From Candidatus Latescibacterota bacterium (lineage in GTDB: Bacteria > Latescibacterota > UBA2968 > GCA-2709665), in assembly GCA_965222075.1 (NCBI GenBank), contig OZ244937.1, positions 2,272,001 to 2,336,000 on the forward strand: DNA of 64,000 nt. The letters are read 5' to 3'. A model generated the notes under the pieces. It saw nothing but the letters and a program-made list of their open reading frames with translations, did no database searches and was not told the origin of the DNA. Each line of letters begins with the position of its first letter. Position 1 is the first letter of the stretch. The translations under genes and the position numbers were made by a program. Positions 1-64,000 of the stretch are shown in pieces.

Positions 1-70
1 TGTCAAATTTCACAGTTGTGCTCAAACAACACAGATCGGCATTCGGGAACTATGCGTATATCCCTACATT

Positions 71-83
71 TATCAATAGATTA
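71..83 (+). promoter_or_regulatory. IHF binding site
   Basis: TATCAATAGATTA matches the IHF consensus WATCAANNNNTTR, just upstream of a sigma54 motif. Confidence 0.6.
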
Positions 84-98
84 AACAAAATAAACTTT

Positions 99-114
99 TG
101 GCACAGTACTTGCA
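99..114 (+). promoter_or_regulatory. sigma54 (-24/-12) promoter
   Basis: TGGCACAGTACTTGCA matches TGGCAC-N5-TTGCW with exact spacing; upstream of the 246-3699 operon. Confidence 0.75.
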
Positions 115-245
115 GGAACACAGTTACGATGCGCCTGCGGTGCCGCCGCACCACAATCAACCACAACAGCGGCTTCAGGGGCACCAGGCTCAAAACCCTG
201 TAACAATGCTTAAATCACCCCCAATTCCGTTTCCGGAGCACCACC

Positions 246-1610
246 GTGACCGTCCGACGTTTCAACCTCACCTGTCTGGCCATCCTGACCGCCCTGACCG
301 GCTGTGCCACCTATACGCACAACACAGGGGCCTTCCGCAGCAGCCTGGCGCACGGAAACTACGGGGATGCCCTGCAAAGCCTCAGCAGTGCCCGCAAAGG
401 CCCCAACCGGCTCCTCTTCCTCCTGGAAAACGGCCTGGTTGCCCATGCCCGGGGGCACTACCGGCGGTCCAACGCTTACTTTGAACAGGCCGAACGCCTC
501 GCCGACCGGCTCTTTGCCCGCTCCCTCACCCGGGAGGTCGCGGCCCTGATCACCAACGATGCGGTTCGCTCCTACCGGGGGGAGGAATTCGAACTCGTCT
601 TCATCCACTACTACCGGGCGCTCAACTACTGGTACCTGGGGCTTCCCGAAGACGCCCTGGTCGAATGCCGCAAAGCCAACCTCAAGCTGGCCCACCACGC
701 CTCGGCCGCAGAATTCGACGCCACCTACCGCAACGACGCCTTTATTCATTATATGACCGGACTCTTCTACGAAGCCACCGGCGAACTCAACGACGCCTAC
801 ATCTCCTATCAGGATGCGGAAAAGGCCTACCGGACCTATGCCGAAACCTTCGGACTACAGCCTCCTCCTGCCCTCCGGGACGACCTCCTCCGGGTGGCCG
901 GAGCGCTCGGCTACACAGACGGTGTGCAGGTCCGGCTTGCATCGGCAGGGCGGCCCCACCTGCGCTCAGACGGCGAACTCGTCCTCTTTTCAGAAATCGG
1001 CTTTATCCCCCGCAAAGTACAGGAAGAACTCAGCCTCCCTCTCTTTGAAGACGACATTAAAAAGGCCCATAAGAAAGATGTCAAAACCCTCTCCAAACGG
1101 ATCGCCCGCGGCTATCACACCCCCTATAACAGGCACCAGAAAGTCAAATACTGGCTTCGGGTGGCCCTTCCCGCCTACCAGGAAGTCCTGCCCAGCACCC
1201 GGGGCATCAGGCTCAGCGCCTCGGGAAGAACCGGCCGTGCGGTTCCCGCCCAGGACCTCGCGGCCATCGCGCGCATCACCTTTCAAGACAAGCAGCCGGT
1301 CATCCTGGCGCGTACAATCGCCCGAAGCCTGGCCAAATACTTTACGACTGAAGGGATTAAAAAGAAAAACAAGGTCCTCGGCTTCTTCGCCAACCTCTTC
1401 GCCTTCTCCACAGAGGCCGCCGACACCAGAAGCTGGATCTCCCTGCCCCACACCGTGCACATCGGCAGGCTCCGTCTGCCTCCGGGCGTCCACGACCTCA
1501 CCGTCCAGACCCTCGACGCCCGGGGAAACGTCATCGAGCAGAAGGTCTTTTCAGAGGTCCGCATCCGTCCCGGCACCCGGACCTTTTTGAACCATAGAAC
1601 CTACAGATAA
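246..1610 (+). CDS. COG3014-like TPR lipoprotein
   Basis: GTG start with GGAG SD; lipobox LTGC; Y-x-GE-x-FE, ALVECRK and EAADTRSW-x-SLP motifs; lies in an operon with an LpoB-like gene. Confidence 0.75.
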   Translation: MTVRRFNLTCLAILTALTGCATYTHNTGAFRSSLAHGNYGDALQSLSSARKGPNRLLFLLENGLVAHARGHYRRSNAYFEQAERLADRLFARSLTREVAALITNDAVRSYRGEEFELVFIHYYRALNYWYLGLPEDALVECRKANLKLAHHASAAEFDATYRNDAFIHYMTGLFYEATGELNDAYISYQDAEKAYRTYAETFGLQPPPALRDDLLRVAGALGYTDGVQVRLASAGRPHLRSDGELVLFSEIGFIPRKVQEELSLPLFEDDIKKAHKKDVKTLSKRIARGYHTPYNRHQKVKYWLRVALPAYQEVLPSTRGIRLSASGRTGRAVPAQDLAAIARITFQDKQPVILARTIARSLAKYFTTEGIKKKNKVLGFFANLFAFSTEAADTRSWISLPHTVHIGRLRLPPGVHDLTVQTLDARGNVIEQKVFSEVRIRPGTRTFLNHRTYR

Positions 1611-1672
1611 TTCACCGCAAAGACGCAGAGGACGCAGAGAACCTGAAAACCTGTATAAAAGGAGGAAAAACG

Positions 1673-2482
1673 ATGAACCGCTTTCGCTCAACCCCGATCT
1701 TCGCAGCCGTCCTGATACTCCTGGGACTCTGCGCAGCGGCTCACGCCACAGACGTCCCCACCAGAGGCCCCGTCGTCAACATCGTCGAATGGGACGGCGG
1801 AGAGCTTCCGCCCGTCTACGAACGGTCGGACCAACTCCCCCTCACACGGGAAGACATCCTCAACCTCAGCCGGAACGACTTCACACCCGAAGGCATCGCC
1901 CGCATGGTTGAAGAACGCCGCTTTGTGGGCGACGCCTCTCCCGGCGCGCTGATCCAGCTCAAAAAGGCCGGCGTCACCCCGGAAGTCATCCAGGCCGTCT
2001 CCCGCCATGCCCTCCCCCCCAACCGTGTCCTCACCCTCTCGATCCAACTCGAATTTGAGGGCACCTCTGCGGAGGCCCGCAGGCGCTACCTCTATGTTGT
2101 CATCCCCGACGGCCCATACGAAAGGACCTTTACCGCCGACATAGGCGCTGTCCTGGCCAGGCGCTGGCAGCGGGACACCGTGGTGGACCAGACCGATCCC
2201 CTCCTGCCCAAACAGGTCCGCCACGTCACCTTCTCCGGCAGCGTGCCCCTCAAAACTTACGGACAGAAAGAGGTCCTGGTCTTCGCCTCAACCAAACCGG
2301 ACGTTTACACCTCCGCGGACATCCCCAAGGCCGACCGTGCAGGCGTTCGGAAATACCTGATGGACTACCCGGCCAGTTCCCTCCTGCAGGACTGCCGGCT
2401 GCGGGTCCGCTTCCGGCAGGACAGCGTCCTGCCCTACAAATGGCAGATGGTGGGATCACATCTTGAGTGTGAATGGAATTAA
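1673..2482 (+). CDS. secreted hypothetical protein
   Basis: AGGAGG SD, signal peptide ending AHA, 269 aa, operonic position. Confidence 0.75.
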   Translation: MNRFRSTPIFAAVLILLGLCAAAHATDVPTRGPVVNIVEWDGGELPPVYERSDQLPLTREDILNLSRNDFTPEGIARMVEERRFVGDASPGALIQLKKAGVTPEVIQAVSRHALPPNRVLTLSIQLEFEGTSAEARRRYLYVVIPDGPYERTFTADIGAVLARRWQRDTVVDQTDPLLPKQVRHVTFSGSVPLKTYGQKEVLVFASTKPDVYTSADIPKADRAGVRKYLMDYPASSLLQDCRLRVRFRQDSVLPYKWQMVGSHLECEWN

Positions 2483-2514
2483 GCGCCCTATCGCATAGAA
2501 AGGAGAAACACGCA

Positions 2515-3108
2515 ATGAAACACGTAATCTGGATCATAGCCCTTGCGCTCACCGTCGGGTGCGCAGGCCCCAGGGCCTTTACAAAAGGGTCCTACGAAGA
2601 CCCGAAGACCATCGCCCTGCTGGACGACCGCTTCAACGAAAACGACATGCAGCTCATCGCCAAAAAGATGGTCAACTCTCTGGTGGCGGCCTCCGAACAC
2701 ATCGCCGGAAAGGCCGAACAGCTCGTCGTCATCGTCGGGAAAATGCGCAACCGCACGACCGAACACATCGATCTGAAAATGCTCTCGGACAAGATCCAAA
2801 CCGCCCTCATCCAAAGCGGCAAATTCCGATTTGCAGACGTCGAAAACCGCCGTGACATTGCCGAGGAGTACGAATACCAGCAATCCGGGTATGTCGACCC
2901 CACACAGGCCAAAAGCCCCGGCAGCCAGACCAGCGCCGACTACCTCCTTACCGGCACCCTCACCTCCAACGTCCAGCAGGTCGGCAAAGACAAGCTCGTC
3001 TACTACAAAGCCACTTTCCAGTTCACCAACCTGCTCACTTCGGAAATCGTCTGGACCGATGAAAAGGAGATCCGGAAGGCCTACAAAAAACGCAGCATCG
3101 GGCTCTAA
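2515..3108 (+). CDS. penicillin-binding protein activator LpoB-like lipoprotein
   Basis: ATG at 2515 after AAGGAG; lipobox TVGC; NRTTEHID, SGKFRF, ADYLLTG and EIVW motifs typical of the LpoB/CsgG-like fold. Confidence 0.75.
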   Translation: MKHVIWIIALALTVGCAGPRAFTKGSYEDPKTIALLDDRFNENDMQLIAKKMVNSLVAASEHIAGKAEQLVVIVGKMRNRTTEHIDLKMLSDKIQTALIQSGKFRFADVENRRDIAEEYEYQQSGYVDPTQAKSPGSQTSADYLLTGTLTSNVQQVGKDKLVYYKATFQFTNLLTSEIVWTDEKEIRKAYKKRSIGL

Positions 3109-3144
3109 GAAGAACACGTTTCACATATCGAAAGGAGAACCCCT

Positions 3145-3699
3145 ATGAAACCCGCAAATATTGTCCCGATCTTCGTGCTTTGCTTCTGCGCCGTTGCCCT
3201 CTCGGCAAATGCCGAGGAAACAGGCCGCACCGACGGCTCGGAAGCCAGTGAATACGGTAAAGGCGGTTACCCCTTTGGCGGGCCGATCGGCCGGTTCTAC
3301 ATCAGCCCCGCTTTTGGCTCCGGCATCTTCAACACCTCGGGGCTCGGCAACCGGTCCGGCCTCCTCTACGGCCTCGACATCGGTTACGAGCGGGACGGAT
3401 GGATCGGCATCCAGGGGGGCTACGCCTATCTCTCCGACCGCAAGATGTCGATCTTCAGCCTCGGAGCCCGCTTCGCCTATCCTGCAGAGCCATTCGTCTA
3501 CCATCTCTCGACCCAGGCCGGGTACTACGCCCCGGACACCGGGTCCAAACACTTCGGCCTCGCGCCGGGGGCCGGCATCGATATCGTCGTCAGCGACCGG
3601 ATCCAAATCGGCCTCAACTACACACACGACTTCATCTTTGCAGACACCGGCACAGACCACTTGGACAGGGTCTACGCCGGCCTGAAGGTCTACTTCTAA
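3145..3699 (+). CDS. small outer-membrane beta-barrel protein
   Basis: signal peptide, alternating aromatic/Gly strands, C-terminal GLKVYF. Confidence 0.7.
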   Translation: MKPANIVPIFVLCFCAVALSANAEETGRTDGSEASEYGKGGYPFGGPIGRFYISPAFGSGIFNTSGLGNRSGLLYGLDIGYERDGWIGIQGGYAYLSDRKMSIFSLGARFAYPAEPFVYHLSTQAGYYAPDTGSKHFGLAPGAGIDIVVSDRIQIGLNYTHDFIFADTGTDHLDRVYAGLKVYF

Positions 3700-3755
3700 G
3701 AAGCTGCTCAGAAAATAAGAGCGGACCGGCTTCCCACCATTCCATTCTTTTGCTC

Positions 3756-3791
3756 TTGGCCTTTTTCTTGCTCGCCCAAGAAAAAGGCCAA
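3756..3791. repeat. perfect 15-bp inverted repeat (REP-like hairpin)
   Basis: TTGGCCTTTTTCTTG-ctcgcc-CAAGAAAAAGGCCAA. Confidence 0.7.
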
Positions 3792-4239
3792 AAAAGAAGG
3801 GCGCCTGATGGGGCGTCTGGCGCCGTCCACTCCGGCGTAGCCGAAGCTGTTGTGCGGCGTCGGTCTCAGGCGGGAGCCGATTTACGTGGTTGACCAGCAG
3901 GGACGCATCATCCGCACCATAGGCGACTGATTGCTCGCGTTTTCGCTCAAAAATTTAAGTTTCTATAATATAAAGAGTTATGGAGCAGCCCGTTTTTTTT
4001 GGAACTTTACCCAGGACAAAAGCGTAAAAAAAAACAACAGTCGGCAAGAGTTGATGATGACAAAGTTGACCGACGAGACTTCTCGAGCTTTTCCCATCAT
4101 ACCAGCAGCGTTAACGATTCTTGTATCGGGAGGAAATTGCCACTATCAATAACGTGAACAGGTTTTTAAATCTTTAAAAACTCATAGTTATGCAAATTGG
4201 ATTTGGGATTTGCAAGTTATCGAAACAAATCCCTACAAA

Positions 4240-4505
4240 TTCCACAGGACCAGATTTCGGCCCCGATTTGCAAAGGTGTTCACACCATTGGTTATGGCGT
4301 TTTCTCTTAAATTTCATCCCCTCGCGCTCGGCATCGCCAGTCTGCTGAGCCTGAATTTCTCAATTTCCTCGGGATCGCTTTTTCCGCAGATCAGTCGATT
4401 CACATTCCCTCCGGATCGTTCTACAGCCGACCAGGCTACATCCTCACCTGACGTATCTTCCGATCGAACTGTTCCCATTCAAATTTCCGGCGATGGATAT
4501 TCAAA
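4240..4505 (+). pseudogene. degenerate 5' fragment of the giant surface-protein family (paralog of 12868-13140)
   Basis: translation LALGIASLLSL...DQATSSPDVSSDRTVPIQISG aligns with FALGISILLSL...DQAASSLDVSPDQIVSIQIFG; upstream DNA also aligns. Confidence 0.65.
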
Positions 4506-4588
4506 CATGTACCGGAGATTCCATACGCCATGTATGTCTGCGTGCCGTGAATACAGGCAACTCTGATTGTTTACAGGGGACTTAACGC

Positions 4589-5314
4589 ATGGAAAAGCGG
4601 AAAATATTGATTGTAGATAGCGAGCCAGTTGTAACATCGGAACTCGTAGGATTCCTGAAAGAAGAACCTTATGAGACAGTCACCGCGGAAAATGGAGCGG
4701 AAGGACTCGAAATATTGAGAAAAGAGAAGATTGACGTTGCCGTGATCGAGGCATGTGTCGAGGATATGGATGGGACAACACTTTTGGAGGGCGTGAAGGC
4801 AGAGAAAACTCAGACAGCTATGCTGCTCGTGACAAGCCTGGAAACCCTGGAGATGGGAGAGAAAGTGCAGAGGGCTTTTGCCATGAGCGCATTTGATAGG
4901 CCAATAGACAGAGACGCATTTTTGGCGAATATTAGAAAATATATGCCGCTACAAGACGTGTGGAAGAGCCGCCTGGAATCATTTCTGGAAGACAACTACA
5001 ACAATCCGGAGTTGAAATTCGAAGATGTCACGCGCTACTTCAAGTTCTCCAGGACCTACGGATATGCATTGTTCAAGAAACATTTGGGAGAATCGTTCAG
5101 CAGCTGCCTGCGAAATGTACGCCTGGCAAAGGCTGAAGAAGCATTGAAGAACACTTCAGCCTCCGTTTCGGAAATTGCCTATGTGTGTGGTTTTGCGTCT
5201 TTATCGACCTTTAGCAAGGTTTTCAAAGCGAAATATGGAAATAATCCAACCACATATCGCAAAAAATGGAAACTGGGACAAGTTTTGAACGGTAGGACAA
5301 ACTTGTTGTCTTGA
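4589..5314 (+). CDS. receiver (atypical) + AraC HTH transcriptional regulator
   Basis: ILIVD..MDG receiver fold; C-terminal SVSEIAYVCGFASLSTFSKVFK...P..YR AraC signature. Confidence 0.85.
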   Translation: MEKRKILIVDSEPVVTSELVGFLKEEPYETVTAENGAEGLEILRKEKIDVAVIEACVEDMDGTTLLEGVKAEKTQTAMLLVTSLETLEMGEKVQRAFAMSAFDRPIDRDAFLANIRKYMPLQDVWKSRLESFLEDNYNNPELKFEDVTRYFKFSRTYGYALFKKHLGESFSSCLRNVRLAKAEEALKNTSASVSEIAYVCGFASLSTFSKVFKAKYGNNPTTYRKKWKLGQVLNGRTNLLS

Positions 5315-5338
5315 CATAATATGTAGGATGCGTATTAT
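5311..5338 (+). promoter_or_regulatory. possible sigma70 promoter for the lipoprotein cluster
   Basis: TTGACA-N16-TATTAT. Confidence 0.4.
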
Positions 5339-5527
5339 CATTCTGTCAATATACGACCTGAAGTTAGAAAGAGATTGAAAAAGGTGAGCAGGACACTTCA
5401 GATTATCCTTTAATTCCTGTATCCTCAAGCAGTTCTATCAATTATACCCTGTGAGTTACACCCTGTTTAAAGTCACCCATCATGTCCTATTCAGAATCTA
5501 CCCATCATCAACAAAAGGAGGCGTAAC

Positions 5528-5968
5528 ATGAAGAAATTACTGATCTTAGCAATGGCGGTGGTGGCCCTGTCGGGTTGCATGACTGCCTCGCAGCATAAAA
5601 GGTCTGTCCAGGATGATTCTGCTGACCGCATGACCGTCGGAAAGGTTCAAAAGGAAATAAGAGTTGGTATGAGCGGTGCCGAGGTTGCCCAGGTTCTCGG
5701 ATCGCCCAATATCGTTTCAACAGATGAAGAACGGCGTGAAGTATGGATATATGACAAAATTTCGACAGAAACAGCATACTCAACCAGTAAGGGCGGTATT
5801 TCTTCTCTCATCCTTGTAACCCTGACCGATGTTTTTACCGGAGGGGGTGGCGGAGCGTCAGGTTCATCCGGAGCCAGTTCAACATCGCAAAGAACCCTCA
5901 CTGTCATAATAAAATTTGATGAAAATAAACAGGTGAGGGATTTCGCGTATCACGCATCGCGGTTCTGA
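5528..5968 (+). CDS. BamE/SmpA-like lipoprotein
   Basis: AAGGAGG SD; lipobox LSGC; IRVGMSGAEVAQVLGSP...WIY motif. Confidence 0.7.
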   Translation: MKKLLILAMAVVALSGCMTASQHKRSVQDDSADRMTVGKVQKEIRVGMSGAEVAQVLGSPNIVSTDEERREVWIYDKISTETAYSTSKGGISSLILVTLTDVFTGGGGGASGSSGASSTSQRTLTVIIKFDENKQVRDFAYHASRF

Positions 5969-6098
5969 GGCAGACACACCGGTAACGTGGGGCGTATAGA
6001 ACTGTGAAGTCGTCTTCTTCAGGACCTGCGATACATAACCCTTTGATCGTGCTTCACTCATCTATGGAAGCTGTGGAACTGCCTGGTGGGGAGATCAC

Positions 6099-6701
6099 AT
6101 GACAAAAAAAAATCGTCTCTCAGTACTACTTACCATAGTGGTACTGGTTTTAACAGGCTGCGGGAGTAGTTTGCCCAAACATGTCTTGAGGCTAACACCA
6201 GATACATTGCAAAACAGGGTATTACAAACAAGAAAATACGAAGGTATTCCAGAAGCCGATCTTTTATCGGCATCTACTGGTGTGATTCAAGATCTGGGAT
6301 TCATCATTGATGAGAGTGAAACAAAACTCGGACTTATCGTTGGCTCAAAAAAAAGAGATGCGCCTCCTGATGCAGGACAGCGGATCGGTCAAGTGCTTGT
6401 TACAACAACTTCACTATTTCTTGCGGCTATTGTTGCGGTTATTACAAAAGGCGAGTCGGGTGAAGATCTTATATACGTTCCGCCTGTTGACGACTATCAA
6501 AAGCTATGGGCGTCTATTGTTATCCGTCCAACATCGGAAGATGACGATAAAACACACTATGTCAGGGTGACATTCCAGAGAATTGTTTGGAATACCGAAG
6601 ACGAAATTGCGAGACTCCAAAGCCTGAATGAGCCTGAAATGTATCAAAAGTTCTTTGATCTTCTTTCAAAATCGGTCTTTCTGGAAGGGCAAAAAATATG
6701 A
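6099..6701 (+). CDS. lipoprotein, array type A copy 1
   Basis: lipobox LTGC; paralog of 8287-8838. Confidence 0.8.
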   Translation: MTKKNRLSVLLTIVVLVLTGCGSSLPKHVLRLTPDTLQNRVLQTRKYEGIPEADLLSASTGVIQDLGFIIDESETKLGLIVGSKKRDAPPDAGQRIGQVLVTTTSLFLAAIVAVITKGESGEDLIYVPPVDDYQKLWASIVIRPTSEDDDKTHYVRVTFQRIVWNTEDEIARLQSLNEPEMYQKFFDLLSKSVFLEGQKI

Positions 6702-7144
6702 AAATCTCCAGGATATTGAGCGCCGCGATTGCCGCATCCATATTAATCGCGTTGTCCGGATGCGCATCATCAAAAGAGCAATTGCTGAAGATGGATGAAA
6801 GTCAGGTCAAGCTGCGAAGCATGCAAACCCGCGCGTTCGACACCACAGATAAAGATAAAATGCTTAGAACTGTAATATCCACACTTCAGGATTTAGGCTA
6901 TATCGTGAAGGAAGCAAATGAAGTGATTGGAACGGTTAGTGCCCGAACAACTCACATTAAATCTAAAAAGAAAAAATATCCACTGCTAATAACGGTTACT
7001 GTTCGGCCAAGGGGCGAAACCCAATTGTTGGTACGTGCGAACGCTCAATACAAACAAAAGGCTGTTAAGGACCCAACAGTATATCAAAATTTCTTCACTG
7101 TTTTGGAAAAATCAATTTTTTTGACTGCTCACGAGGTTGATTAA
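6698..7144 (+). CDS. lipoprotein, array type B copy 1
   Basis: lipobox LSGC; RSMQTRAFDTTD motif; ATGA overlap with upstream gene. Confidence 0.8.
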   Translation: MKISRILSAAIAASILIALSGCASSKEQLLKMDESQVKLRSMQTRAFDTTDKDKMLRTVISTLQDLGYIVKEANEVIGTVSARTTHIKSKKKKYPLLITVTVRPRGETQLLVRANAQYKQKAVKDPTVYQNFFTVLEKSIFLTAHEVD

Positions 7145-7211
7145 ACGACCATTGTGTCGACCTCATCGACGCAATACTGATACAAGTAAAAATACTCAAG
7201 GAACATAAAAT

Positions 7212-7640
7212 ATGGCAATTCTTAGGATATTGGCGGCTGTAATTGCCACCTCCATATTAATTGGGTTGTCCGGATGTGCGTCATCCCCTCCAAGACAATT
7301 GATGAAAATGGATACAAGTCAAGTCAATTTGCGAAGCATGCAAACCCGTGTATTCGACACCACAGATGAAAAAAAGACGCTTAGAACTGTAATATCCACA
7401 CTTCAAGATTTCGACTTTCTCGTAGATGAAGCAAATAAAATGCTTGGATTGGTCAGTGCCACAAGAATGACCGATTGGTTGCAAATAACAGTTACTGTTC
7501 GTCCAAAAAGTGAAACACAAGTGTTGGTGCGTGCGAATATGGAATACAATCAAAAGGCTGTTGAAGATCCATTAGTATATCAAAAATTCTTCACGTATTT
7601 GGGAAAATCGATGTTTCTGACCGCTCACTCGGTCGATTGA
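7212..7640 (+). CDS. lipoprotein, array type B copy 2
   Basis: lipobox LSGC; RSMQTRVFDTTD motif. Confidence 0.8.
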   Translation: MAILRILAAVIATSILIGLSGCASSPPRQLMKMDTSQVNLRSMQTRVFDTTDEKKTLRTVISTLQDFDFLVDEANKMLGLVSATRMTDWLQITVTVRPKSETQVLVRANMEYNQKAVEDPLVYQKFFTYLGKSMFLTAHSVD

Positions 7641-7698
7641 ACGACCATTGTGTCGGCCTCATCGACGAAATGCCGATACCAACCAAAGGAATACAAAT

Positions 7699-8121
7699 AT
7701 GAAAATCTCCAGGATATTGACGGTCGCAATTGCCACCTCCATATTAATTGGGTTGTCCGGGGGTGTGTCATTTTCGCAAAAAATAGAATTACATGAAAGT
7801 CAATTAGAAATTCGAAGTATGCAAACCCGTGCATTCGACACCACAGATGAAAATAAGACGCTTAGAGCTATAATAGCCACACTTCAAGATTTCAGTTTTG
7901 TCATAAAGAAAGCAGATGAAGCACTTGGAACGATTACTGCCATAAGAATCGACAAATATCCATTGCGAATAACAGTTACTGTTCGTACAAGGGGTGAAAC
8001 GCAAGTGTTAGTGCGTATGAATGCGTACTACGGTCAGCCTGTTAAAGATCCAATAATATATCAAAATTTCTTCACATCTCTGGCAAAATCGATGTTTCTG
8101 ACCGCTCACTCGGTCAATTAA
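7699..8121 (+). CDS. array type B copy 3 (lipobox Cys lost)
   Basis: ATG at 7699 after AAGGA; LSGG replaces LSGC; otherwise paralogous. Confidence 0.75.
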   Translation: MKISRILTVAIATSILIGLSGGVSFSQKIELHESQLEIRSMQTRAFDTTDENKTLRAIIATLQDFSFVIKKADEALGTITAIRIDKYPLRITVTVRTRGETQVLVRMNAYYGQPVKDPIIYQNFFTSLAKSMFLTAHSVN

Positions 8122-8286
8122 ACGACCATTGATTGTCGGTCTCATTAACACAATGCTCCCATACCAGAGGAATACCTCTTGACATTGAACCAGTAGATCG
8201 TCTTCCTCAGGACCTGCGATACATAACCCTTTGATCGTGCTTCACTCACCTATGGAAGCTGTGAAACTGCCTGGTGGGGAGATCAC

Positions 8287-8838
8287 ATGACAAAAAAAAA
8301 TCGTCTATCAGTACTACTTACTGTGGTACTGGTTTTAACAGGCTGCGGGAGTCGTATCCCCAAAGATGCCTTTCAACTAACACCGGAATTATTGCAAAAG
8401 AGAGTTTTAAAAACGAGAAAATACGAAAGCATTTCAGAAGCTGATATTTTATCGGCATCTGCTGGCGTGCTTCAAGATTTGGGATTCACTCTTGATGAGA
8501 GTGAAACAAAACTCGGACTTATCGTTGGCTCAAAGGAAGCAGATGCGACTGAGATAGGACAGGAGATCCGATGGTGGATTACGGCGTTGCTTACTTACGG
8601 GTACTCGGCGCTTGGTGATGAGACTGATGATTATCAAAAGTTCAGGGCGTCTATTGTTATACGTCCAACATCGGAAGATAACGATAAAATACACTATGTC
8701 AGTGTGACATTCCAGCGGATTGTTTGGAATACCGATGACAAAGTTTCGAAACAAGAGACCCTGTACGCGCCTGAAATATATCAAGAGTTCTTTGATCGTC
8801 TTTCAAAATCAGTCTTTCTGGAAGGGCAAAAAATATGA
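8287..8838 (+). CDS. lipoprotein, array type A copy 2
   Basis: paralog of 6099-6701; ~90-bp upstream region also duplicated. Confidence 0.8.
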   Translation: MTKKNRLSVLLTVVLVLTGCGSRIPKDAFQLTPELLQKRVLKTRKYESISEADILSASAGVLQDLGFTLDESETKLGLIVGSKEADATEIGQEIRWWITALLTYGYSALGDETDDYQKFRASIVIRPTSEDNDKIHYVSVTFQRIVWNTDDKVSKQETLYAPEIYQEFFDRLSKSVFLEGQKI

Positions 8839-9263
8839 AAATCTCCAGGATATTGAACGCCGCGATTGCCGCATCCGCATTAATCGCGTTGTCCGGATGT
8901 GGATCATCAAAAAAGCATTTGTTGAAAATGGGTGATAGCCAGGTCAAGCTGCGAAGCATGCAAACCCGTGCGTTCGACACCACAGAAAAAAATAAGATGC
9001 TTCGAACTGTAATAACCACACTTCAAGACTTCGACTACGTCCTGGATAAAGCGGATGCAACGCTTGGAATGGTTAGTGCCACAAAACTCGACAAACATCA
9101 ATATCGAATAACGGTTACCGTTCGGCCAAGGGGCGAAACCCAATTGTTGGTGCGTGCGAACGTACAATACAAAAAAAAGACTGTTAAGAATCCAATAGTA
9201 TATCAAAATTTCTTCACCTCTTTGGCAAGATCGATATTTCTGACCGCTCACTCGGTCAATTAA
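8835..9263 (+). CDS. lipoprotein, array type B copy 4
   Basis: lipobox LSGC; RSMQTRAFDTT motif. Confidence 0.8.
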   Translation: MKISRILNAAIAASALIALSGCGSSKKHLLKMGDSQVKLRSMQTRAFDTTEKNKMLRTVITTLQDFDYVLDKADATLGMVSATKLDKHQYRITVTVRPRGETQLLVRANVQYKKKTVKNPIVYQNFFTSLARSIFLTAHSVN

Positions 9264-9432
9264 ACGACCATTGATTGTCGGTCTTATCAACGCAATGTCC
9301 CCATACCAGAGGAATGCCTCATCTCACACCTTCGCACTGGCATCGTTAGCCTGCTCCTCTCGATTTCCCCGTGGTCTCTTTCCACACAGATCGGTAGCTT
9401 TTCCCTTTCTCCGATATTGAGTATATAAACCC

Positions 9433-12400
9433 ATGAAAAAGTCCATTCTTTATTCTGCCTGTTTTGCGTTAGTCCGTCTCAATCTCGCCCTCTTGTTGGT
9501 CGCATTCCTGTTCGTACAGGACAGCCGTGCTCAAAACCCCCTTGAAGGGCATACCGATGCGGTCGAATCTGTGGCATTTTCACAAGATGAAATGCTGCTT
9601 GCTTCCGGGTCAGTGGATGGTACGGTCAAGCTATGGAACATAGAGACGAGACGAAATACCGACACCTTTGAGGGGCATACGGATGTGGTCAGTTCTGTGG
9701 CATTTTCACAAGATGGAATGCTGCTCGCTTCCGGATCATCAGTGGATGGCACGGTCAAGCTGTGGAACGTGCAGGCGGACACAAATATCGCCATCCTTGA
9801 GGAGCATACGGATGTGGTCAGCTCTGTGGCGTTTTCACAAGATGGGACGCTGCTCGCTTCCGGATCAGTGAATGGCGAGATTCTGCTGTGGAACGTGGCG
9901 ACGGGAAGCGCCACCAGCCTTAAGGGAGAGGCGGTCAGCTCTATGGCGTTTTCGCAAGATGGGATGCTGCTCGCTTCCGGGGCAGTAGATGGCACGATTC
10001 TGCTTTGGAATGTGTCGAAGGAAAACGCCACCACCCTTAGGGGCCATACGGATGATGTCTCATCTGTGGTGTTTTCATCCGATGGGATGCTGCTCGCTTC
10101 CGGATCTGATGATAACACGGTCAAATTGTGGGATATGCAGACGGGCACAGACAGGACACTTGAGGGACATACGGATGCGATCAGTTCTGTGGCGTTTTCA
10201 CAAGATGGGACGGTACTCGCTTCCGGGTCAGTAGATGGCACGATTCTGCTGTGGAACGTGGCGAAAAGAAAACAGATCACCACCCTTGAGGGACATAGGG
10301 ATGCGGTCAGCTCCGTGGCGTTTTCACAAGATGGGACGGTACTCGCTTCCGGGTCAGTAGATGGTAGAATTTTGCTTTGGAACGTATCTGAATGGACGCA
10401 GCCTCGCCCTCATACACTGGAGAAAATCTCCGGCGATGACCAGCAAGGCACGCCCAGGGCAATGTTGGCGAATCCCCTGATGGTTGAAGTGAGAGATCAG
10501 AACAATAATCCCTTACCGGATGTGCAAGTCACATTCAGGGTTACCGCAGGCGCGGGAAAGCTCAGCGGGCGCTTCACGATTGAGCACGCAACAACCGATT
10601 CCAACGGACGTGCAGAGGGAACGCTTACGCTTGGTCCCAATCCGGGAACAAACACCGTTGAGGTATCTATCGTCGGGCGTGAGCCGGAGACGTTTAATGC
10701 AGTGAGCATTGGAACGCCTGCTGTGCCGAGCCTGGACGGGGATTATCCAACATGGCATGTCCCCGACGGTGCAATCGCACGCCTGGGAAAAGGACCCATT
10801 GGCACAGGGGACAAAGCGGTGGCATTCTCGCCGGACGGTCAACGCCTCGCTGTGGCAAGTGGCATTGGCGTATGGCTTTACGATGTGCCGACCTCCCGTG
10901 AACTCATGCTACTACCCTCTGCGAGTGCAGTCAATTCTGTGGCGTTTTCGCAAGATGGGATGCAACTGGCTTCCGGGTCAGTAGATGGCACGGTTGCGCT
11001 GTGGGACATTGAGACGGGACGAAATACCGACACTTTTGAGGCGCGCAGGGGCAATGTCTTTCCCGTGGCATTTTCCCCCGATGGGACGCTGACAGCTTCC
11101 AGGTCAGTCGAATCTGTGGCGTTTTCCCCCGATGGAACGCTGATCGCTTCCGGGCTAAAGGATGGCACGGTTGTGCTGTGGGATATTGCAACTGGAAACG
11201 CCACCACTTTTGAAGGGCATACGGATTGGGTCAGTTCTGTGGCGTTTTCTCCCCGTGAAGATGGGACGCTGCTACTGGCTTCCGGGGCTTTGGATAGAAC
11301 GGTCAAACTGTGGGACGTGCAGGCAGGCACAAATGCCGCCACCTTTGAAACGCGCAGGGGCAATGTCTTTTCCGTGGCATTTTCACCCGATGGGACAATA
11401 CTGGCCTCCGGATCTGGGGATGGCACGATTCTGCTGTGGGACATTGAGACGGAAAACGCCATCCCCCTTGAAGGGCATACGGATGATGTCAACTCTGTAG
11501 CATTCTCACCCGATGGGACAATACTGGCTTCCGGATCTGATGATAATACGATCAAGCTGTGGAACGTGCAGGCAGGCACAAATATCGCCACCTTTGAAGA
11601 ACATACGGATGTCAGTTCCGTATCCCTGTCGCAGGATGAGGATGGGGTGCTGCTACTGGCTTCCGGGTCAGTGGATGGCACGATTCTGCTGTGGGACGCA
11701 GCGACGGAAAACATCACCCCCCTTGAGGGACATACGCAAGCGGTCAGCTCCGTCGCGTTCTCTCCCGATGAAGATGAGACGTTACTGGCTTCCGGGTTAC
11801 GGGACGGCACGATTCTGCTGTGGGACACAGCGAGAAGAGAGCAGATTACCACCCTTGAGGGACATACGCAGGCGGTCAGCTCCGTCGCGTTCTCTCCCGA
11901 TGGGAGGCTGATAGCTTCCGGGGCTTTGGATGGCACGATTCTGCTTTGGAACATTGCGACTGGAAATACCACCCCCCTTGAGGGACATACGCAGGCGGTC
12001 ACCTCCGTCGCGTTCTCTCCCGATGAGGATGAGACAATACTGGCTTCCGGGTCTTTGGATGGCACGATTCTGCTGTGGAACATTGCGACGGAAAACGCCA
12101 CCTCCCTTGAGGGACATACGCAGGCGGTCACCTCCGTTGCGTTCTCTCCCGATGAAGATGAAACAATACTGGCTTCCGGGGCAGTGGACGGCACGATTCT
12201 GCTGTGGAACATCACGACTGGAAATACCACCCCCCTTGAGGGACATACGCAGGCGGTCACCTCCGTCGCGTTCTCGCAGAATGAGGATGGGGCGTTGCTG
12301 CTGGCTTCCGGGGCTTTGGATGGCACGATTCTGCTGTGGGACGTGGCGACTGGAAATGCCACCATTCTTGAGGGGCATACGGGCAATGTCTTTTCCGTGG

Positions 12401-12840
12401 CCTTTTCGCCGGATGGGACGATACTGGCTTCCGGGGCTTTGGATGGCACGATTCTGCTGTGGGATGTAGCGACTGGAAATGCCACCATTCTTGAGGGGCA
12501 TACGGGCAATGTCTTTTCCGTGGCCTTTTCGCCGGATGGGATGTTGCTATCTTCCGGATCAGGGGATGGCACGATTCTGCTGTGGGATATGTCACCGGAT
12601 ATCACACCTCAAACTCCCAATCCCGACTTTGATGGCGATGGCCGTGTTGGCTTTGGCGATTTTGTGCAGTTTGCGGCACGGTTCGGGTTGAGTCAAGGCG
12701 ATGAGAGGTATGATGCGCGGTACGATCTGGATGGGGATAGCACCATCGGATTCAGCGACTTTGTGATCTTTGCCAATGCCTTTGGCCTGCCTGCCGAGTC
12801 GTCTTCGGCGCAGGCAGGCAAAGAAGTATCATCGAATTGA
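9433..12840 (+). CDS. secreted WD40-repeat protein with Ig-like (Big_1) domain and C-terminal dockerin-like EF-hand module
   Basis: signal peptide; many GH..V.SVAFS.DG.LLASGS.DGT..LW repeats; ISGDDQQG Ig domain; PDFDGDG...YDLDGD tail. Confidence 0.9.
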   Translation: MKKSILYSACFALVRLNLALLLVAFLFVQDSRAQNPLEGHTDAVESVAFSQDEMLLASGSVDGTVKLWNIETRRNTDTFEGHTDVVSSVAFSQDGMLLASGSSVDGTVKLWNVQADTNIAILEEHTDVVSSVAFSQDGTLLASGSVNGEILLWNVATGSATSLKGEAVSSMAFSQDGMLLASGAVDGTILLWNVSKENATTLRGHTDDVSSVVFSSDGMLLASGSDDNTVKLWDMQTGTDRTLEGHTDAISSVAFSQDGTVLASGSVDGTILLWNVAKRKQITTLEGHRDAVSSVAFSQDGTVLASGSVDGRILLWNVSEWTQPRPHTLEKISGDDQQGTPRAMLANPLMVEVRDQNNNPLPDVQVTFRVTAGAGKLSGRFTIEHATTDSNGRAEGTLTLGPNPGTNTVEVSIVGREPETFNAVSIGTPAVPSLDGDYPTWHVPDGAIARLGKGPIGTGDKAVAFSPDGQRLAVASGIGVWLYDVPTSRELMLLPSASAVNSVAFSQDGMQLASGSVDGTVALWDIETGRNTDTFEARRGNVFPVAFSPDGTLTASRSVESVAFSPDGTLIASGLKDGTVVLWDIATGNATTFEGHTDWVSSVAFSPREDGTLLLASGALDRTVKLWDVQAGTNAATFETRRGNVFSVAFSPDGTILASGSGDGTILLWDIETENAIPLEGHTDDVNSVAFSPDGTILASGSDDNTIKLWNVQAGTNIATFEEHTDVSSVSLSQDEDGVLLLASGSVDGTILLWDAATENITPLEGHTQAVSSVAFSPDEDETLLASGLRDGTILLWDTARREQITTLEGHTQAVSSVAFSPDGRLIASGALDGTILLWNIATGNTTPLEGHTQAVTSVAFSPDEDETILASGSLDGTILLWNIATENATSLEGHTQAVTSVAFSPDEDETILASGAVDGTILLWNITTGNTTPLEGHTQAVTSVAFSQNEDGALLLASGALDGTILLWDVATGNATILEGHTGNVFSVAFSPDGTILASGALDGTILLWDVATGNATILEGHTGNVFSVAFSPDGMLLSSGSGDGTILLWDMSPDITPQTPNPDFDGDGRVGFGDFVQFAARFGLSQGDERYDARYDLDGDSTIGFSDFVIFANAFGLPAESSSAQAGKEVSSN

Positions 12841-12921
12841 CTGCCGCTTCTGAAGTCACAAATCGCGTTCTACAGGACCAAAAATCAGTGTCAATTGGCA
12901 AAACTGTTCACAGGATTGATC

Positions 12922-15900
12922 ATGAAATCTCCTGTTAAATTTCTCTCCTTCGCGCTCGGCATCAGCATTCTGTTGAGCCTGATACTCTTGATTTACCCGT
13001 GGTCGCTATCCCCACAGACCAGCAGCTTTTCCCTGTCTCTGGATTTGGATAATTCTGCGGGTGATCAGGCGGCGTCCTCTCTCGATGTATCTCCCGATCA
13101 AATTGTTTCCATTCAGATTTTTGGCAAAGATATTCAAAATGCCAATGGTCTTTCCACGCTGCTTGAATACGATGCAACCCAGGTTATTTACAAAAAATTT
13201 ACTGTGGGCGATGTATTGCCCAATCCACTTGTAGAGCAGGATTCAACCTTCGGCCCTGCTCAGGCCAAAGCCTTTGTCCAGATCGACATGGCGTCTCTGG
13301 AGGGATCTACAACAGCCAATAGCAGCCTGATTGGCACACTGCGTTTTCACACCACAGATGCGTTTTCGAGCACAGAGATTCGATTGGTGCGTGCTGGCCT
13401 TGGCAGGGAAGGACAATTCGAGACTGTGACCACGGCCATCAGTGTTGCCTTACAGGTCGCTGCGGCGCCTTCTCCCGACTTTGACGGAAGTGGAACTGTG
13501 GATTTTCCCGACTTTTTGGCGTTTGTAAGCGTGTTTGGGTCTGAGGAGGGCCAGGATAACTACGATGCAAAATACGACCTCAATAGCGATGGCAAAATTG
13601 TATTTGAAGATTTTCAGATCTTAACCCACAGCTTTGGCAAAACCGTCGTGGCACAGAAGCCACCAACGCCACCAAAGTCACCAAAGGTATCGGCCCAAAG
13701 CACGCCCGCCAGTAGTCCTGATCTGATCGTTGAATCGTTTTCAGTCAGCGATAGTATTTTGGATGCAGGCGCAACCTTCACGCTGAGTGCGACTGTTCGC
13801 AATCAGGGCACCGGTACTTCTCCCCTCCTTATGAATTTGGACTATTATCGGTCAACCGATGAGACAATCTCGACAAGCGATACGAAAGTGGGCTGGGACC
13901 TCGTAAGACGCCTTGCGGCTTCTGAAATTAGTGATGAGTCGACTCGTGTGTGGGCACCGTCAAGTGGTGGCACATACTACTACGGGGCCTGTATCGAGGC
14001 CGTCTCCGGAGAATCCGACACAGACAACAACTGCTCCAATGCTGTCACCGTGACCGTGGGCAGTCCTGATCTGATTGTTGAACCGCCTTCGGTCAGCGAC
14101 AGCAGCCCGAAGGCAGGCGCATCTTTCACGCTGAGTGCGACTGTTCGCAATCAAGGTAATGGTACTTCTCCCTTCCTTATGACGTTGAACTATTATCTGT
14201 CAACCGATGCGACGATCTCGACAAGTGATACGAAAGTGGGCTGGGACCACGTAAGCCGCCTTGCGGCTTCTGGAACCAGTGATGAGTCGGCTCGCGTGAG
14301 GGCACCGTCGAGTGATGGCACGTACTACTATGGGGCCTGTATCGAGGCCGTCTCCGGAGAATCCGACACAGACAACAACTGCTCCAATGCTGTCACCGTG
14401 ACCGTGGGCAGCACAACCACCCCGCCCACCCCCAATCAGCCCCCGGTGTTCAGTGAAGGGGCGAGCGCCACGCGCAGCATAGCCGAGAACACAGGCGCAG
14501 GTCAGAACATCGGCAACCCGGTCAGCGCGACGGATGGCGACGGAGACCGCCTCACCTACAGCCTTGAAGGCAGGGATGCCTCTGCGTTCACCATCCAGTC
14601 CAATAGCGGTCAACTCGTGACCCGGTCGGGTGTGACCTACGACTATGAGACGAAGAACAGCTATTCGGTAACCGTGCGGGCACAGGACGGCAAAGGCGGC
14701 AGTGCGACCATTATCGTGGAGATCACCCTCACCGATGAGAATGAACCACCGGGCAGACCCGATGCGCCCACAGTCACGGCCTCAACACTGAACAGCCTGA
14801 GCATCCGTTGGACAGCCCCCACCAACCCCGGCCCTGCCATCAGCGACTACGACGTGCAGTACAGGGCAGAGGGTGGCAGTTTCACCGACTGGCCCCATAC
14901 CGGCACGGGCACGACCACGACCATCACGGGCCTGACCGCAAACACCCGTTACGAGGTACAGGTGCGGGCGCGCAATACTCAGGGAGAGAGCAACTGGTCG
15001 CCATCGGTTAACGGAACGACCATAGCCAATCAGTCTCCAGCCTTCAGTGAGGGAACCAGCACCACGCGCAGCATAGCCGAGAACACAGGCGCAGGTCAGA
15101 ACATCAACAACCCGGTCAGCGCAACGGATGGCGACAGCGACCGCCTCACCTACAGCCTCGAAGGCAGGGATGCCTCTGCATTCACCATCCAGTCCAATAG
15201 CGGCCAACTCATGACCGGATCAGGTGTGACATACGACTATGAGACCAAGAACAGCTATTCGGTAACCGTGCGGGCACAGGACGGCAAAGGCGGCAGTGCG
15301 ACCATTGCCGTGGAGATCACCCTCACCGATGAGAACGAACCGCCGGGCAGACCCGATGCGCCCACGGTCACAGCGGCCTCTTCTACCAGCCTGAAGGTGA
15401 CATGGACAGCCCCGGATAACCCCGGGCCAGCGATCAGCGACTATGATGTGCAGTACAGGGCAGAGGGTGAGCGCAGTTTCACCGACTGGCCCCATACCGG
15501 CACGGGCACGACGACCACGACCATCACGGGCCTGACCGCGAGCACCCGTTATGAGGTGCAGGTCCGGGCGACCAGCGACGAAGGCACGGGCGACTGGTCG
15601 CCACCTGGCAGTGGGATGACCAGTAGTGGTGGTGGTAGTGGTGGTGGTGGTAGTGGTGGTGGTGGTAATAATCCTGATCTGATTGTTGAATCGCCTTCGG
15701 TCAGCAACAGCACCCTGGGGCCGGGGGAATCCTTCAGGCTAAACGCCACTGTCCGCAACCAGGGCGGCAGTCGGTCTGCCTCTACGACCTTGCGCTATTA
15801 TCTGTCAACCGATGAGACAATCTCGACAGGTGATACGGAGGTAGATACGGACTACGTGAGCCGCCTTGATCCTTCTGGAATTAGTGATGAGTCTGCTCGT

Positions 15901-18900
15901 TTGACGGCGCCACCGGGTGAGGGCACATACTACTATGGGGCCTGTGTCGTGGCAGTCACTGGCGAATCCAACACAGACAACAACTGCTCCAGTCCTGTCA
16001 CCGTCACTGTTATTGGCCCTGACCTGGTCGTTGAATCCCCTTCGGTCAGCGACAGCACCCTGGGGCCGGGGGAATCCTTCTACCTGAATGCGACTGTGCA
16101 CAATCAGGGTGGCAGTCGGTCTGCCTCTACGACCTTGCGCTATTATCTGTCAACCGATGAGACAATCTCGACAGGTGATACGGAGGTAGATACGGACTAC
16201 GTGAGCCGCCTTGACGCTTCTGAAAGCGGTGATGAGTCGGCCCGTTTGACGGCGCCACCGGGTGAGGGCACATACTATTATGGGGCCTGTATCGAGGCCG
16301 TCTCCGGAGAATCCAACACAGACAACAACTGCTCCAGTCCTGTCTCCGTCACTGTTGTTGGCCCCGACCTGGTCGTTGAATCCCCTTCGGTCAGCGACAG
16401 CAGCCCGAAGGCAGGCGCGTATTTCACGTTGAGTGCGACTGTTCGCAACCAGGGCGGCAGTCGGTCTGCCTCTACGACCTTGCGCTATTATCTGTCAACC
16501 GATGAGACAATCTCGACAGGTGATACGGAACTGGATACGGACTACGTGAGCCGCCTTGCGGCTTCTGAAAGCGGTGATGAGTCGGCTCGTGTGAGGGCCC
16601 CATCAAGTGAGGGCACATACTACTACGGGGCCTGTATCGAGGCCGTCTCCGGAGAATCCGACACAGACAACAACTGCTCCAATGCTGTCACCGTGACCGT
16701 GGGCAGCACAACCACCCCGCCCACCCCCAATCAGCCCCCGGTGTTCAGTGAAGGAACGAGCGCCACGCGCAGCATAGCCGAGAACACAGGCGCAGGTCAG
16801 AACATCGGCAACCCGGTCAGCGCAACGGATGGCGACAGCGACCGGCTTACCTACAGCCTCGAAGGCAGGGATGCCTCTGCATTCACCATCCAGTCCAATA
16901 GCGGCCAACTCGTGACCCGGTCGGGTGTGACCTACGACTATGAGACGAAGAACAGCTATTCGGTAACCGTGCGCGCACAGGACGGCAAAGGCGGCAGTGC
17001 GACCATCGCCGTGGAGATCACCCTCACCGATGAGAATGAACCACCGGACAGACCCGATGCGCCCACGATCACGGCCTCAACACTGAACAGCCTGAGCATC
17101 CGTTGGACAGCCCCCACCAACCCCGGCCCTGCCATCAGCGACTACGACGTGCAGTACAGGGCAGAGGGCGGCAGTTTCACCGACTGGCCCCATACCGGCA
17201 CGGGCACGACCACGACCATCACGGGCCTGACCGCAAACACCCGTTACGAGGTGCAGGTGCGGGCGCGCAACACTCAGGGAGAGAGCAACTGGTCGCCATC
17301 GGTTACCGGAACGACCACCACCAATCAGTCCCCAGTATTCAGCGAGGGGACGACCACGATGCGCAGCATAGCCGAGAACACAGGCGCAGGTCAGAACATC
17401 GGCAACCCGGTCAGTGCGACGGATGACGACAGCGACCGCCTCACCTACAGCCTCGAAGGCAGGGACGCCTCTGCATTCACCATCCAGTCCAATAGCGGCC
17501 AACTCATAACCAGATTGGGTGAGAGATATGACTATGAGACGCAGGACAGCTATTCGGTAACAGTGCGGGCACAGGACGGCAAAGGCGGCAGTGCGACCAT
17601 TGCCGTGGAGATCACCCTCACCGATGAGAACGAACCACCGGGCAGACCCGATGCGCCCACGGTCACAGCGGCCTCTTCTACCAGCCTGAAGGTGACATGG
17701 ACAGCCCCGGATAACCCCGGGCCAGCGATCAGCGACTACGATGTGCAGTACAGGGCAGAGGGTGAGCGCAGTTTCACCGACTGGCCCCATACCGGCACGG
17801 GCACGACCACGACCCGCACGGGCCTGACCGCAAACACCCGTTATGAGGTGCAGGTCCGGGCGACCAGCGACGAAGGCACGGGCGACTGGTCGCTATCGGG
17901 CAGTGGCACGACCAGCAGTGATGGTGGTAATAATCCTGATCTGACTGTCGAATTGCCTTCGGTCAGCAACAGCACTCTGGCACCAGAGCAATCCTTCAGG
18001 CTAAGCGCCACTGTCCGCAACCAGGGCGGCAGTCAGTCTGCCTCTACGACCTTGCGCTATTATCTGTCAACCGATGAGACAATCTCGACAGGTGATACGG
18101 AGGTAGATACGGACTACGTGAGCCGTCTTGATCCTTCTGAAATTAGTGATGAGTCTGCGCGTTTGAAAGCACCGTCAAGTGATGGCACGTATTACTACGG
18201 GGCCTGTGTCGTGGCCGTCTCCGGAGAATCCGACACAGACAACAACTGCTCCGGTCCTGTCACTGTCACTGTTGTTGGCCCTGACCTGGTCGTTGAATCC
18301 CCTTCGGTCGATAATAACACCCCGACACCTGGGCGATTAATCAAACTGAGCGCCACTGTTCGCAACCAGGGAGGCGGTCGGTCCTCCTTTACGACGTTGC
18401 GCTATTATCAGTCAACCGACGAGACGATTGATTCGAGTGATACGGAAGTATATAAGAACTACGTGAGCTCCCTTGATCCCTCTGAAATTAGTGACAAGTG
18501 GATTCTTTTCTCTGCCCCGTCGAGTGCTGGCACATACTACTATGGAGCCTGTGTCGAGGCAGTCACTGGCGAATCCGACACGGACAACAACTGCTCCAGG
18601 GCTGTCACCGTGACCATAAGGAGCGCCCCCCCTCCACCTGCTCCCAATCAGCCCCCGGTATTCAGCGAAGGAGCAAGCACGACCCGCAGCATAGCCGAGA
18701 ACACAGGCGCAGGTCAGAACATCGGCAACCCGGTCAGCGCAACGGATGACGACAGCGACCGCCTCACCTACAGCCTCCAGGGCAGGGATGCCTCTGCATT
18801 CACCATCCAGTCCAATAGCGGCCAACTCGTGACCCGGTCGGGTGTGACATACGACTATGAGACGCAAGACAGCTATTCGGTAACAGTGCGGGCACAGGAC

Positions 18901-21057
18901 GGCAAAGGCGGCAGTGCAACCATTGTCGTGGAGATCACCCTCACCGATGAAAACGAACCACCGGACAGACCCGATGCACCTGTAGTCACGGCCTCAACGT
19001 TGAACAGCCTGAGCATCCGCTGGACAGCCCCCACCAACCCCGGCCCTGCCATCAACGGCTACGACGTGCAGTACAGGGCAGAGGGCGGCAGTTTCACCGA
19101 CTGGCCCCATACCGGCACGGGCACGACCACGACCATCACGGGCCTGACCGCAAACACCCGTTACGAGGTGCAGGTGCGGGCGCGCAACACTCGCAACACT
19201 CAGGGAGAGAGCAACTGGTCGCCATCGGTTACCGGAACGACCATAGCCAATCAGTCTCCAGTCTTCAGCGAGGGGACGACCACGATGCGCAGCATGGCCG
19301 AGAACACAGGCGCAGGTCAGAACATCGGCAACCCGGTCAGTGCGACGGATGGCGACAGCGACCGCCTCACCTACAGCCTCGAAGGTATGGATGCCTCTGC
19401 ATTCACCATCCAGTCCAATAGCGGTCAACTCATAACTGGATCGGGTGTGACGTATGACTATGAGACACAGGACAACTATTCGGTAACAGTGCGGGCACAG
19501 GACGACAAAGGCGGCAGTGTGACCATTATCGTGGAGATCACCCTCACCGATGAGAACGAACCGCCACGTAGACCCGATGCGCCCACAGTCACAGCCTCGT
19601 CGAATAGCCTGAGCATCCGTTGGGCAGCGCCGGAGAATACCGGGCCTGCCATCAGCGACTACGACGTACAGTACAGGGAGGCAGGTGGCAGTTTCACCGA
19701 CTGGCCCCATATTGGGCCGGGCCTGAACACGACGATTACGGGCTTGACCTCTGATACCCGTTATGAGGTGCAGGTCCGGGCGACCAACGACGAAGGCACG
19801 GGCGACTGGTCGCCATCGGGCAGTGGCACCCCCCTTAGTCCCCCTCCCGGCTTTGCCCCGGTAGACCAGAATGCATTCAACGCGCTTGTTGTTGACAAAG
19901 TCCTCTCAGTAGAAACCTATTATATTGAGTTTGTATCTGCTGGTCGCTTTGAGGAAAACAATGAATATCCGGGAAGCTATACATATTCAAATACCGGCTC
20001 GAATACCGGCACGCTTACGCAAAATTATGATGGGGGGCAGCTGGGTGGTACCTGTACAATCGAACTGACCTTCTCTTCAACAACCACAGGCACGTTACGC
20101 GCCAGATGTGGAAGCGACGAAAACTACGATCCACCCCAGGAGTGGCTGCTTTCCGATGCGCCCGACCCCAGCGCCTTCAATATCGAAGTCATTTGGGTCG
20201 GCGGCGAGCCATCTGAAGATCACAGGGCAGCCTTCAATGCCGCGGTTACGCGTTGGGAGAGCATCATCACGAGTGACATCCCTGATATTTTTGTTGATAT
20301 AGGGACCGGGGGTGAGACAGACGGCGTTAAGGTCTTCGGTCTCATAGACGACCTGCGGATCTACGCACGCCTCACGGATATTGATGGCGAAGGTGGAACC
20401 CTGGGCAGAGCAGGCCCCCGATTAAGGCGCGGACAATCGAAATTGCCGATCGTAGCGCGAATGGAATTCGACACGTCCGACCTGGGCGATTTTACGCCTG
20501 AAGCCCTGCAAGATCTCTTTCTGCATGAAATGGGGCACTGTTTGGGGGTCGGCACTTTGTGGGAACGCCTCGGCTTGTTAGAAAATCCCTCAATCGTCAC
20601 GTTTTTTATTTTTCCCGTAGAGGTGGATGATGCCGACACGCATTTCACGGGTGCAAGTGCGATTGAGGCGTTCAATGACGCTGGCGGAACGGACTACGCG
20701 GATGGAAAGGTGCCGGTGGAAAATGAGAAAGGGGGAGCGGGTACACGGGACGGTCACTGGCGGCAGTCTGTGTTCGGCCCCAATGAGCTCATGGAAGGAT
20801 TCGCTTCTCCCAGTGCTGCGATGCAACAACCGTTGAGCGCGATCACGATCCAGTCTCTGGCCGATCTGGGCTACATCGTCAATGTCAACCAGGCAGATGA
20901 GTACACGCTACCCTCTCCTGCCGCTACAAAATTGGCGATATCATCTGAGCACCTGATCCCGATCAACTGCATCATAATAGAACCCATCGGCGTGATTGAT
21001 GAGCACAGGCCGATCGAGTTGAAGCCCAAGCGTGTGAAGATGCCTGAGGATCAATGA
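12922..21057 (+). CDS. giant surface protein: cohesin-like, dockerin-like, 7 CARDB, 6 cadherin-like, 6 FN3, C-terminal leishmanolysin(M8)-like zinc peptidase
   Basis: ATG at 12922 preferred; PDL.VE CARDB repeats, NQ.P.FSEG..DYE cadherin repeats, W..P..YDVQYR..YEVQVRA FN3 repeats; HEMGHCLG with distal GHW and ELM. Confidence 0.85.
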   Translation: MKSPVKFLSFALGISILLSLILLIYPWSLSPQTSSFSLSLDLDNSAGDQAASSLDVSPDQIVSIQIFGKDIQNANGLSTLLEYDATQVIYKKFTVGDVLPNPLVEQDSTFGPAQAKAFVQIDMASLEGSTTANSSLIGTLRFHTTDAFSSTEIRLVRAGLGREGQFETVTTAISVALQVAAAPSPDFDGSGTVDFPDFLAFVSVFGSEEGQDNYDAKYDLNSDGKIVFEDFQILTHSFGKTVVAQKPPTPPKSPKVSAQSTPASSPDLIVESFSVSDSILDAGATFTLSATVRNQGTGTSPLLMNLDYYRSTDETISTSDTKVGWDLVRRLAASEISDESTRVWAPSSGGTYYYGACIEAVSGESDTDNNCSNAVTVTVGSPDLIVEPPSVSDSSPKAGASFTLSATVRNQGNGTSPFLMTLNYYLSTDATISTSDTKVGWDHVSRLAASGTSDESARVRAPSSDGTYYYGACIEAVSGESDTDNNCSNAVTVTVGSTTTPPTPNQPPVFSEGASATRSIAENTGAGQNIGNPVSATDGDGDRLTYSLEGRDASAFTIQSNSGQLVTRSGVTYDYETKNSYSVTVRAQDGKGGSATIIVEITLTDENEPPGRPDAPTVTASTLNSLSIRWTAPTNPGPAISDYDVQYRAEGGSFTDWPHTGTGTTTTITGLTANTRYEVQVRARNTQGESNWSPSVNGTTIANQSPAFSEGTSTTRSIAENTGAGQNINNPVSATDGDSDRLTYSLEGRDASAFTIQSNSGQLMTGSGVTYDYETKNSYSVTVRAQDGKGGSATIAVEITLTDENEPPGRPDAPTVTAASSTSLKVTWTAPDNPGPAISDYDVQYRAEGERSFTDWPHTGTGTTTTTITGLTASTRYEVQVRATSDEGTGDWSPPGSGMTSSGGGSGGGGSGGGGNNPDLIVESPSVSNSTLGPGESFRLNATVRNQGGSRSASTTLRYYLSTDETISTGDTEVDTDYVSRLDPSGISDESARLTAPPGEGTYYYGACVVAVTGESNTDNNCSSPVTVTVIGPDLVVESPSVSDSTLGPGESFYLNATVHNQGGSRSASTTLRYYLSTDETISTGDTEVDTDYVSRLDASESGDESARLTAPPGEGTYYYGACIEAVSGESNTDNNCSSPVSVTVVGPDLVVESPSVSDSSPKAGAYFTLSATVRNQGGSRSASTTLRYYLSTDETISTGDTELDTDYVSRLAASESGDESARVRAPSSEGTYYYGACIEAVSGESDTDNNCSNAVTVTVGSTTTPPTPNQPPVFSEGTSATRSIAENTGAGQNIGNPVSATDGDSDRLTYSLEGRDASAFTIQSNSGQLVTRSGVTYDYETKNSYSVTVRAQDGKGGSATIAVEITLTDENEPPDRPDAPTITASTLNSLSIRWTAPTNPGPAISDYDVQYRAEGGSFTDWPHTGTGTTTTITGLTANTRYEVQVRARNTQGESNWSPSVTGTTTTNQSPVFSEGTTTMRSIAENTGAGQNIGNPVSATDDDSDRLTYSLEGRDASAFTIQSNSGQLITRLGERYDYETQDSYSVTVRAQDGKGGSATIAVEITLTDENEPPGRPDAPTVTAASSTSLKVTWTAPDNPGPAISDYDVQYRAEGERSFTDWPHTGTGTTTTRTGLTANTRYEVQVRATSDEGTGDWSLSGSGTTSSDGGNNPDLTVELPSVSNSTLAPEQSFRLSATVRNQGGSQSASTTLRYYLSTDETISTGDTEVDTDYVSRLDPSEISDESARLKAPSSDGTYYYGACVVAVSGESDTDNNCSGPVTVTVVGPDLVVESPSVDNNTPTPGRLIKLSATVRNQGGGRSSFTTLRYYQSTDETIDSSDTEVYKNYVSSLDPSEISDKWILFSAPSSAGTYYYGACVEAVTGESDTDNNCSRAVTVTIRSAPPPPAPNQPPVFSEGASTTRSIAENTGAGQNIGNPVSATDDDSDRLTYSLQGRDASAFTIQSNSGQLVTRSGVTYDYETQDSYSVTVRAQDGKGGSATIVVEITLTDENEPPDRPDAPVVTASTLNSLSIRWTAPTNPGPAINGYDVQYRAEGGSFTDWPHTGTGTTTTITGLTANTRYEVQVRARNTRNTQGESNWSPSVTGTTIANQSPVFSEGTTTMRSMAENTGAGQNIGNPVSATDGDSDRLTYSLEGMDASAFTIQSNSGQLITGSGVTYDYETQDNYSVTVRAQDDKGGSVTIIVEITLTDENEPPRRPDAPTVTASSNSLSIRWAAPENTGPAISDYDVQYREAGGSFTDWPHIGPGLNTTITGLTSDTRYEVQVRATNDEGTGDWSPSGSGTPLSPPPGFAPVDQNAFNALVVDKVLSVETYYIEFVSAGRFEENNEYPGSYTYSNTGSNTGTLTQNYDGGQLGGTCTIELTFSSTTTGTLRARCGSDENYDPPQEWLLSDAPDPSAFNIEVIWVGGEPSEDHRAAFNAAVTRWESIITSDIPDIFVDIGTGGETDGVKVFGLIDDLRIYARLTDIDGEGGTLGRAGPRLRRGQSKLPIVARMEFDTSDLGDFTPEALQDLFLHEMGHCLGVGTLWERLGLLENPSIVTFFIFPVEVDDADTHFTGASAIEAFNDAGGTDYADGKVPVENEKGGAGTRDGHWRQSVFGPNELMEGFASPSAAMQQPLSAITIQSLADLGYIVNVNQADEYTLPSPAATKLAISSEHLIPINCIIIEPIGVIDEHRPIELKPKRVKMPEDQ

Positions 21058-21088
21058 AATTCCGATACCGAGAAATTGCTGAAATACA

Positions 21089-22525
21089 ATGCTAAATCTC
21101 ACACCCTTGTCTTTTGTCATGTCCATTCTTAAACCCATGACACTCTGTTCTCTATTCACATCACTGCTCTTGATCCCATCGTTTGCACAACACTTTTTAG
21201 GCGCGTTTTCAGGGTTGGTACTCCAGGTTGATACGCAACTCGAAAGTCCTGTGCAAAACAACAATGTGCAGACCCTTCCCGAACAAGAGACGGGGGATAC
21301 GATCCGGTTTCAGCTTTTCGTACCAGCAGGCGCGGGTCACTCTACCAATGGTTATACAGTAGAACTCGATCTGCCGGGCAAGACATTTTCCAGCTATATC
21401 GGGAATGTATCAGGCAAGGATTGGACAGGAGGAGCGCTGATAGGCACTGGCTCTACAAAGTCCGCGTTATTCACCACGGGTGTTTCTGTGCCCTCAACGG
21501 GTTATTTGGGGCAGCTTGATTTACAGGTGATGAGGCCGCTTAAGGATGGGGCGACACTGATCGTCAAAAGCCTTTCAATAACCAGTGGGAGCAATGTTGA
21601 CGTGTTGGATGTGTCAAATGCGATCATCTCTTTTACTGTACTGACAACTGGTCCCGGTGATTTTGATGGCAGTGGGGACGTAAATTTGGCGGATTTTCTG
21701 CTCTTTGCCGCAGTTTTTAACAAGTCATCATCGGATGTGGAGTTTGATGCGCGGATGGATTTTGATGGCAATGGGAACGTAAATTTGGCAGATTTTCTGG
21801 TGTTTGCGGAGGTGTTTGGCACAACGTATTCCACAGGCGGCGGGCAAGGCGGTGGAGGGCAAGAAGGGATCGGCCCGAATCAGGCGCCGAGGGCGGTAGA
21901 AAACATCGCCGACCAGGACATGATCCAGGGAGAGGGTGACGCTGTGTTGGATGTATCCCCGTACTTCCGGGACGGGGATAGAGACGAGTTGACGTTCGCA
22001 GCGGTGTCGAGCGACGAATCGGTCGCGACGGTCGTGATATCCGGTTCGACGGCGACAATCAAACCTGTATCGCCAGGTAGTGCCGCGGTGACGGTGACAG
22101 CCATGGATCCGGGTGGATTGAGCGCCACGCAGCGTTTCCGGGTGTATGTGGAAGCCCCCGGCCCCCCACTGACAGGACCCTATGAACCGCTGGAATGGAT
22201 CAGCGTCTCTCCCGGCCGGATCGTGTGGCGGCCCGTCTCCTTCATTCCCTTCAGGTGCCTCGGTTGGTCGGTTGCCACCGTAAACGGCGTTACGTACGAA
22301 ATCCACTTTTCTCAGTGGCAGAGGAGAGACAACTCAAGAAGCCCCTGGACCGATATCCCCGGTACGAGAAAAGCCAGAAAAATGTGCGGCTACACCCCTG
22401 ACACATCGGGTGAATACAGACTCGTTATGGAGCTATCGATCAACGGAATCCGGGGACGATACGCCAGTTCGAACACGATTACCGCGATATGCGATGGCGG
22501 GGAGTGTCGATTTTTCCAGCTATAG
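21089..22525 (+). CDS. secreted protein: beta-sandwich (cohesin-like?), dockerin-like, Ig-like and C-terminal unknown domain
   Basis: signal peptide; GDFDGSG..DFDGNG double Ca-loop; NQAP..F.D.D Ig/cadherin-like domain; tail shared with 37912-41070. Confidence 0.8.
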   Translation: MLNLTPLSFVMSILKPMTLCSLFTSLLLIPSFAQHFLGAFSGLVLQVDTQLESPVQNNNVQTLPEQETGDTIRFQLFVPAGAGHSTNGYTVELDLPGKTFSSYIGNVSGKDWTGGALIGTGSTKSALFTTGVSVPSTGYLGQLDLQVMRPLKDGATLIVKSLSITSGSNVDVLDVSNAIISFTVLTTGPGDFDGSGDVNLADFLLFAAVFNKSSSDVEFDARMDFDGNGNVNLADFLVFAEVFGTTYSTGGGQGGGGQEGIGPNQAPRAVENIADQDMIQGEGDAVLDVSPYFRDGDRDELTFAAVSSDESVATVVISGSTATIKPVSPGSAAVTVTAMDPGGLSATQRFRVYVEAPGPPLTGPYEPLEWISVSPGRIVWRPVSFIPFRCLGWSVATVNGVTYEIHFSQWQRRDNSRSPWTDIPGTRKARKMCGYTPDTSGEYRLVMELSINGIRGRYASSNTITAICDGGECRFFQL

Positions 22526-22738
22526 GCGGATGCGACGTGTACCTGCTCATTTCCCGCCAGCCGTTTCCGGGCACAAGATGACCTGAAATGAACATGATTT
22601 GGAGCAACCTGAACCCATGAAAACCTCCGTTCTCCAATCCGCGTTTCCTGCCTTAATGGCATTCGTACTCTCGCTCCCGACCGTCGGCTATGCCTCTTCC
22701 TCCGCATTCGAGTGGCTGCTCCTCTACCGACACGCAGG
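21871..22738 (+). repeat. 868-bp direct repeat, copy 1 (copy 2 at 40416-41283)
   Basis: near-identical sequence at constant offset 18545. Confidence 0.95.
22617..22711 (+). pseudogene. orphan signal-peptide stub of a truncated zincin-WD40 paralog (second copy 41162-41256)
   Basis: MKTSVLQSAFPALMAFVLSLPTVGYASSS resembles MKPPVLRFTLFAMLGVFLCLPVAGHASPP and breaks at the Tes-3' repeat. Confidence 0.5.
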
Positions 22739-22777
22739 CTACGACTCACCTACAACCTGCGAGGAAAGACACCAGAC

Positions 22778-25084
22778 ATGGGCTTGACACCCAAGCCTGA
22801 AACCGTCCACGAAACCGGGGTAACTCCAGGACAGCGGCAAAGACGATACGCAAATTGCCGGTTGGTTCAACGCTTTTTTGCTTTGGGTTTGTTTTTTTGG
22901 TGTTTGAGTTCCGTTCTATTTTACGCTTTTCCCACTTTTTCAGAACAAAGACCCCGAGTCGCTCTTGTGTTCAGTGGGGGTTCACGTGGAGGAGCGCATA
23001 TAGGGGCATTGCGTGCGCTCGAGCGCGGAGGCGTGCCGATTGATTTGATTGTGGGCGTGAGTTATGGCGCATTGGTTGGAGGATTGTACGCTGCCGGATA
23101 TTCCGTTGATGACCTTGAACGCATTATTCTGGAGACGGACTGGGAGAAAATGGCTGACGACAATCCCGACCGCCGACTGTTGAATATGAATCGCAAACCC
23201 ATAAGCGATCGACAGATGATAGAATTCAGGCTGGATAAATTGGAACCGAGTTTGCCGCTGGGGCTGGGGATTTTTTCAGGGCAAAAGATGCAGCAGTTTC
23301 TCAATCGATTGACCATCGGCGCAACGAGCAAGGCGCGAAACGACTTTGATCGGCTTCCAACGCCCTTTCGCGCAATTGCAACAGATGTTTTATCTGGCGA
23401 ACAGGTCGTGCTTAAGAGTGGCCTGCTCGGCACGGCACTCCGAGCGAGTGTTACATGGCCTGGGCTGTTTGCACCGGTGAGCACTGAACAAACCCATCTC
23501 GTGGATGGTGGTATTATCAACAATTTGCCCGTAGATGTCGCATTGGACGCCGGGGCCGATTTTGTTATTGCCATTGATTGTACAACGCCATTGAAGTCTC
23601 AAAAGCATGAGATTGAAAATCTGATCAATGTGATCGGTCAGATCATTGGTTTTCAAACTGAAAAGCGAAACATAGCAAATCGAAAACGCGCCCATGTGTT
23701 GATCAGGCCCAACTTGAGTGAATTTGATGCGATCAATTTTGATCAAGAGCACCTTCTGATCCCAGTCGGAGAAAAAGAAGCCGAAAAACATCTGGATGCG
23801 ATTTGGAAGACTCTGCAATCGCTTGGGATTTCGAGGCGCGTTGGAAAGCCGAGACCGTCCGTATTACCGGACGATTTTAATCCTGAAACCTGGCCAGGAA
23901 TGCCATTGGATATGATGATTGACCGGGTTCAGATTGAGGGATTGGAACGCTATACCCGAGAGGTTTTTACATCGCGGTTGAAGAAGCTCGTTAATAGGCC
24001 CATATCGTTTCGAGAACTGGATAGGGAAGCAGCCCTGCTTTATGCGACAGGATTATTTCAAACGGTGGATTATCAGATTCTCTATCGGGATAACCAGATC
24101 GATTTGGTCTTTGTTGTGCGCGAAACCAATCCTTGGGAAGTGAAAGTGGGATTTCATTACGACCATGATTTTCAGTTTTTGATGTTGGGAGAATTTGCGC
24201 GTCAAAATACTTTTGGGCGCGTGCCGAGATTCTATGTTCGCGGTTTGGGTTTGTCCGACAAATTGCACTTTGCCGAAACGGGTCTGATTTTTCGTCCACC
24301 TATTGGCCCGCGTATTTTGGGCGAGGCTCAATGGTGGGATCAAGAACGGTTGTATTTTCAAAATGGGCACCGCCAGGGCGAGTATCGGGAAGGGCGTTTT
24401 CGCACGCGTTTGGGACTGCAGGTTTTGTTCCACAGTTGGGGAAGTTTCAAAGCGGGGTATCTGGTTGAGCATGTCCGCATTCGCAATACGGTCCATTCAA
24501 TGGACAATGTGTCCGAATATGTACCCGGCTATTGGCTGTCTGCAAGCGTTGACACCCGAGACGATGGGATATTGCCAAAGCGAGGCATCTATTTTCAAAC
24601 GCAGGCAAAGTGGGCTCACCGGACATTTTCATACCAACAGGTGCAAACACAGCTTGCGTACTTCGCCAGTCCCCATCCGAAATTAAGTGTGGGTGTTTGG
24701 TCTCATGGAGGCTATGTGCCGCAGTCTGCACCAATTTACGAACGCTTTCACATGGGAGGTGCAAGGCATTTTAGCATGGCAGCATTGCGCGTGATCGGTC
24801 TTAGGCGAGATGAACTCAGGGCTTCCAGGTTCGTATCGGCGGGTATTTCTGTTTGGAACCATGTGAAACTTTGGGATGACCTGTCGCGCAGCGCAGTTGG
24901 AATTTTCTATCAGGGCGGCCTGTACAATTCGGCGCCCGATTCGAATCAACCAAATACCTGTATTCACGGTTTTGGCATGGGATTTTATATTGGCACGCGG
25001 TTTTTGGGGCCCATTCGCGTTGATGTTGTGGGCAAAAATAAAAAAGATATCCAGATTTATACCGCAATCGGATTTGCGTTTTGA
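22778..25084 (+). CDS. patatin-like phospholipase with POTRA and Omp85 barrel (PlpD/type Vd-like)
   Basis: GG.RG.AHIG, GVSYG nucleophile, DGG; POTRA-like segment; C-terminal barrel ending in F; start uncertain. Confidence 0.85.
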   Translation: MGLTPKPETVHETGVTPGQRQRRYANCRLVQRFFALGLFFWCLSSVLFYAFPTFSEQRPRVALVFSGGSRGGAHIGALRALERGGVPIDLIVGVSYGALVGGLYAAGYSVDDLERIILETDWEKMADDNPDRRLLNMNRKPISDRQMIEFRLDKLEPSLPLGLGIFSGQKMQQFLNRLTIGATSKARNDFDRLPTPFRAIATDVLSGEQVVLKSGLLGTALRASVTWPGLFAPVSTEQTHLVDGGIINNLPVDVALDAGADFVIAIDCTTPLKSQKHEIENLINVIGQIIGFQTEKRNIANRKRAHVLIRPNLSEFDAINFDQEHLLIPVGEKEAEKHLDAIWKTLQSLGISRRVGKPRPSVLPDDFNPETWPGMPLDMMIDRVQIEGLERYTREVFTSRLKKLVNRPISFRELDREAALLYATGLFQTVDYQILYRDNQIDLVFVVRETNPWEVKVGFHYDHDFQFLMLGEFARQNTFGRVPRFYVRGLGLSDKLHFAETGLIFRPPIGPRILGEAQWWDQERLYFQNGHRQGEYREGRFRTRLGLQVLFHSWGSFKAGYLVEHVRIRNTVHSMDNVSEYVPGYWLSASVDTRDDGILPKRGIYFQTQAKWAHRTFSYQQVQTQLAYFASPHPKLSVGVWSHGGYVPQSAPIYERFHMGGARHFSMAALRVIGLRRDELRASRFVSAGISVWNHVKLWDDLSRSAVGIFYQGGLYNSAPDSNQPNTCIHGFGMGFYIGTRFLGPIRVDVVGKNKKDIQIYTAIGFAF

Positions 25085-25277
25085 TACGTTGGAAAAAGGG
25101 GAAAGAAAAGGTTACGGTAGTCCAGTACTTGAGTAACAGAAGTGTAGGTAACTGACTAATTTACAATAAGATCCGATATGTTAACGGTCAATATGGCAAA
25201 GTTGCTTTAAAATCAGCCATTATGCACTGAATTTTCGGTCAAGGTGTCGTTTTTGAGGATATAAAAGGAGGGCCACC

Positions 25278-26765
25278 GTGAAAGTACTTCTGATCAGTCC
25301 GCCACTTCACAGCCTCTACCACGCCGTCAGGATCATCATTCCACCCCTGGGTCTTCTCTATATCGCCGGCAAGCTCGACGCAGACGGTCACGACGTCGAA
25401 GTGCGGGATATGTCATTTTTCGATGGGCCGGAGACCTATGACGACTACGACCTGGTCGGCATTACGTGCACGACTCCCCAGTACCCGGCGGCGCTTCAGT
25501 ATGCCAGGCATGCCCACGATGCCGGGTGCCGCACCCTGATCGGCGGCACGCACGTCACCTTCACCACCCAGACCACCCTTCGCCTCGTTTATGTCGATTT
25601 CGTCATCCGGGGCGAGGGCGAGCAGGCCACCTCTATTTTGGTGCGCAACCTGGAGGAGGAAGGCTCCCGGTTCGATCCCCGGAAGGTCCCCAGCCTCTCC
25701 TGGTACGATCCGGAAACCAAAACCGTGGTGAACAATCCCCAGATCCCCGACATCGGCACCGTAGACGATCTCCCCCGTCCGGGACGTCATCTGCTTGATA
25801 TGGAGCCCTACAAAGTCACCGAACTCCTGGGAAATCCGGTAACTACCATGATCACCAGTCGGGGGTGTCCCTACAACTGCACCTTCTGTTCGGTGCCCAC
25901 CCTCTACCAGAAGCGCAAGTGGCGTTCTCGGGAGGCCGTCCTGGCCGTAGACGAGATAGAATACCTGGAGGAAACCTACGGCTTTGGCGGGGTACTCCTG
26001 GTCGACGACCTGCTGACAACCAACCATGTACGCGTCCACGAACTCTGTGCGGAAATCATCGACCGGGGCCTGAAGATAAACTGGTGGTGTCAGTCCCGCG
26101 CAGATATCCTGGTAAAACACCCCGAACTGGTGGAACACATGGCGGCGTCGGGCTGTTCCAACGTTTTCCTCGGCCTCGAGTCGGGAAACGAACACGTCCT
26201 GACCCACTGGAACAAAAAGATGAAGCTCGATATTGGCGGACAGGCCGTGGAACTGCTGCGCCAGCACGACATCCGGGCGCTCACCGCCTTCATTATCGGC
26301 ATGGAATTCGAGACCGAGGAGGATATCGACCGGACGATCGAATACGCCATCACCCTGGATGCCCACCAGGCGCAGTTCTCTATTCTCACCCCTTATCCGG
26401 GCACGGCCGACTGGGACCGAAACATCCCGCGCATCTTCGACAACAACTGGGCGAACTACACCGGCAGCAAGGTCGTCTTCCACCGGGATACGCTGCCGCC
26501 TGAAGTCATCGAGGCCAAACTCCGCAAAGCGTATATCTCGTTCTACAACCCCCTTCGCCGGTGGGATAAGCTCCTGAAAAACGTACCCGGGTTGAAGCCC
26601 GGTGAACTCTGGAGCGTCTGGCGCAAACTGCGCACCCAGCGCAAAGAGGTGATTTCCGAGATGGACCCCGTATCGAACCTCATCCCCCTGGCGCCCGAAT
26701 CGCGGGAGGAATGGCTGGCCGCTCAACCAAAGCCCCCGGTCGAGGGACTGATTGCCGCATCTTAA
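25278..26765 (+). CDS. B12-binding (class B) radical SAM protein
   Basis: AAGGAGG SD; PPLGLLYIA, GGTHVT, RGEGE, TSRGCPYNCTFC (CX3CX2C). Confidence 0.9.
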   Translation: MKVLLISPPLHSLYHAVRIIIPPLGLLYIAGKLDADGHDVEVRDMSFFDGPETYDDYDLVGITCTTPQYPAALQYARHAHDAGCRTLIGGTHVTFTTQTTLRLVYVDFVIRGEGEQATSILVRNLEEEGSRFDPRKVPSLSWYDPETKTVVNNPQIPDIGTVDDLPRPGRHLLDMEPYKVTELLGNPVTTMITSRGCPYNCTFCSVPTLYQKRKWRSREAVLAVDEIEYLEETYGFGGVLLVDDLLTTNHVRVHELCAEIIDRGLKINWWCQSRADILVKHPELVEHMAASGCSNVFLGLESGNEHVLTHWNKKMKLDIGGQAVELLRQHDIRALTAFIIGMEFETEEDIDRTIEYAITLDAHQAQFSILTPYPGTADWDRNIPRIFDNNWANYTGSKVVFHRDTLPPEVIEAKLRKAYISFYNPLRRWDKLLKNVPGLKPGELWSVWRKLRTQRKEVISEMDPVSNLIPLAPESREEWLAAQPKPPVEGLIAAS

Positions 26766-26817
26766 ACCTTACGCCCCAATGGCCAAACAAATTCTGACAC
26801 AGAGGAGTGTTACCCAA

Positions 26818-28941
26818 ATGTATTCAAAAAAGAGCATGTTGGTAATTGCCATCCTCGGGTTCCTGGCCTTTGTGGGTCAAACCTACGCCGCCCCCAATGC
26901 TAACGCCGTTTTGCCGCTGGACCCTATTGCCGACGACGCAACGGGTGACGGAACGAATGACGACGCCACATCGGACTTTGTTTCTGCTGAGGACACGACC
27001 ATTGCCGCTGGCAAAGTCATTACCACAAGTGTGATTACGTCCAATACCGCGCCTTCGCCTGACTTCGATGGCGACGGTACGGTTGGTTTCTCCGACTTCC
27101 TGATCTTCGCAAGCGTGTTCGGGTCGCGTCAGGGCGATGGGAAGTACAATGCCCGGTATGATTTGAATGGCGATGGTTCCATTGGTTTTCCGGACTTTCT
27201 GATCTTTGCGCAGAACTTCGGCAAAGACGTATCGTCGCCCGGGGGCGGGGAGACAACGATAGTTGCCATTCCGGATGCAAACCTGTATGCGGTCATTGCG
27301 GACAGTCTCGGCAAGGCGCACGGTGCGCCAATCACTCAGGCAGAGATGGCGACCTTAATTCGCCTTGATGCATCGAACAAGAGTATTCGCGATCTGACCG
27401 GGCTTGAGTTTGCAATTAACCTGACAGAGTTGGTCCTTGGTGGAGCGGAAGGGAGATTGTGGGAGGTGAACATCAATGAGATAGCCAACCTTTCACTACT
27501 ATTGACCAATATAATAGAACTATGGATTAACTTTTCCTTCAACCTTTCCTACAACAGCATATCGGATGTGGTGCCACTATCTAACTTGACCCGTCTGGAA
27601 TTGCTGGATCTTTCCGGCAACAGCATATTGAATGTGGCGCCACTATCTAACTTGACCAATCTAAGAGGGCTGGATCTTTCCGGCAACAGCATATCGGATG
27701 TGACGCCGCTATCTAACTTGACCAATCTGGAATTGCTGTCTCTTTCCTACAACAGCACATCGAATGTGTCTGCACTGTCAGGATTGACCCGTCTGGAATG
27801 GCTGTCTCTTTCCGACAACAGCATATCGAATATGGCACCGCTATCTAACTTGACCAATCTGGAATTGCTGGATCTTTCCGGCAACAGCATATCGGATGTG
27901 ACGCCGCTATCTAACTTGACCAATCTGAAATGGCTGTCTCTTTCCGATAACAGCATATCGGATGTGACGCCGCTTGTGACGCTTCTATCTAACTTGACCA
28001 ATCTAAGATCCCTATCTCTTTCCGATAACAGCATATCGGATGTGACGCCGCTATCTAACTTAATCAACCTGGAATGGCTGGAGCTTTCCGGCAACAGCAT
28101 ATCGGATGTGACGCCGCTATCTAACTTGACCAATCTAAGAGCCTTGGATCTTTCCAGAACCAGCATATCGAATGTGTCTGCACTGTCAGGATTGACCCGT
28201 CTGGAATGGCTGTCTCTTTCCGACAACAGCATATCGAATATGGCACCGCTATCTAACTTGACCAATCTGGAATTGCTGGATCTTTCCGGCAACAGCATAT
28301 CGGATGTGACGCCGCTATCTAACTTGACCAATCTAAGAGCCTTGGATCTTTCCAGAACCAGCATATCGAATGTGTCTGCACTGTCAGGATTGACCCGTCT
28401 GGAATGGCTGTCTCTTTCCGACAACAGCATATCGAATATGGCACCGCTATCTAACTTGACCAATCTGAAATGGCTGTCTCTTTCCGACAACAGCATATCG
28501 AATGTGTCTGCACTGTCAGGATTGACCCGTCTGGAATGGCTGTCTCTTTCCGACAACAGCATATCGGATGTGACGCCGCTATCTAACTTAATCAACCTGG
28601 AATGGCTGGAACTTTACAGCAACAGGATCTCAGACCTCGCGCCACTGGTAGCAAACACGGGATTGGGTGAAGGAGATATAGTTGATGTGAGTGACAATCC
28701 CTTGAGTGCCACATCAATCAACACACACATTCCGGCACTTCAGCGCAGAGGGGTTGACGTGGATTTCAGCGCATCGAAGCCTGCGGTGCAGAAGAAAAAA
28801 CGGGGCATGCTCCCTGCGGTGATGGACACGTACAGGGGTGAGGGGCGGGAGGCAGACGGTTATATCTATCGCGGACGGATGGAGAATCGGAAGGAGGTGA
28901 CCAGGCAAAAGCTGCGCCCGTCCATCGGAGCTGAGAGGTGA
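26818..28941 (+). CDS. secreted internalin-like LRR protein with dockerin-like module
   Basis: ATG at 26818 after GAGGAG; signal peptide; PDFDGDG module; 22-aa repeats LSNLTNLEWLSLSDNSISDVTP. Confidence 0.88.
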   Translation: MYSKKSMLVIAILGFLAFVGQTYAAPNANAVLPLDPIADDATGDGTNDDATSDFVSAEDTTIAAGKVITTSVITSNTAPSPDFDGDGTVGFSDFLIFASVFGSRQGDGKYNARYDLNGDGSIGFPDFLIFAQNFGKDVSSPGGGETTIVAIPDANLYAVIADSLGKAHGAPITQAEMATLIRLDASNKSIRDLTGLEFAINLTELVLGGAEGRLWEVNINEIANLSLLLTNIIELWINFSFNLSYNSISDVVPLSNLTRLELLDLSGNSILNVAPLSNLTNLRGLDLSGNSISDVTPLSNLTNLELLSLSYNSTSNVSALSGLTRLEWLSLSDNSISNMAPLSNLTNLELLDLSGNSISDVTPLSNLTNLKWLSLSDNSISDVTPLVTLLSNLTNLRSLSLSDNSISDVTPLSNLINLEWLELSGNSISDVTPLSNLTNLRALDLSRTSISNVSALSGLTRLEWLSLSDNSISNMAPLSNLTNLELLDLSGNSISDVTPLSNLTNLRALDLSRTSISNVSALSGLTRLEWLSLSDNSISNMAPLSNLTNLKWLSLSDNSISNVSALSGLTRLEWLSLSDNSISDVTPLSNLINLEWLELYSNRISDLAPLVANTGLGEGDIVDVSDNPLSATSINTHIPALQRRGVDVDFSASKPAVQKKKRGMLPAVMDTYRGEGREADGYIYRGRMENRKEVTRQKLRPSIGAER

Positions 28942-29024
28942 TAATACCATCGGCTCAAGTGCGGTTTCAAGTCGGCCAACACGATACTTTTATAACCGAA
29001 GGATATTAAAAGGGAGGAGTTTCA

Positions 29025-30968
29025 ATGAGCTATCGAGACCGTCTAATCTCAACAGCTGCTGATATTGCCTGGAAAATCTTTCAAAGCGTCAACACACGTA
29101 TCCCCGAAGGTCAGCCGTTTCAGCCTGCATGGGCTCCAGCGCCCCTGTTGAAAAGCTACGAACGCAGCAAGCCCCAGCTTGGGTTTCCCCGTGAGACAGA
29201 CTCGCTGTGCCCCGACTGCGTCAAAGAGGTCAGAAATGCGGTCATCGAAGGCCGGCGCGACATCCGCGAACTGGTTGAAGGCCATCCCGGTGAGATCAAG
29301 ATGCAGATGTTGGAGGAAAACGGGCAAATCGTCCTGCGCAAGACCTGTCCGATACACGGCATCTACGAAGACATTCAGTCGATCGATCCCGAATTCAGTC
29401 AGATCATTGAGAGCCGTTTCCCCGGCCGCGACTACCGCACCTTTGGCGACGAACACATCCACCACCACGGCACCTCCAGCATCAAGTACGGGCGTGGGGC
29501 GGTGCTCACCATCGATCTGACCAACCGCTGCAACATGATGTGCAACCCCTGCTTTATGGACGCCAACCAGGTGGGGTATGTGCACGAATTGACCCTCGAT
29601 GAGGTCAAGCGCATCCTGGATGCGTCCATCTCATTCAAACCCAGGCGGCAGATGTCGGTTCAGTTCTCCGGCGGTGAACCCACCATCTCCCCGCACTTCT
29701 TAGAAGCCTGCCAGTATGCCAAAGAGGTGGGATACTGGTGCGTGCAGGCGGCAACCAACGGGGTGCGGTTTGCCCAGGATCCCGAATTCGCGTTTGCCGC
29801 CAAGGAGGCCGGCCTGGACATGGCCTACTTGCAGTTCGACGGGGTGACCAACACGGCCAACCAGCACCGCCACATCTCCAACCTCTTCGACGCCAAGCTC
29901 CTGGCCATGGAAAGCCTCGCCAGGGCCGACATCGACATCACACCGGTCACTACGGTGTTAAACACCATCAACAACGACCAGGTGGGTCCCATCCTCCAGT
30001 TCTGCATCGACAACAGCGACAAGGTCGGCTCCATCTCCTTCCAGCCGATCTCGTTTACCGGCCGCGACGAAGACATCAGCAATGAGCTTCGCCACCAGCA
30101 GCGCTACACCATCTCCCACCTCGCCCACGACCTGGAGGAATGGTCAGGAGGGAAGCTGCAGGCCCACCGCGACTGGTATCCGCTGGGTGCGGGCATCCTG
30201 TTTACCACCCTGGCCGACCACCTGCGCGGTCCGGACATCCAGTTTGGGGGTCAGACCTGTTCCTGCCACCCCAACTGCGGCTCTGCCCTCCACATTATGG
30301 TCAACGAAAAGACGAAGGCGTGGGCGGCCATCACTGAGTTCTTCGATCAGGACCAGTTTATGAAAGACATTGAAGTGATGACCGACACTTCGCGCGACCC
30401 CAAGCTGATCAAAGTGCAGGCGGCTCTCTCCCTGCTGCGCAACTTCAATTTGAAGAAGGCACCCCCGGGGTTCAAGCTGGAAGACCTGGGGCGCATCTTC
30501 GACCGCAGAGTGGGCGGCTCCATAAGCGGGGGTGAGCGCCCGGAAGACAGGGAGTGGCGGATTATGTGGGTGGGCGGCATGTGGTTCCAGGACCTGTGGA
30601 CCTACGACTTTCGCCGCACCGAGATGTGTGTGATCCCCTATGCCACCCAGGATGGCGAGATCTCCTTTTGCGCCTACAACACCGGCATCGGCTGGCGTCA
30701 GATCATCGAGAACATACACATGACCGCCACCACGGCCGAATGGTTCAAGACGGTTGGCCGGCATTCCATATACGCGGGTGACCGGGACATGCCCCTGCCG
30801 GATGCGCAGCACACATTGAGGGTGCGGGAGAACGAGAACGGCGAACTGGAGCTGCCCGTGGTCGATGAGCAGTCCGGCAACAGCAGCTGTGGCTGCTCCT
30901 CTACCGACACACAGGAGGAGATTAAGAAGATTGTCTCCGCGCCGGTAGAAGAGGGCACCATCGCGTAG
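29025..30968 (+). CDS. radical SAM protein, tetraether synthase (Tes/GDGT-MAS, MJ0619-family) homolog
   Basis: SLCPDC..KTCPIHG metal site, IDLTNRCNMMCNPCF, QFSGGEPT, YLQFDG, CHPNCG, MWFQD, CVIPY..FCAYN. Confidence 0.8.
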   Translation: MSYRDRLISTAADIAWKIFQSVNTRIPEGQPFQPAWAPAPLLKSYERSKPQLGFPRETDSLCPDCVKEVRNAVIEGRRDIRELVEGHPGEIKMQMLEENGQIVLRKTCPIHGIYEDIQSIDPEFSQIIESRFPGRDYRTFGDEHIHHHGTSSIKYGRGAVLTIDLTNRCNMMCNPCFMDANQVGYVHELTLDEVKRILDASISFKPRRQMSVQFSGGEPTISPHFLEACQYAKEVGYWCVQAATNGVRFAQDPEFAFAAKEAGLDMAYLQFDGVTNTANQHRHISNLFDAKLLAMESLARADIDITPVTTVLNTINNDQVGPILQFCIDNSDKVGSISFQPISFTGRDEDISNELRHQQRYTISHLAHDLEEWSGGKLQAHRDWYPLGAGILFTTLADHLRGPDIQFGGQTCSCHPNCGSALHIMVNEKTKAWAAITEFFDQDQFMKDIEVMTDTSRDPKLIKVQAALSLLRNFNLKKAPPGFKLEDLGRIFDRRVGGSISGGERPEDREWRIMWVGGMWFQDLWTYDFRRTEMCVIPYATQDGEISFCAYNTGIGWRQIIENIHMTATTAEWFKTVGRHSIYAGDRDMPLPDAQHTLRVRENENGELELPVVDEQSGNSSCGCSSTDTQEEIKKIVSAPVEEGTIA

Positions 30969-31002
30969 CCGAACCGGGGCCGCCGAGATTCAGCATCCGG
31001 GT
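30889..31002 (+). repeat. 114-bp direct repeat of the Tes-like gene 3' end (copy at 41257-41370; 27-bp partial copy at 22712-22738)
   Basis: GTGGCTGCTCCTCTACCGACAC...AGCATCCGGGT at offset 10368. Confidence 0.9.
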
Positions 31003-31083
31003 GCGGTCCTTTCGGTGGCGTTTTCGCGCGAAGGCACCACCCTCGCGTCCGGGTCAGAGGATGGCACGATGCTGCTGTGGGAT
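31003..31083 (+). pseudogene. single orphan WD40 blade (deletion remnant)
   Basis: translates AVLSVAFSREGTTLASGSEDGTMLLWD, like the last blade of 41386-45726. Confidence 0.7.
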
Positions 31084-31305
31084 TTGAAATCGAAGGCGTT
31101 TTACGAGACAGGTTGTCCGCTTGTGGACAACCTGTCTCTGACCATGACGCCGTAATGCAGAACGCCGACGCATCCGGCGATCAAGACGGTAGGATGGCTG
31201 TTTCTGGGTAAGGTGGATAACACCATGAAACCTCCCGTTCTTCGTTTCACTCTATTCGCGATGCTCGGCGTCTTTCTCTGTCTGCCGGTAGCCGGCCATG
31301 CGTCG
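31083..31305 (+). repeat. duplicated leader and signal-peptide region (copy at 37771-37992) with conserved hairpin
   Basis: near-identical sequence; GAGACAGGTTGTCC-gcttgt-GGACAACCTGTCTC at 31105-31138. Confidence 0.9.
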
Positions 31306-34300
31306 CCCCCGCCGGCCGACAGCGTGCATGTCTGCGCGTACTTCGATTACGAGCAGTGGCGACGGGATCACCCCCGCCCGGCGGCCAAGCCGCTGGCGGA
31401 CCTGGACGTGGGCGAGCCTCGCACCGTGCGGATGATCTACTTCCTGCCCAACGACCGTCCTTTTCGTCAGGAGGTGGTCGATTCGATGAGAGTCCGGATC
31501 CGGCAGGTGCAGACTTTCTTTGCGGAGCAGATGGAGGCCAACGGACGAAGCAGCGGGACACTCCGTATTGAAACCGATCCCCAAGGTGAGCCGCTGGTCC
31601 ATCGCGTGGATGGGCAGCACCCGGACAGCCACTACCTCGATGTGACGGGCATTGTGTACGAGGAGATCGACCAGGTCTTCGACCTCGAGGAGAACATTTA
31701 CCTCATCGTCGTCGACAACAGCATTGATGCAATCGGGATTGGCGGCGGCAGGCTTGCGGGAGGAACCGGCGGGGGCTACAAGAAGCGTGGCAGTGCGCTG
31801 GTACCTGGGAGTGTATTCTTCAATACGGTTGCCCACGAAATGGGCCATGCCTTCGGCTTGCTGCACGACTTCCGCGATGGTGAGTACATCATGTCCTACG
31901 GCCCAGGACGGACTCGCTTGTCGGCCTGCGCTGCGGAGTTTCTGGCGGTGAATCCCTACTTCAATCAAGACAGCTCTCTTGAGAGTGACTGGGAGCGGAG
32001 GCCGACCGCTGAGCTCGTCTCGTCGCCGGCCTATCCGGCAGGCACGGCAGGAGTGCCCATCCAGCTCAGGGTTGGCGACAGGGTTGGCGATTCGGAAGGG
32101 CTTCACCAGGTGATCTTGTTCGCTGTCACGAGGGATATAGGCATTACTGCGGGGGGATCCGAAATCAAGGCGTGTCATGGGTTGGCGGGTGAGAAAGATG
32201 AGCTCGTTGACTTCGAGTATGACGGCACGATTCCATCCTCCTTTGTCTCAAGTCTCTCCGATCCGATTGCGCATCCGATCCACGTGCAGGTGGTCAATTC
32301 CGAGGGAGATGCGGGTTGGACGGATTTCGTGCTTTCGGAGATCTCCCCACACCTGGTTGCCACTCTGGAAGGCCATACGAGTGAGGTCAATTCGTTGGCC
32401 TTTTCTCCGGATGGGGCCACGCTGGCTTCTTCGGGGTCATGGGACAATGAAATCAAGCTGTGGCACTTGAAGGCCAAGAAACCATTCGTGATCGCCACGC
32501 TGAGAGGGCACACGGATGCGGTCAGTTCGGTCTCCTTTTCCTCTCCGGACGGCGCTACTCTCGCCTCCGGGTCCTGGGATCGCACGATCAAGTTGTGGGA
32601 CGGGAAGTCCGGTGGACTGATCGCTACTCTGGAGGAGCATGCGGATGGGGTTACGTCCGTGTCGTTTTCTTCTGGCGGAACCACTCTGGCCTCCGGGTCG
32701 AGGGATGGCACGATCAAGCTGTGGGACGTGCGGACCCGGGAAGAGATCGGCACACTCGAAGGGCATACGGGTGAGGTCACGTCAGTGTCGTTTTCCCCCG
32801 ACGGCGCGCTACTGGCCTCGGCAGGTGGATGGGGTGATCGCACGGTCATATTGTGGGACGTTGAGACTCTGAAACAGATCGGCACCCTGGAGGGGCATAC
32901 GGGTGAGGTCACGTCAGTGTCGTTTTCCCCCGACGGCGCGCTACTGGCCTCGGCAGGTGGATGGGGTGATCGCACGGTCATATTGTGGGACGTTGAGACT
33001 CTGAAACAGATCGGCACCCTGGAAGGCCATGCGTCCAGGATCAACTCGCTGTCCCTTTCTGCCCCGGACGGCGCTCTCCTGGCGACCGGCTCAGGGGATG
33101 GCACGGCCATTGTCTGGGATCTTCTGACCCGGGAGAAGATCGCCGCCTTCGGACACACGAAGGAGGTCCTCTCCGTGTCCTTGTCGCCCGGTGACGCCAC
33201 GCTCGCCGGTGGGGGACGGGATGGAGCGATCCTGCTGTGGGACGTGTCGGAGTGGACGGGGGCCCGTGCTTTCGCGCTGGAGATCGTCTATGGCGACGGT
33301 CAGCAGGGCGCCCCCGGAACGGGGCTGGCCCAGCCCCTGGTGGTGGAAGTGCGGGATCAGTACGGCGATCCCCTGTCCGATGCGGCCGTCACCTTCACGG
33401 TCACCGCCGGCGAAGGGAAACTCAGCGGCCGGTTTGCAGTGGAGCACGCCACCACCGATGTCAACGGCCGGGCAGAGCTGCCCCTTACCCTGGGCCTTCA
33501 CCCGGGTCCGAACACCGTGGGTGTCTCCATCGGGGGCCGCGAGTTGGCGACGTTTACCGCACAGGGCGTGGGCACGGCGGTGGCGGAGCTGGAGGGGGAC
33601 TACCGGACCTGGCATCTGCCCAGGGCGGCGACGGTGCGTCTGGGAAAGGGCGCCCTGGGAGAAAGCGACCGGGCGGTGGCCCTCTCGGCGGACGGCCGCT
33701 GTCTGGCCGTGGCCAGCGCCCTCGGCGTGTGGCTGTACGAGGCGGCCACGTCCCGTGCCCTGGCGCTGCTGCCGACTGAGAGTCCGGTCCATTCGGTTGC
33801 GTTCTCCCTCGACGGCACCCTGGCTGCGGGGCTGGACAACGGCCAGGTCGAGCTATGGGAGGTGGAAACCGGGGAGCGCATCGGCACGCTGAGGCATGCG
33901 GATTGGGGCGGGGTCGCGGTGGTTTTTTCTCCGGATGGAACTCGCTTAGCTTCCGGGTCGTCGGATCAGGTCATCAAGGTGTGGGATGTAGAGACCAGGC
34001 GCGAGGTCGGAACCTGGGAGGTGCCACGGGAAGGCAATTTTCTTTGGCCCCTCTCGGTGGCCTTTTCGCCGGATGGGACGAGGCTGGTATCGGGGTTTCA
34101 AGATGGCACGGTCAGGCTGTGGGACATAGCGACACAGACGGAGTTGGCCACGCTGGAAGGACATACGGATCGGGTCACATCGGTGTCGTTTTCGCCCGAT
34201 GGCGGCTTGCTGGCTTCGGCCGGGGGGTGGAGTGATCCCACGGTCCGGCTGTGGGACGCGGCCACACAGGCGCAGGTCGCCATGTTGAGAGGACACAGGA

Positions 34301-37300
34301 GCGAGGTCCGTTCGGTGTCGTTTTCCTCCCCTGACGGCGCCACCCTGGCTTCCGGGGCATGGGACCGCACCGTCCGGCTGTGGGACGTGGCGACGAGAGA
34401 GTTGATCAACACTCTGGAAGAGCACACGGGTCCGGTCCATTCGGTGACGTTTTCCCGCGATGGCGCCACCCTGGCTTCCGGGGCCGCGGACGGCAGGGTG
34501 CTGCTGCGGGATCTGGAGTCCAGGAATGCCGCCGGGCTCGCCGGGCATGAGTCCTCTTCATCCATGGTGTTTTCCCGCGATGGCGCGCTCGTGGCTTCGG
34601 GTTCTCAGGACGGCACCATCAAGCTGTGGGACGCGGTGACGCAAACCCAGATCGCCGTTCTGGAAGGGCATACAGCTCGGGTCGCTGCAGTGTCGTTTTC
34701 ACCCGATGGCGCGCTCCTGGCTTCAGCCGGGGGCTGGGATGATCCGGTCAAGCTGTGGGATGTGGCGACACGAACACAGATCGGCACTCTGGGGCACTCA
34801 CGGCGGATCAATGCCATGTCCTTCTCCTCTCCAGACGGCGCCCGGCTGGCTAAAGGATCGTCGGACGGCACGATCACGCTGTGGGACGTGGCCACACGAG
34901 AACAGATCGGCACCCTGGAAGGACACATGGATGGCGTCCGTTCGATGTCCTTTTCTCCCGATGGTGCCACCCTGGCCTCGGGAGGGGGCCATGAAGACAA
35001 GACGGTCAAACTGTGGGACGTGGGGACCCGAGAGCTGATCGGCACCCTGGAAGGGCATGAGTATGAGGTCAATACAGTGGCCTTTTCGCCCAGGGGCAGG
35101 ATGCTCGTTTCCGGGTCGCACCGCACGGTCAAGCTGTGGGACGTGGAGACCCGAGAGCCGATCGGCGCCCTGGAAGGTGTGGGGGCCAACGCCGTTTCGT
35201 TCTCGCGCGATGGGACGATGCTTGTTTCCGGGTCGCACCGCACGGTCAGGCTGTGGGATGTGGCAACAAGACGGATGATCACCACCCTGGAAGGACATGC
35301 TCGTTCGGTGAATCATGTGGCGTTGTCTCGCGATCAAATGAACCTGATTACTGGATCGGACGACGGCACGATTCTGCTGTGGGACATCTCGGAGTGGACG
35401 CGGCCCCGTCCCTCCGCGCTGGCGGTCATCTCCGGCGACGGGCAGCAGGGCGAGCCCGGTGCGGCGTTGACCCATCCCCTGATCGTGGAAGTGCGGGACC
35501 AGTACGGCGATCTCCTGCCGGAGGCCACCGTCGCCTTCACGGTTACTGCCGGGGAGGGCCAGCTCAGCGACCGTTTCACGGTGGAGCACATCACCACCGA
35601 TGCCAACGGCCGGGCGGAGCTGATCCTTACCCTGGGTCCTCAACCGGGGCAGAATATCGTGGGCGTGACCCTCGGGGGGCACGAGCTGGCGACGTTTACC
35701 GCACAGGGCGTGGGCACGGCGGTGGCGGAGCTGGAAGGGGACTACCGGACCTGGCATCTGCCCACGGCAGCGACGGTGCGTCTGGGAAAGGGCGCCCTGG
35801 GAGAAAGCGACCGGACGGTAGCTCTCTCGGCCGACGGCCGATGTCTGGCCGTGGCCAGCGGCATCGGCGTGTGGCTGTACGAGGCGTCCACGTCTCGTGC
35901 TCTGGCGCTGCTGCCGACGGAGAGTCCGGTCCATTCGGTGGCGTTCTCCCTCGACGGCACCCTGGCTGCCGGACTGGACAATGGCCAGGTCGAGCTGTGG
36001 GAGGTGGAAACAGGGGAGCGGACCGGCACGTTGAGGCATGCAAATTGGGGCGGGGTCGCGGTGGTTTTTTCTCCGGATGGGACGAAGCTGGCTTCCGGGT
36101 CATTGGAACAGGTCATCAAGCTTTGGGATATCGAGACCAGGCGTGAGGTGGGCACGTGGGAGGTGCCGCGGGACAGCGATTTTTACTGGGACATCTCGGT
36201 GGCCTTTTCGCCGGATGGGTCGAGGCTGGTATCGGGGTTTCAGGATGGCACGGTCCGGCTGTGGGACATAGCGACACAGACGGAGTTGGCCACCCTGGAG
36301 GGGCATACGGATCGGGTCACATCGGTGTCGTTTTCGCCCGATGGCGGCTTGCTGGCTTCGGCCGGGGGGTGGAGTGATCCCACGGTCCGGCTGTGGGACG
36401 CGGCGACCCAAACGGAGGTGGCCACGCTGAGGGGGCATACGGACGAGGTCCGTTCGGTGTCGTTTTCTTCGCCTGACGGCGCCACCCTGGCTTCCGGGGC
36501 ATGGGACCGCACGGTTCGACTGTGGGACGTGGCCACACAAGAGGAGGTGGCCACCCTGGAAGAGCATAGTGGTCCGGTCCATTCCGTGTCGTTCTCGCGA
36601 GATGGCGCGACCCTAATCTCCGGGGCCGCGGACGGCAGGGTGCTGCTGCGGGATGTGGAAACGGGCAATGTCGCAGGGCTCTCCGGTCACGGATCCTTGT
36701 CCTCGATGGCGCTTTCGCCCGATGGGACACTCCTGGCTTCGACAGGGGGCTGGGGAGATGAGACGGTCACTCTATGGGACGCGGCGACTCGGACACGGAT
36801 TGCCACTCTTGAGGGGCATACGAGTAGCGTCACTTCGGTGTCTTTTTCTTCGGATGGCGCTCTCCTGGCTTCCGGGTCGTGGGATCGCACGGTCAAGCTG
36901 TGGAACGTGGGAACCCGAGAACTGGTCGGGACGCTGGAAGGGCATACGTCTGGAGTCAACGCAGTGGCGTTTACGTCCGATGGCGCCACCCTGGCTTCAG
37001 CCGGGGGTCGGAATGATGCCACCGTGAGACTGTGGGACGTGGGGGCTCACGAGCTGATCGGCACTCTCGAAGGGCATACCAATGAGGTCCGTTCGGTGGC
37101 GTTTACGTCCGATGGCGCCACCCTGGCCTCGGCAGGAGGCGATGAAGACAACACGGTCAAGCTGTGGAACGTAGGAACCCGAGAAGAGATAGGCACCCTC
37201 GAAGGGCATACGGAGGGGGTCAATTCCGTGGCGTTTTCGCACGACGATGCCCTCCTGGCCTCCGGGTCATGGGACGGCACGGTCAAGCTGTGGAACGTGG

Positions 37301-37758
37301 CGACCCGAGAAAAGATAGGCACCCTCGAAGGCGCGGGGGGCGATGCGGTGGCGTTTTCGTCGGATGGGGCATTGCTCGTTTCCGGTTCCTGGCACACGGT
37401 CAGCCTATGGGACGTAGAGACATGGGAACAGCTCGCCACCCTGGAGGGGCATTCAGGTTCAGTTCATTCCGTGGCGTTTTTGAGCAACGGCACCGCCCTC
37501 GCGTCCGGCTCATGGGATGGCACGATGCTGCTGTGGGATATCTCGCCGTATACTACCGCCCAATCTCGCAAGCCCGACTTCGACGGCGACGGGACCGTTG
37601 GCTTTGCCGATTTTGTGCAGTTTGCGGCACAGTTCGGGTTAAGCCAGGGCGACGCGGGGTATGATGCGCGGTACGACCTGGATGGGGATGGCACCATCGG
37701 GTTTGGCGACTTTGTGATCTTTGCCAACGCCTTTGGGAAAGGAACTTCGTCGCTCTGA
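31225..37758 (+). CDS. secreted metzincin-like protease + WD40 arrays + 2 Ig-like domains + dockerin-like tail
   Basis: signal peptide; HEMGHAFGLLHD and YIMSY Met-turn; WD40 repeats; ISGDGQQG Ig domains; PDFDGDG tail (alternative GTG start 31213). Confidence 0.88.
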   Translation: MKPPVLRFTLFAMLGVFLCLPVAGHASPPPADSVHVCAYFDYEQWRRDHPRPAAKPLADLDVGEPRTVRMIYFLPNDRPFRQEVVDSMRVRIRQVQTFFAEQMEANGRSSGTLRIETDPQGEPLVHRVDGQHPDSHYLDVTGIVYEEIDQVFDLEENIYLIVVDNSIDAIGIGGGRLAGGTGGGYKKRGSALVPGSVFFNTVAHEMGHAFGLLHDFRDGEYIMSYGPGRTRLSACAAEFLAVNPYFNQDSSLESDWERRPTAELVSSPAYPAGTAGVPIQLRVGDRVGDSEGLHQVILFAVTRDIGITAGGSEIKACHGLAGEKDELVDFEYDGTIPSSFVSSLSDPIAHPIHVQVVNSEGDAGWTDFVLSEISPHLVATLEGHTSEVNSLAFSPDGATLASSGSWDNEIKLWHLKAKKPFVIATLRGHTDAVSSVSFSSPDGATLASGSWDRTIKLWDGKSGGLIATLEEHADGVTSVSFSSGGTTLASGSRDGTIKLWDVRTREEIGTLEGHTGEVTSVSFSPDGALLASAGGWGDRTVILWDVETLKQIGTLEGHTGEVTSVSFSPDGALLASAGGWGDRTVILWDVETLKQIGTLEGHASRINSLSLSAPDGALLATGSGDGTAIVWDLLTREKIAAFGHTKEVLSVSLSPGDATLAGGGRDGAILLWDVSEWTGARAFALEIVYGDGQQGAPGTGLAQPLVVEVRDQYGDPLSDAAVTFTVTAGEGKLSGRFAVEHATTDVNGRAELPLTLGLHPGPNTVGVSIGGRELATFTAQGVGTAVAELEGDYRTWHLPRAATVRLGKGALGESDRAVALSADGRCLAVASALGVWLYEAATSRALALLPTESPVHSVAFSLDGTLAAGLDNGQVELWEVETGERIGTLRHADWGGVAVVFSPDGTRLASGSSDQVIKVWDVETRREVGTWEVPREGNFLWPLSVAFSPDGTRLVSGFQDGTVRLWDIATQTELATLEGHTDRVTSVSFSPDGGLLASAGGWSDPTVRLWDAATQAQVAMLRGHRSEVRSVSFSSPDGATLASGAWDRTVRLWDVATRELINTLEEHTGPVHSVTFSRDGATLASGAADGRVLLRDLESRNAAGLAGHESSSSMVFSRDGALVASGSQDGTIKLWDAVTQTQIAVLEGHTARVAAVSFSPDGALLASAGGWDDPVKLWDVATRTQIGTLGHSRRINAMSFSSPDGARLAKGSSDGTITLWDVATREQIGTLEGHMDGVRSMSFSPDGATLASGGGHEDKTVKLWDVGTRELIGTLEGHEYEVNTVAFSPRGRMLVSGSHRTVKLWDVETREPIGALEGVGANAVSFSRDGTMLVSGSHRTVRLWDVATRRMITTLEGHARSVNHVALSRDQMNLITGSDDGTILLWDISEWTRPRPSALAVISGDGQQGEPGAALTHPLIVEVRDQYGDLLPEATVAFTVTAGEGQLSDRFTVEHITTDANGRAELILTLGPQPGQNIVGVTLGGHELATFTAQGVGTAVAELEGDYRTWHLPTAATVRLGKGALGESDRTVALSADGRCLAVASGIGVWLYEASTSRALALLPTESPVHSVAFSLDGTLAAGLDNGQVELWEVETGERTGTLRHANWGGVAVVFSPDGTKLASGSLEQVIKLWDIETRREVGTWEVPRDSDFYWDISVAFSPDGSRLVSGFQDGTVRLWDIATQTELATLEGHTDRVTSVSFSPDGGLLASAGGWSDPTVRLWDAATQTEVATLRGHTDEVRSVSFSSPDGATLASGAWDRTVRLWDVATQEEVATLEEHSGPVHSVSFSRDGATLISGAADGRVLLRDVETGNVAGLSGHGSLSSMALSPDGTLLASTGGWGDETVTLWDAATRTRIATLEGHTSSVTSVSFSSDGALLASGSWDRTVKLWNVGTRELVGTLEGHTSGVNAVAFTSDGATLASAGGRNDATVRLWDVGAHELIGTLEGHTNEVRSVAFTSDGATLASAGGDEDNTVKLWNVGTREEIGTLEGHTEGVNSVAFSHDDALLASGSWDGTVKLWNVATREKIGTLEGAGGDAVAFSSDGALLVSGSWHTVSLWDVETWEQLATLEGHSGSVHSVAFLSNGTALASGSWDGTMLLWDISPYTTAQSRKPDFDGDGTVGFADFVQFAAQFGLSQGDAGYDARYDLDGDGTIGFGDFVIFANAFGKGTSSL

Positions 37759-37911
37759 CTCTCTGGACGGTTTGAAATCGAAGGCGTTTTACGAGACAGG
37801 TTGTCCGCTTACGGGCACCTGTCTCTGACCATGACGCCGTAATGCAGGACGCCGACGCATCCGGCGATCAAGACGGTAGGATGGCCGTTTCTGGGTAAGG
37901 TGGATAACACC

Positions 37912-40900
37912 ATGAAACCTCCCGTTCTTCGTTTCACTCTATTGGCGATGCTCGGCGTCTTTCTCTGTCCGCCGGTAGCCGGCCATGCGTCGTCCCCTCC
38001 TGCCGACAGCACGCATTTCTGCGTGCCCTTCGATTACGAGCAGTGGCGGCGCGATCACCCCCGCCCGGCGGCCAAGCCGCTGGCGGATCTGAACGCGGGC
38101 GAACCACGCACGGTGCGTCTGATTCTCTTCTTGCCTAACGATCGTCCGTTTCGCGTCGGGTTGGTCGATTCGATAAAGACGGCGATCAAGCAGAGTCAAA
38201 CCTTCTTTGCCGAGCAGATGCAGGCGCACGGCTACGGCTACAAGACCTTCCGAATTGAAACCGATGCGCTGGGTGAGCCGCTGGTGCATCGCGTCGATGG
38301 TCAACACCCGGAGAGCCACTATTTCGAAAAGACCCCAGGCGTCCAGCATGAGCATTGGACGAGAGAAATCGAACAGGTGTTTGATCTTGAGGAGAACGTC
38401 TATGTCATCTACAGAGACATCACCAAGTACACCGGACCGGCCAACGGATACAGGTACACAAAAAAGCGAGGCACGGCGAACTTGCCAACGTCTGCGCGAT
38501 GGGGAGTCTTGGCCCATGAATTGGCTCACGCCTTCGGCCTCCCGCACGACTACCGGGATGGCGCGTACATCCTGTCCTACGGTGGACCGAGCCAATTCCC
38601 GGGTGCAAGCACCTGGGATCGAATCTCCGCGTGCGCTGCGGAATTCCTGTCCGTTAGTCCCTACTTCGATTCCGCTATCCCGATTGAAGAAGCCTCCCCA
38701 CCAACCATCAAACTCATTTCACCGAGCAAATACCCGGGTGGCTCAAAAAGCGTTTCCATCGAATTCGAAGTGAGTGATACCGAAGGACTTCATCAAGTGT
38801 TGCTATACACAAGCAGTGCTTACGGGTACAAGGGACTGAGGGAATGTCGTACGGTCGAGAGTCGAAGAGATGCTATCGTTGAGTTCGAATATGACGGGTC
38901 GTCGACGGCCGCCAATCCTGAATACGCCATAACAAGCCTTTCGGACTCTCTCCATTCGGTTGACGTGAGGGTAGTCGATACGGATGGAAACGTGACCGCG
39001 CTGGAGTTTGACCTTGTTCCGGACCAAGTGACCGATGCCCTCAAAGGACATACCGACTCCGTCAATACGGTGGCGTTTTCCCCCGATAGGACGACCCTGG
39101 CCTCGGGGTCGTCGGATGGCACGGTCAAGCTGTGGAACGTGTCACGCCGGGAGCTGCTTGGGACCCTGGAAGGACATGCACATCCGGTCAGGACGGTTGC
39201 ATTCTCCCGGGACGGGACCCTCGCTTCCGGGTCATTGAATGGCATCAGACTGTGGGACGTGACGACACAAAGCGAGATCGCTGTCCTGGAGGGGACCGCT
39301 CCGGTGGCGTTTTCCCCCGATGGGACTCTGCTTGCCTCCGGATCGGGGAACCGCACGATTGCGCTTTGGGACGCGAGGACACTCGAAAAGGTCGCCACCC
39401 TTGAAGGTCATACGGAGCAGATCAATACGGTAGCGTTTTCCCCTGATGGGACTCTGCTCGCCTCGGGGTCAGGGAACTTTGGTTCAGAGGATCAAACGGT
39501 CAGGCTGTGGGACGTAGCGAGACGCGAAGAGATCGCAACCTTTGAGCATACCGGGGCGATCTGGTCCGTGGCGTTTTCTCCCGATGGAGCCGTCCTCGCC
39601 TCGGCAGTGGGATCACCGGAAAATGTGGTCTGGATGTGGGACATGAGGACACGTAGAGAAGTAACCAGGCTCTGGCATTCTGGGGCGGTCTTGTCCGTGG
39701 CGTTTTCTCGCGGCGCATCCATCCTTGCTTCCGGATTCATTTCCGATCGGGGGGATGGCAAGGTCAGGCTATACGATCCCCTGACCCTGGATCTCATCGG
39801 CACCTTCCTGCCGTTCCAACCGCGCCGTGGCGGGGTCCGCTCGCTGGCGATTTCCCACGATGAGACCACCCTCGCCGCCGGGACAGAGTATCATACGATA
39901 GAGCTGCGAGATGTCTCCAAGTGGAAGCGGCCGCCCTTCCCATTCCGCCTGGAGGTCATCTCCGGCGACGGCCAGCAGGGCGCGCCCGGGGCGGCGTTGG
40001 CCCATCCCCTGATCGTGGAAGTGCGCGACCAGTACGGAGATCCCCTGCCGGACGCGTCCGTCACCTTCACGGTCACGGCTGGCGGGGGAACGCTGTCCGT
40101 AGAGACCGCCGCCACCGATGCCAACGGCCGCGCCGCCACCCTGCTGACTCTGGGGAGCCAGCAGGGGAAGAACACCGTTGTCGCAACGGTAGCCCATCTC
40201 GAGCCGGAGACGTCCACCGCGACTGCCAAAGCCGATCCCGACTTCGACGGCGACGGTACCGTTGGCTTTGCCGATTTTGTGCAATTTGCAGCACAGTTCG
40301 GGTTAGGTCAAGGCGATGCGGGATACGATGCACGGTACGATCTGGATGGGGATGGCGCCATCGGGTTCGGCGACTTTGTGATCTTTGCCAACGCCTTTGG
40401 AAAGAATCAGGCGGACGGCCCGAATCAGGCACCGAGGGCGGTAGAAAACATCGCCGACCAGGACATGATCCAGGGAGAGGGTGACGCTGTGTTGGATGTA
40501 TCCCCGTACTTCCGGGACGGAGATGGAGATGAGTTGACGTTCGCAGCGACGTCGAGCGACGAATCGGTAGCGACGGTCGCGGTATCCGGTTCGACGGCGA
40601 CAATCAAACCTGTATCGCCGGGCAATGCCACGGTGACGGTGAAAGCAACGGACCCGGGAGGATTGAGCGCCACGCAGCGTTTCCGGGTGAATGTGGAAGC
40701 CCCCGGCCCCCCACTGCCAGGCCCCTATGAACCGCTGGAATGGATCAGCGTCTCTCCCGGCCGGATCGTGTGGCGGCCCGTCTCCTTCATTCCCTTCAGG
40801 TGCCTCGGTTGGTCGGTTGCCACCGTAAACGGCGTTACGTACGAAATCCACTTTTCTCAGTGGCAGAGGAGAGACAACTCAAGAAGCCCCTGGACCGATA

Positions 40901-41070
40901 TCCCCGGTACGAGAAAAGCCAGAAAAATGTGCGGCTACACCCCTGACACATCGGGTGAATACAGACTCGTTATGGAGCTATCGATCAACGGAATCCGGGG
41001 ACGATACGCCAGTTCGAACACGATTACCGCGATATGCGATGGCGGAGAGTGTCGATTTTTCCAGCTATAG
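37912..41070 (+). CDS. secreted metzincin-like protease + WD40 + Ig-like + dockerin-like + captured C-terminal module
   Basis: HELAHAFGLPHD; WD40 repeats; PDFDGDG module; tail near-identical to 21089-22525. Confidence 0.88.
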   Translation: MKPPVLRFTLLAMLGVFLCPPVAGHASSPPADSTHFCVPFDYEQWRRDHPRPAAKPLADLNAGEPRTVRLILFLPNDRPFRVGLVDSIKTAIKQSQTFFAEQMQAHGYGYKTFRIETDALGEPLVHRVDGQHPESHYFEKTPGVQHEHWTREIEQVFDLEENVYVIYRDITKYTGPANGYRYTKKRGTANLPTSARWGVLAHELAHAFGLPHDYRDGAYILSYGGPSQFPGASTWDRISACAAEFLSVSPYFDSAIPIEEASPPTIKLISPSKYPGGSKSVSIEFEVSDTEGLHQVLLYTSSAYGYKGLRECRTVESRRDAIVEFEYDGSSTAANPEYAITSLSDSLHSVDVRVVDTDGNVTALEFDLVPDQVTDALKGHTDSVNTVAFSPDRTTLASGSSDGTVKLWNVSRRELLGTLEGHAHPVRTVAFSRDGTLASGSLNGIRLWDVTTQSEIAVLEGTAPVAFSPDGTLLASGSGNRTIALWDARTLEKVATLEGHTEQINTVAFSPDGTLLASGSGNFGSEDQTVRLWDVARREEIATFEHTGAIWSVAFSPDGAVLASAVGSPENVVWMWDMRTRREVTRLWHSGAVLSVAFSRGASILASGFISDRGDGKVRLYDPLTLDLIGTFLPFQPRRGGVRSLAISHDETTLAAGTEYHTIELRDVSKWKRPPFPFRLEVISGDGQQGAPGAALAHPLIVEVRDQYGDPLPDASVTFTVTAGGGTLSVETAATDANGRAATLLTLGSQQGKNTVVATVAHLEPETSTATAKADPDFDGDGTVGFADFVQFAAQFGLGQGDAGYDARYDLDGDGAIGFGDFVIFANAFGKNQADGPNQAPRAVENIADQDMIQGEGDAVLDVSPYFRDGDGDELTFAATSSDESVATVAVSGSTATIKPVSPGNATVTVKATDPGGLSATQRFRVNVEAPGPPLPGPYEPLEWISVSPGRIVWRPVSFIPFRCLGWSVATVNGVTYEIHFSQWQRRDNSRSPWTDIPGTRKARKMCGYTPDTSGEYRLVMELSINGIRGRYASSNTITAICDGGECRFFQL

Positions 41071-41385
41071 GCGGATGCGACGTGTACCTGCTCATTTCCC
41101 GCCAGCCGTTTCCGGGCACAAGATGACCTGAAATGAACATGATTTGGAGCAACCTGAACCCATGAAAACCTCCGTTCTCCAATCCGCGTTTCCTGCCTTA
41201 ATGGCATTCGTACTCTCGCTCCCGACCGTCGGCTATGCCTCTTCCTCCGCATTCGAGTGGCTGCTCCTCTACCGACACGCAGGAAGAGATTGTGAAAATT
41301 GTCTCCGCGCCGGTAGAAGAGCGCACCCTCGCGTAGCCGAACCGGGGCCGCCGAGATTTAGCATCCGGGTAAAGAGCAGGGGCCA

Positions 41386-44300
41386 ATGAAAAAAAGGGTA
41401 GTTAATCAGGTCACCCCGCTGTTGCCGCTGGCGACGTGCTTCTTCGCATTGTTCTGCCTCCCTTCTGTCAGTTCTGCGTCGCCCCCTCCTGCCGACAGCA
41501 CGCATTTCTGCGCCTTCGACGACTACGAGCAGTGGCGGCGCGATCACCCCCGCCCGGCGGCCAAGCCGCTGGCGGCTCTGAACGTGGGCGAACCGCGCAC
41601 CGTGCGGATGATCTACTTCCTGCCCAGCGACTGGCCGTACCGCGCCGATGTGGTCGATTCGATGAAGACGGTGATCAAGGAGAGCCAGACCTTCTATCGC
41701 GAGCAGATGCAGGCGCATGGCTACGGCGACTGGACCTTCCGCATCGAAACCGATGCGCAGGGCGAGCCGCTGGTGCATCGCGTGGACGGACAGCATCCCT
41801 TCAGCCACTACGACAACACCCTCGGTAGGGCGGTGGTCGACGAGCTTGGACAGACGTTCGACCGCGATGGGAACATCTATTTCATCGTCCTGGGTACTGA
41901 TGCGCTTCGTCAGGGCAATGGTCAGCCTGCGGGAGGGGTCGGACGGCGGCGCACGAAGAACGGCGGTGTGCTGGTGGTGCCGGATGACTTCAGTTTCTTC
42001 ACGGTTGCCCATGAACTCGGACATACCTTCGGCTTGTATCACGACTTCAGGGACAACCGGTACATCATGTCGTATGGATTTGATCAACGCGGGGTCCTGT
42101 CTGCGTGTGCCGCCGAATTTTTGTCCGTGCATACCTACTTCAATCCCGCCAGTCCGATTGAGGAGGGAACGCCGCCAACCGTCGAGATCACTTCGCCCAC
42201 GAGATATCAGCCAGGCACGACAAGCGTCCCGGTTCAACTTCAGCTCAGCGATCCAGAGGGACTTCATCAGGTGAGCCTGATTGCCAACGCGAAGCCGTGT
42301 CATGGATTGGCGGGACAAAAAGACGCTGTCGTAGAGTTCGACTTTGACGGCAGCTTCCGGCAACGCGGATTTACGAATCTTTCCGACCAGCCCATACATT
42401 ACCTTCTCATCGTCGCCGTCGATGCGGAAGGGAACGTAAGCGAGACGAATTCGTTCCTTGCCGAAAGCTCTCCCTATGAGATCGCTGTCCTGAGGGGAGA
42501 TGCGGACCACGTCGGGTCCGTGGCGTTTTCGCCCGTCGAATCCATTCTGGCTGCCGGGCCGGCGGGTTCTGGTTCGTTCATTCTGTGGGACGTGAGCACA
42601 CGCGAACGGATCGGGACTCTGGAAGGCGCGGGGGGCGCGGTTCCGTTTTCGATTGCGTTTTCACCCGAGGGAGCCATGCTCGCCGCGCCACGGGGTTTAG
42701 CGATCCAGCTGTGGGACGTAAGGAACCGGGAACTGATCGGCGCCTTCGAAGGACATACGAGTCGAATCAGATCCGTGGCGTTTTCCGCCGACGGGGCTCT
42801 ACTGGCTTCCGGGTCGGACGATCCCACGGTGAGGCTGTGGGACGTGGCACACCGACAGGAGATCGCTACCCTGGAAGGACATGCGGCGGAAGGACATGAG
42901 GCTCAGATCAATGCGGTGGCTTTTTCGCCCGATGGGACGCTGCTCGCCTCCGTGTCAGGCAATCATTCAGGCGATTATACGAAACCCGACGAAGGCACCG
43001 TCAGGCTGTGGGACGTGGAAAGCCGAGCAGAAATCACCATCCCTGAGCGCACACGGGGGGCGGTAAGGCAGGTAGCATTTTCGCCCGATGGGAAAAGGCT
43101 CATCTGGGCTTCGTCGCCAGATGACCAGGTCACGCTGTGGGACGTGGAGAGTCGGGAACCGATAGCGGCCTTTGAGGGGTCGAGCTTCGCGTTGTCCCCC
43201 GATGGCGCCATCCTGGCTTGCTTTTCGGGGACGATCACACTGTGGGAGGTGGGGACGGGAAGACAGATCGTCACTCTGCCAGATGCATTTCTCAGTGAGA
43301 GCTTGTCCTTTTCGCCCGACGGCGCGATTCTCGCCGCCGGGTCGTGGTCGTACGGCACGATCACGCTGTGGGACGTGTCGGAGTGGACGGGGCCTCGTCC
43401 CTCGGCCCTGGAGATCATCTCCGGCGACGGCCAGCAGGGCGCGCCCGGCGCCGCGTTGACCCGGCTCCTGGTGGTGGAGGTACGGGATCAGTACGGCAAC
43501 CTCCTGCCCGATGCGGCGGTCACCTTCACGGTCACCGCCGGGGAAGGCCAGCTCAGCGGCCGGTTCACGGTGGAGCACATCACCACCGATGCCGACGGCC
43601 GGGCGGAGCTGATCCTTACCCTGGGTCCTCAACCGGGGCAGAATATCGTGGGCGTGACCCTCGGGGGGCACGAGCTGGCGACGTTTACCGCCGAGGGTGT
43701 GGGCACGGCGGTGGCGGAGCTGGAGGAGGACTACCGGACCTGGCATCTGCCCACGGCAGCGACGGTGCGTCTGGGAAAGGGCGCCCTGGGAGAAAGCGAC
43801 CGGGCGGTAGCTCTATCAGCGGACGGCCGATGTCTGGCCGTGGCCAGCGGCATCGGCGTGTGGCTGTACGAGGCGTCCACGTCTCGTGCTCTGGCGCTGC
43901 TGCCGAGTGAGAGTGCGGTCCATTCGGTGGCGTTCTCCCTCGGCGGCACCCTGGCTGCAGGACTGGACAACGGCCGGGTCGAGCTGTGGGAGGTGGAGAC
44001 CGGTGAGCGGACCGGCACGCTGAGGCATGCGGATTGGGGCCGGGTCACGGTGGTGTTCTCGCCGGATGGGACGAGGCTGGCTTGCGGGTCATTGGAGCAG
44101 GTCATCAAGCTGTGGGATGTGGAGACCAGGCGCGAGGTGGGCACCTGGGAGGTGCCGCGGGAAGGCAATTCAGTTTGGCCCCTCTCGGTGGCCTTTTCGC
44201 CGGATGGGACGAGGCTGGTATCGGGGTTTCAGGATGGCACGGTCAGGCTGTGGGACATAGCGACACAGACGGAGTTGGCCACCCTGGAGGGGCATACGGA

Positions 44301-45726
44301 TCGGGTCACATCGGTGTCGTTTTCGCCCGATGGCGGCTTGCTGGCTTCGGCCGGGGGGTGGAGTGATCCCACGGTCCGGCTGTGGGACGCGGCGACCCAA
44401 ACGGAGGTGGCCACGCTGAGGGGGCATACCAGTGAGGTGCGTTCGGTGTCGTTTTCTTCGCCTGACGGCGCCACCCTGGCTTCCGGGGCATGGGACCGCA
44501 CGGTTCGACTGTGGGACGTGGCCACACAAGAGGAGGTGGCCACCCTGGAAGAGCATAGTGGTCCGGTCCATTCCGTGTCGTTCTCGCGCGATGGCGCGAC
44601 CCTAATCTCCGGGGCCGCGGACGGCAGGGTGCTGCTGCGGGATGTGGAAACGGGCAATGTCGCAGGGCTCTCCGGTCACGGATCCTTGTCCTCGATGGCG
44701 CTTTCGCCCGATGGCGACCTTCTGGCTTCGGGGTACCAGGACGGCACGGTCCGGCTGTGGGATGCGGCGACACGGACACGGATCGCCACTCTTGAGGGGC
44801 ATACGTCCGGGGTCGGTTCGGTGTCTTTTTCTTCGGACGGCGCCACCCTGGCTTCCGGGGCATGGGACCGCACGGTCAAGCTGTGGAACGTGGGAACCCG
44901 AGAACTGGTCGGGACGCTGGAAGGGCATACGTCTGGAGTCAACGCAGTGGCGTTCTCGCCCGATGACGCCACCCTGGCTTCAGCCGGGGGTTGGAATGAT
45001 GCCACCGTGAGACTGTGGGACGTGGCGACACGGACGGAGATCGCCACCCTCGAAGGGCATACGCATTCGGTCCTTTCGGTGGCGTTTTCGCACGATGGCG
45101 CCACCCTGGCTTCGGGAGGGGGCTATGAAGACAACACGGTCAAGCTGTGGAACGTGGCGACCCGAGAAGAGATAGGCACCCTGGAAGGGCATGAGTACGA
45201 GGTCAATACAGTGGCGTTTTCGCCCGACGGGACCACCTTGGCCTCCGTCTCGTGGGATGGCACCAGACTATGGACTGTAAGGACCCGAGAACCGATCGCT
45301 AACCTTGAAGACGCGGGGGGCCAATCGGTGGCCTTCTCGTCGGATGGAGCATTGCTCGTTTCCGGTTCCTGGGGGACGGTCAGCCTATGGGACGTAGAGA
45401 CACGGGAACAGATCGTCACACTGGAGGGGCATTCAGGTTCAGTTCATTCCGTGGCGTTTTTGAGCGACGGCACCGCCCTCGCGTCCGGGTCAGAGGACGG
45501 CACGATGCTGCTGTGGGATATTGCGCCGTACACCGCCGCTCAAACCTCCAACCCCGACTTCGACGGCGACGGGACCGTTGGCTTTGGCGATTTTGTGCAG
45601 TTTGCAGCACGGTTCGGGTTAAGTCAAGGCGACGCGGGATACGATGCGCGGTACGATCTGGATGGGGATGGTACCATCGGGTTCGGCGATTTCGTGATTT
45701 TCGCCAACGCCTTTGGGAAGAATTAA
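41386..45726 (+). CDS. secreted metzincin-like protease + WD40 arrays + Ig-like + dockerin-like tail
   Basis: HELGHTFGLYHD, YIMSY; WD40 repeats; PDFDGDG tail. Confidence 0.88.
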   Translation: MKKRVVNQVTPLLPLATCFFALFCLPSVSSASPPPADSTHFCAFDDYEQWRRDHPRPAAKPLAALNVGEPRTVRMIYFLPSDWPYRADVVDSMKTVIKESQTFYREQMQAHGYGDWTFRIETDAQGEPLVHRVDGQHPFSHYDNTLGRAVVDELGQTFDRDGNIYFIVLGTDALRQGNGQPAGGVGRRRTKNGGVLVVPDDFSFFTVAHELGHTFGLYHDFRDNRYIMSYGFDQRGVLSACAAEFLSVHTYFNPASPIEEGTPPTVEITSPTRYQPGTTSVPVQLQLSDPEGLHQVSLIANAKPCHGLAGQKDAVVEFDFDGSFRQRGFTNLSDQPIHYLLIVAVDAEGNVSETNSFLAESSPYEIAVLRGDADHVGSVAFSPVESILAAGPAGSGSFILWDVSTRERIGTLEGAGGAVPFSIAFSPEGAMLAAPRGLAIQLWDVRNRELIGAFEGHTSRIRSVAFSADGALLASGSDDPTVRLWDVAHRQEIATLEGHAAEGHEAQINAVAFSPDGTLLASVSGNHSGDYTKPDEGTVRLWDVESRAEITIPERTRGAVRQVAFSPDGKRLIWASSPDDQVTLWDVESREPIAAFEGSSFALSPDGAILACFSGTITLWEVGTGRQIVTLPDAFLSESLSFSPDGAILAAGSWSYGTITLWDVSEWTGPRPSALEIISGDGQQGAPGAALTRLLVVEVRDQYGNLLPDAAVTFTVTAGEGQLSGRFTVEHITTDADGRAELILTLGPQPGQNIVGVTLGGHELATFTAEGVGTAVAELEEDYRTWHLPTAATVRLGKGALGESDRAVALSADGRCLAVASGIGVWLYEASTSRALALLPSESAVHSVAFSLGGTLAAGLDNGRVELWEVETGERTGTLRHADWGRVTVVFSPDGTRLACGSLEQVIKLWDVETRREVGTWEVPREGNSVWPLSVAFSPDGTRLVSGFQDGTVRLWDIATQTELATLEGHTDRVTSVSFSPDGGLLASAGGWSDPTVRLWDAATQTEVATLRGHTSEVRSVSFSSPDGATLASGAWDRTVRLWDVATQEEVATLEEHSGPVHSVSFSRDGATLISGAADGRVLLRDVETGNVAGLSGHGSLSSMALSPDGDLLASGYQDGTVRLWDAATRTRIATLEGHTSGVGSVSFSSDGATLASGAWDRTVKLWNVGTRELVGTLEGHTSGVNAVAFSPDDATLASAGGWNDATVRLWDVATRTEIATLEGHTHSVLSVAFSHDGATLASGGGYEDNTVKLWNVATREEIGTLEGHEYEVNTVAFSPDGTTLASVSWDGTRLWTVRTREPIANLEDAGGQSVAFSSDGALLVSGSWGTVSLWDVETREQIVTLEGHSGSVHSVAFLSDGTALASGSEDGTMLLWDIAPYTAAQTSNPDFDGDGTVGFGDFVQFAARFGLSQGDAGYDARYDLDGDGTIGFGDFVIFANAFGKN

Positions 45727-45815
45727 AGAATCAGGGAAAACGAGAAGCCTGCGATCATGAACCTGAAGACACTCTGTCATCGCGGTTTGATCAAAGGCGG
45801 TGGTGAGGAGCCGTT

Positions 45816-46715
45816 TCACATTTCACGGTTTCCGGACATGGCGAATCGGATCGCCCCGGGCAGCGCCTCCACATCCAGGGTTGCATCGCCCGCCACCGCC
45901 TCTCCGTCCACCTGCAACGGACCGGGTGCCGGCTGCACGATCCGAAGCGCCCGCGTCCGGAACAACCGTACACCCGACATCCTATCGACCGTACCGGTGA
46001 AAAGCCGGGGGATGTGCCCTAAGGCCCGCAGCGGCCCCACGTCTTCGATCACACACAGGTCGAGCAGGCCGTCGTCCGGACGGGCCCCCGGAGCAATAAT
46101 CACGCCGTTGCCGTACTGTGCCGTATTGGCCACCGTCAAAATCGCAGGTCGCGTCCGAACCGTCGCCCCCCCATCTAAGATAACCTCCACCTCTTTGGGG
46201 GTATATGACCAGAACGCCGCCACACTCAGTGCCACATAAGGCAAAAGCCCGCGGCGGCCCGACCTGTTGTTGTAGCGCCAACACACCTCCGCATCCAGCC
46301 CCACGCCGGCCGTTGAAAAAAAAATCTTATCCCCAATCCGGCCCACATCCATCGGTCGGACATCGGCCTGGAGCAGTGCCCTGCAGGCCTGCGCCGGATC
46401 AAGAGAGATGCCCAGCGCACGGGCAAGCGCATTTCCCGACCCCAGCGGCAGCAGGCCCAGCGCCGTCTCCCGTTCCACCAGCCCCCTGCCCACTTCGTTC
46501 AGCGTCCCATCTCCCCCCACAGCCACCACCAGCCCGACCCCCTCATCGGCCGCCTCCCGGGCCAGCACCGTCCCGTGTCCGCGGTACGCTGTACAGACCG
46601 TCTCAAATACAATGCCCGTCCCGCTCAATACCCCCCGGATGACGGCCTCCACATCCCCGCGCCGGTTCCCCGCCAGAGGGTTCTTGATAAAACACATGCT
46701 CGAAAATCGGTTCAC
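45816..46715 (-). CDS. diacylglycerol/lipid kinase family (YegS/BmrU-like)
   Basis: NPLAG, GGDGTLNEV, PLGSGNALA, QYGNG, DDGLLD, QVDGE. Confidence 0.9.
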   Translation of the reverse strand: MNRFSSMCFIKNPLAGNRRGDVEAVIRGVLSGTGIVFETVCTAYRGHGTVLAREAADEGVGLVVAVGGDGTLNEVGRGLVERETALGLLPLGSGNALARALGISLDPAQACRALLQADVRPMDVGRIGDKIFFSTAGVGLDAEVCWRYNNRSGRRGLLPYVALSVAAFWSYTPKEVEVILDGGATVRTRPAILTVANTAQYGNGVIIAPGARPDDGLLDLCVIEDVGPLRALGHIPRLFTGTVDRMSGVRLFRTRALRIVQPAPGPLQVDGEAVAGDATLDVEALPGAIRFAMSGNREM

Positions 46716-47305
46716 CTCACACCCAGCCGTTTCACCAAAACCTGGCCGATATCCATCAGGATCTTGTAGGCAACCTGGGAAACATCGACGGTCTGAATCA
46801 ATCTTTCGGGATAGTGCGCCAGGGTCTCCCCGGTCTGCTGGTCGTAAACCTTGAACCGGTTGCGAATAACCTCCTCGTTGGCATCATCTTCCCGGCCCTC
46901 CACCACCGCACGCCCCTGCAGGCGCCTGATCAGAATGTCCCGATCCGGACAGTCCAGAGAGAGAATCAACACAACCCCTAAGTCGTCCTTCACCATCCTG
47001 GCCTGAGCCCGGGTGCGCGGCAGACCGTCCAGCACCAGGTGCTGCTCATCCGGTTTAAAATCTCCAGACGCAATCAACGTCTGCATATATTCGCGCCAGA
47101 GGGCCACGGCATGTTCGTCAGGGACCAGCTCTCCCTTGCGAATGTAGGAAAGGGCGAGTTGCCCCACTTCGCTGGTCGGCGTCAGCCCCCGAAACATGTC
47201 GCCTGTGGACACATGGGAAAAGCCCGGAACCTTTCCCAGAATATCGCCCCAGGTTCCCTTGCCCGATCCGGGCGGTCCAAAGAGTAAAATCGTCTGGTAG
47301 GCCAT
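46712..47305 (-). CDS. adk: adenylate kinase
   Basis: GPPGSGKGT, HVSTGDMFR, GELVPD, LDGLPRT, REDD; ATG at 47305. Confidence 0.85.
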   Translation of the reverse strand: MAYQTILLFGPPGSGKGTWGDILGKVPGFSHVSTGDMFRGLTPTSEVGQLALSYIRKGELVPDEHAVALWREYMQTLIASGDFKPDEQHLVLDGLPRTRAQARMVKDDLGVVLILSLDCPDRDILIRRLQGRAVVEGREDDANEEVIRNRFKVYDQQTGETLAHYPERLIQTVDVSQVAYKILMDIGQVLVKRLGVR

Positions 47306-47488
47306 CTGCACTCCGATGATCAGGGTTGAACACAACACCGCTAACAGCGAAACATTATCATTTCGCGCAAGAAAATCAAGCCCTTTTTGAACCCGGGTGG
47401 GGAGACGATCCGGTGAGCCGGAGGCAGGCGTGAGCCAATCGTCCGGGGTAGGGTAGACGCAGAGAGTGCGGAGAGATGTATTTTGGCC

Positions 47489-47517
47489 TTGACTGCTGAC
47501 CATCCGTGCAGTATATT
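47489..47517 (+). promoter_or_regulatory. sigma70 promoter of the HD gene
   Basis: TTGACT-N17-TATATT. Confidence 0.7.
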
Positions 47518-47571
47518 AACCGGTGGCCAAGCCCTGCAAATTGGTTCACCGGACCTTGAAAGGACGCTCAA

Positions 47572-48804
47572 ATGGTCATTCGGGACCCCGTCCACGGAGA
47601 CCTCCGCTTCACCGATGCGGAACGCCGCGTTATGGACACCTACCAGATGCAGCGCCTGCGGGGCATCCGGCAGACCGGCACGGCCTACCTGGTCTACCCG
47701 GGGTGTGTGCACACCCGATTCGAACACTCGCTGGGGACCTCTGCAATGGCCAGGCGCATCGTCTGCGCCCTCCGGGACAACGGCGTGGCGGTTCGCGCCG
47801 AGCAGGAGGCGGTTGTGGTGCTCGCAGCGCTCGTCCACGACATTTCCCACCTTCCTTTCGGCCATACCTTCGAAGACGAGCGCAAACTCTTCCCCCGGCA
47901 CGATACGGTGGAACGCCTGCGGCACTTCCTGTCTCAGGACGAACTGGCAGATGCTCTGAAGGCCTCGGGATTTCCAGATGAAGTCTTCGCCCTGCTGACC
48001 GACCGTCGGTTCGATCCCCCCTGGATGCGGCAGATCATCTCCAGCACCGTTGACGCCGACCTGCTCGACTACCTCCGCAGAGACGCTTATTTTGCAGGAC
48101 TGCGGCAGGACTACGACGACCGGATCTTCAGCACCTTTACCGTTGCAGAGGGAAACCTGGCCATCAACATGGCCAGGCTGAGCACGCGCACCGAATTGCT
48201 GCACCTGCTCCGCCTCCGCTACTTTTTAACCGAACGGGTCTACTACCACCACGCCAAAGTCGTCTCCGGGGCCATGATCGCCAAGGCCGTGGAACTGGCA
48301 GTGGAAGGAGGACTAACCGAAAAGGATCTCTACGACCTGACGGACGACGCCCTGCTGCGGACCCTCATAGGACGGGGAGAGGCACGCATCGAACGCCTCA
48401 TCAAAGGGGTCATGCACCGCAAGCTGCTCAAACGCGCCTACCTCATCTCCGCAGCCGAAGTGGGCCGCCGGGACCGCGACGAACTGATTGCCACCTACAA
48501 CCGATCGGTGGAGGCCCGGAAGCGGACCGAGCGGGAAATCGCCGACGCAGTCGTCCTCGACCCCGACCAGGTCATCCTCTACTGTCCCGATATCTCCTCG
48601 ATCAAAGAGGCCAGGGTATTTATCGAAACCCGCGACGGACTGCGACGCCTCAACGAACCCCTCGACAGCCCCCCATTCGACGTCAAGGCCGTGGAGGACC
48701 AGTACGAGAGACTCTGGAAACTCTACGTATTCGCACCTGAAGGCTACCGCGAGCGGGTGGGAAAGATCTGCGAAAGGATCTTTGGTGAACCCAACGCACT
48801 CTAG
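47572..48804 (+). CDS. HD-domain phosphohydrolase (COG1078/SAMHD1-like dNTPase family)
   Basis: IRDPVHG, MQRLRGIRQ, HTRFEHSLG, HDISH.PF.H..E, DAD.LDYL.RD, VYYH. Confidence 0.88.
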   Translation: MVIRDPVHGDLRFTDAERRVMDTYQMQRLRGIRQTGTAYLVYPGCVHTRFEHSLGTSAMARRIVCALRDNGVAVRAEQEAVVVLAALVHDISHLPFGHTFEDERKLFPRHDTVERLRHFLSQDELADALKASGFPDEVFALLTDRRFDPPWMRQIISSTVDADLLDYLRRDAYFAGLRQDYDDRIFSTFTVAEGNLAINMARLSTRTELLHLLRLRYFLTERVYYHHAKVVSGAMIAKAVELAVEGGLTEKDLYDLTDDALLRTLIGRGEARIERLIKGVMHRKLLKRAYLISAAEVGRRDRDELIATYNRSVEARKRTEREIADAVVLDPDQVILYCPDISSIKEARVFIETRDGLRRLNEPLDSPPFDVKAVEDQYERLWKLYVFAPEGYRERVGKICERIFGEPNAL

Positions 48805-48977
48805 TGTAAGAGTGCCCCACCCCACGACTCACCACGCTTCAACGCCGCCACCCGCCGGCGCGCCTTCCCGTTCGTCCGTCTCACATCGCCCCTCCAATTG
48901 CTGACCACTCAAAAAAACAAAAGCCCTTCCTTCGCAGAGAAAGAAAGGCCTCTTTCTTCGCCATTTCGAAGTTCCCC

Positions 48978-49532
48978 TCAAACCTCGCCTTCGGCTTCCA
49001 ATCGCTGTCCGGGATGCTTCATCCGCCCAAACAGGGGCAGGCGGGCGCGTCCTTCTTCCTCCAGCTTCTTGTGGCACGACCGGCAGACCGAAATCAGGTT
49101 GCTCAACACATTGGCGTCCGATGCCGAGGCGAACATCCGCACAGGCGTCAGGTGATGCACATCCAGCTGGCGTTTCAACGCTTCCTCCGTAACGCCGCAG
49201 GCCCGGCAGCGGTACCCGTCCCGCTCGCGGGCCCGGGCCGCCTGAGCCGCCCAGTTGCCCCCCCGGTACTCCGGGCGCCCCTCCAGACGCAGCCGAAACG
49301 GTTCATCCGTCTGTTCCTCCTCCCACGCCGCCCGGCACGCGTCGCTGCAAAAATAGAGCCGCATCCCCTTCTCGGCATACCAGCGGGGCAGGGGAAACCG
49401 CACCCCACACGCCTGGCACCGGACCTGCACCTCCTCCTCCCGGCGCGCCGCTTGCTCATCCGCAAAGGCCAGCCGCATCTGCGGCGACACAGCAGCAGGT
49501 CCTTTCTTACATTCGGATCTTCGTTTCGACAT
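48978..49532 (-). CDS. HNH endonuclease with N-terminal zinc-binding (TRASH-like) motif
   Basis: CQACG..FCSDAC, then RERDGYRCRACG..LDVHH..NLISVCRSCH. Confidence 0.85.
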   Translation of the reverse strand: MSKRRSECKKGPAAVSPQMRLAFADEQAARREEEVQVRCQACGVRFPLPRWYAEKGMRLYFCSDACRAAWEEEQTDEPFRLRLEGRPEYRGGNWAAQAARARERDGYRCRACGVTEEALKRQLDVHHLTPVRMFASASDANVLSNLISVCRSCHKKLEEEGRARLPLFGRMKHPGQRLEAEGEV

Positions 49533-49704
49533 CGCAGTTTAAAATTGCGGCCTAACCACAACCACCGCACTGTCTCCTGGAGAAGGGCGGCACCCGCACC
49601 GAAACTAAGGCGCTGCCCGTCTCGGTCAGGAAAGCAGGCGCGACCCCCTCAAACGGCTTGCTGGTCCACCCTGACCACACGGCTCAGCTTCCCTTCGTCT
49701 TTGG

Positions 49705-49734
49705 AATATAGGGAAGATTGTCAGGGGAAGTCAA
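49705..49734 (-). promoter_or_regulatory. sigma70 promoter of the HNH gene
   Basis: minus strand TTGACT-N18-TATATT. Confidence 0.55.
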
Positions 49735-50035
49735 CGTCAATCGTTATGCGGCCCTTGCCGCATCTGCGGGAACGGCACTTTTTTCTCAACATCTCTTCCA
49801 AAAACCGTTCACAGTATGGATCTCCTCCACCGTCGTTCGACTAACCTGTTGTCTCTTATTCGGGTTCTGAAGATCTCCTTGCGAACAACTTTTTTGAACC
49901 GAATCCGAACGCCTGCCAAACACGTACCAAACGTTGCTCACGCCTTAAAAAAAATTTTCTGATTCAATGCGCTTAAGTTTCAAGACCTTATCGCATTGAC
50001 GATGAAATTTATGCACATTTTCTCAAAATAAGTCC

Positions 50036-50064
50036 TTGACTCCCTCGCCCTCTGCATATATATT
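50036..50064 (+). promoter_or_regulatory. sigma70 promoter firing into a region with no credible ORF
   Basis: TTGACT-N17-TATATT, same hexamers as the promoter at 47489. Confidence 0.7.
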
Positions 50065-50070
50065 CTATCT

Positions 50071-50884
50071 GGTTGTGCCAATATGGTGAACACTTTTTCT
50101 GCGTATGAGTTCAAGTAAATCAAAGGGTTACAGCCGGACGAACTTTTCTCTTTAAATTCAGCCCACCCCCTGAGTTTGAAGAAAAAGTCGCTGGTTTCAA
50201 ACAGGCTTGTATTTTAACGACTTACCATTTCCAAGCCGTTAAGAACGTACCAAAAAGTGTTCACAGTATTGTCTTGCAAAGAACCATATCAGGCGAATAC
50301 TACGTCTAAGCTCAGATGGAAAAGACCTCGATCCATGGGAAGAGAAGCGGGGATCTGGATCGACGTCACCTTAGACTTGTCGGCTCTTGCTTAATCGAAG
50401 ATCTTCTAAAGCACCCGAGGTCACCTGCCCTCACCAGCAGAACAGGTTCACTTTCTCTTCCAGCGGTCGGAACTACCCGGCGGCTATCCCCCTTTTTTTC
50501 AGATTCTCCAGACGTTAACAACCCCAACCAAACGCTTACTCATCTCAGGTGTCTTCATGCGGTTCCCAGAGCGAGGTCTGTACGTCACAACATCGTGTAG
50601 CCCTCTCTCTACACTCACGCGTTTGGTAGATCCCCAAAGAGATACGGGCGGCATGGAGGTCACCGATGGCTTTATTCGGATAGACCTGACCCGGGGGAGG
50701 TAGACACGTTTCTCTGCGGTCAGCCATAGGATTATTGGGGGAGATAATGCTATGACCTGCACCGATATAACAAGAGAACACAGTTTCCCCTCTGATGCAT
50801 TCCAGTTCTAATCCGAATACCCGGCCTTCACGTACCTCCATCCGCCCTCTTTTTCTCCAGCGGCCCTCCGGGCCGCTTTTTCTA
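50071..50884 (+). ncRNA. candidate large structured non-coding RNA (unassigned)
   Basis: own promoter and terminator, no credible ORF, several long nested helices with G-U wobbles on the + strand. Confidence 0.55.
50859..50884 (+). terminator. intrinsic terminator (+ strand)
   Basis: AGCGGCCC-tcc-GGGCCGCT followed by TTTTCT. Confidence 0.65.
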
Positions 50885-50891
50885 TACCCAT

Positions 50892-50917
50892 AAAAAAACC
50901 GGCCACAAAAGCCGGTT
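50892..50917 (-). terminator. intrinsic terminator of comEC
   Basis: minus strand AACCGGC-ttttgtg-GCCGGTT-TTTTT right after the comEC stop. Confidence 0.7.
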
Positions 50918-50936
50918 CTCACGCTCAAGCAGAAAA

Positions 50937-53324
50937 TTACCGCCTCGTGAGCCATCCCTCTGCCCGCATCTCTTCTCCGTCGATCACGATCTGAATCGCC
51001 CCCACTTTGTCCGTCCGGAAGATTGTAAGCCCCATCTGCTCGTATCGGCGGATCACCTCGGGGGCAGGATGTCTGAATTTGTTGTCCACACCGCATGAAA
51101 CGGTTACCAGTTGGGGGCGCACAGCCGCTAAGAAGGCCGCTGTTGAGGAGGTGCGCGATCCGTGGTGGGCCGCCTTCAGCACCTCCGCCCGGAGCCGCTC
51201 TTCCCACCTCAGCAAATCCCGGTCGGTCTCGTGTTCGATATCTCCAGTCAAAAGAACCGCCTTCCCCCCAAAGGTAATCCGCAACACCACCGACCCGTTG
51301 TTCAGCCCGTGCGGGGCCTCCCCATCCATTGAGACATAAGCAGGCGTGGGATGGAGCACCAGCGCCCCTGCTCCCCCCAGGCCAACCAGGCTGTCCCCTG
51401 CGGCCACCGCCTGATATGCAATGCCCCGCTCCCGGATCAACGTCCGAATCCGCCGGGCGGTCCACGACCCATAGGTCTGTCCCCCATCCAGGTAGTGCCC
51501 CACCTCGAACCGCTCCAAAAGCGTCACCAGTCCTCCGATGTGGTCGCTGTGTGGATGAGACGCCACGACAATGTCGATTCGTCGGATGCCGCGTTCCCTC
51601 AGAAACGGCACCAGCACCCGTTCCCCCACATCGATCCCCACCGTCCGCAAGCCCCCATCAACCATCATCGTCCGCCCGTTGGGGAACCTCAGGAAAACCC
51701 CATCCCCCTGGCCCACATCCAGCACCACGACCTCTAAGCCGGAAGGCCTCTGAAAAATACCGCTCCAAACCCACAGGTTGGCCAGTCCCAGACAGCAGAA
51801 GACCAGATATCGCCCGGCAGTTTGCCGACGTACCTCCGGCACAATCAACATCAGCAAACAGAAGTAGAGGCCGGTGCCAACCCACGCCGGCTTCGGCACC
51901 TCCACAAAGGCCCAGGTCGGCCTGGACAGGAGGTCTGCCGCACCGATCGCTCCCTTCAAAACAGCCCAGTTCGCCCCGTTAAACAGCGTGGCGATCGGCT
52001 CTAAGAAAACCGAATAACAGAGGACCGAAAGCAACCCCAGCGCAACAGCGGCTCCCATCAGCGGCACAACGATCAGATTGGCCAGAAGTGAAATGGACGC
52101 TAAGTGTCCAAAGTAGGTGGCCACAAACGGCGCCGTCCCCGCCTGCGCCGCCAGAGAGACCGCTAAGGGCGTACAGATCCACTTCCCCCACAGCCCCCTG
52201 TCACTGCCCGGCATCCACGCCCGTATCGGTCTGTAAAAAAGGAGAATCGCCCCGGTCGCTGCAAAAGAGAGCTGAAACCCCACATCGAACAGATCCTGCG
52301 GCCGAACGGCCAGCAGCACCAACCCCGCGGTTCCCAGCGTATTCAACCCCTCTCCCTCCCGGTCCCCCAGCGTCCCCAAAATGGCGATAGACCCCATCGT
52401 CGACGCCCGAATGACCGAAGGCGGCAATCCCGTCACCAGCGCATACATCAACAGCGCCCCCACCGTGGTCAGGCTGGTGCCCCGCCGACCGATCCCCAGA
52501 GTCCGCAAACCAAAGAAAACCGACGCGGCAATCAGGCCCACGTGCAGCCCCGAAACGGCAAGGACGTGGTTTACCCCAGACCGTGTAAACGCCTCTCGAA
52601 CCTCTTCCGGAATGCCCCGTTTCTCCCCCAGCAACACCCCCTTTAAAAGCCCCGCCGGCCCGCCCGAAAGGTTCAGGTCAACCGCCCGACGCACGGCCCG
52701 GCGAACCGGTAACACCACCCCCTTCCAAAACCCGTTCCCTCCCCCCCGCACCACCTCCAGAATCTGCTCTGGATGCCGCACCCTGCCCATCCCGTAAATC
52801 CCCTTTCGTTTCAAATAGTCCCGATAGTCGAACGCTCCGGGGTTCCGGGCCGGGGAGGGCCGCCGAAGCCGAAGCCGCAGGCGTACCCAATCTCCATAAT
52901 CCAGCTTTGGATTCACCTTTCGGAAACGGATCAACGCCTCCCCACAACTCGCAAAAACCGAATCGCCCACAACCACCTGCTCAACCGACAGCAGGACCCT
53001 CAGATCCTCCCGAACCCACTCCGGCTCCCCGGCAACGGCGCCCGCCACCTCGACGTTGCCTTCCCGCCCGGTAAACCGTATGAGGTGATGCACCGGTAAC
53101 CTCTGGGTGACGATCTCGTAACGCATCGTCCCCAGCACGCAAAACAAACATCCCAACAGCTCCCCCATTCGTCGATGCCCCCATCCCCCCCAAATGCCCA
53201 TCACAGCAACCAGAAAAAGCATCCCGGCACCCCCCAGGAGCAGTTCCGCCGGAAGGCTCCACCGGTGCCCGATGAGCACCCCTGTCGCAAAGTACACCGC
53301 CGCTGCCAGAGCCGGACGCCGCAT
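50937..53324 (-). CDS. comEC: DNA internalization competence protein ComEC/Rec2
   Basis: RNPGAFDY, HVLAVSGLHVG, GFQLSF, DVGQGD, SHPHSDHIGG, HHGSRTS; start 53324 or 53351. Confidence 0.93.
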   Translation of the reverse strand: MRRPALAAAVYFATGVLIGHRWSLPAELLLGGAGMLFLVAVMGIWGGWGHRRMGELLGCLFCVLGTMRYEIVTQRLPVHHLIRFTGREGNVEVAGAVAGEPEWVREDLRVLLSVEQVVVGDSVFASCGEALIRFRKVNPKLDYGDWVRLRLRLRRPSPARNPGAFDYRDYLKRKGIYGMGRVRHPEQILEVVRGGGNGFWKGVVLPVRRAVRRAVDLNLSGGPAGLLKGVLLGEKRGIPEEVREAFTRSGVNHVLAVSGLHVGLIAASVFFGLRTLGIGRRGTSLTTVGALLMYALVTGLPPSVIRASTMGSIAILGTLGDREGEGLNTLGTAGLVLLAVRPQDLFDVGFQLSFAATGAILLFYRPIRAWMPGSDRGLWGKWICTPLAVSLAAQAGTAPFVATYFGHLASISLLANLIVVPLMGAAVALGLLSVLCYSVFLEPIATLFNGANWAVLKGAIGAADLLSRPTWAFVEVPKPAWVGTGLYFCLLMLIVPEVRRQTAGRYLVFCCLGLANLWVWSGIFQRPSGLEVVVLDVGQGDGVFLRFPNGRTMMVDGGLRTVGIDVGERVLVPFLRERGIRRIDIVVASHPHSDHIGGLVTLLERFEVGHYLDGGQTYGSWTARRIRTLIRERGIAYQAVAAGDSLVGLGGAGALVLHPTPAYVSMDGEAPHGLNNGSVVLRITFGGKAVLLTGDIEHETDRDLLRWEERLRAEVLKAAHHGSRTSSTAAFLAAVRPQLVTVSCGVDNKFRHPAPEVIRRYEQMGLTIFRTDKVGAIQIVIDGEEMRAEGWLTRR

Positions 53325-53567
53325 GACCACTCCCCTTCTTCCCATCCCCACCCCAGGTGCGAGTTGTGAGCAGCAAGTTCAAGTTGAATGCGGTGGGATG
53401 GGGTGGGGTGGGATGGGATACGCGTAACTCCTCACTCGCTGCAATCCCGTGCAATTTCCATACCGTCCTCCTAAAGCCTCAAAAATGGCCTCCAGATCCT
53501 CTCAGAGGAGAACATTCCGTTCACTTCACAGAACGGATCTTTCACCGTCCACCCTCCCAATATTTGT

Positions 53568-53596
53568 TTGACAATAGATACATGAGATGGTATATT
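53568..53596 (+). promoter_or_regulatory. sigma70 promoter of the ecfT-truA operon
   Basis: TTGACA-N17-TATATT. Confidence 0.7.
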
Positions 53597-53652
53597 CTCA
53601 AAGCTCAACTGGTTGCTTTTCAGGGAGGTTAGAAGGTTATAGGCTCTGTAAC

Positions 53653-54030
53653 TTGCCAATTTTAAAGGACATCCCTCCGGGGCGGTACATCCCGGGAAAA
53701 TCACCGCTTCACCGTCTGGATACCCGGGTCAAAATTGTAGGTGCCGCAGCCTTTATGGGGTGCTATTCGGGTGCGGCGCTGGCCGGTTTTCTCACCCTGT
53801 TGAGCCTGCTTGGCAGATCCTGCGGATTTGCAGCTCCTGGTGGGCAACCTGAAGCCGCTTGTGCCCCTCCTCACTTCTCACCCTTGGGCTCAACGCCCTC
53901 ATAACGCCGGGAACGGCGGCTTACCTCCTGGGCCTGGATGAACGGACCTGGGAAGGCATCGACTATGCCGCGCTGATCGCCACGCCCCTGGCCGCCGGCC
54001 TGATCCTGAGTGCGGGCCGTTTCTGATTCC
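53653..54030 (+). pseudogene. ecfT: decayed ECF transporter transmembrane component T
   Basis: LKDIPPGRYIPGKSPLHRLDTRVKI is an EcfT N-terminus, then the frame collapses; canonical position before truA. Confidence 0.65.
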
Positions 54031-54036
54031 ACCGGT

Positions 54037-54786
54037 ATGCAACGCAACATTCGGCTTATTCTGGAATACGACGGCACAGATTTCAAGGGCTGGCAGGTAC
54101 AGCCCGACCAGCGCACGGTTCAGGGGGAACTTGAAGCCTGTCTTCACCGCCTTTTTGGAACGCCCATTCGTACAATTGCCGCTGGCCGCACCGATACGGG
54201 CGTTCACGCCCTGGGGCAGGTGGCCAACTTTATAACCGTCAATCCCCTCAGCGTTGAGCATATTCAGAATGCCCTCAACAGCATGCTCCCTGCAGATAGT
54301 GCGGTGCGCCATGCCAATGAGGTTCCCCTAAGATTTCACGCCCGTCGGGATGCCAGACGGCGAGAGTACGTTTATCGGATTGAATACGGACGCCGTGCAA
54401 TAGGTCGTCAATATGCCCTGTGCATCCGCTCTCGGCTCGATCTTGAGGCCATGCAGGATGCCGCTGCCAGGCTGCTTGGCCACCACGACTTCACCTCGTT
54501 CTGTGTGGCCGCCTCCGAACGGGAAAACCGGGCGTGTCACCTCTTTGAATCTACCTGGCAGCAGTCGGGAGATGGTGTCCATTTCCACATTGCGGCCAAT
54601 CGCTTCTTGCGGGCGATGGTCCGCAGCATCGTTGGCACCCTGATCCAGGTGGGCAGGGGAGGCCGGTCTGCCGATGATATCACAAAAATCCTGGAGGCCC
54701 GGGACAGACGGTGCGCAGGACCGTCTGCGCCTCCCCACGGCCTCTTCCTGAAGCGGGTCACCTATGAGGACCTGCCAGGAGGGTAG
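54037..54786 (+). CDS. truA: tRNA pseudouridine(38-40) synthase
   Basis: EYDGTDFKGWQ, AGRTDTGVHA, FHAR, GHHDFTSF, FLRAMVR, APPHGLFL. Confidence 0.95.
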   Translation: MQRNIRLILEYDGTDFKGWQVQPDQRTVQGELEACLHRLFGTPIRTIAAGRTDTGVHALGQVANFITVNPLSVEHIQNALNSMLPADSAVRHANEVPLRFHARRDARRREYVYRIEYGRRAIGRQYALCIRSRLDLEAMQDAAARLLGHHDFTSFCVAASERENRACHLFESTWQQSGDGVHFHIAANRFLRAMVRSIVGTLIQVGRGGRSADDITKILEARDRRCAGPSAPPHGLFLKRVTYEDLPGG

Positions 54787-54792
54787 ATCGCT

Positions 54793-55932
54793 GTGCTGCG
54801 CTTCCTGCCGGTCTTTCTCTCGGGCATCTTCCTTGGCATCGTCATCTATTCGGTGGTCTGGAATTGGACGGGCGGTCCGGAACCGTCGCCGCTGTTGACG
54901 GTCACGGCAGACGACATCGCCCCATCCCGGCGCAACGCCATCGTTCGGGCCGTGGAGAAGGTTTCACCGGCGGTCGTCGGCGTTCATACAACCTTTTTAA
55001 AAGAATACCAGGGATATTATCGGGACCCGTTCTGGAGTTTCTTCTACTATCCCGGCATCGTCCAGGAAAAGACCCCCGGCCTCGGTTCCGGATTTGTCAT
55101 CCGCAGCGACGGTCATATCCTCACCAACCATCACGTGGTGAAGGGCGCCCGGGAGATCTCCATCGTCTTCCCGGATGGCCGACGGTTCAACGTGACAGAT
55201 ATCAGGAACAACGTCCTGATCGACTGGGAAACGGACCTGGCCGTTATTCACATAGACGCTGACGGGCTGCCAGTTGTAGACCTGGGAAATGCCGATGATG
55301 CGATCATCGGCGAATGGGCTATTTCCATTGGAAACCCCTTTGGACTGGAGATTGAGGACCCCAAACCGACGGTCACGGTCGGTGTGATAAGCGCTATAGG
55401 ACGCAACTTCCAATCCGAGGCTGATGGACGTGTCTACCAGGACATGATCCAGACCGATGCGTCCATCAATCCGGGCAATAGCGGGGGGCCGCTCGTCAAC
55501 AGCCTCGGGGAAGTCATTGGCGTCAACACCTTTATCTTTTCCAAAAGCGGTGGCTCCCTCGGCATCGGATTCGCCATCCCGATCTACCGTGCGGTGGAAG
55601 TCGTCCGGCGGCTCATTGAGGGAGGCGATTTTTGGACGGGGTTCGTTCTCCACCCCAAACTTACCCCGTGGGTGGCGGGCGCGATTGGTCTGGCCACCTA
55701 TGAAGGGGCGCTTATTACCCGCGTGGAAGACAACAGCCCGGCAGCCCGTGCAAAACTCAATCCGGGCGACCTCATTATAAGGATAAATGACCGTCAGGTA
55801 AAAAGCAGGAACGACGCCGAAGAGGCCTTTCGTGAAGGGCGGATAGGCGAGGTCTTCTCCCTGCGGATCCTCCGGGGGCGGCGGCGCTTAAAAACCGAAC
55901 TGGTCCTTGAACAGGCCCCTTTAAATCGGTAG
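54793..55932 (+). CDS. HtrA/DegP-family serine protease with PDZ domain
   Basis: GSGF, TNHHVV, DLAV, IQTDASINPGNSGGPL, PDZ domain. Confidence 0.93.
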   Translation: MLRFLPVFLSGIFLGIVIYSVVWNWTGGPEPSPLLTVTADDIAPSRRNAIVRAVEKVSPAVVGVHTTFLKEYQGYYRDPFWSFFYYPGIVQEKTPGLGSGFVIRSDGHILTNHHVVKGAREISIVFPDGRRFNVTDIRNNVLIDWETDLAVIHIDADGLPVVDLGNADDAIIGEWAISIGNPFGLEIEDPKPTVTVGVISAIGRNFQSEADGRVYQDMIQTDASINPGNSGGPLVNSLGEVIGVNTFIFSKSGGSLGIGFAIPIYRAVEVVRRLIEGGDFWTGFVLHPKLTPWVAGAIGLATYEGALITRVEDNSPAARAKLNPGDLIIRINDRQVKSRNDAEEAFREGRIGEVFSLRILRGRRRLKTELVLEQAPLNR

Positions 55933-56005
55933 CTGCAAGAACTTTTCCAGCGAACCACAGCTTGCTTTCCACATTCAGTAAAACCGTTATCGGAGCGATT
56001 CCGTC

Positions 56006-56728
56006 ATGAGAACACGATCTGCATTGCCCAGCCTGTTCACCGTAGGCAACCTCTTCTGTGGCTTCCTCTCGATCTTCTATGCCACTCAGGGGCGCCTGGT
56101 GCCGGCTGCCTGGCTCATCGTCATTGCCGGTTTCTTAGATGCTTTCGACGGAAAAATCGCCCGCCTCATCAACGTTCCCAGCCAGTTCGGGATGCACTTC
56201 GACTCGCTCGCCGACATCTGTTCTTTCGGCGTGGCGCCTGCGGTGCTGATGTTCCAGTATTACCAGGACCTCATGCTGGTCCTCTGGCTCCCCTTTGCGG
56301 CCTGTTTCCTCTTCCTCCTGTGTGGAACGCTGCGCCTGGCGCGGTTTAACACGCAGCACAAGGGGCCCGAAAAGGAAGACTTCTCGGGCCTGCCCATTCC
56401 TTCCTCGGCCGCAACGCTTGCCGCCTATATCATTTTTACCCAGCGCGTCTGGGAGAGTACCCGCGAGCCCCAAATCGCCATCTCCCTGTGCGCGATGCTC
56501 TCCTTCTTAATGATCAGCCCGTTCGAATACCCGGCCTTCCCCAGATTCACGTTTGACACAAATAAGGACCGTGTGAGGCTGGCCCTCTCCTTTGCAGCGC
56601 TGCTCCTGGTGGTCATTTATACGGAGGAGGCCTTCTTCCCCATTGTCCTTGCCTTTTCAGTCTCCGGCGCTGCTCGCTGGCTGTTCAACCTGATCACCGA
56701 TCGGGAAGTAGCCGACATCCGAAACTAA
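56006..56728 (+). CDS. pssA: CDP-diacylglycerol--serine O-phosphatidyltransferase-like
   Basis: DAFDGKIAR..S.FG..FDSLAD..SFG.AP, RLARFN, F.GLPIP. Confidence 0.85.
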   Translation: MRTRSALPSLFTVGNLFCGFLSIFYATQGRLVPAAWLIVIAGFLDAFDGKIARLINVPSQFGMHFDSLADICSFGVAPAVLMFQYYQDLMLVLWLPFAACFLFLLCGTLRLARFNTQHKGPEKEDFSGLPIPSSAATLAAYIIFTQRVWESTREPQIAISLCAMLSFLMISPFEYPAFPRFTFDTNKDRVRLALSFAALLLVVIYTEEAFFPIVLAFSVSGAARWLFNLITDREVADIRN

Positions 56729-56753
56729 CGTTCAAACCGGAAGAAGGCGGACT

Positions 56754-57035
56754 ATGGGAAAAAGGAGCATCGGCTTCCTGATTGTTGCAACCTTTGTTGG
56801 CATCCTAACTGGAAATATTGTAGGCGAGGTCCTAAATGTGATCTTTGGAAGCCTGGGCCTCCAGGACAACGTGGTTCAGAAAGTCCTGGTGGATCCCCTT
56901 GTAAAATACGAGTTCCTTCCCCTTCAGCTCAACTTGATCGTGATGACGCTTACCTTTGGATTTTCCCTCAATTTCAACGTCATCAGTCTCCTGGGTATCG
57001 GCACGGCGTGGTACTATGTGAAGTATTCGTATTGA
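56754..57035 (+). CDS. small membrane protein (DUF4321-like)
   Basis: G...G.I.GE N-terminal TM segment; LNLIVMTLTFGFSLNFN motif. Confidence 0.65.
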   Translation: MGKRSIGFLIVATFVGILTGNIVGEVLNVIFGSLGLQDNVVQKVLVDPLVKYEFLPLQLNLIVMTLTFGFSLNFNVISLLGIGTAWYYVKYSY

Positions 57036-57117
57036 TCTGTATTTTTACCTTCAGGTCCTCTCTGGAGAATACAGGGAATCGTTGGGTGAATGTCTTGCCC
57101 TGAAGGAGGTGAACCAG

Positions 57118-57384
57118 ATGTTTCAAGGAATCGGACCCTGGGAAATTCTTCTGATCTTCCTGGCTTTACTGCTTATGTTTGGGGCCAAACGGATTCCGGA
57201 AATCGCCAGAGGTCTGGGCAAGGGAGTCACGGAATTCAAAAACGCGCTTCAGGATGTCAAAAGCGGGATCGAAGCCACCCCCGAAGACTCGCCGGAGTCT
57301 CCTCCACCTGGCCAAACGGCATCCAGCTCCACACCGTCCAATTCGGCATCCAATGTGGAAACAACGGAAAATCGTAAAGGGTGA
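57118..57384 (+). CDS. tatA: twin-arginine translocase TatA/E subunit
   Basis: GGAGG SD; [28 protein letters not shown]. Confidence 0.9.
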
Positions 57385-58844
57385 TGGCAGGTTTCATGAG
57401 GCGCTTGAACGAACGGTCTGCCCACGAACTGATGGGTGGAATCAAAGCAGGGGAAATTACAGCCCGGCAGGTGACCGAGGCCGTTTTTGAGCGTATTCAG
57501 GAACACGATTCAAACATCAATGCCTATATTACCCTGAACGAACCGGGCGCCCTGCAAAAAGCCGATGAGATCGACCGCAAGATTGCCGCCGGGAAGCCCC
57601 TGGGTTCCCTGGCCGGAATACCGGTAGCTCTGAAAGACCTCCTCTGCACCCGGGGTCTCCGCACCACCTGCGCCTCCCGCATTCTGGACACCTTCATCCC
57701 CCCCTACGACGCCACCGCCGTTGCCCGCCTGCGCCAGTCCGACGCCATCCTGATAGGCAAACTCAACATGGACGAGTTTGCCATGGGCTCTTCCAACGAA
57801 AATTCCGCCTACGGTCCTGCCCGCAACCCGCACGACCCCGAACGGGTTACCGGAGGATCCAGCGGGGGATCTGCCGCCGCCGTGGCCGCCGGTGAAACCG
57901 TCCTGGCCCTTGGCTCCGATACGGGGGGCTCCATTCGCCTGCCCGCCTCTTTCTGCGGTGTGGTAGGCCTCAAACCCACCTACGGCCGCGTCTCCCGCTA
58001 CGGTCTGGTCGCCTACGCCTCCTCTCTCGACCAGATCGGCCCCCTGGCTCGAAACGTCCGGGACGCCGCCCTGCTTTTGCACGTCATCGCCGGACACGAC
58101 CCCAACGACTCCACATCCGCCGACCTCCCTGTACCGGACTACGCCGCCTCCCTTGAAACCGGCGTGGAGGGCCTTACCGTCGGCATCCCCGGTGAATACT
58201 TTGCAGAAGGGCTCGACCCTGAAGTTCGAGAAGCCGTTATGCAGGGCGTTGGCCTCCTTGAAAACGCGGGTGCCCGGATTCGGGAGGTCTCTCTCCCCGT
58301 GGCGGGCCATCCCGCCTACACCATTGCATCTTACTACATCATCGCCACGGGTGAGGCCTCGTCCAACCTCGCCCGGTACGATGGCGTCAAATACGGCCTC
58401 CGGGTCGAAGCAGACGACCTGATCGACATGTACTGCAAGACCCGCAGCAGGGGATTCGGCGCCGAGGTCAAGCGCCGGATCATGCTGGGCACCTACGTCC
58501 TCAGCGCAGGCTACTACGACGCCTACTACCTCAAGGCCCAGCGGGCGCGCACCCTCATCAAAGCGGACTTCGACCGCGCCTTTGAAACCTGCGACCTGCT
58601 GGCCGCGCCCGTTTCGCCCACCCCGGCCTTCAAGATTGGAGAAAAAATCGGCGATCCCCTGCAGATGTACCTCTCAGACATCTATACTGTTTCTGTAAAC
58701 CTCGCCGGCATCCCGGGCATCTCCCTACCCTGCGGCGCCTCTTCAGACGGGCTCCCCATTGGCCTGCAGCTCCTCGGCCGGGCCTTCGAGGAACAGACCC
58801 TGTTGCGCGCTGGCTACGTTGTAGAACAGGGACAGGTCCCATGA
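57384..58844 (+). CDS. gatA: Asp/Glu-tRNA amidotransferase subunit A
   Basis: [42 protein letters not shown]. Confidence 0.95.
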
Positions 58845-60289
58845 ACTACGAACCCGTCATCGGCCTGGAAGTCCACGCTCAGCTTGCCACCCAGACCAAA
58901 ATCTTCTGCGCGTGCAGCGCGGAATTCGGCGCCGATCCCAACACCCACGGCTGCCCCGTCTGCCTCGGCCTGCCCGGCGCCCTCCCTGTTTTGAACCAGC
59001 AGGTCGTTGAACTGACCATGCGCATCGCCCTGGCGGTGGGGTGTAGCATCCAGCCCCGCAGCCGGTTCCTGCGAAAAAACTACTTCTATCCCGATCTGCC
59101 CAAGGGCTACCAGATCTCTCAGTTCCACTCCAATGAGGAAGTGCCCTTAGCCACCGACGGCGGCATCCGGATCCCCACGAAAAACGGCGCCAAAACGATC
59201 CGTCTCGTGCGCATCCACACCGAAGAGGACGCCGGCAAGAGCATCCACGACGAGGCCTTCGTGGCCGCGGGCGAATCCTTAGTCGACGTCAACCGCTGCG
59301 GCGTCCCCCTCATCGAAATCGTCAGCGAGCCGGACATCGCCTTCCCCGGTGAGGCGTTCGACTACCTCACCCGGCTGCGGCAGATCCTCATCTACACCGG
59401 CGTTTCCGAAGGCGACATGGAAAAGGGCCACATCCGCATCGACGCCAACATCTCCATCCGGCCGGCCGGCTCGACCAGGCTCGGTGTCAAGGCCGAAATC
59501 AAAAACATGAACTCCTTCCGCAACTGCCAGCGGGCGCTGGAGGCTGAAATCCGGCGTCAGACCGACATCCTGGAGACCGGCGGCGAAATCGTCCAGGAAA
59601 CCCTGCTCTACGATCCCGACCGCGACACCGTGCGCCCCATGCGCAGCAAAGAATTCTCCGACGACTACCGGTACTTTCCCGACCCCGACCTGGTCTCCAT
59701 CGTGGTTGACGAGGCCTGGATCGAACGGGTCCGCTTGGAAATACCCGAACTGCCCGAAGCCAAACGCGCCCGCTTCCAGTCCGACTACGGCCTCACCCCC
59801 GACCAGGTGGATGTCCTGACCGCCTCCCGTGAAGTCGCCGACTACTACGAAGCCGTCACTGCCGCGGGCGCTTCGCCCATTCCGGCTGCCAACTGGGTGC
59901 AGGGTTCTCTGATGCGGATGCTGAACAAGCAGAAAATTCAGGTGGCCGACCTCAACATCACCCCCGAAAACCTGGCCGCCCTCCTCAAAATGATCGATGC
60001 AGGCACCATCAGCGGCAGCATCGCCCAGACCGTCTTCGTCGACATGGCCCAATCCGGCGAGGCCCCCGACGCCATCGTCGAAAAGAAAGGCCTCGTCCAG
60101 ATCAGCGCCGAAGGCGCCCTCGACAGCGTCGTCGACAAGGTCATTTCGGAAAACCCAGGCGAAGTCGAACGCTATCGGTCGGGCAACAAAAAGCTCCTCG
60201 GTTTCTTCATGGGTCAGATCATGAAAAAAACCCAGGGCAAGGCCAATCCCCAACTGGCCAACCAGCGCCTGCGAGAAAAGCTGGCGTGA
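58841..60289 (+). CDS. gatB: Asp/Glu-tRNA amidotransferase subunit B
   Basis: [41 protein letters not shown]. Confidence 0.95.
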
Positions 60290-60344
60290 TGGTATACACG
60301 TTTCCGCAGCATTTTTTTTCATAAGCCGAATAACCGGCTGGAGG

Positions 60345-61640
60345 ATGACGCACATGGAAAAATCCGTTTTGGCAATTGACAGAGGCCCCACCGCCGTCAC
60401 CGCTTCCATCAGCGACGCCTGGCAGGAGATCTCCGACCTCGAGCGGGAGTTCGTCAACCAGGTACTCGACGACTTCGGCGACGCCTATGCTCAGCTCGAC
60501 CGATTCGAAGAAGTGTTTCGGGCCTTTGTCGGCGCGAAACACGCCCTTTGCATGTGCAACGGCACCTCCACCCTGCATTCGGCCATCTTCGCCACAGGCG
60601 CGCGCGAGGGGCGGGAAGTCATCGTACCCTCCCTCACCTGGCATGCCAGCATCACGCCGATTCTGCACTGCAACGCAACCCCGGTCTTCTGCGAGGCCGA
60701 TCCCGAAACCTTCTGCGCCGATCCGGAAGATGTCAGAAAACGGATCACGGACCGCACGTGCGCCATCGTGGTCACGCACGTATACGGAAACCCTGCGAAC
60801 ATGGATGCGTTCCTCGATATTGTCAAAGGCACCGACATCAAACTCGTCGAAGACGCCTCCCATGCGCACGGCGCGCTCTGGAGTGGCAAGCCGGTCGGCG
60901 CGGTCGGACACATCGGCTGCTTCAGCCTCCAGCAGAGCAAGCCCGTAAACGGCATCGAAGCGGGCGTGGCAACCACAAACGATGACGAGCTGTACGACCG
61001 CATGCTCGCACTTGGCCACTACGGCCGGTGTGGGAAACTGTGGACCACGGAACGGTTCAAGAGCCTCCGCAACATGGGCCTCGGCGTCAAGTACCGGGCA
61101 AACCCCCTGGGCATCGCCTTAGCGCGTGCCCAGCTCCAGCGCCTGCCCGAGCTCAACGAAAAGCGGCGCAGCTGGTTCGACCGGCTCGACAGCCTCCTCG
61201 ACCCCATCAAAGGCATCTCCCCTCAGAAAGCCTATCCCGAGGCGGTCCGGGGCGGCCTCCTGCTCTACACCGGGCGCATCGATCCAGACGAGATCGGGGC
61301 CCCCGTCTCGATCATCTTAGAAGCCCTGGTTGCCGAAGGGGTGAAAACCACACCGGCCATCACCCCCTTCGGTTACGGCGTGATGCACCTGGAACCGCTC
61401 TTCAACGACTTCTCTTTCGACGACCTGGGAGGCCCCTGGGCGGACCTGCCCCCGGGCGCGCGGCAGTGCATGGAGCGCGGCTCCCTGCCTGTGAGCGAAC
61501 GCATCCACGACACCTGCTTCTGGCTCTCCACGCCGGTCGATCCCAGTCCCGAATGGGTGGACCAGACCGCAGAAGCCTTCCGGAAAGTGGCCGCCAGCGG
61601 CGAACGCCTGTCGGAAATCGCCGGAGAGGTGGCAGAATGA
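60345..61640 (+). CDS. DegT/DnrJ/EryC1/StrS PLP aminotransferase
   Basis: NGTSTLH, EVIVPSLTW, VEDASHAHG, FSLQQSK. Confidence 0.88.
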   Translation: MTHMEKSVLAIDRGPTAVTASISDAWQEISDLEREFVNQVLDDFGDAYAQLDRFEEVFRAFVGAKHALCMCNGTSTLHSAIFATGAREGREVIVPSLTWHASITPILHCNATPVFCEADPETFCADPEDVRKRITDRTCAIVVTHVYGNPANMDAFLDIVKGTDIKLVEDASHAHGALWSGKPVGAVGHIGCFSLQQSKPVNGIEAGVATTNDDELYDRMLALGHYGRCGKLWTTERFKSLRNMGLGVKYRANPLGIALARAQLQRLPELNEKRRSWFDRLDSLLDPIKGISPQKAYPEAVRGGLLLYTGRIDPDEIGAPVSIILEALVAEGVKTTPAITPFGYGVMHLEPLFNDFSFDDLGGPWADLPPGARQCMERGSLPVSERIHDTCFWLSTPVDPSPEWVDQTAEAFRKVAASGERLSEIAGEVAE

Positions 61641-61667
61641 TACAGCTCCCACATAAGAGGGCATGAT

Positions 61668-62702
61668 TTGCGACCCCTATCTTTCGAAGACGACCTCTCC
61701 CGGCTCATCGACCAGGCACAACCCTCAATGTATTTTGAAGGGACCACCCCGGACGACCTCCACACCTGGCAAAACCGGTTTCGAGAAATCCTCACCGGCC
61801 TGCTCGGCATCCTCCCCGAACGCGCCGACCTCTGTCTTGAATTCCAGGATGAGACCGCCTGCGGTTGCTTCGTGCGCCATCGGGTCCGGTACCAGACGGA
61901 GCCCGGCGTCTACGTACCGGCCTACCTGCTGGTGCCCAAAGACCTGCACCCGGACAAACGGGCGCCGGGACTCCTGTGCCTGCACGGCCACGGTCATTTT
62001 GGAAAAGACAGCGTCGCAGGCATCAACAATACGCCTGAGCGGCAAGCAGAAATCGACAAACACAGCTACAACTTCGGCCAGAAATTTGCAGAGGCGGGAT
62101 ATGTCGTCCTCGTCCCCGACCTCCGGGGCTTCGGAGAGCGCCGGCCCGGATATCCCGGCCCTCGAACCGACAACTGCCCCCGAAACTACATGTGCGCCAC
62201 CCTGCTTGGCACCACGGTTGTGGCGCTCCACCTCTGTGACCTCCAGGCGGCCCTCGATGTCCTGCAAACACTCGACTTCGTCGACAGCGAAAAGCTCGGG
62301 TGCGCGGGCCTCTCACTCGGTGGCCGGATGACCATGATGATCACCGCTCTGGATCCGCGCATCAAAATTTCCGTACCGTCGGGGTGCATGAACCTCTATC
62401 AGGAAAGGTACCAGGCGCTGCGCCAGTGCGGCGCCCAACTCATCCCCGGCCTCCTCCGCTATGGCGACACACCGGAAATCTTCTCCCTGATCGCTCCCCG
62501 GCCCATGGTTCTGGAAATCGGCCTGCAAGATCCGCTCATTCCCCACGACTGGGCCGAACGCGGCCTCAAGCGCATCCAAAGGGCGTATGATGCGTCAGGC
62601 GCGCTGGACAGCCTGTTTGTGGACCGTTTCGACGGCGGGCATCACTTCCACTTCCAAGTCGCTCAGAAAGTCCTGGAACGGTGGCGCAATAGCGCCTTAT
62701 GA
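61668..62702 (+). CDS. alpha/beta hydrolase (dienelactone hydrolase-like)
   Basis: LCLHGHG, PDLRGFGER, GLSLGG nucleophile, LIAPRP, GGH. Confidence 0.85.
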   Translation: MRPLSFEDDLSRLIDQAQPSMYFEGTTPDDLHTWQNRFREILTGLLGILPERADLCLEFQDETACGCFVRHRVRYQTEPGVYVPAYLLVPKDLHPDKRAPGLLCLHGHGHFGKDSVAGINNTPERQAEIDKHSYNFGQKFAEAGYVVLVPDLRGFGERRPGYPGPRTDNCPRNYMCATLLGTTVVALHLCDLQAALDVLQTLDFVDSEKLGCAGLSLGGRMTMMITALDPRIKISVPSGCMNLYQERYQALRQCGAQLIPGLLRYGDTPEIFSLIAPRPMVLEIGLQDPLIPHDWAERGLKRIQRAYDASGALDSLFVDRFDGGHHFHFQVAQKVLERWRNSAL

Positions 62703-62732
62703 AGTCCCCCCTTCACGAAGAGAAAATACCTT

Positions 62733-64000
62733 ATGTCAATTTCAGCAGCACGCGAAATATACGGCCATGCCACCCTTGCTCCGGACGCCGAGATCGTTGC
62801 AGGCAGCCACGGCACCTGGAAACTGACCTATACGGCCGGCTTGAAAGGGGTGGCCCCCGGCGGACGCATCCGGGTCTACACCGAATCCGACACCGACTGG
62901 GGCATCCCCCAGTTTCAGGACCCCGCCGGCGCCGACTACATGACGGTTGAAGCGCCGGAAAAAGCGCGTGTGGGCGTTCTTACCCAGAGCGTCACCTCCC
63001 TGGTCGTACTCGTGCGCGGGCAGGGACTCAAGCCCGGCGAAAAGGTCATCCTGACCTATGGGGACCGCAGCGGCGGCGGACCGGGCTCCCGCGCGCAGAC
63101 CTTCTTGGAGGCGAAGCACTTCTTCTGGGTCGCCGTGGACGCCGACGGCAGCAGCGCCTACACCAGACTGCCCGACCCGCCCTGTGTTTCCATCGTAGGC
63201 GGACCAGCCGACCAGCTGGTCGTAATCGCGCCTTCAACAGCGTCTGTTGGAAACCCGTTTCGCCTGATGGTCAAAGCGGAAGACGCCTGGGGAAACCCAT
63301 CCGCCGAATACACCGGAACCGTGGAACTCCTTGCGGATGGCGTGGAAATCCCCGAACAATCCCTCAGATTCGACCGCGGGCACAACGGGGTCCGCTGGAT
63401 CGAGGGATGCGCCCCTTCACAGCCCGGTGTATACAGAATCACCGCAACGGACACCCGGTCCAAACTGGAAGCGCAGAGCAATCCAATCGTCTGCGGAGAG
63501 CAGCCCGAACCCTACGGCCTCTACTGGGGAGACTACCACGGAGGCCAGGTGGCGATGGCCGGGAAAATCTCCGACTTCTTCCGCTACGCCCGGGACGTGG
63601 CCGCCATCCAGTTCGCCAGTTACCAGCGCAACGACCACGCCGTCTCGAAATCCGACTGGGAGCTCCAGCAGCGGGCCGAATGCGAATTCCACCAGCCCGG
63701 CCGGTTTATTGCCATCCCGGGATTCGAATGGTCTCCCCCGACCAGGGCGGGCGGCCATCACAACGTCTACTTTCGGCGGCACAACCAGCCGATTCGCCGC
63801 TCCAGCCACTTGGCCGTGCAGAACCAATCGGACATTGACACGGACCTCCCGTACATCACAGACCTCTATCGAACCTACCGCAACACCGACACCGTCATCA
63901 CCCCCCACGTCGGCGGCGAACACGCCGACCTCACCCACCACGAGCCTGCCCTGGAACCGGCCGTGGAAGTCACCTCCACCCACGGCAGCTTCGAGTGGTT
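62733..64000 (+). CDS. DUF3604/PHP-like metallohydrolase (runs off the window end)
   Basis: open frame from ATG 62733 (MSISAAREIYG...); LYWGDYHG, PGFEWS, GGHHNVYF, PHVGG motifs; absent from the ORF track because there is no stop in the window. Confidence 0.75.
   Translation, partial: MSISAAREIYGHATLAPDAEIVAGSHGTWKLTYTAGLKGVAPGGRIRVYTESDTDWGIPQFQDPAGADYMTVEAPEKARVGVLTQSVTSLVVLVRGQGLKPGEKVILTYGDRSGGGPGSRAQTFLEAKHFFWVAVDADGSSAYTRLPDPPCVSIVGGPADQLVVIAPSTASVGNPFRLMVKAEDAWGNPSAEYTGTVELLADGVEIPEQSLRFDRGHNGVRWIEGCAPSQPGVYRITATDTRSKLEAQSNPIVCGEQPEPYGLYWGDYHGGQVAMAGKISDFFRYARDVAAIQFASYQRNDHAVSKSDWELQQRAECEFHQPGRFIAIPGFEWSPPTRAGGHHNVYFRRHNQPIRRSSHLAVQNQSDIDTDLPYITDLYRTYRNTDTVITPHVGGEHADLTHHEPALEPAVEVTSTHGSFEW

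Follow-up and report, generated by a model that had tools for sequence, protein, structure and literature searches.

The window analysed here, 64,000 nt of contig OZ244937.1 from a Candidatus Latescibacterota bacterium, carries at 50036-50884 an interval without a credible reading frame between an HNH endonuclease gene and comEC (Table 1). ComEC is the convergent neighbour across the whole RNA family described below; the divergent HNH gene occupies its place in the present genus only, and elsewhere accA lies upstream. A decayed remnant of the D1 repeat family at 49762-49930, matching G000:C1:4780403-4780453 of this genome, may mark a rearrangement breakpoint, because homology with the related genome G004 ends near 49820, beyond which the present genus carries HNH in place of accA. 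The HNH gene has a divergent promoter of its own (TTGACT-N18-TATATT, 49705-49734, minus strand), its leader of ca. 170 nt folds no better than shuffled sequences, and a low-depth RNA contig spans 49472-49687 on this side. Further away, the list of open reading frames includes a 1446-residue, secreted-looking protein (41386-45726) whose features are a metallopeptidase-like motif, numerous WD40-like repeats and, at the C-terminus, a DFDGDG repeat.

Table 1. Features of the HNH-comEC interval and its neighbours (positions in the window).
Feature	Position	Strand	Basis or remark
HNH endonuclease gene	48978..49532	-	divergent
IHF-consensus-like site WWTCAANNNNTTA	49978..49990	+	upstream of promoter
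Sigma-70-type promoter TTGAC-N-TATATT	50036..50064	+	scan; pattern upstream of 50/51 rods
D1, 193-bp MITE-type repeat, 20-bp terminal inverted repeats	50079..50271	.	inserted in leader
IHF-like site inside D1	50118-50130
D2-D3, lineage-specific 5' leader, weakly structured	50272..50645	+	transcribed (RNA contigs); z -0.69
D4, ~200-nt rod RNA, functional core	50646..50847	+	conservation, covariation, folding, X5 contig
Apical loop motif YYGGGGGAGA	50735..50744	+	invariant
One-sided A-rich bulge, 3' strand	50765..50771	+	~22 nt from tip loop
3' strand of asymmetric internal loop, RTGCAYC	50794..50802	+	columns at least 90% conserved in alignment A3; mostly unpaired
Intrinsic terminator	50859..50884	+	terminator scan; outside every RNA contig examined
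Hairpin + U run, probable comEC terminator	50894..50919	-	read from sequence; absent from scan list
comEC (Competence, DUF4131, Lactamase_B)	50937..53351	-	convergent

The first-pass annotation had described the interval as a highly structured RNA of ca. 810 nt with its own promoter and terminator. Both signals were recovered by scanning, the promoter as TTGACT-N17-TATATT in a region (45000-56000) with nine promoter-like sites against 2.9 expected, and the terminator as a plus-strand stem at 50859-50877 followed by a U tail. Transcription would accordingly begin near 50071. The strong promoters at 47489-47517 and 53568-53596 also contain a TATATT -10 box, which may be a lineage consensus. Upstream, the site WWTCAANNNNTTA, which resembles the IHF consensus, has counterparts in 49/50 homologues with a promoter match, where it precedes the -35 box by 56-59 bp. 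Relative to shuffled sequences, segment 50070-50890 folds with a z-score of -6.74 on the plus and -2.04 on the minus strand, the excess being unevenly distributed over D1 (-4.89), D4 (-4.82) and D2+D3 jointly (-0.69); folded singly, D2 scores -0.24 and D3 -3.19, the latter on the plus strand only. Every helix previously named for D1-D4 sits where it had been placed (D2, 50304/50370 and 50324/50356; D3, 50527/50619; D4, 50646/50834 and 50673/50811). Rfam returned no gathering-score match in the window and none credible at E≤10; RNase P, SRP and tmRNA, whose signatures the first-pass annotation had not recognised here, were each located elsewhere in the genome.

Two short internal reading frames lacked a Pfam match, and no reading frame is common to the five closest genomes checked. 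A message for a small peptide, whose ribosome binding site would be the apical loop of D4, sequestered by long-range folding in the manner of type I toxin mRNAs, is extremely improbable. ATG, GTG or TTG does stand 8 nt past GGAG in this genome and in several genera, but the same codon reads GCC, ACG, GGG, AGG or ATA in other genera, and close relatives differ in frame through indels of 1-2 nt in the bulge. A conserved peptide was rejected on the grounds that there is neither a Pfam match nor a common reading frame and that start codon and frame are not kept.

Transcription of the interval is documented by assembled RNA. Fourteen runs were listed and contigs from four (X1, X4, X5 and X9) compared with the locus; in four sponge metatranscriptomes of one study, fractions of 0.53-0.55 of the sequence words of 49700-51000 are present. 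The X1 library contains a single contig at 50087-50846 with a depth of 67 and X4, from the same study, a single contig at 50085-50825 with a depth of 132 (libraries of 240-270 Mb), compared with depths of 0-4 over the neighbouring genes, although such contigs reveal neither strand, true ends nor level. Other pieces within 47500-53500 stand at depths of 2-7, and most bins along the flanks have no coverage. In X9 the depth is even, about 30 over the entire stretch. Beyond 50846, the X1 contig continues into sequence that does not occur in this genome and is probably a chimera. X5, a run of a different study guessed to be RNA, yielded contigs at 50423-50573 and 50643-50847; the latter (depth 5) coincides almost to the base with the D4 rod and gives a weak hint of a processed species. 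The plus strand is assigned from the promoter, the terminator and the folding asymmetry. Together, these data support a non-coding plus-strand transcript running from the named promoter to the named terminator and falling outside Rfam.

Judged from its copies and ends, D1 is a mobile repeat of the MITE type: it is short and non-coding, has terminal inverted repeats and occurs in dispersed copies. In this genome nhmmer found 15 matches, one of them a near-complete copy of 189 bp; 14 lie outside reading frames of at least 200 residues, which make up 83% of the genome. The repeat is present in 3/53 genomes of the order. At the orthologous locus of G004 it is missing, with an unrelated segment of ca. 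37 bp instead, and at that of G001 it is half-deleted, the right arm being gone. G004 possesses a 193-bp relative elsewhere, which matches D1 at 125 of the 197 positions aligned; its three copies are 98-100% alike, with perfect inverted ends and flanking direct repeats of 4-5 bp at two or more of the three. These copies (G004:C1:6001325, 4468863 and 4480982) have been recently mobile, and at least two of them adjoin reading frames that resemble transposases by eye. No target duplication was found at the present D1 copy or at G000:2833005, and a search of this genome for an autonomous partner of up to 6 kb with D1 ends gave none, only three left-right pairs 89-192 bp apart. As far as bacterial MITEs (Correia/NEMIS, RUP, CIR) are characterised in the review PMC2229807, D1 resembles them in a length below 200 bp, inverted ends, A+T-richness (40% GC), intergenic position, an IHF-like site, co-transcription and, in the G004 relative, putative target duplications; it differs from the features outlined there in having no TA termini, no target duplication at this site and no autonomous partner found.

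The mobility of D1 bears on an argument of the first-pass annotation, in which the non-Watson-Crick pairs of its arms were read as a sign of selection on RNA structure. The arms (50079-50098/50252-50271) contain one G-U pair and one mismatch, and a dispersed copy has the same pattern, which is thus a trait of the repeat family and no evidence of selection on RNA at this locus.

The remainder of the leader, D2-D3, varies freely between lineages. Among 50 homologues the distance from transcription start to rod spans 64-576 nt. The leader of G004 can be aligned with those of the present genome and G001, weakly with that of G007 and with none beyond. Comparison of the named D2 and D3 helices with two relatives revealed five G-U changes on one side, three new breaks and not a single change on both sides, G004 retaining D2b via three G-U changes. 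Good folding is also seen in some unrelated leaders (z as low as -4.99), which together with the score of D3 suggests that leaders may be under a loose structural constraint.

These observations decide against a conserved multi-domain RNA of ca. 810 nt in the size class of GOLLD, OLE and ROOL. That the whole transcript acts as one such large RNA is very unlikely: the single contigs in two libraries (50085/7 to 50825/46), the plus-strand-only folding of D3, the retained D2b and the well-folding unrelated leaders would fit it, but D1 is mobile and absent or broken at orthologous loci, and the leader is variable in length, unalignable past near genera and broken in its helices without compensation. 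What is shared with GOLLD, OLE and ROOL is the size that the primary transcript reaches in this genus; multi-domain conservation over the whole length, as in those RNAs, was not found here, nor was an Rfam match. By these comparisons only D4 is conserved and three quarters of the transcript length is not. The alternative offered earlier, a precursor of several hairpin RNAs, fits best in its first half: a precursor is indicated, of one conserved hairpin RNA instead of several. A MITE in a freely varying leader can thus give a 200-nt RNA the appearance of a multi-domain RNA of 800 nt.

D4 almost certainly represents a genuine RNA gene. Our model R1 detected the rod in 51/53 genomes of the order, including 22/22 of high quality, with sizes of 171-212 nt. 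It is single copy in 50 of the 51 positive genomes; the exception, G048, has the RNA and accA doubled near both ends of one contig (G048:C1:34475 and 5919675), perhaps an assembly overlap. In the two negative genomes, G005 and G008, comEC is missing too and accA is truncated or absent, so that assembly gaps are the probable cause; a functional link between loss of the rod and of comEC was rejected for this reason. In two genomes of a sister order, accA and comEC flank a rod that has the same tip (z -5.15 and -5.12). Model R2, of limited sensitivity, found no rod in the genomes of family f4 (0/64) or in other classes (0/36); comEC-adjacent DNA of five f4 genomes contained no rod, and 20 accA-adjacent f4 stretches had no sense-strand tip motif among the matches listed. 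Scanning named genomes for the pattern produced 75 loci, 29 of which score as members (by title, 22 with the stem Latescibacter and 4 with Gemmatimonad); metagenomes contributed 15 members among 68 loci, and viral contigs no pattern match. The family has no match in Rfam 15, and searches of open-access articles naming Latescibacter yielded no description of it.

The plus strand folds more stably than the minus strand in all 50 rods compared. Covariation was evaluated on a sequence-only alignment of 30 rods against the fold of this genome, itself one of the rows and with related rows not independent; under these conditions 70.3% of paired cells can pair, compared with 62.6% after shuffling and 42-51% when the structure is slid, and the covariation score is 0.299 versus 0.192. 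The tip helix is paired in 91.8% of cells, with 7/11 pairs changed on both sides. RNAalifold on an all-family MAFFT alignment recovered the tip and the closing stems and nothing else. The tip GGGGGAGA is invariant in 23/23 aligned rows, sister order included, and its GGGGGA is predicted to be unpaired in all 30 rows of alignment A3. An A-rich bulge lies 20-24 nt from the tip loop in 44/51 rods, and the RTGCAYC loop follows ca. 50 nt from the tip within the order; it is not evident in the two sister-order rods. Length differences are confined to the outer stem. The spacing of tip loop, 22-nt arm, bulge, second arm of ca. 22 nt and internal loop is kept while the helix sequences covary. Dimerisation through the self-complementary RTGCAY was weakened as an idea, since the palindrome is disrupted in G007 and G002 and loops of the UNCG type occur in genus g3 instead.

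As the rod is apparently abundant, single copy and retains geometry instead of sequence, it most likely binds a protein, a mode of action that we consider probable from its modelled shape. One option is a scaffold or decoy for a protein other than RNA polymerase that reads the invariant tip loop; the ca. 22-nt arms may then fold back at the bulge so that the G-rich tip docks on the internal loop. The invariance of the tip across two orders, the equal arms flanking the bulge, the lack of a central bubble and a consensus internal-loop strand ending in AUC(C), which could pair with GGGA/GAU, speak for such an arrangement. It nevertheless appears less likely than not: no candidate partner gene co-occurs, the neighbours being accA and comEC, neither CsrA nor Hfq was found, and the sister-order rods do not clearly show the internal-loop motif. 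A sponge of the CsrB/RsmZ type was dismissed, with one GGA loop instead of several and with CsrA not found; the searches for Hfq and CsrA (PF02599) concerned this genome, which is 97.6% complete.

The tip loop might alternatively be a base-pairing seed, either a Shine-Dalgarno mimic that holds the 30S subunit or an antisense element directed at C/U-rich mRNA sites. The 16S tail of this genome is standard (GAUCACCUCC), AGGAG-type sites are enriched before genes, and GGGGGAGAU as read from the sequences would pair with that tail at 8/9 positions in a loop predicted to be single-stranded. We regard this as rather improbable, because the loop differs from the genome-favoured AAGGAG, only 6 nt are open, Hfq was not found and base pairing would not need a 200-nt rod of fixed geometry.

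The known bacterial RNAs of comparable size and habit, 6S, Ms1 and CoRP, bind RNA polymerase, which makes the polymerase the likeliest protein partner of the rod; by this analogy it is a serious candidate, although it falls somewhat short of being probable. With 6S (ssrS, RF00013) the rod shares a length of ca. 200 nt, within the range of a ca. 160-200-nt rod with two irregular helical arms, as well as single-copy occurrence, probable abundance and a sigma-70 promoter. E. coli 6S is, as described in PMC9670815, made from a precursor with a 224-nt P2 leader, to which the presumably removable 5' leader of the rod would correspond. Ms1 of Actinobacteria (ca. 300 nt, its structure comprising a central bubble and terminal hairpins, according to PMC9130861) and CoRP (516 nt, cleaved to pieces of 318 and 198 nt, from a lineage lacking 6S and Ms1, according to PMC11077062) are abundant, structured intergenic RNAs of lineages without a recognised 6S. 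CoRP, whose long transcript yields a 3' piece of 198 nt on cleavage, resembles the proposed rod precursor in this respect. It was compared with the rod by description, and polymerase binding would extend to the rod by analogy.

The central bubble, named as the defining feature of 6S in PMC10578484, is however not predicted: the largest loop measures 3x8 nt in the present rod, the unpaired profile displays one-sided 3' loops, and 5/50 rods contain an interior loop with 8 nt or more on each side (four further flags being branch artefacts), a structure-prediction result in which A+T-rich members are looser. A -10-like hexamer in the bulge is not enriched (26/51 versus 25.2 expected by shuffling), 6S models gave no match at E≤10 for the rod or nine homologous loci, and the most conserved part is the tip loop, whose invariance is a further difference from 6S. 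The genomic contexts differ too (accA/comEC versus zapA/ygfA/rny). An RF00013 search of 132 genomes of the class, f4 included, detected no 6S at a low sensitivity (4-5 of 14 controls recovered). The zapA-rny slot contained no conserved RNA of 6S size, at most a terminator-like hairpin, also in slots sampled from f4 and other classes, and 20 zapA-rny stretches gave no Rfam match at E≤1. A complementary distribution of rod and 6S was not seen; as neither was detected in f4, the absence of 6S is not tied to the rod. Given the outcome of the bubble, -10 and model searches and the lack of both RNAs, as detected, in f4, the rod is not filed as a 6S RNA.

Within the zapA-rny gap of this genome (G000:C1:2600730-2600960) lies a terminator-like hairpin starting CCYGYYGYGTTYGT, which recurs in the order and in several other classes of the phylum and has no Rfam match. 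It may act as an attenuator of rny or be a remnant of a 6S closing stem, which it resembles. Two zapA-family genes occur in 52/53 genomes of the order (here G000:C1:2600973 and 1297593) and two genes with an RNase Y N-domain in nearly all genomes of the class (here 2600091 and 4624113).

For the polymerase as partner speak the single-copy occurrence, the depth of the transcript relative to its flanks, rod sizes in the expected range with variation limited to the outer stem, the separate location of RNase P, SRP and tmRNA, the blank RF00013 search, the lack of a detected Hfq or CsrA, and the precursor-cutting precedents of E. coli 6S and CoRP as outlined in PMC9670815 and PMC11077062. Against it stand the missing bubble and hexamer enrichment, the conservation focused on the tip, the lack of a 6S match and the situation in f4. 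We thus propose the following scenario. A strong sigma-70 promoter, preceded by an IHF-like site at a fixed distance, makes a non-coding transcript whose 5' leader is free to vary and in this genome picked up a MITE. Leader and terminator would probably be trimmed, leaving a stable rod of ca. 200 nt that acts in trans by its shape, its kept geometry reflecting the fit to a large protein surface, most likely that of RNA polymerase, as a 6S/Ms1/CoRP-like regulator where no 6S is found. More specifically, and quite tentatively, the rod might be an independently evolved, bubble-free RNA binding polymerase or ribosome by a G-rich tip and a hinged two-arm ruler, which replaced 6S in two Latescibacterota orders.

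It is rare for an RNA outside Rfam to be single copy, order-wide and, judged by contig depth, strongly expressed. Being short, the rod can be synthesised in vitro, which makes the question of its partner directly testable despite the uncultured state of its hosts. If bound to polymerase, the rod would put to the test the idea of an abundant polymerase-binding RNA in each bacterial lineage and would imply that a central bubble is not required for this function; if bound to another partner, it would constitute a new ribonucleoprotein.
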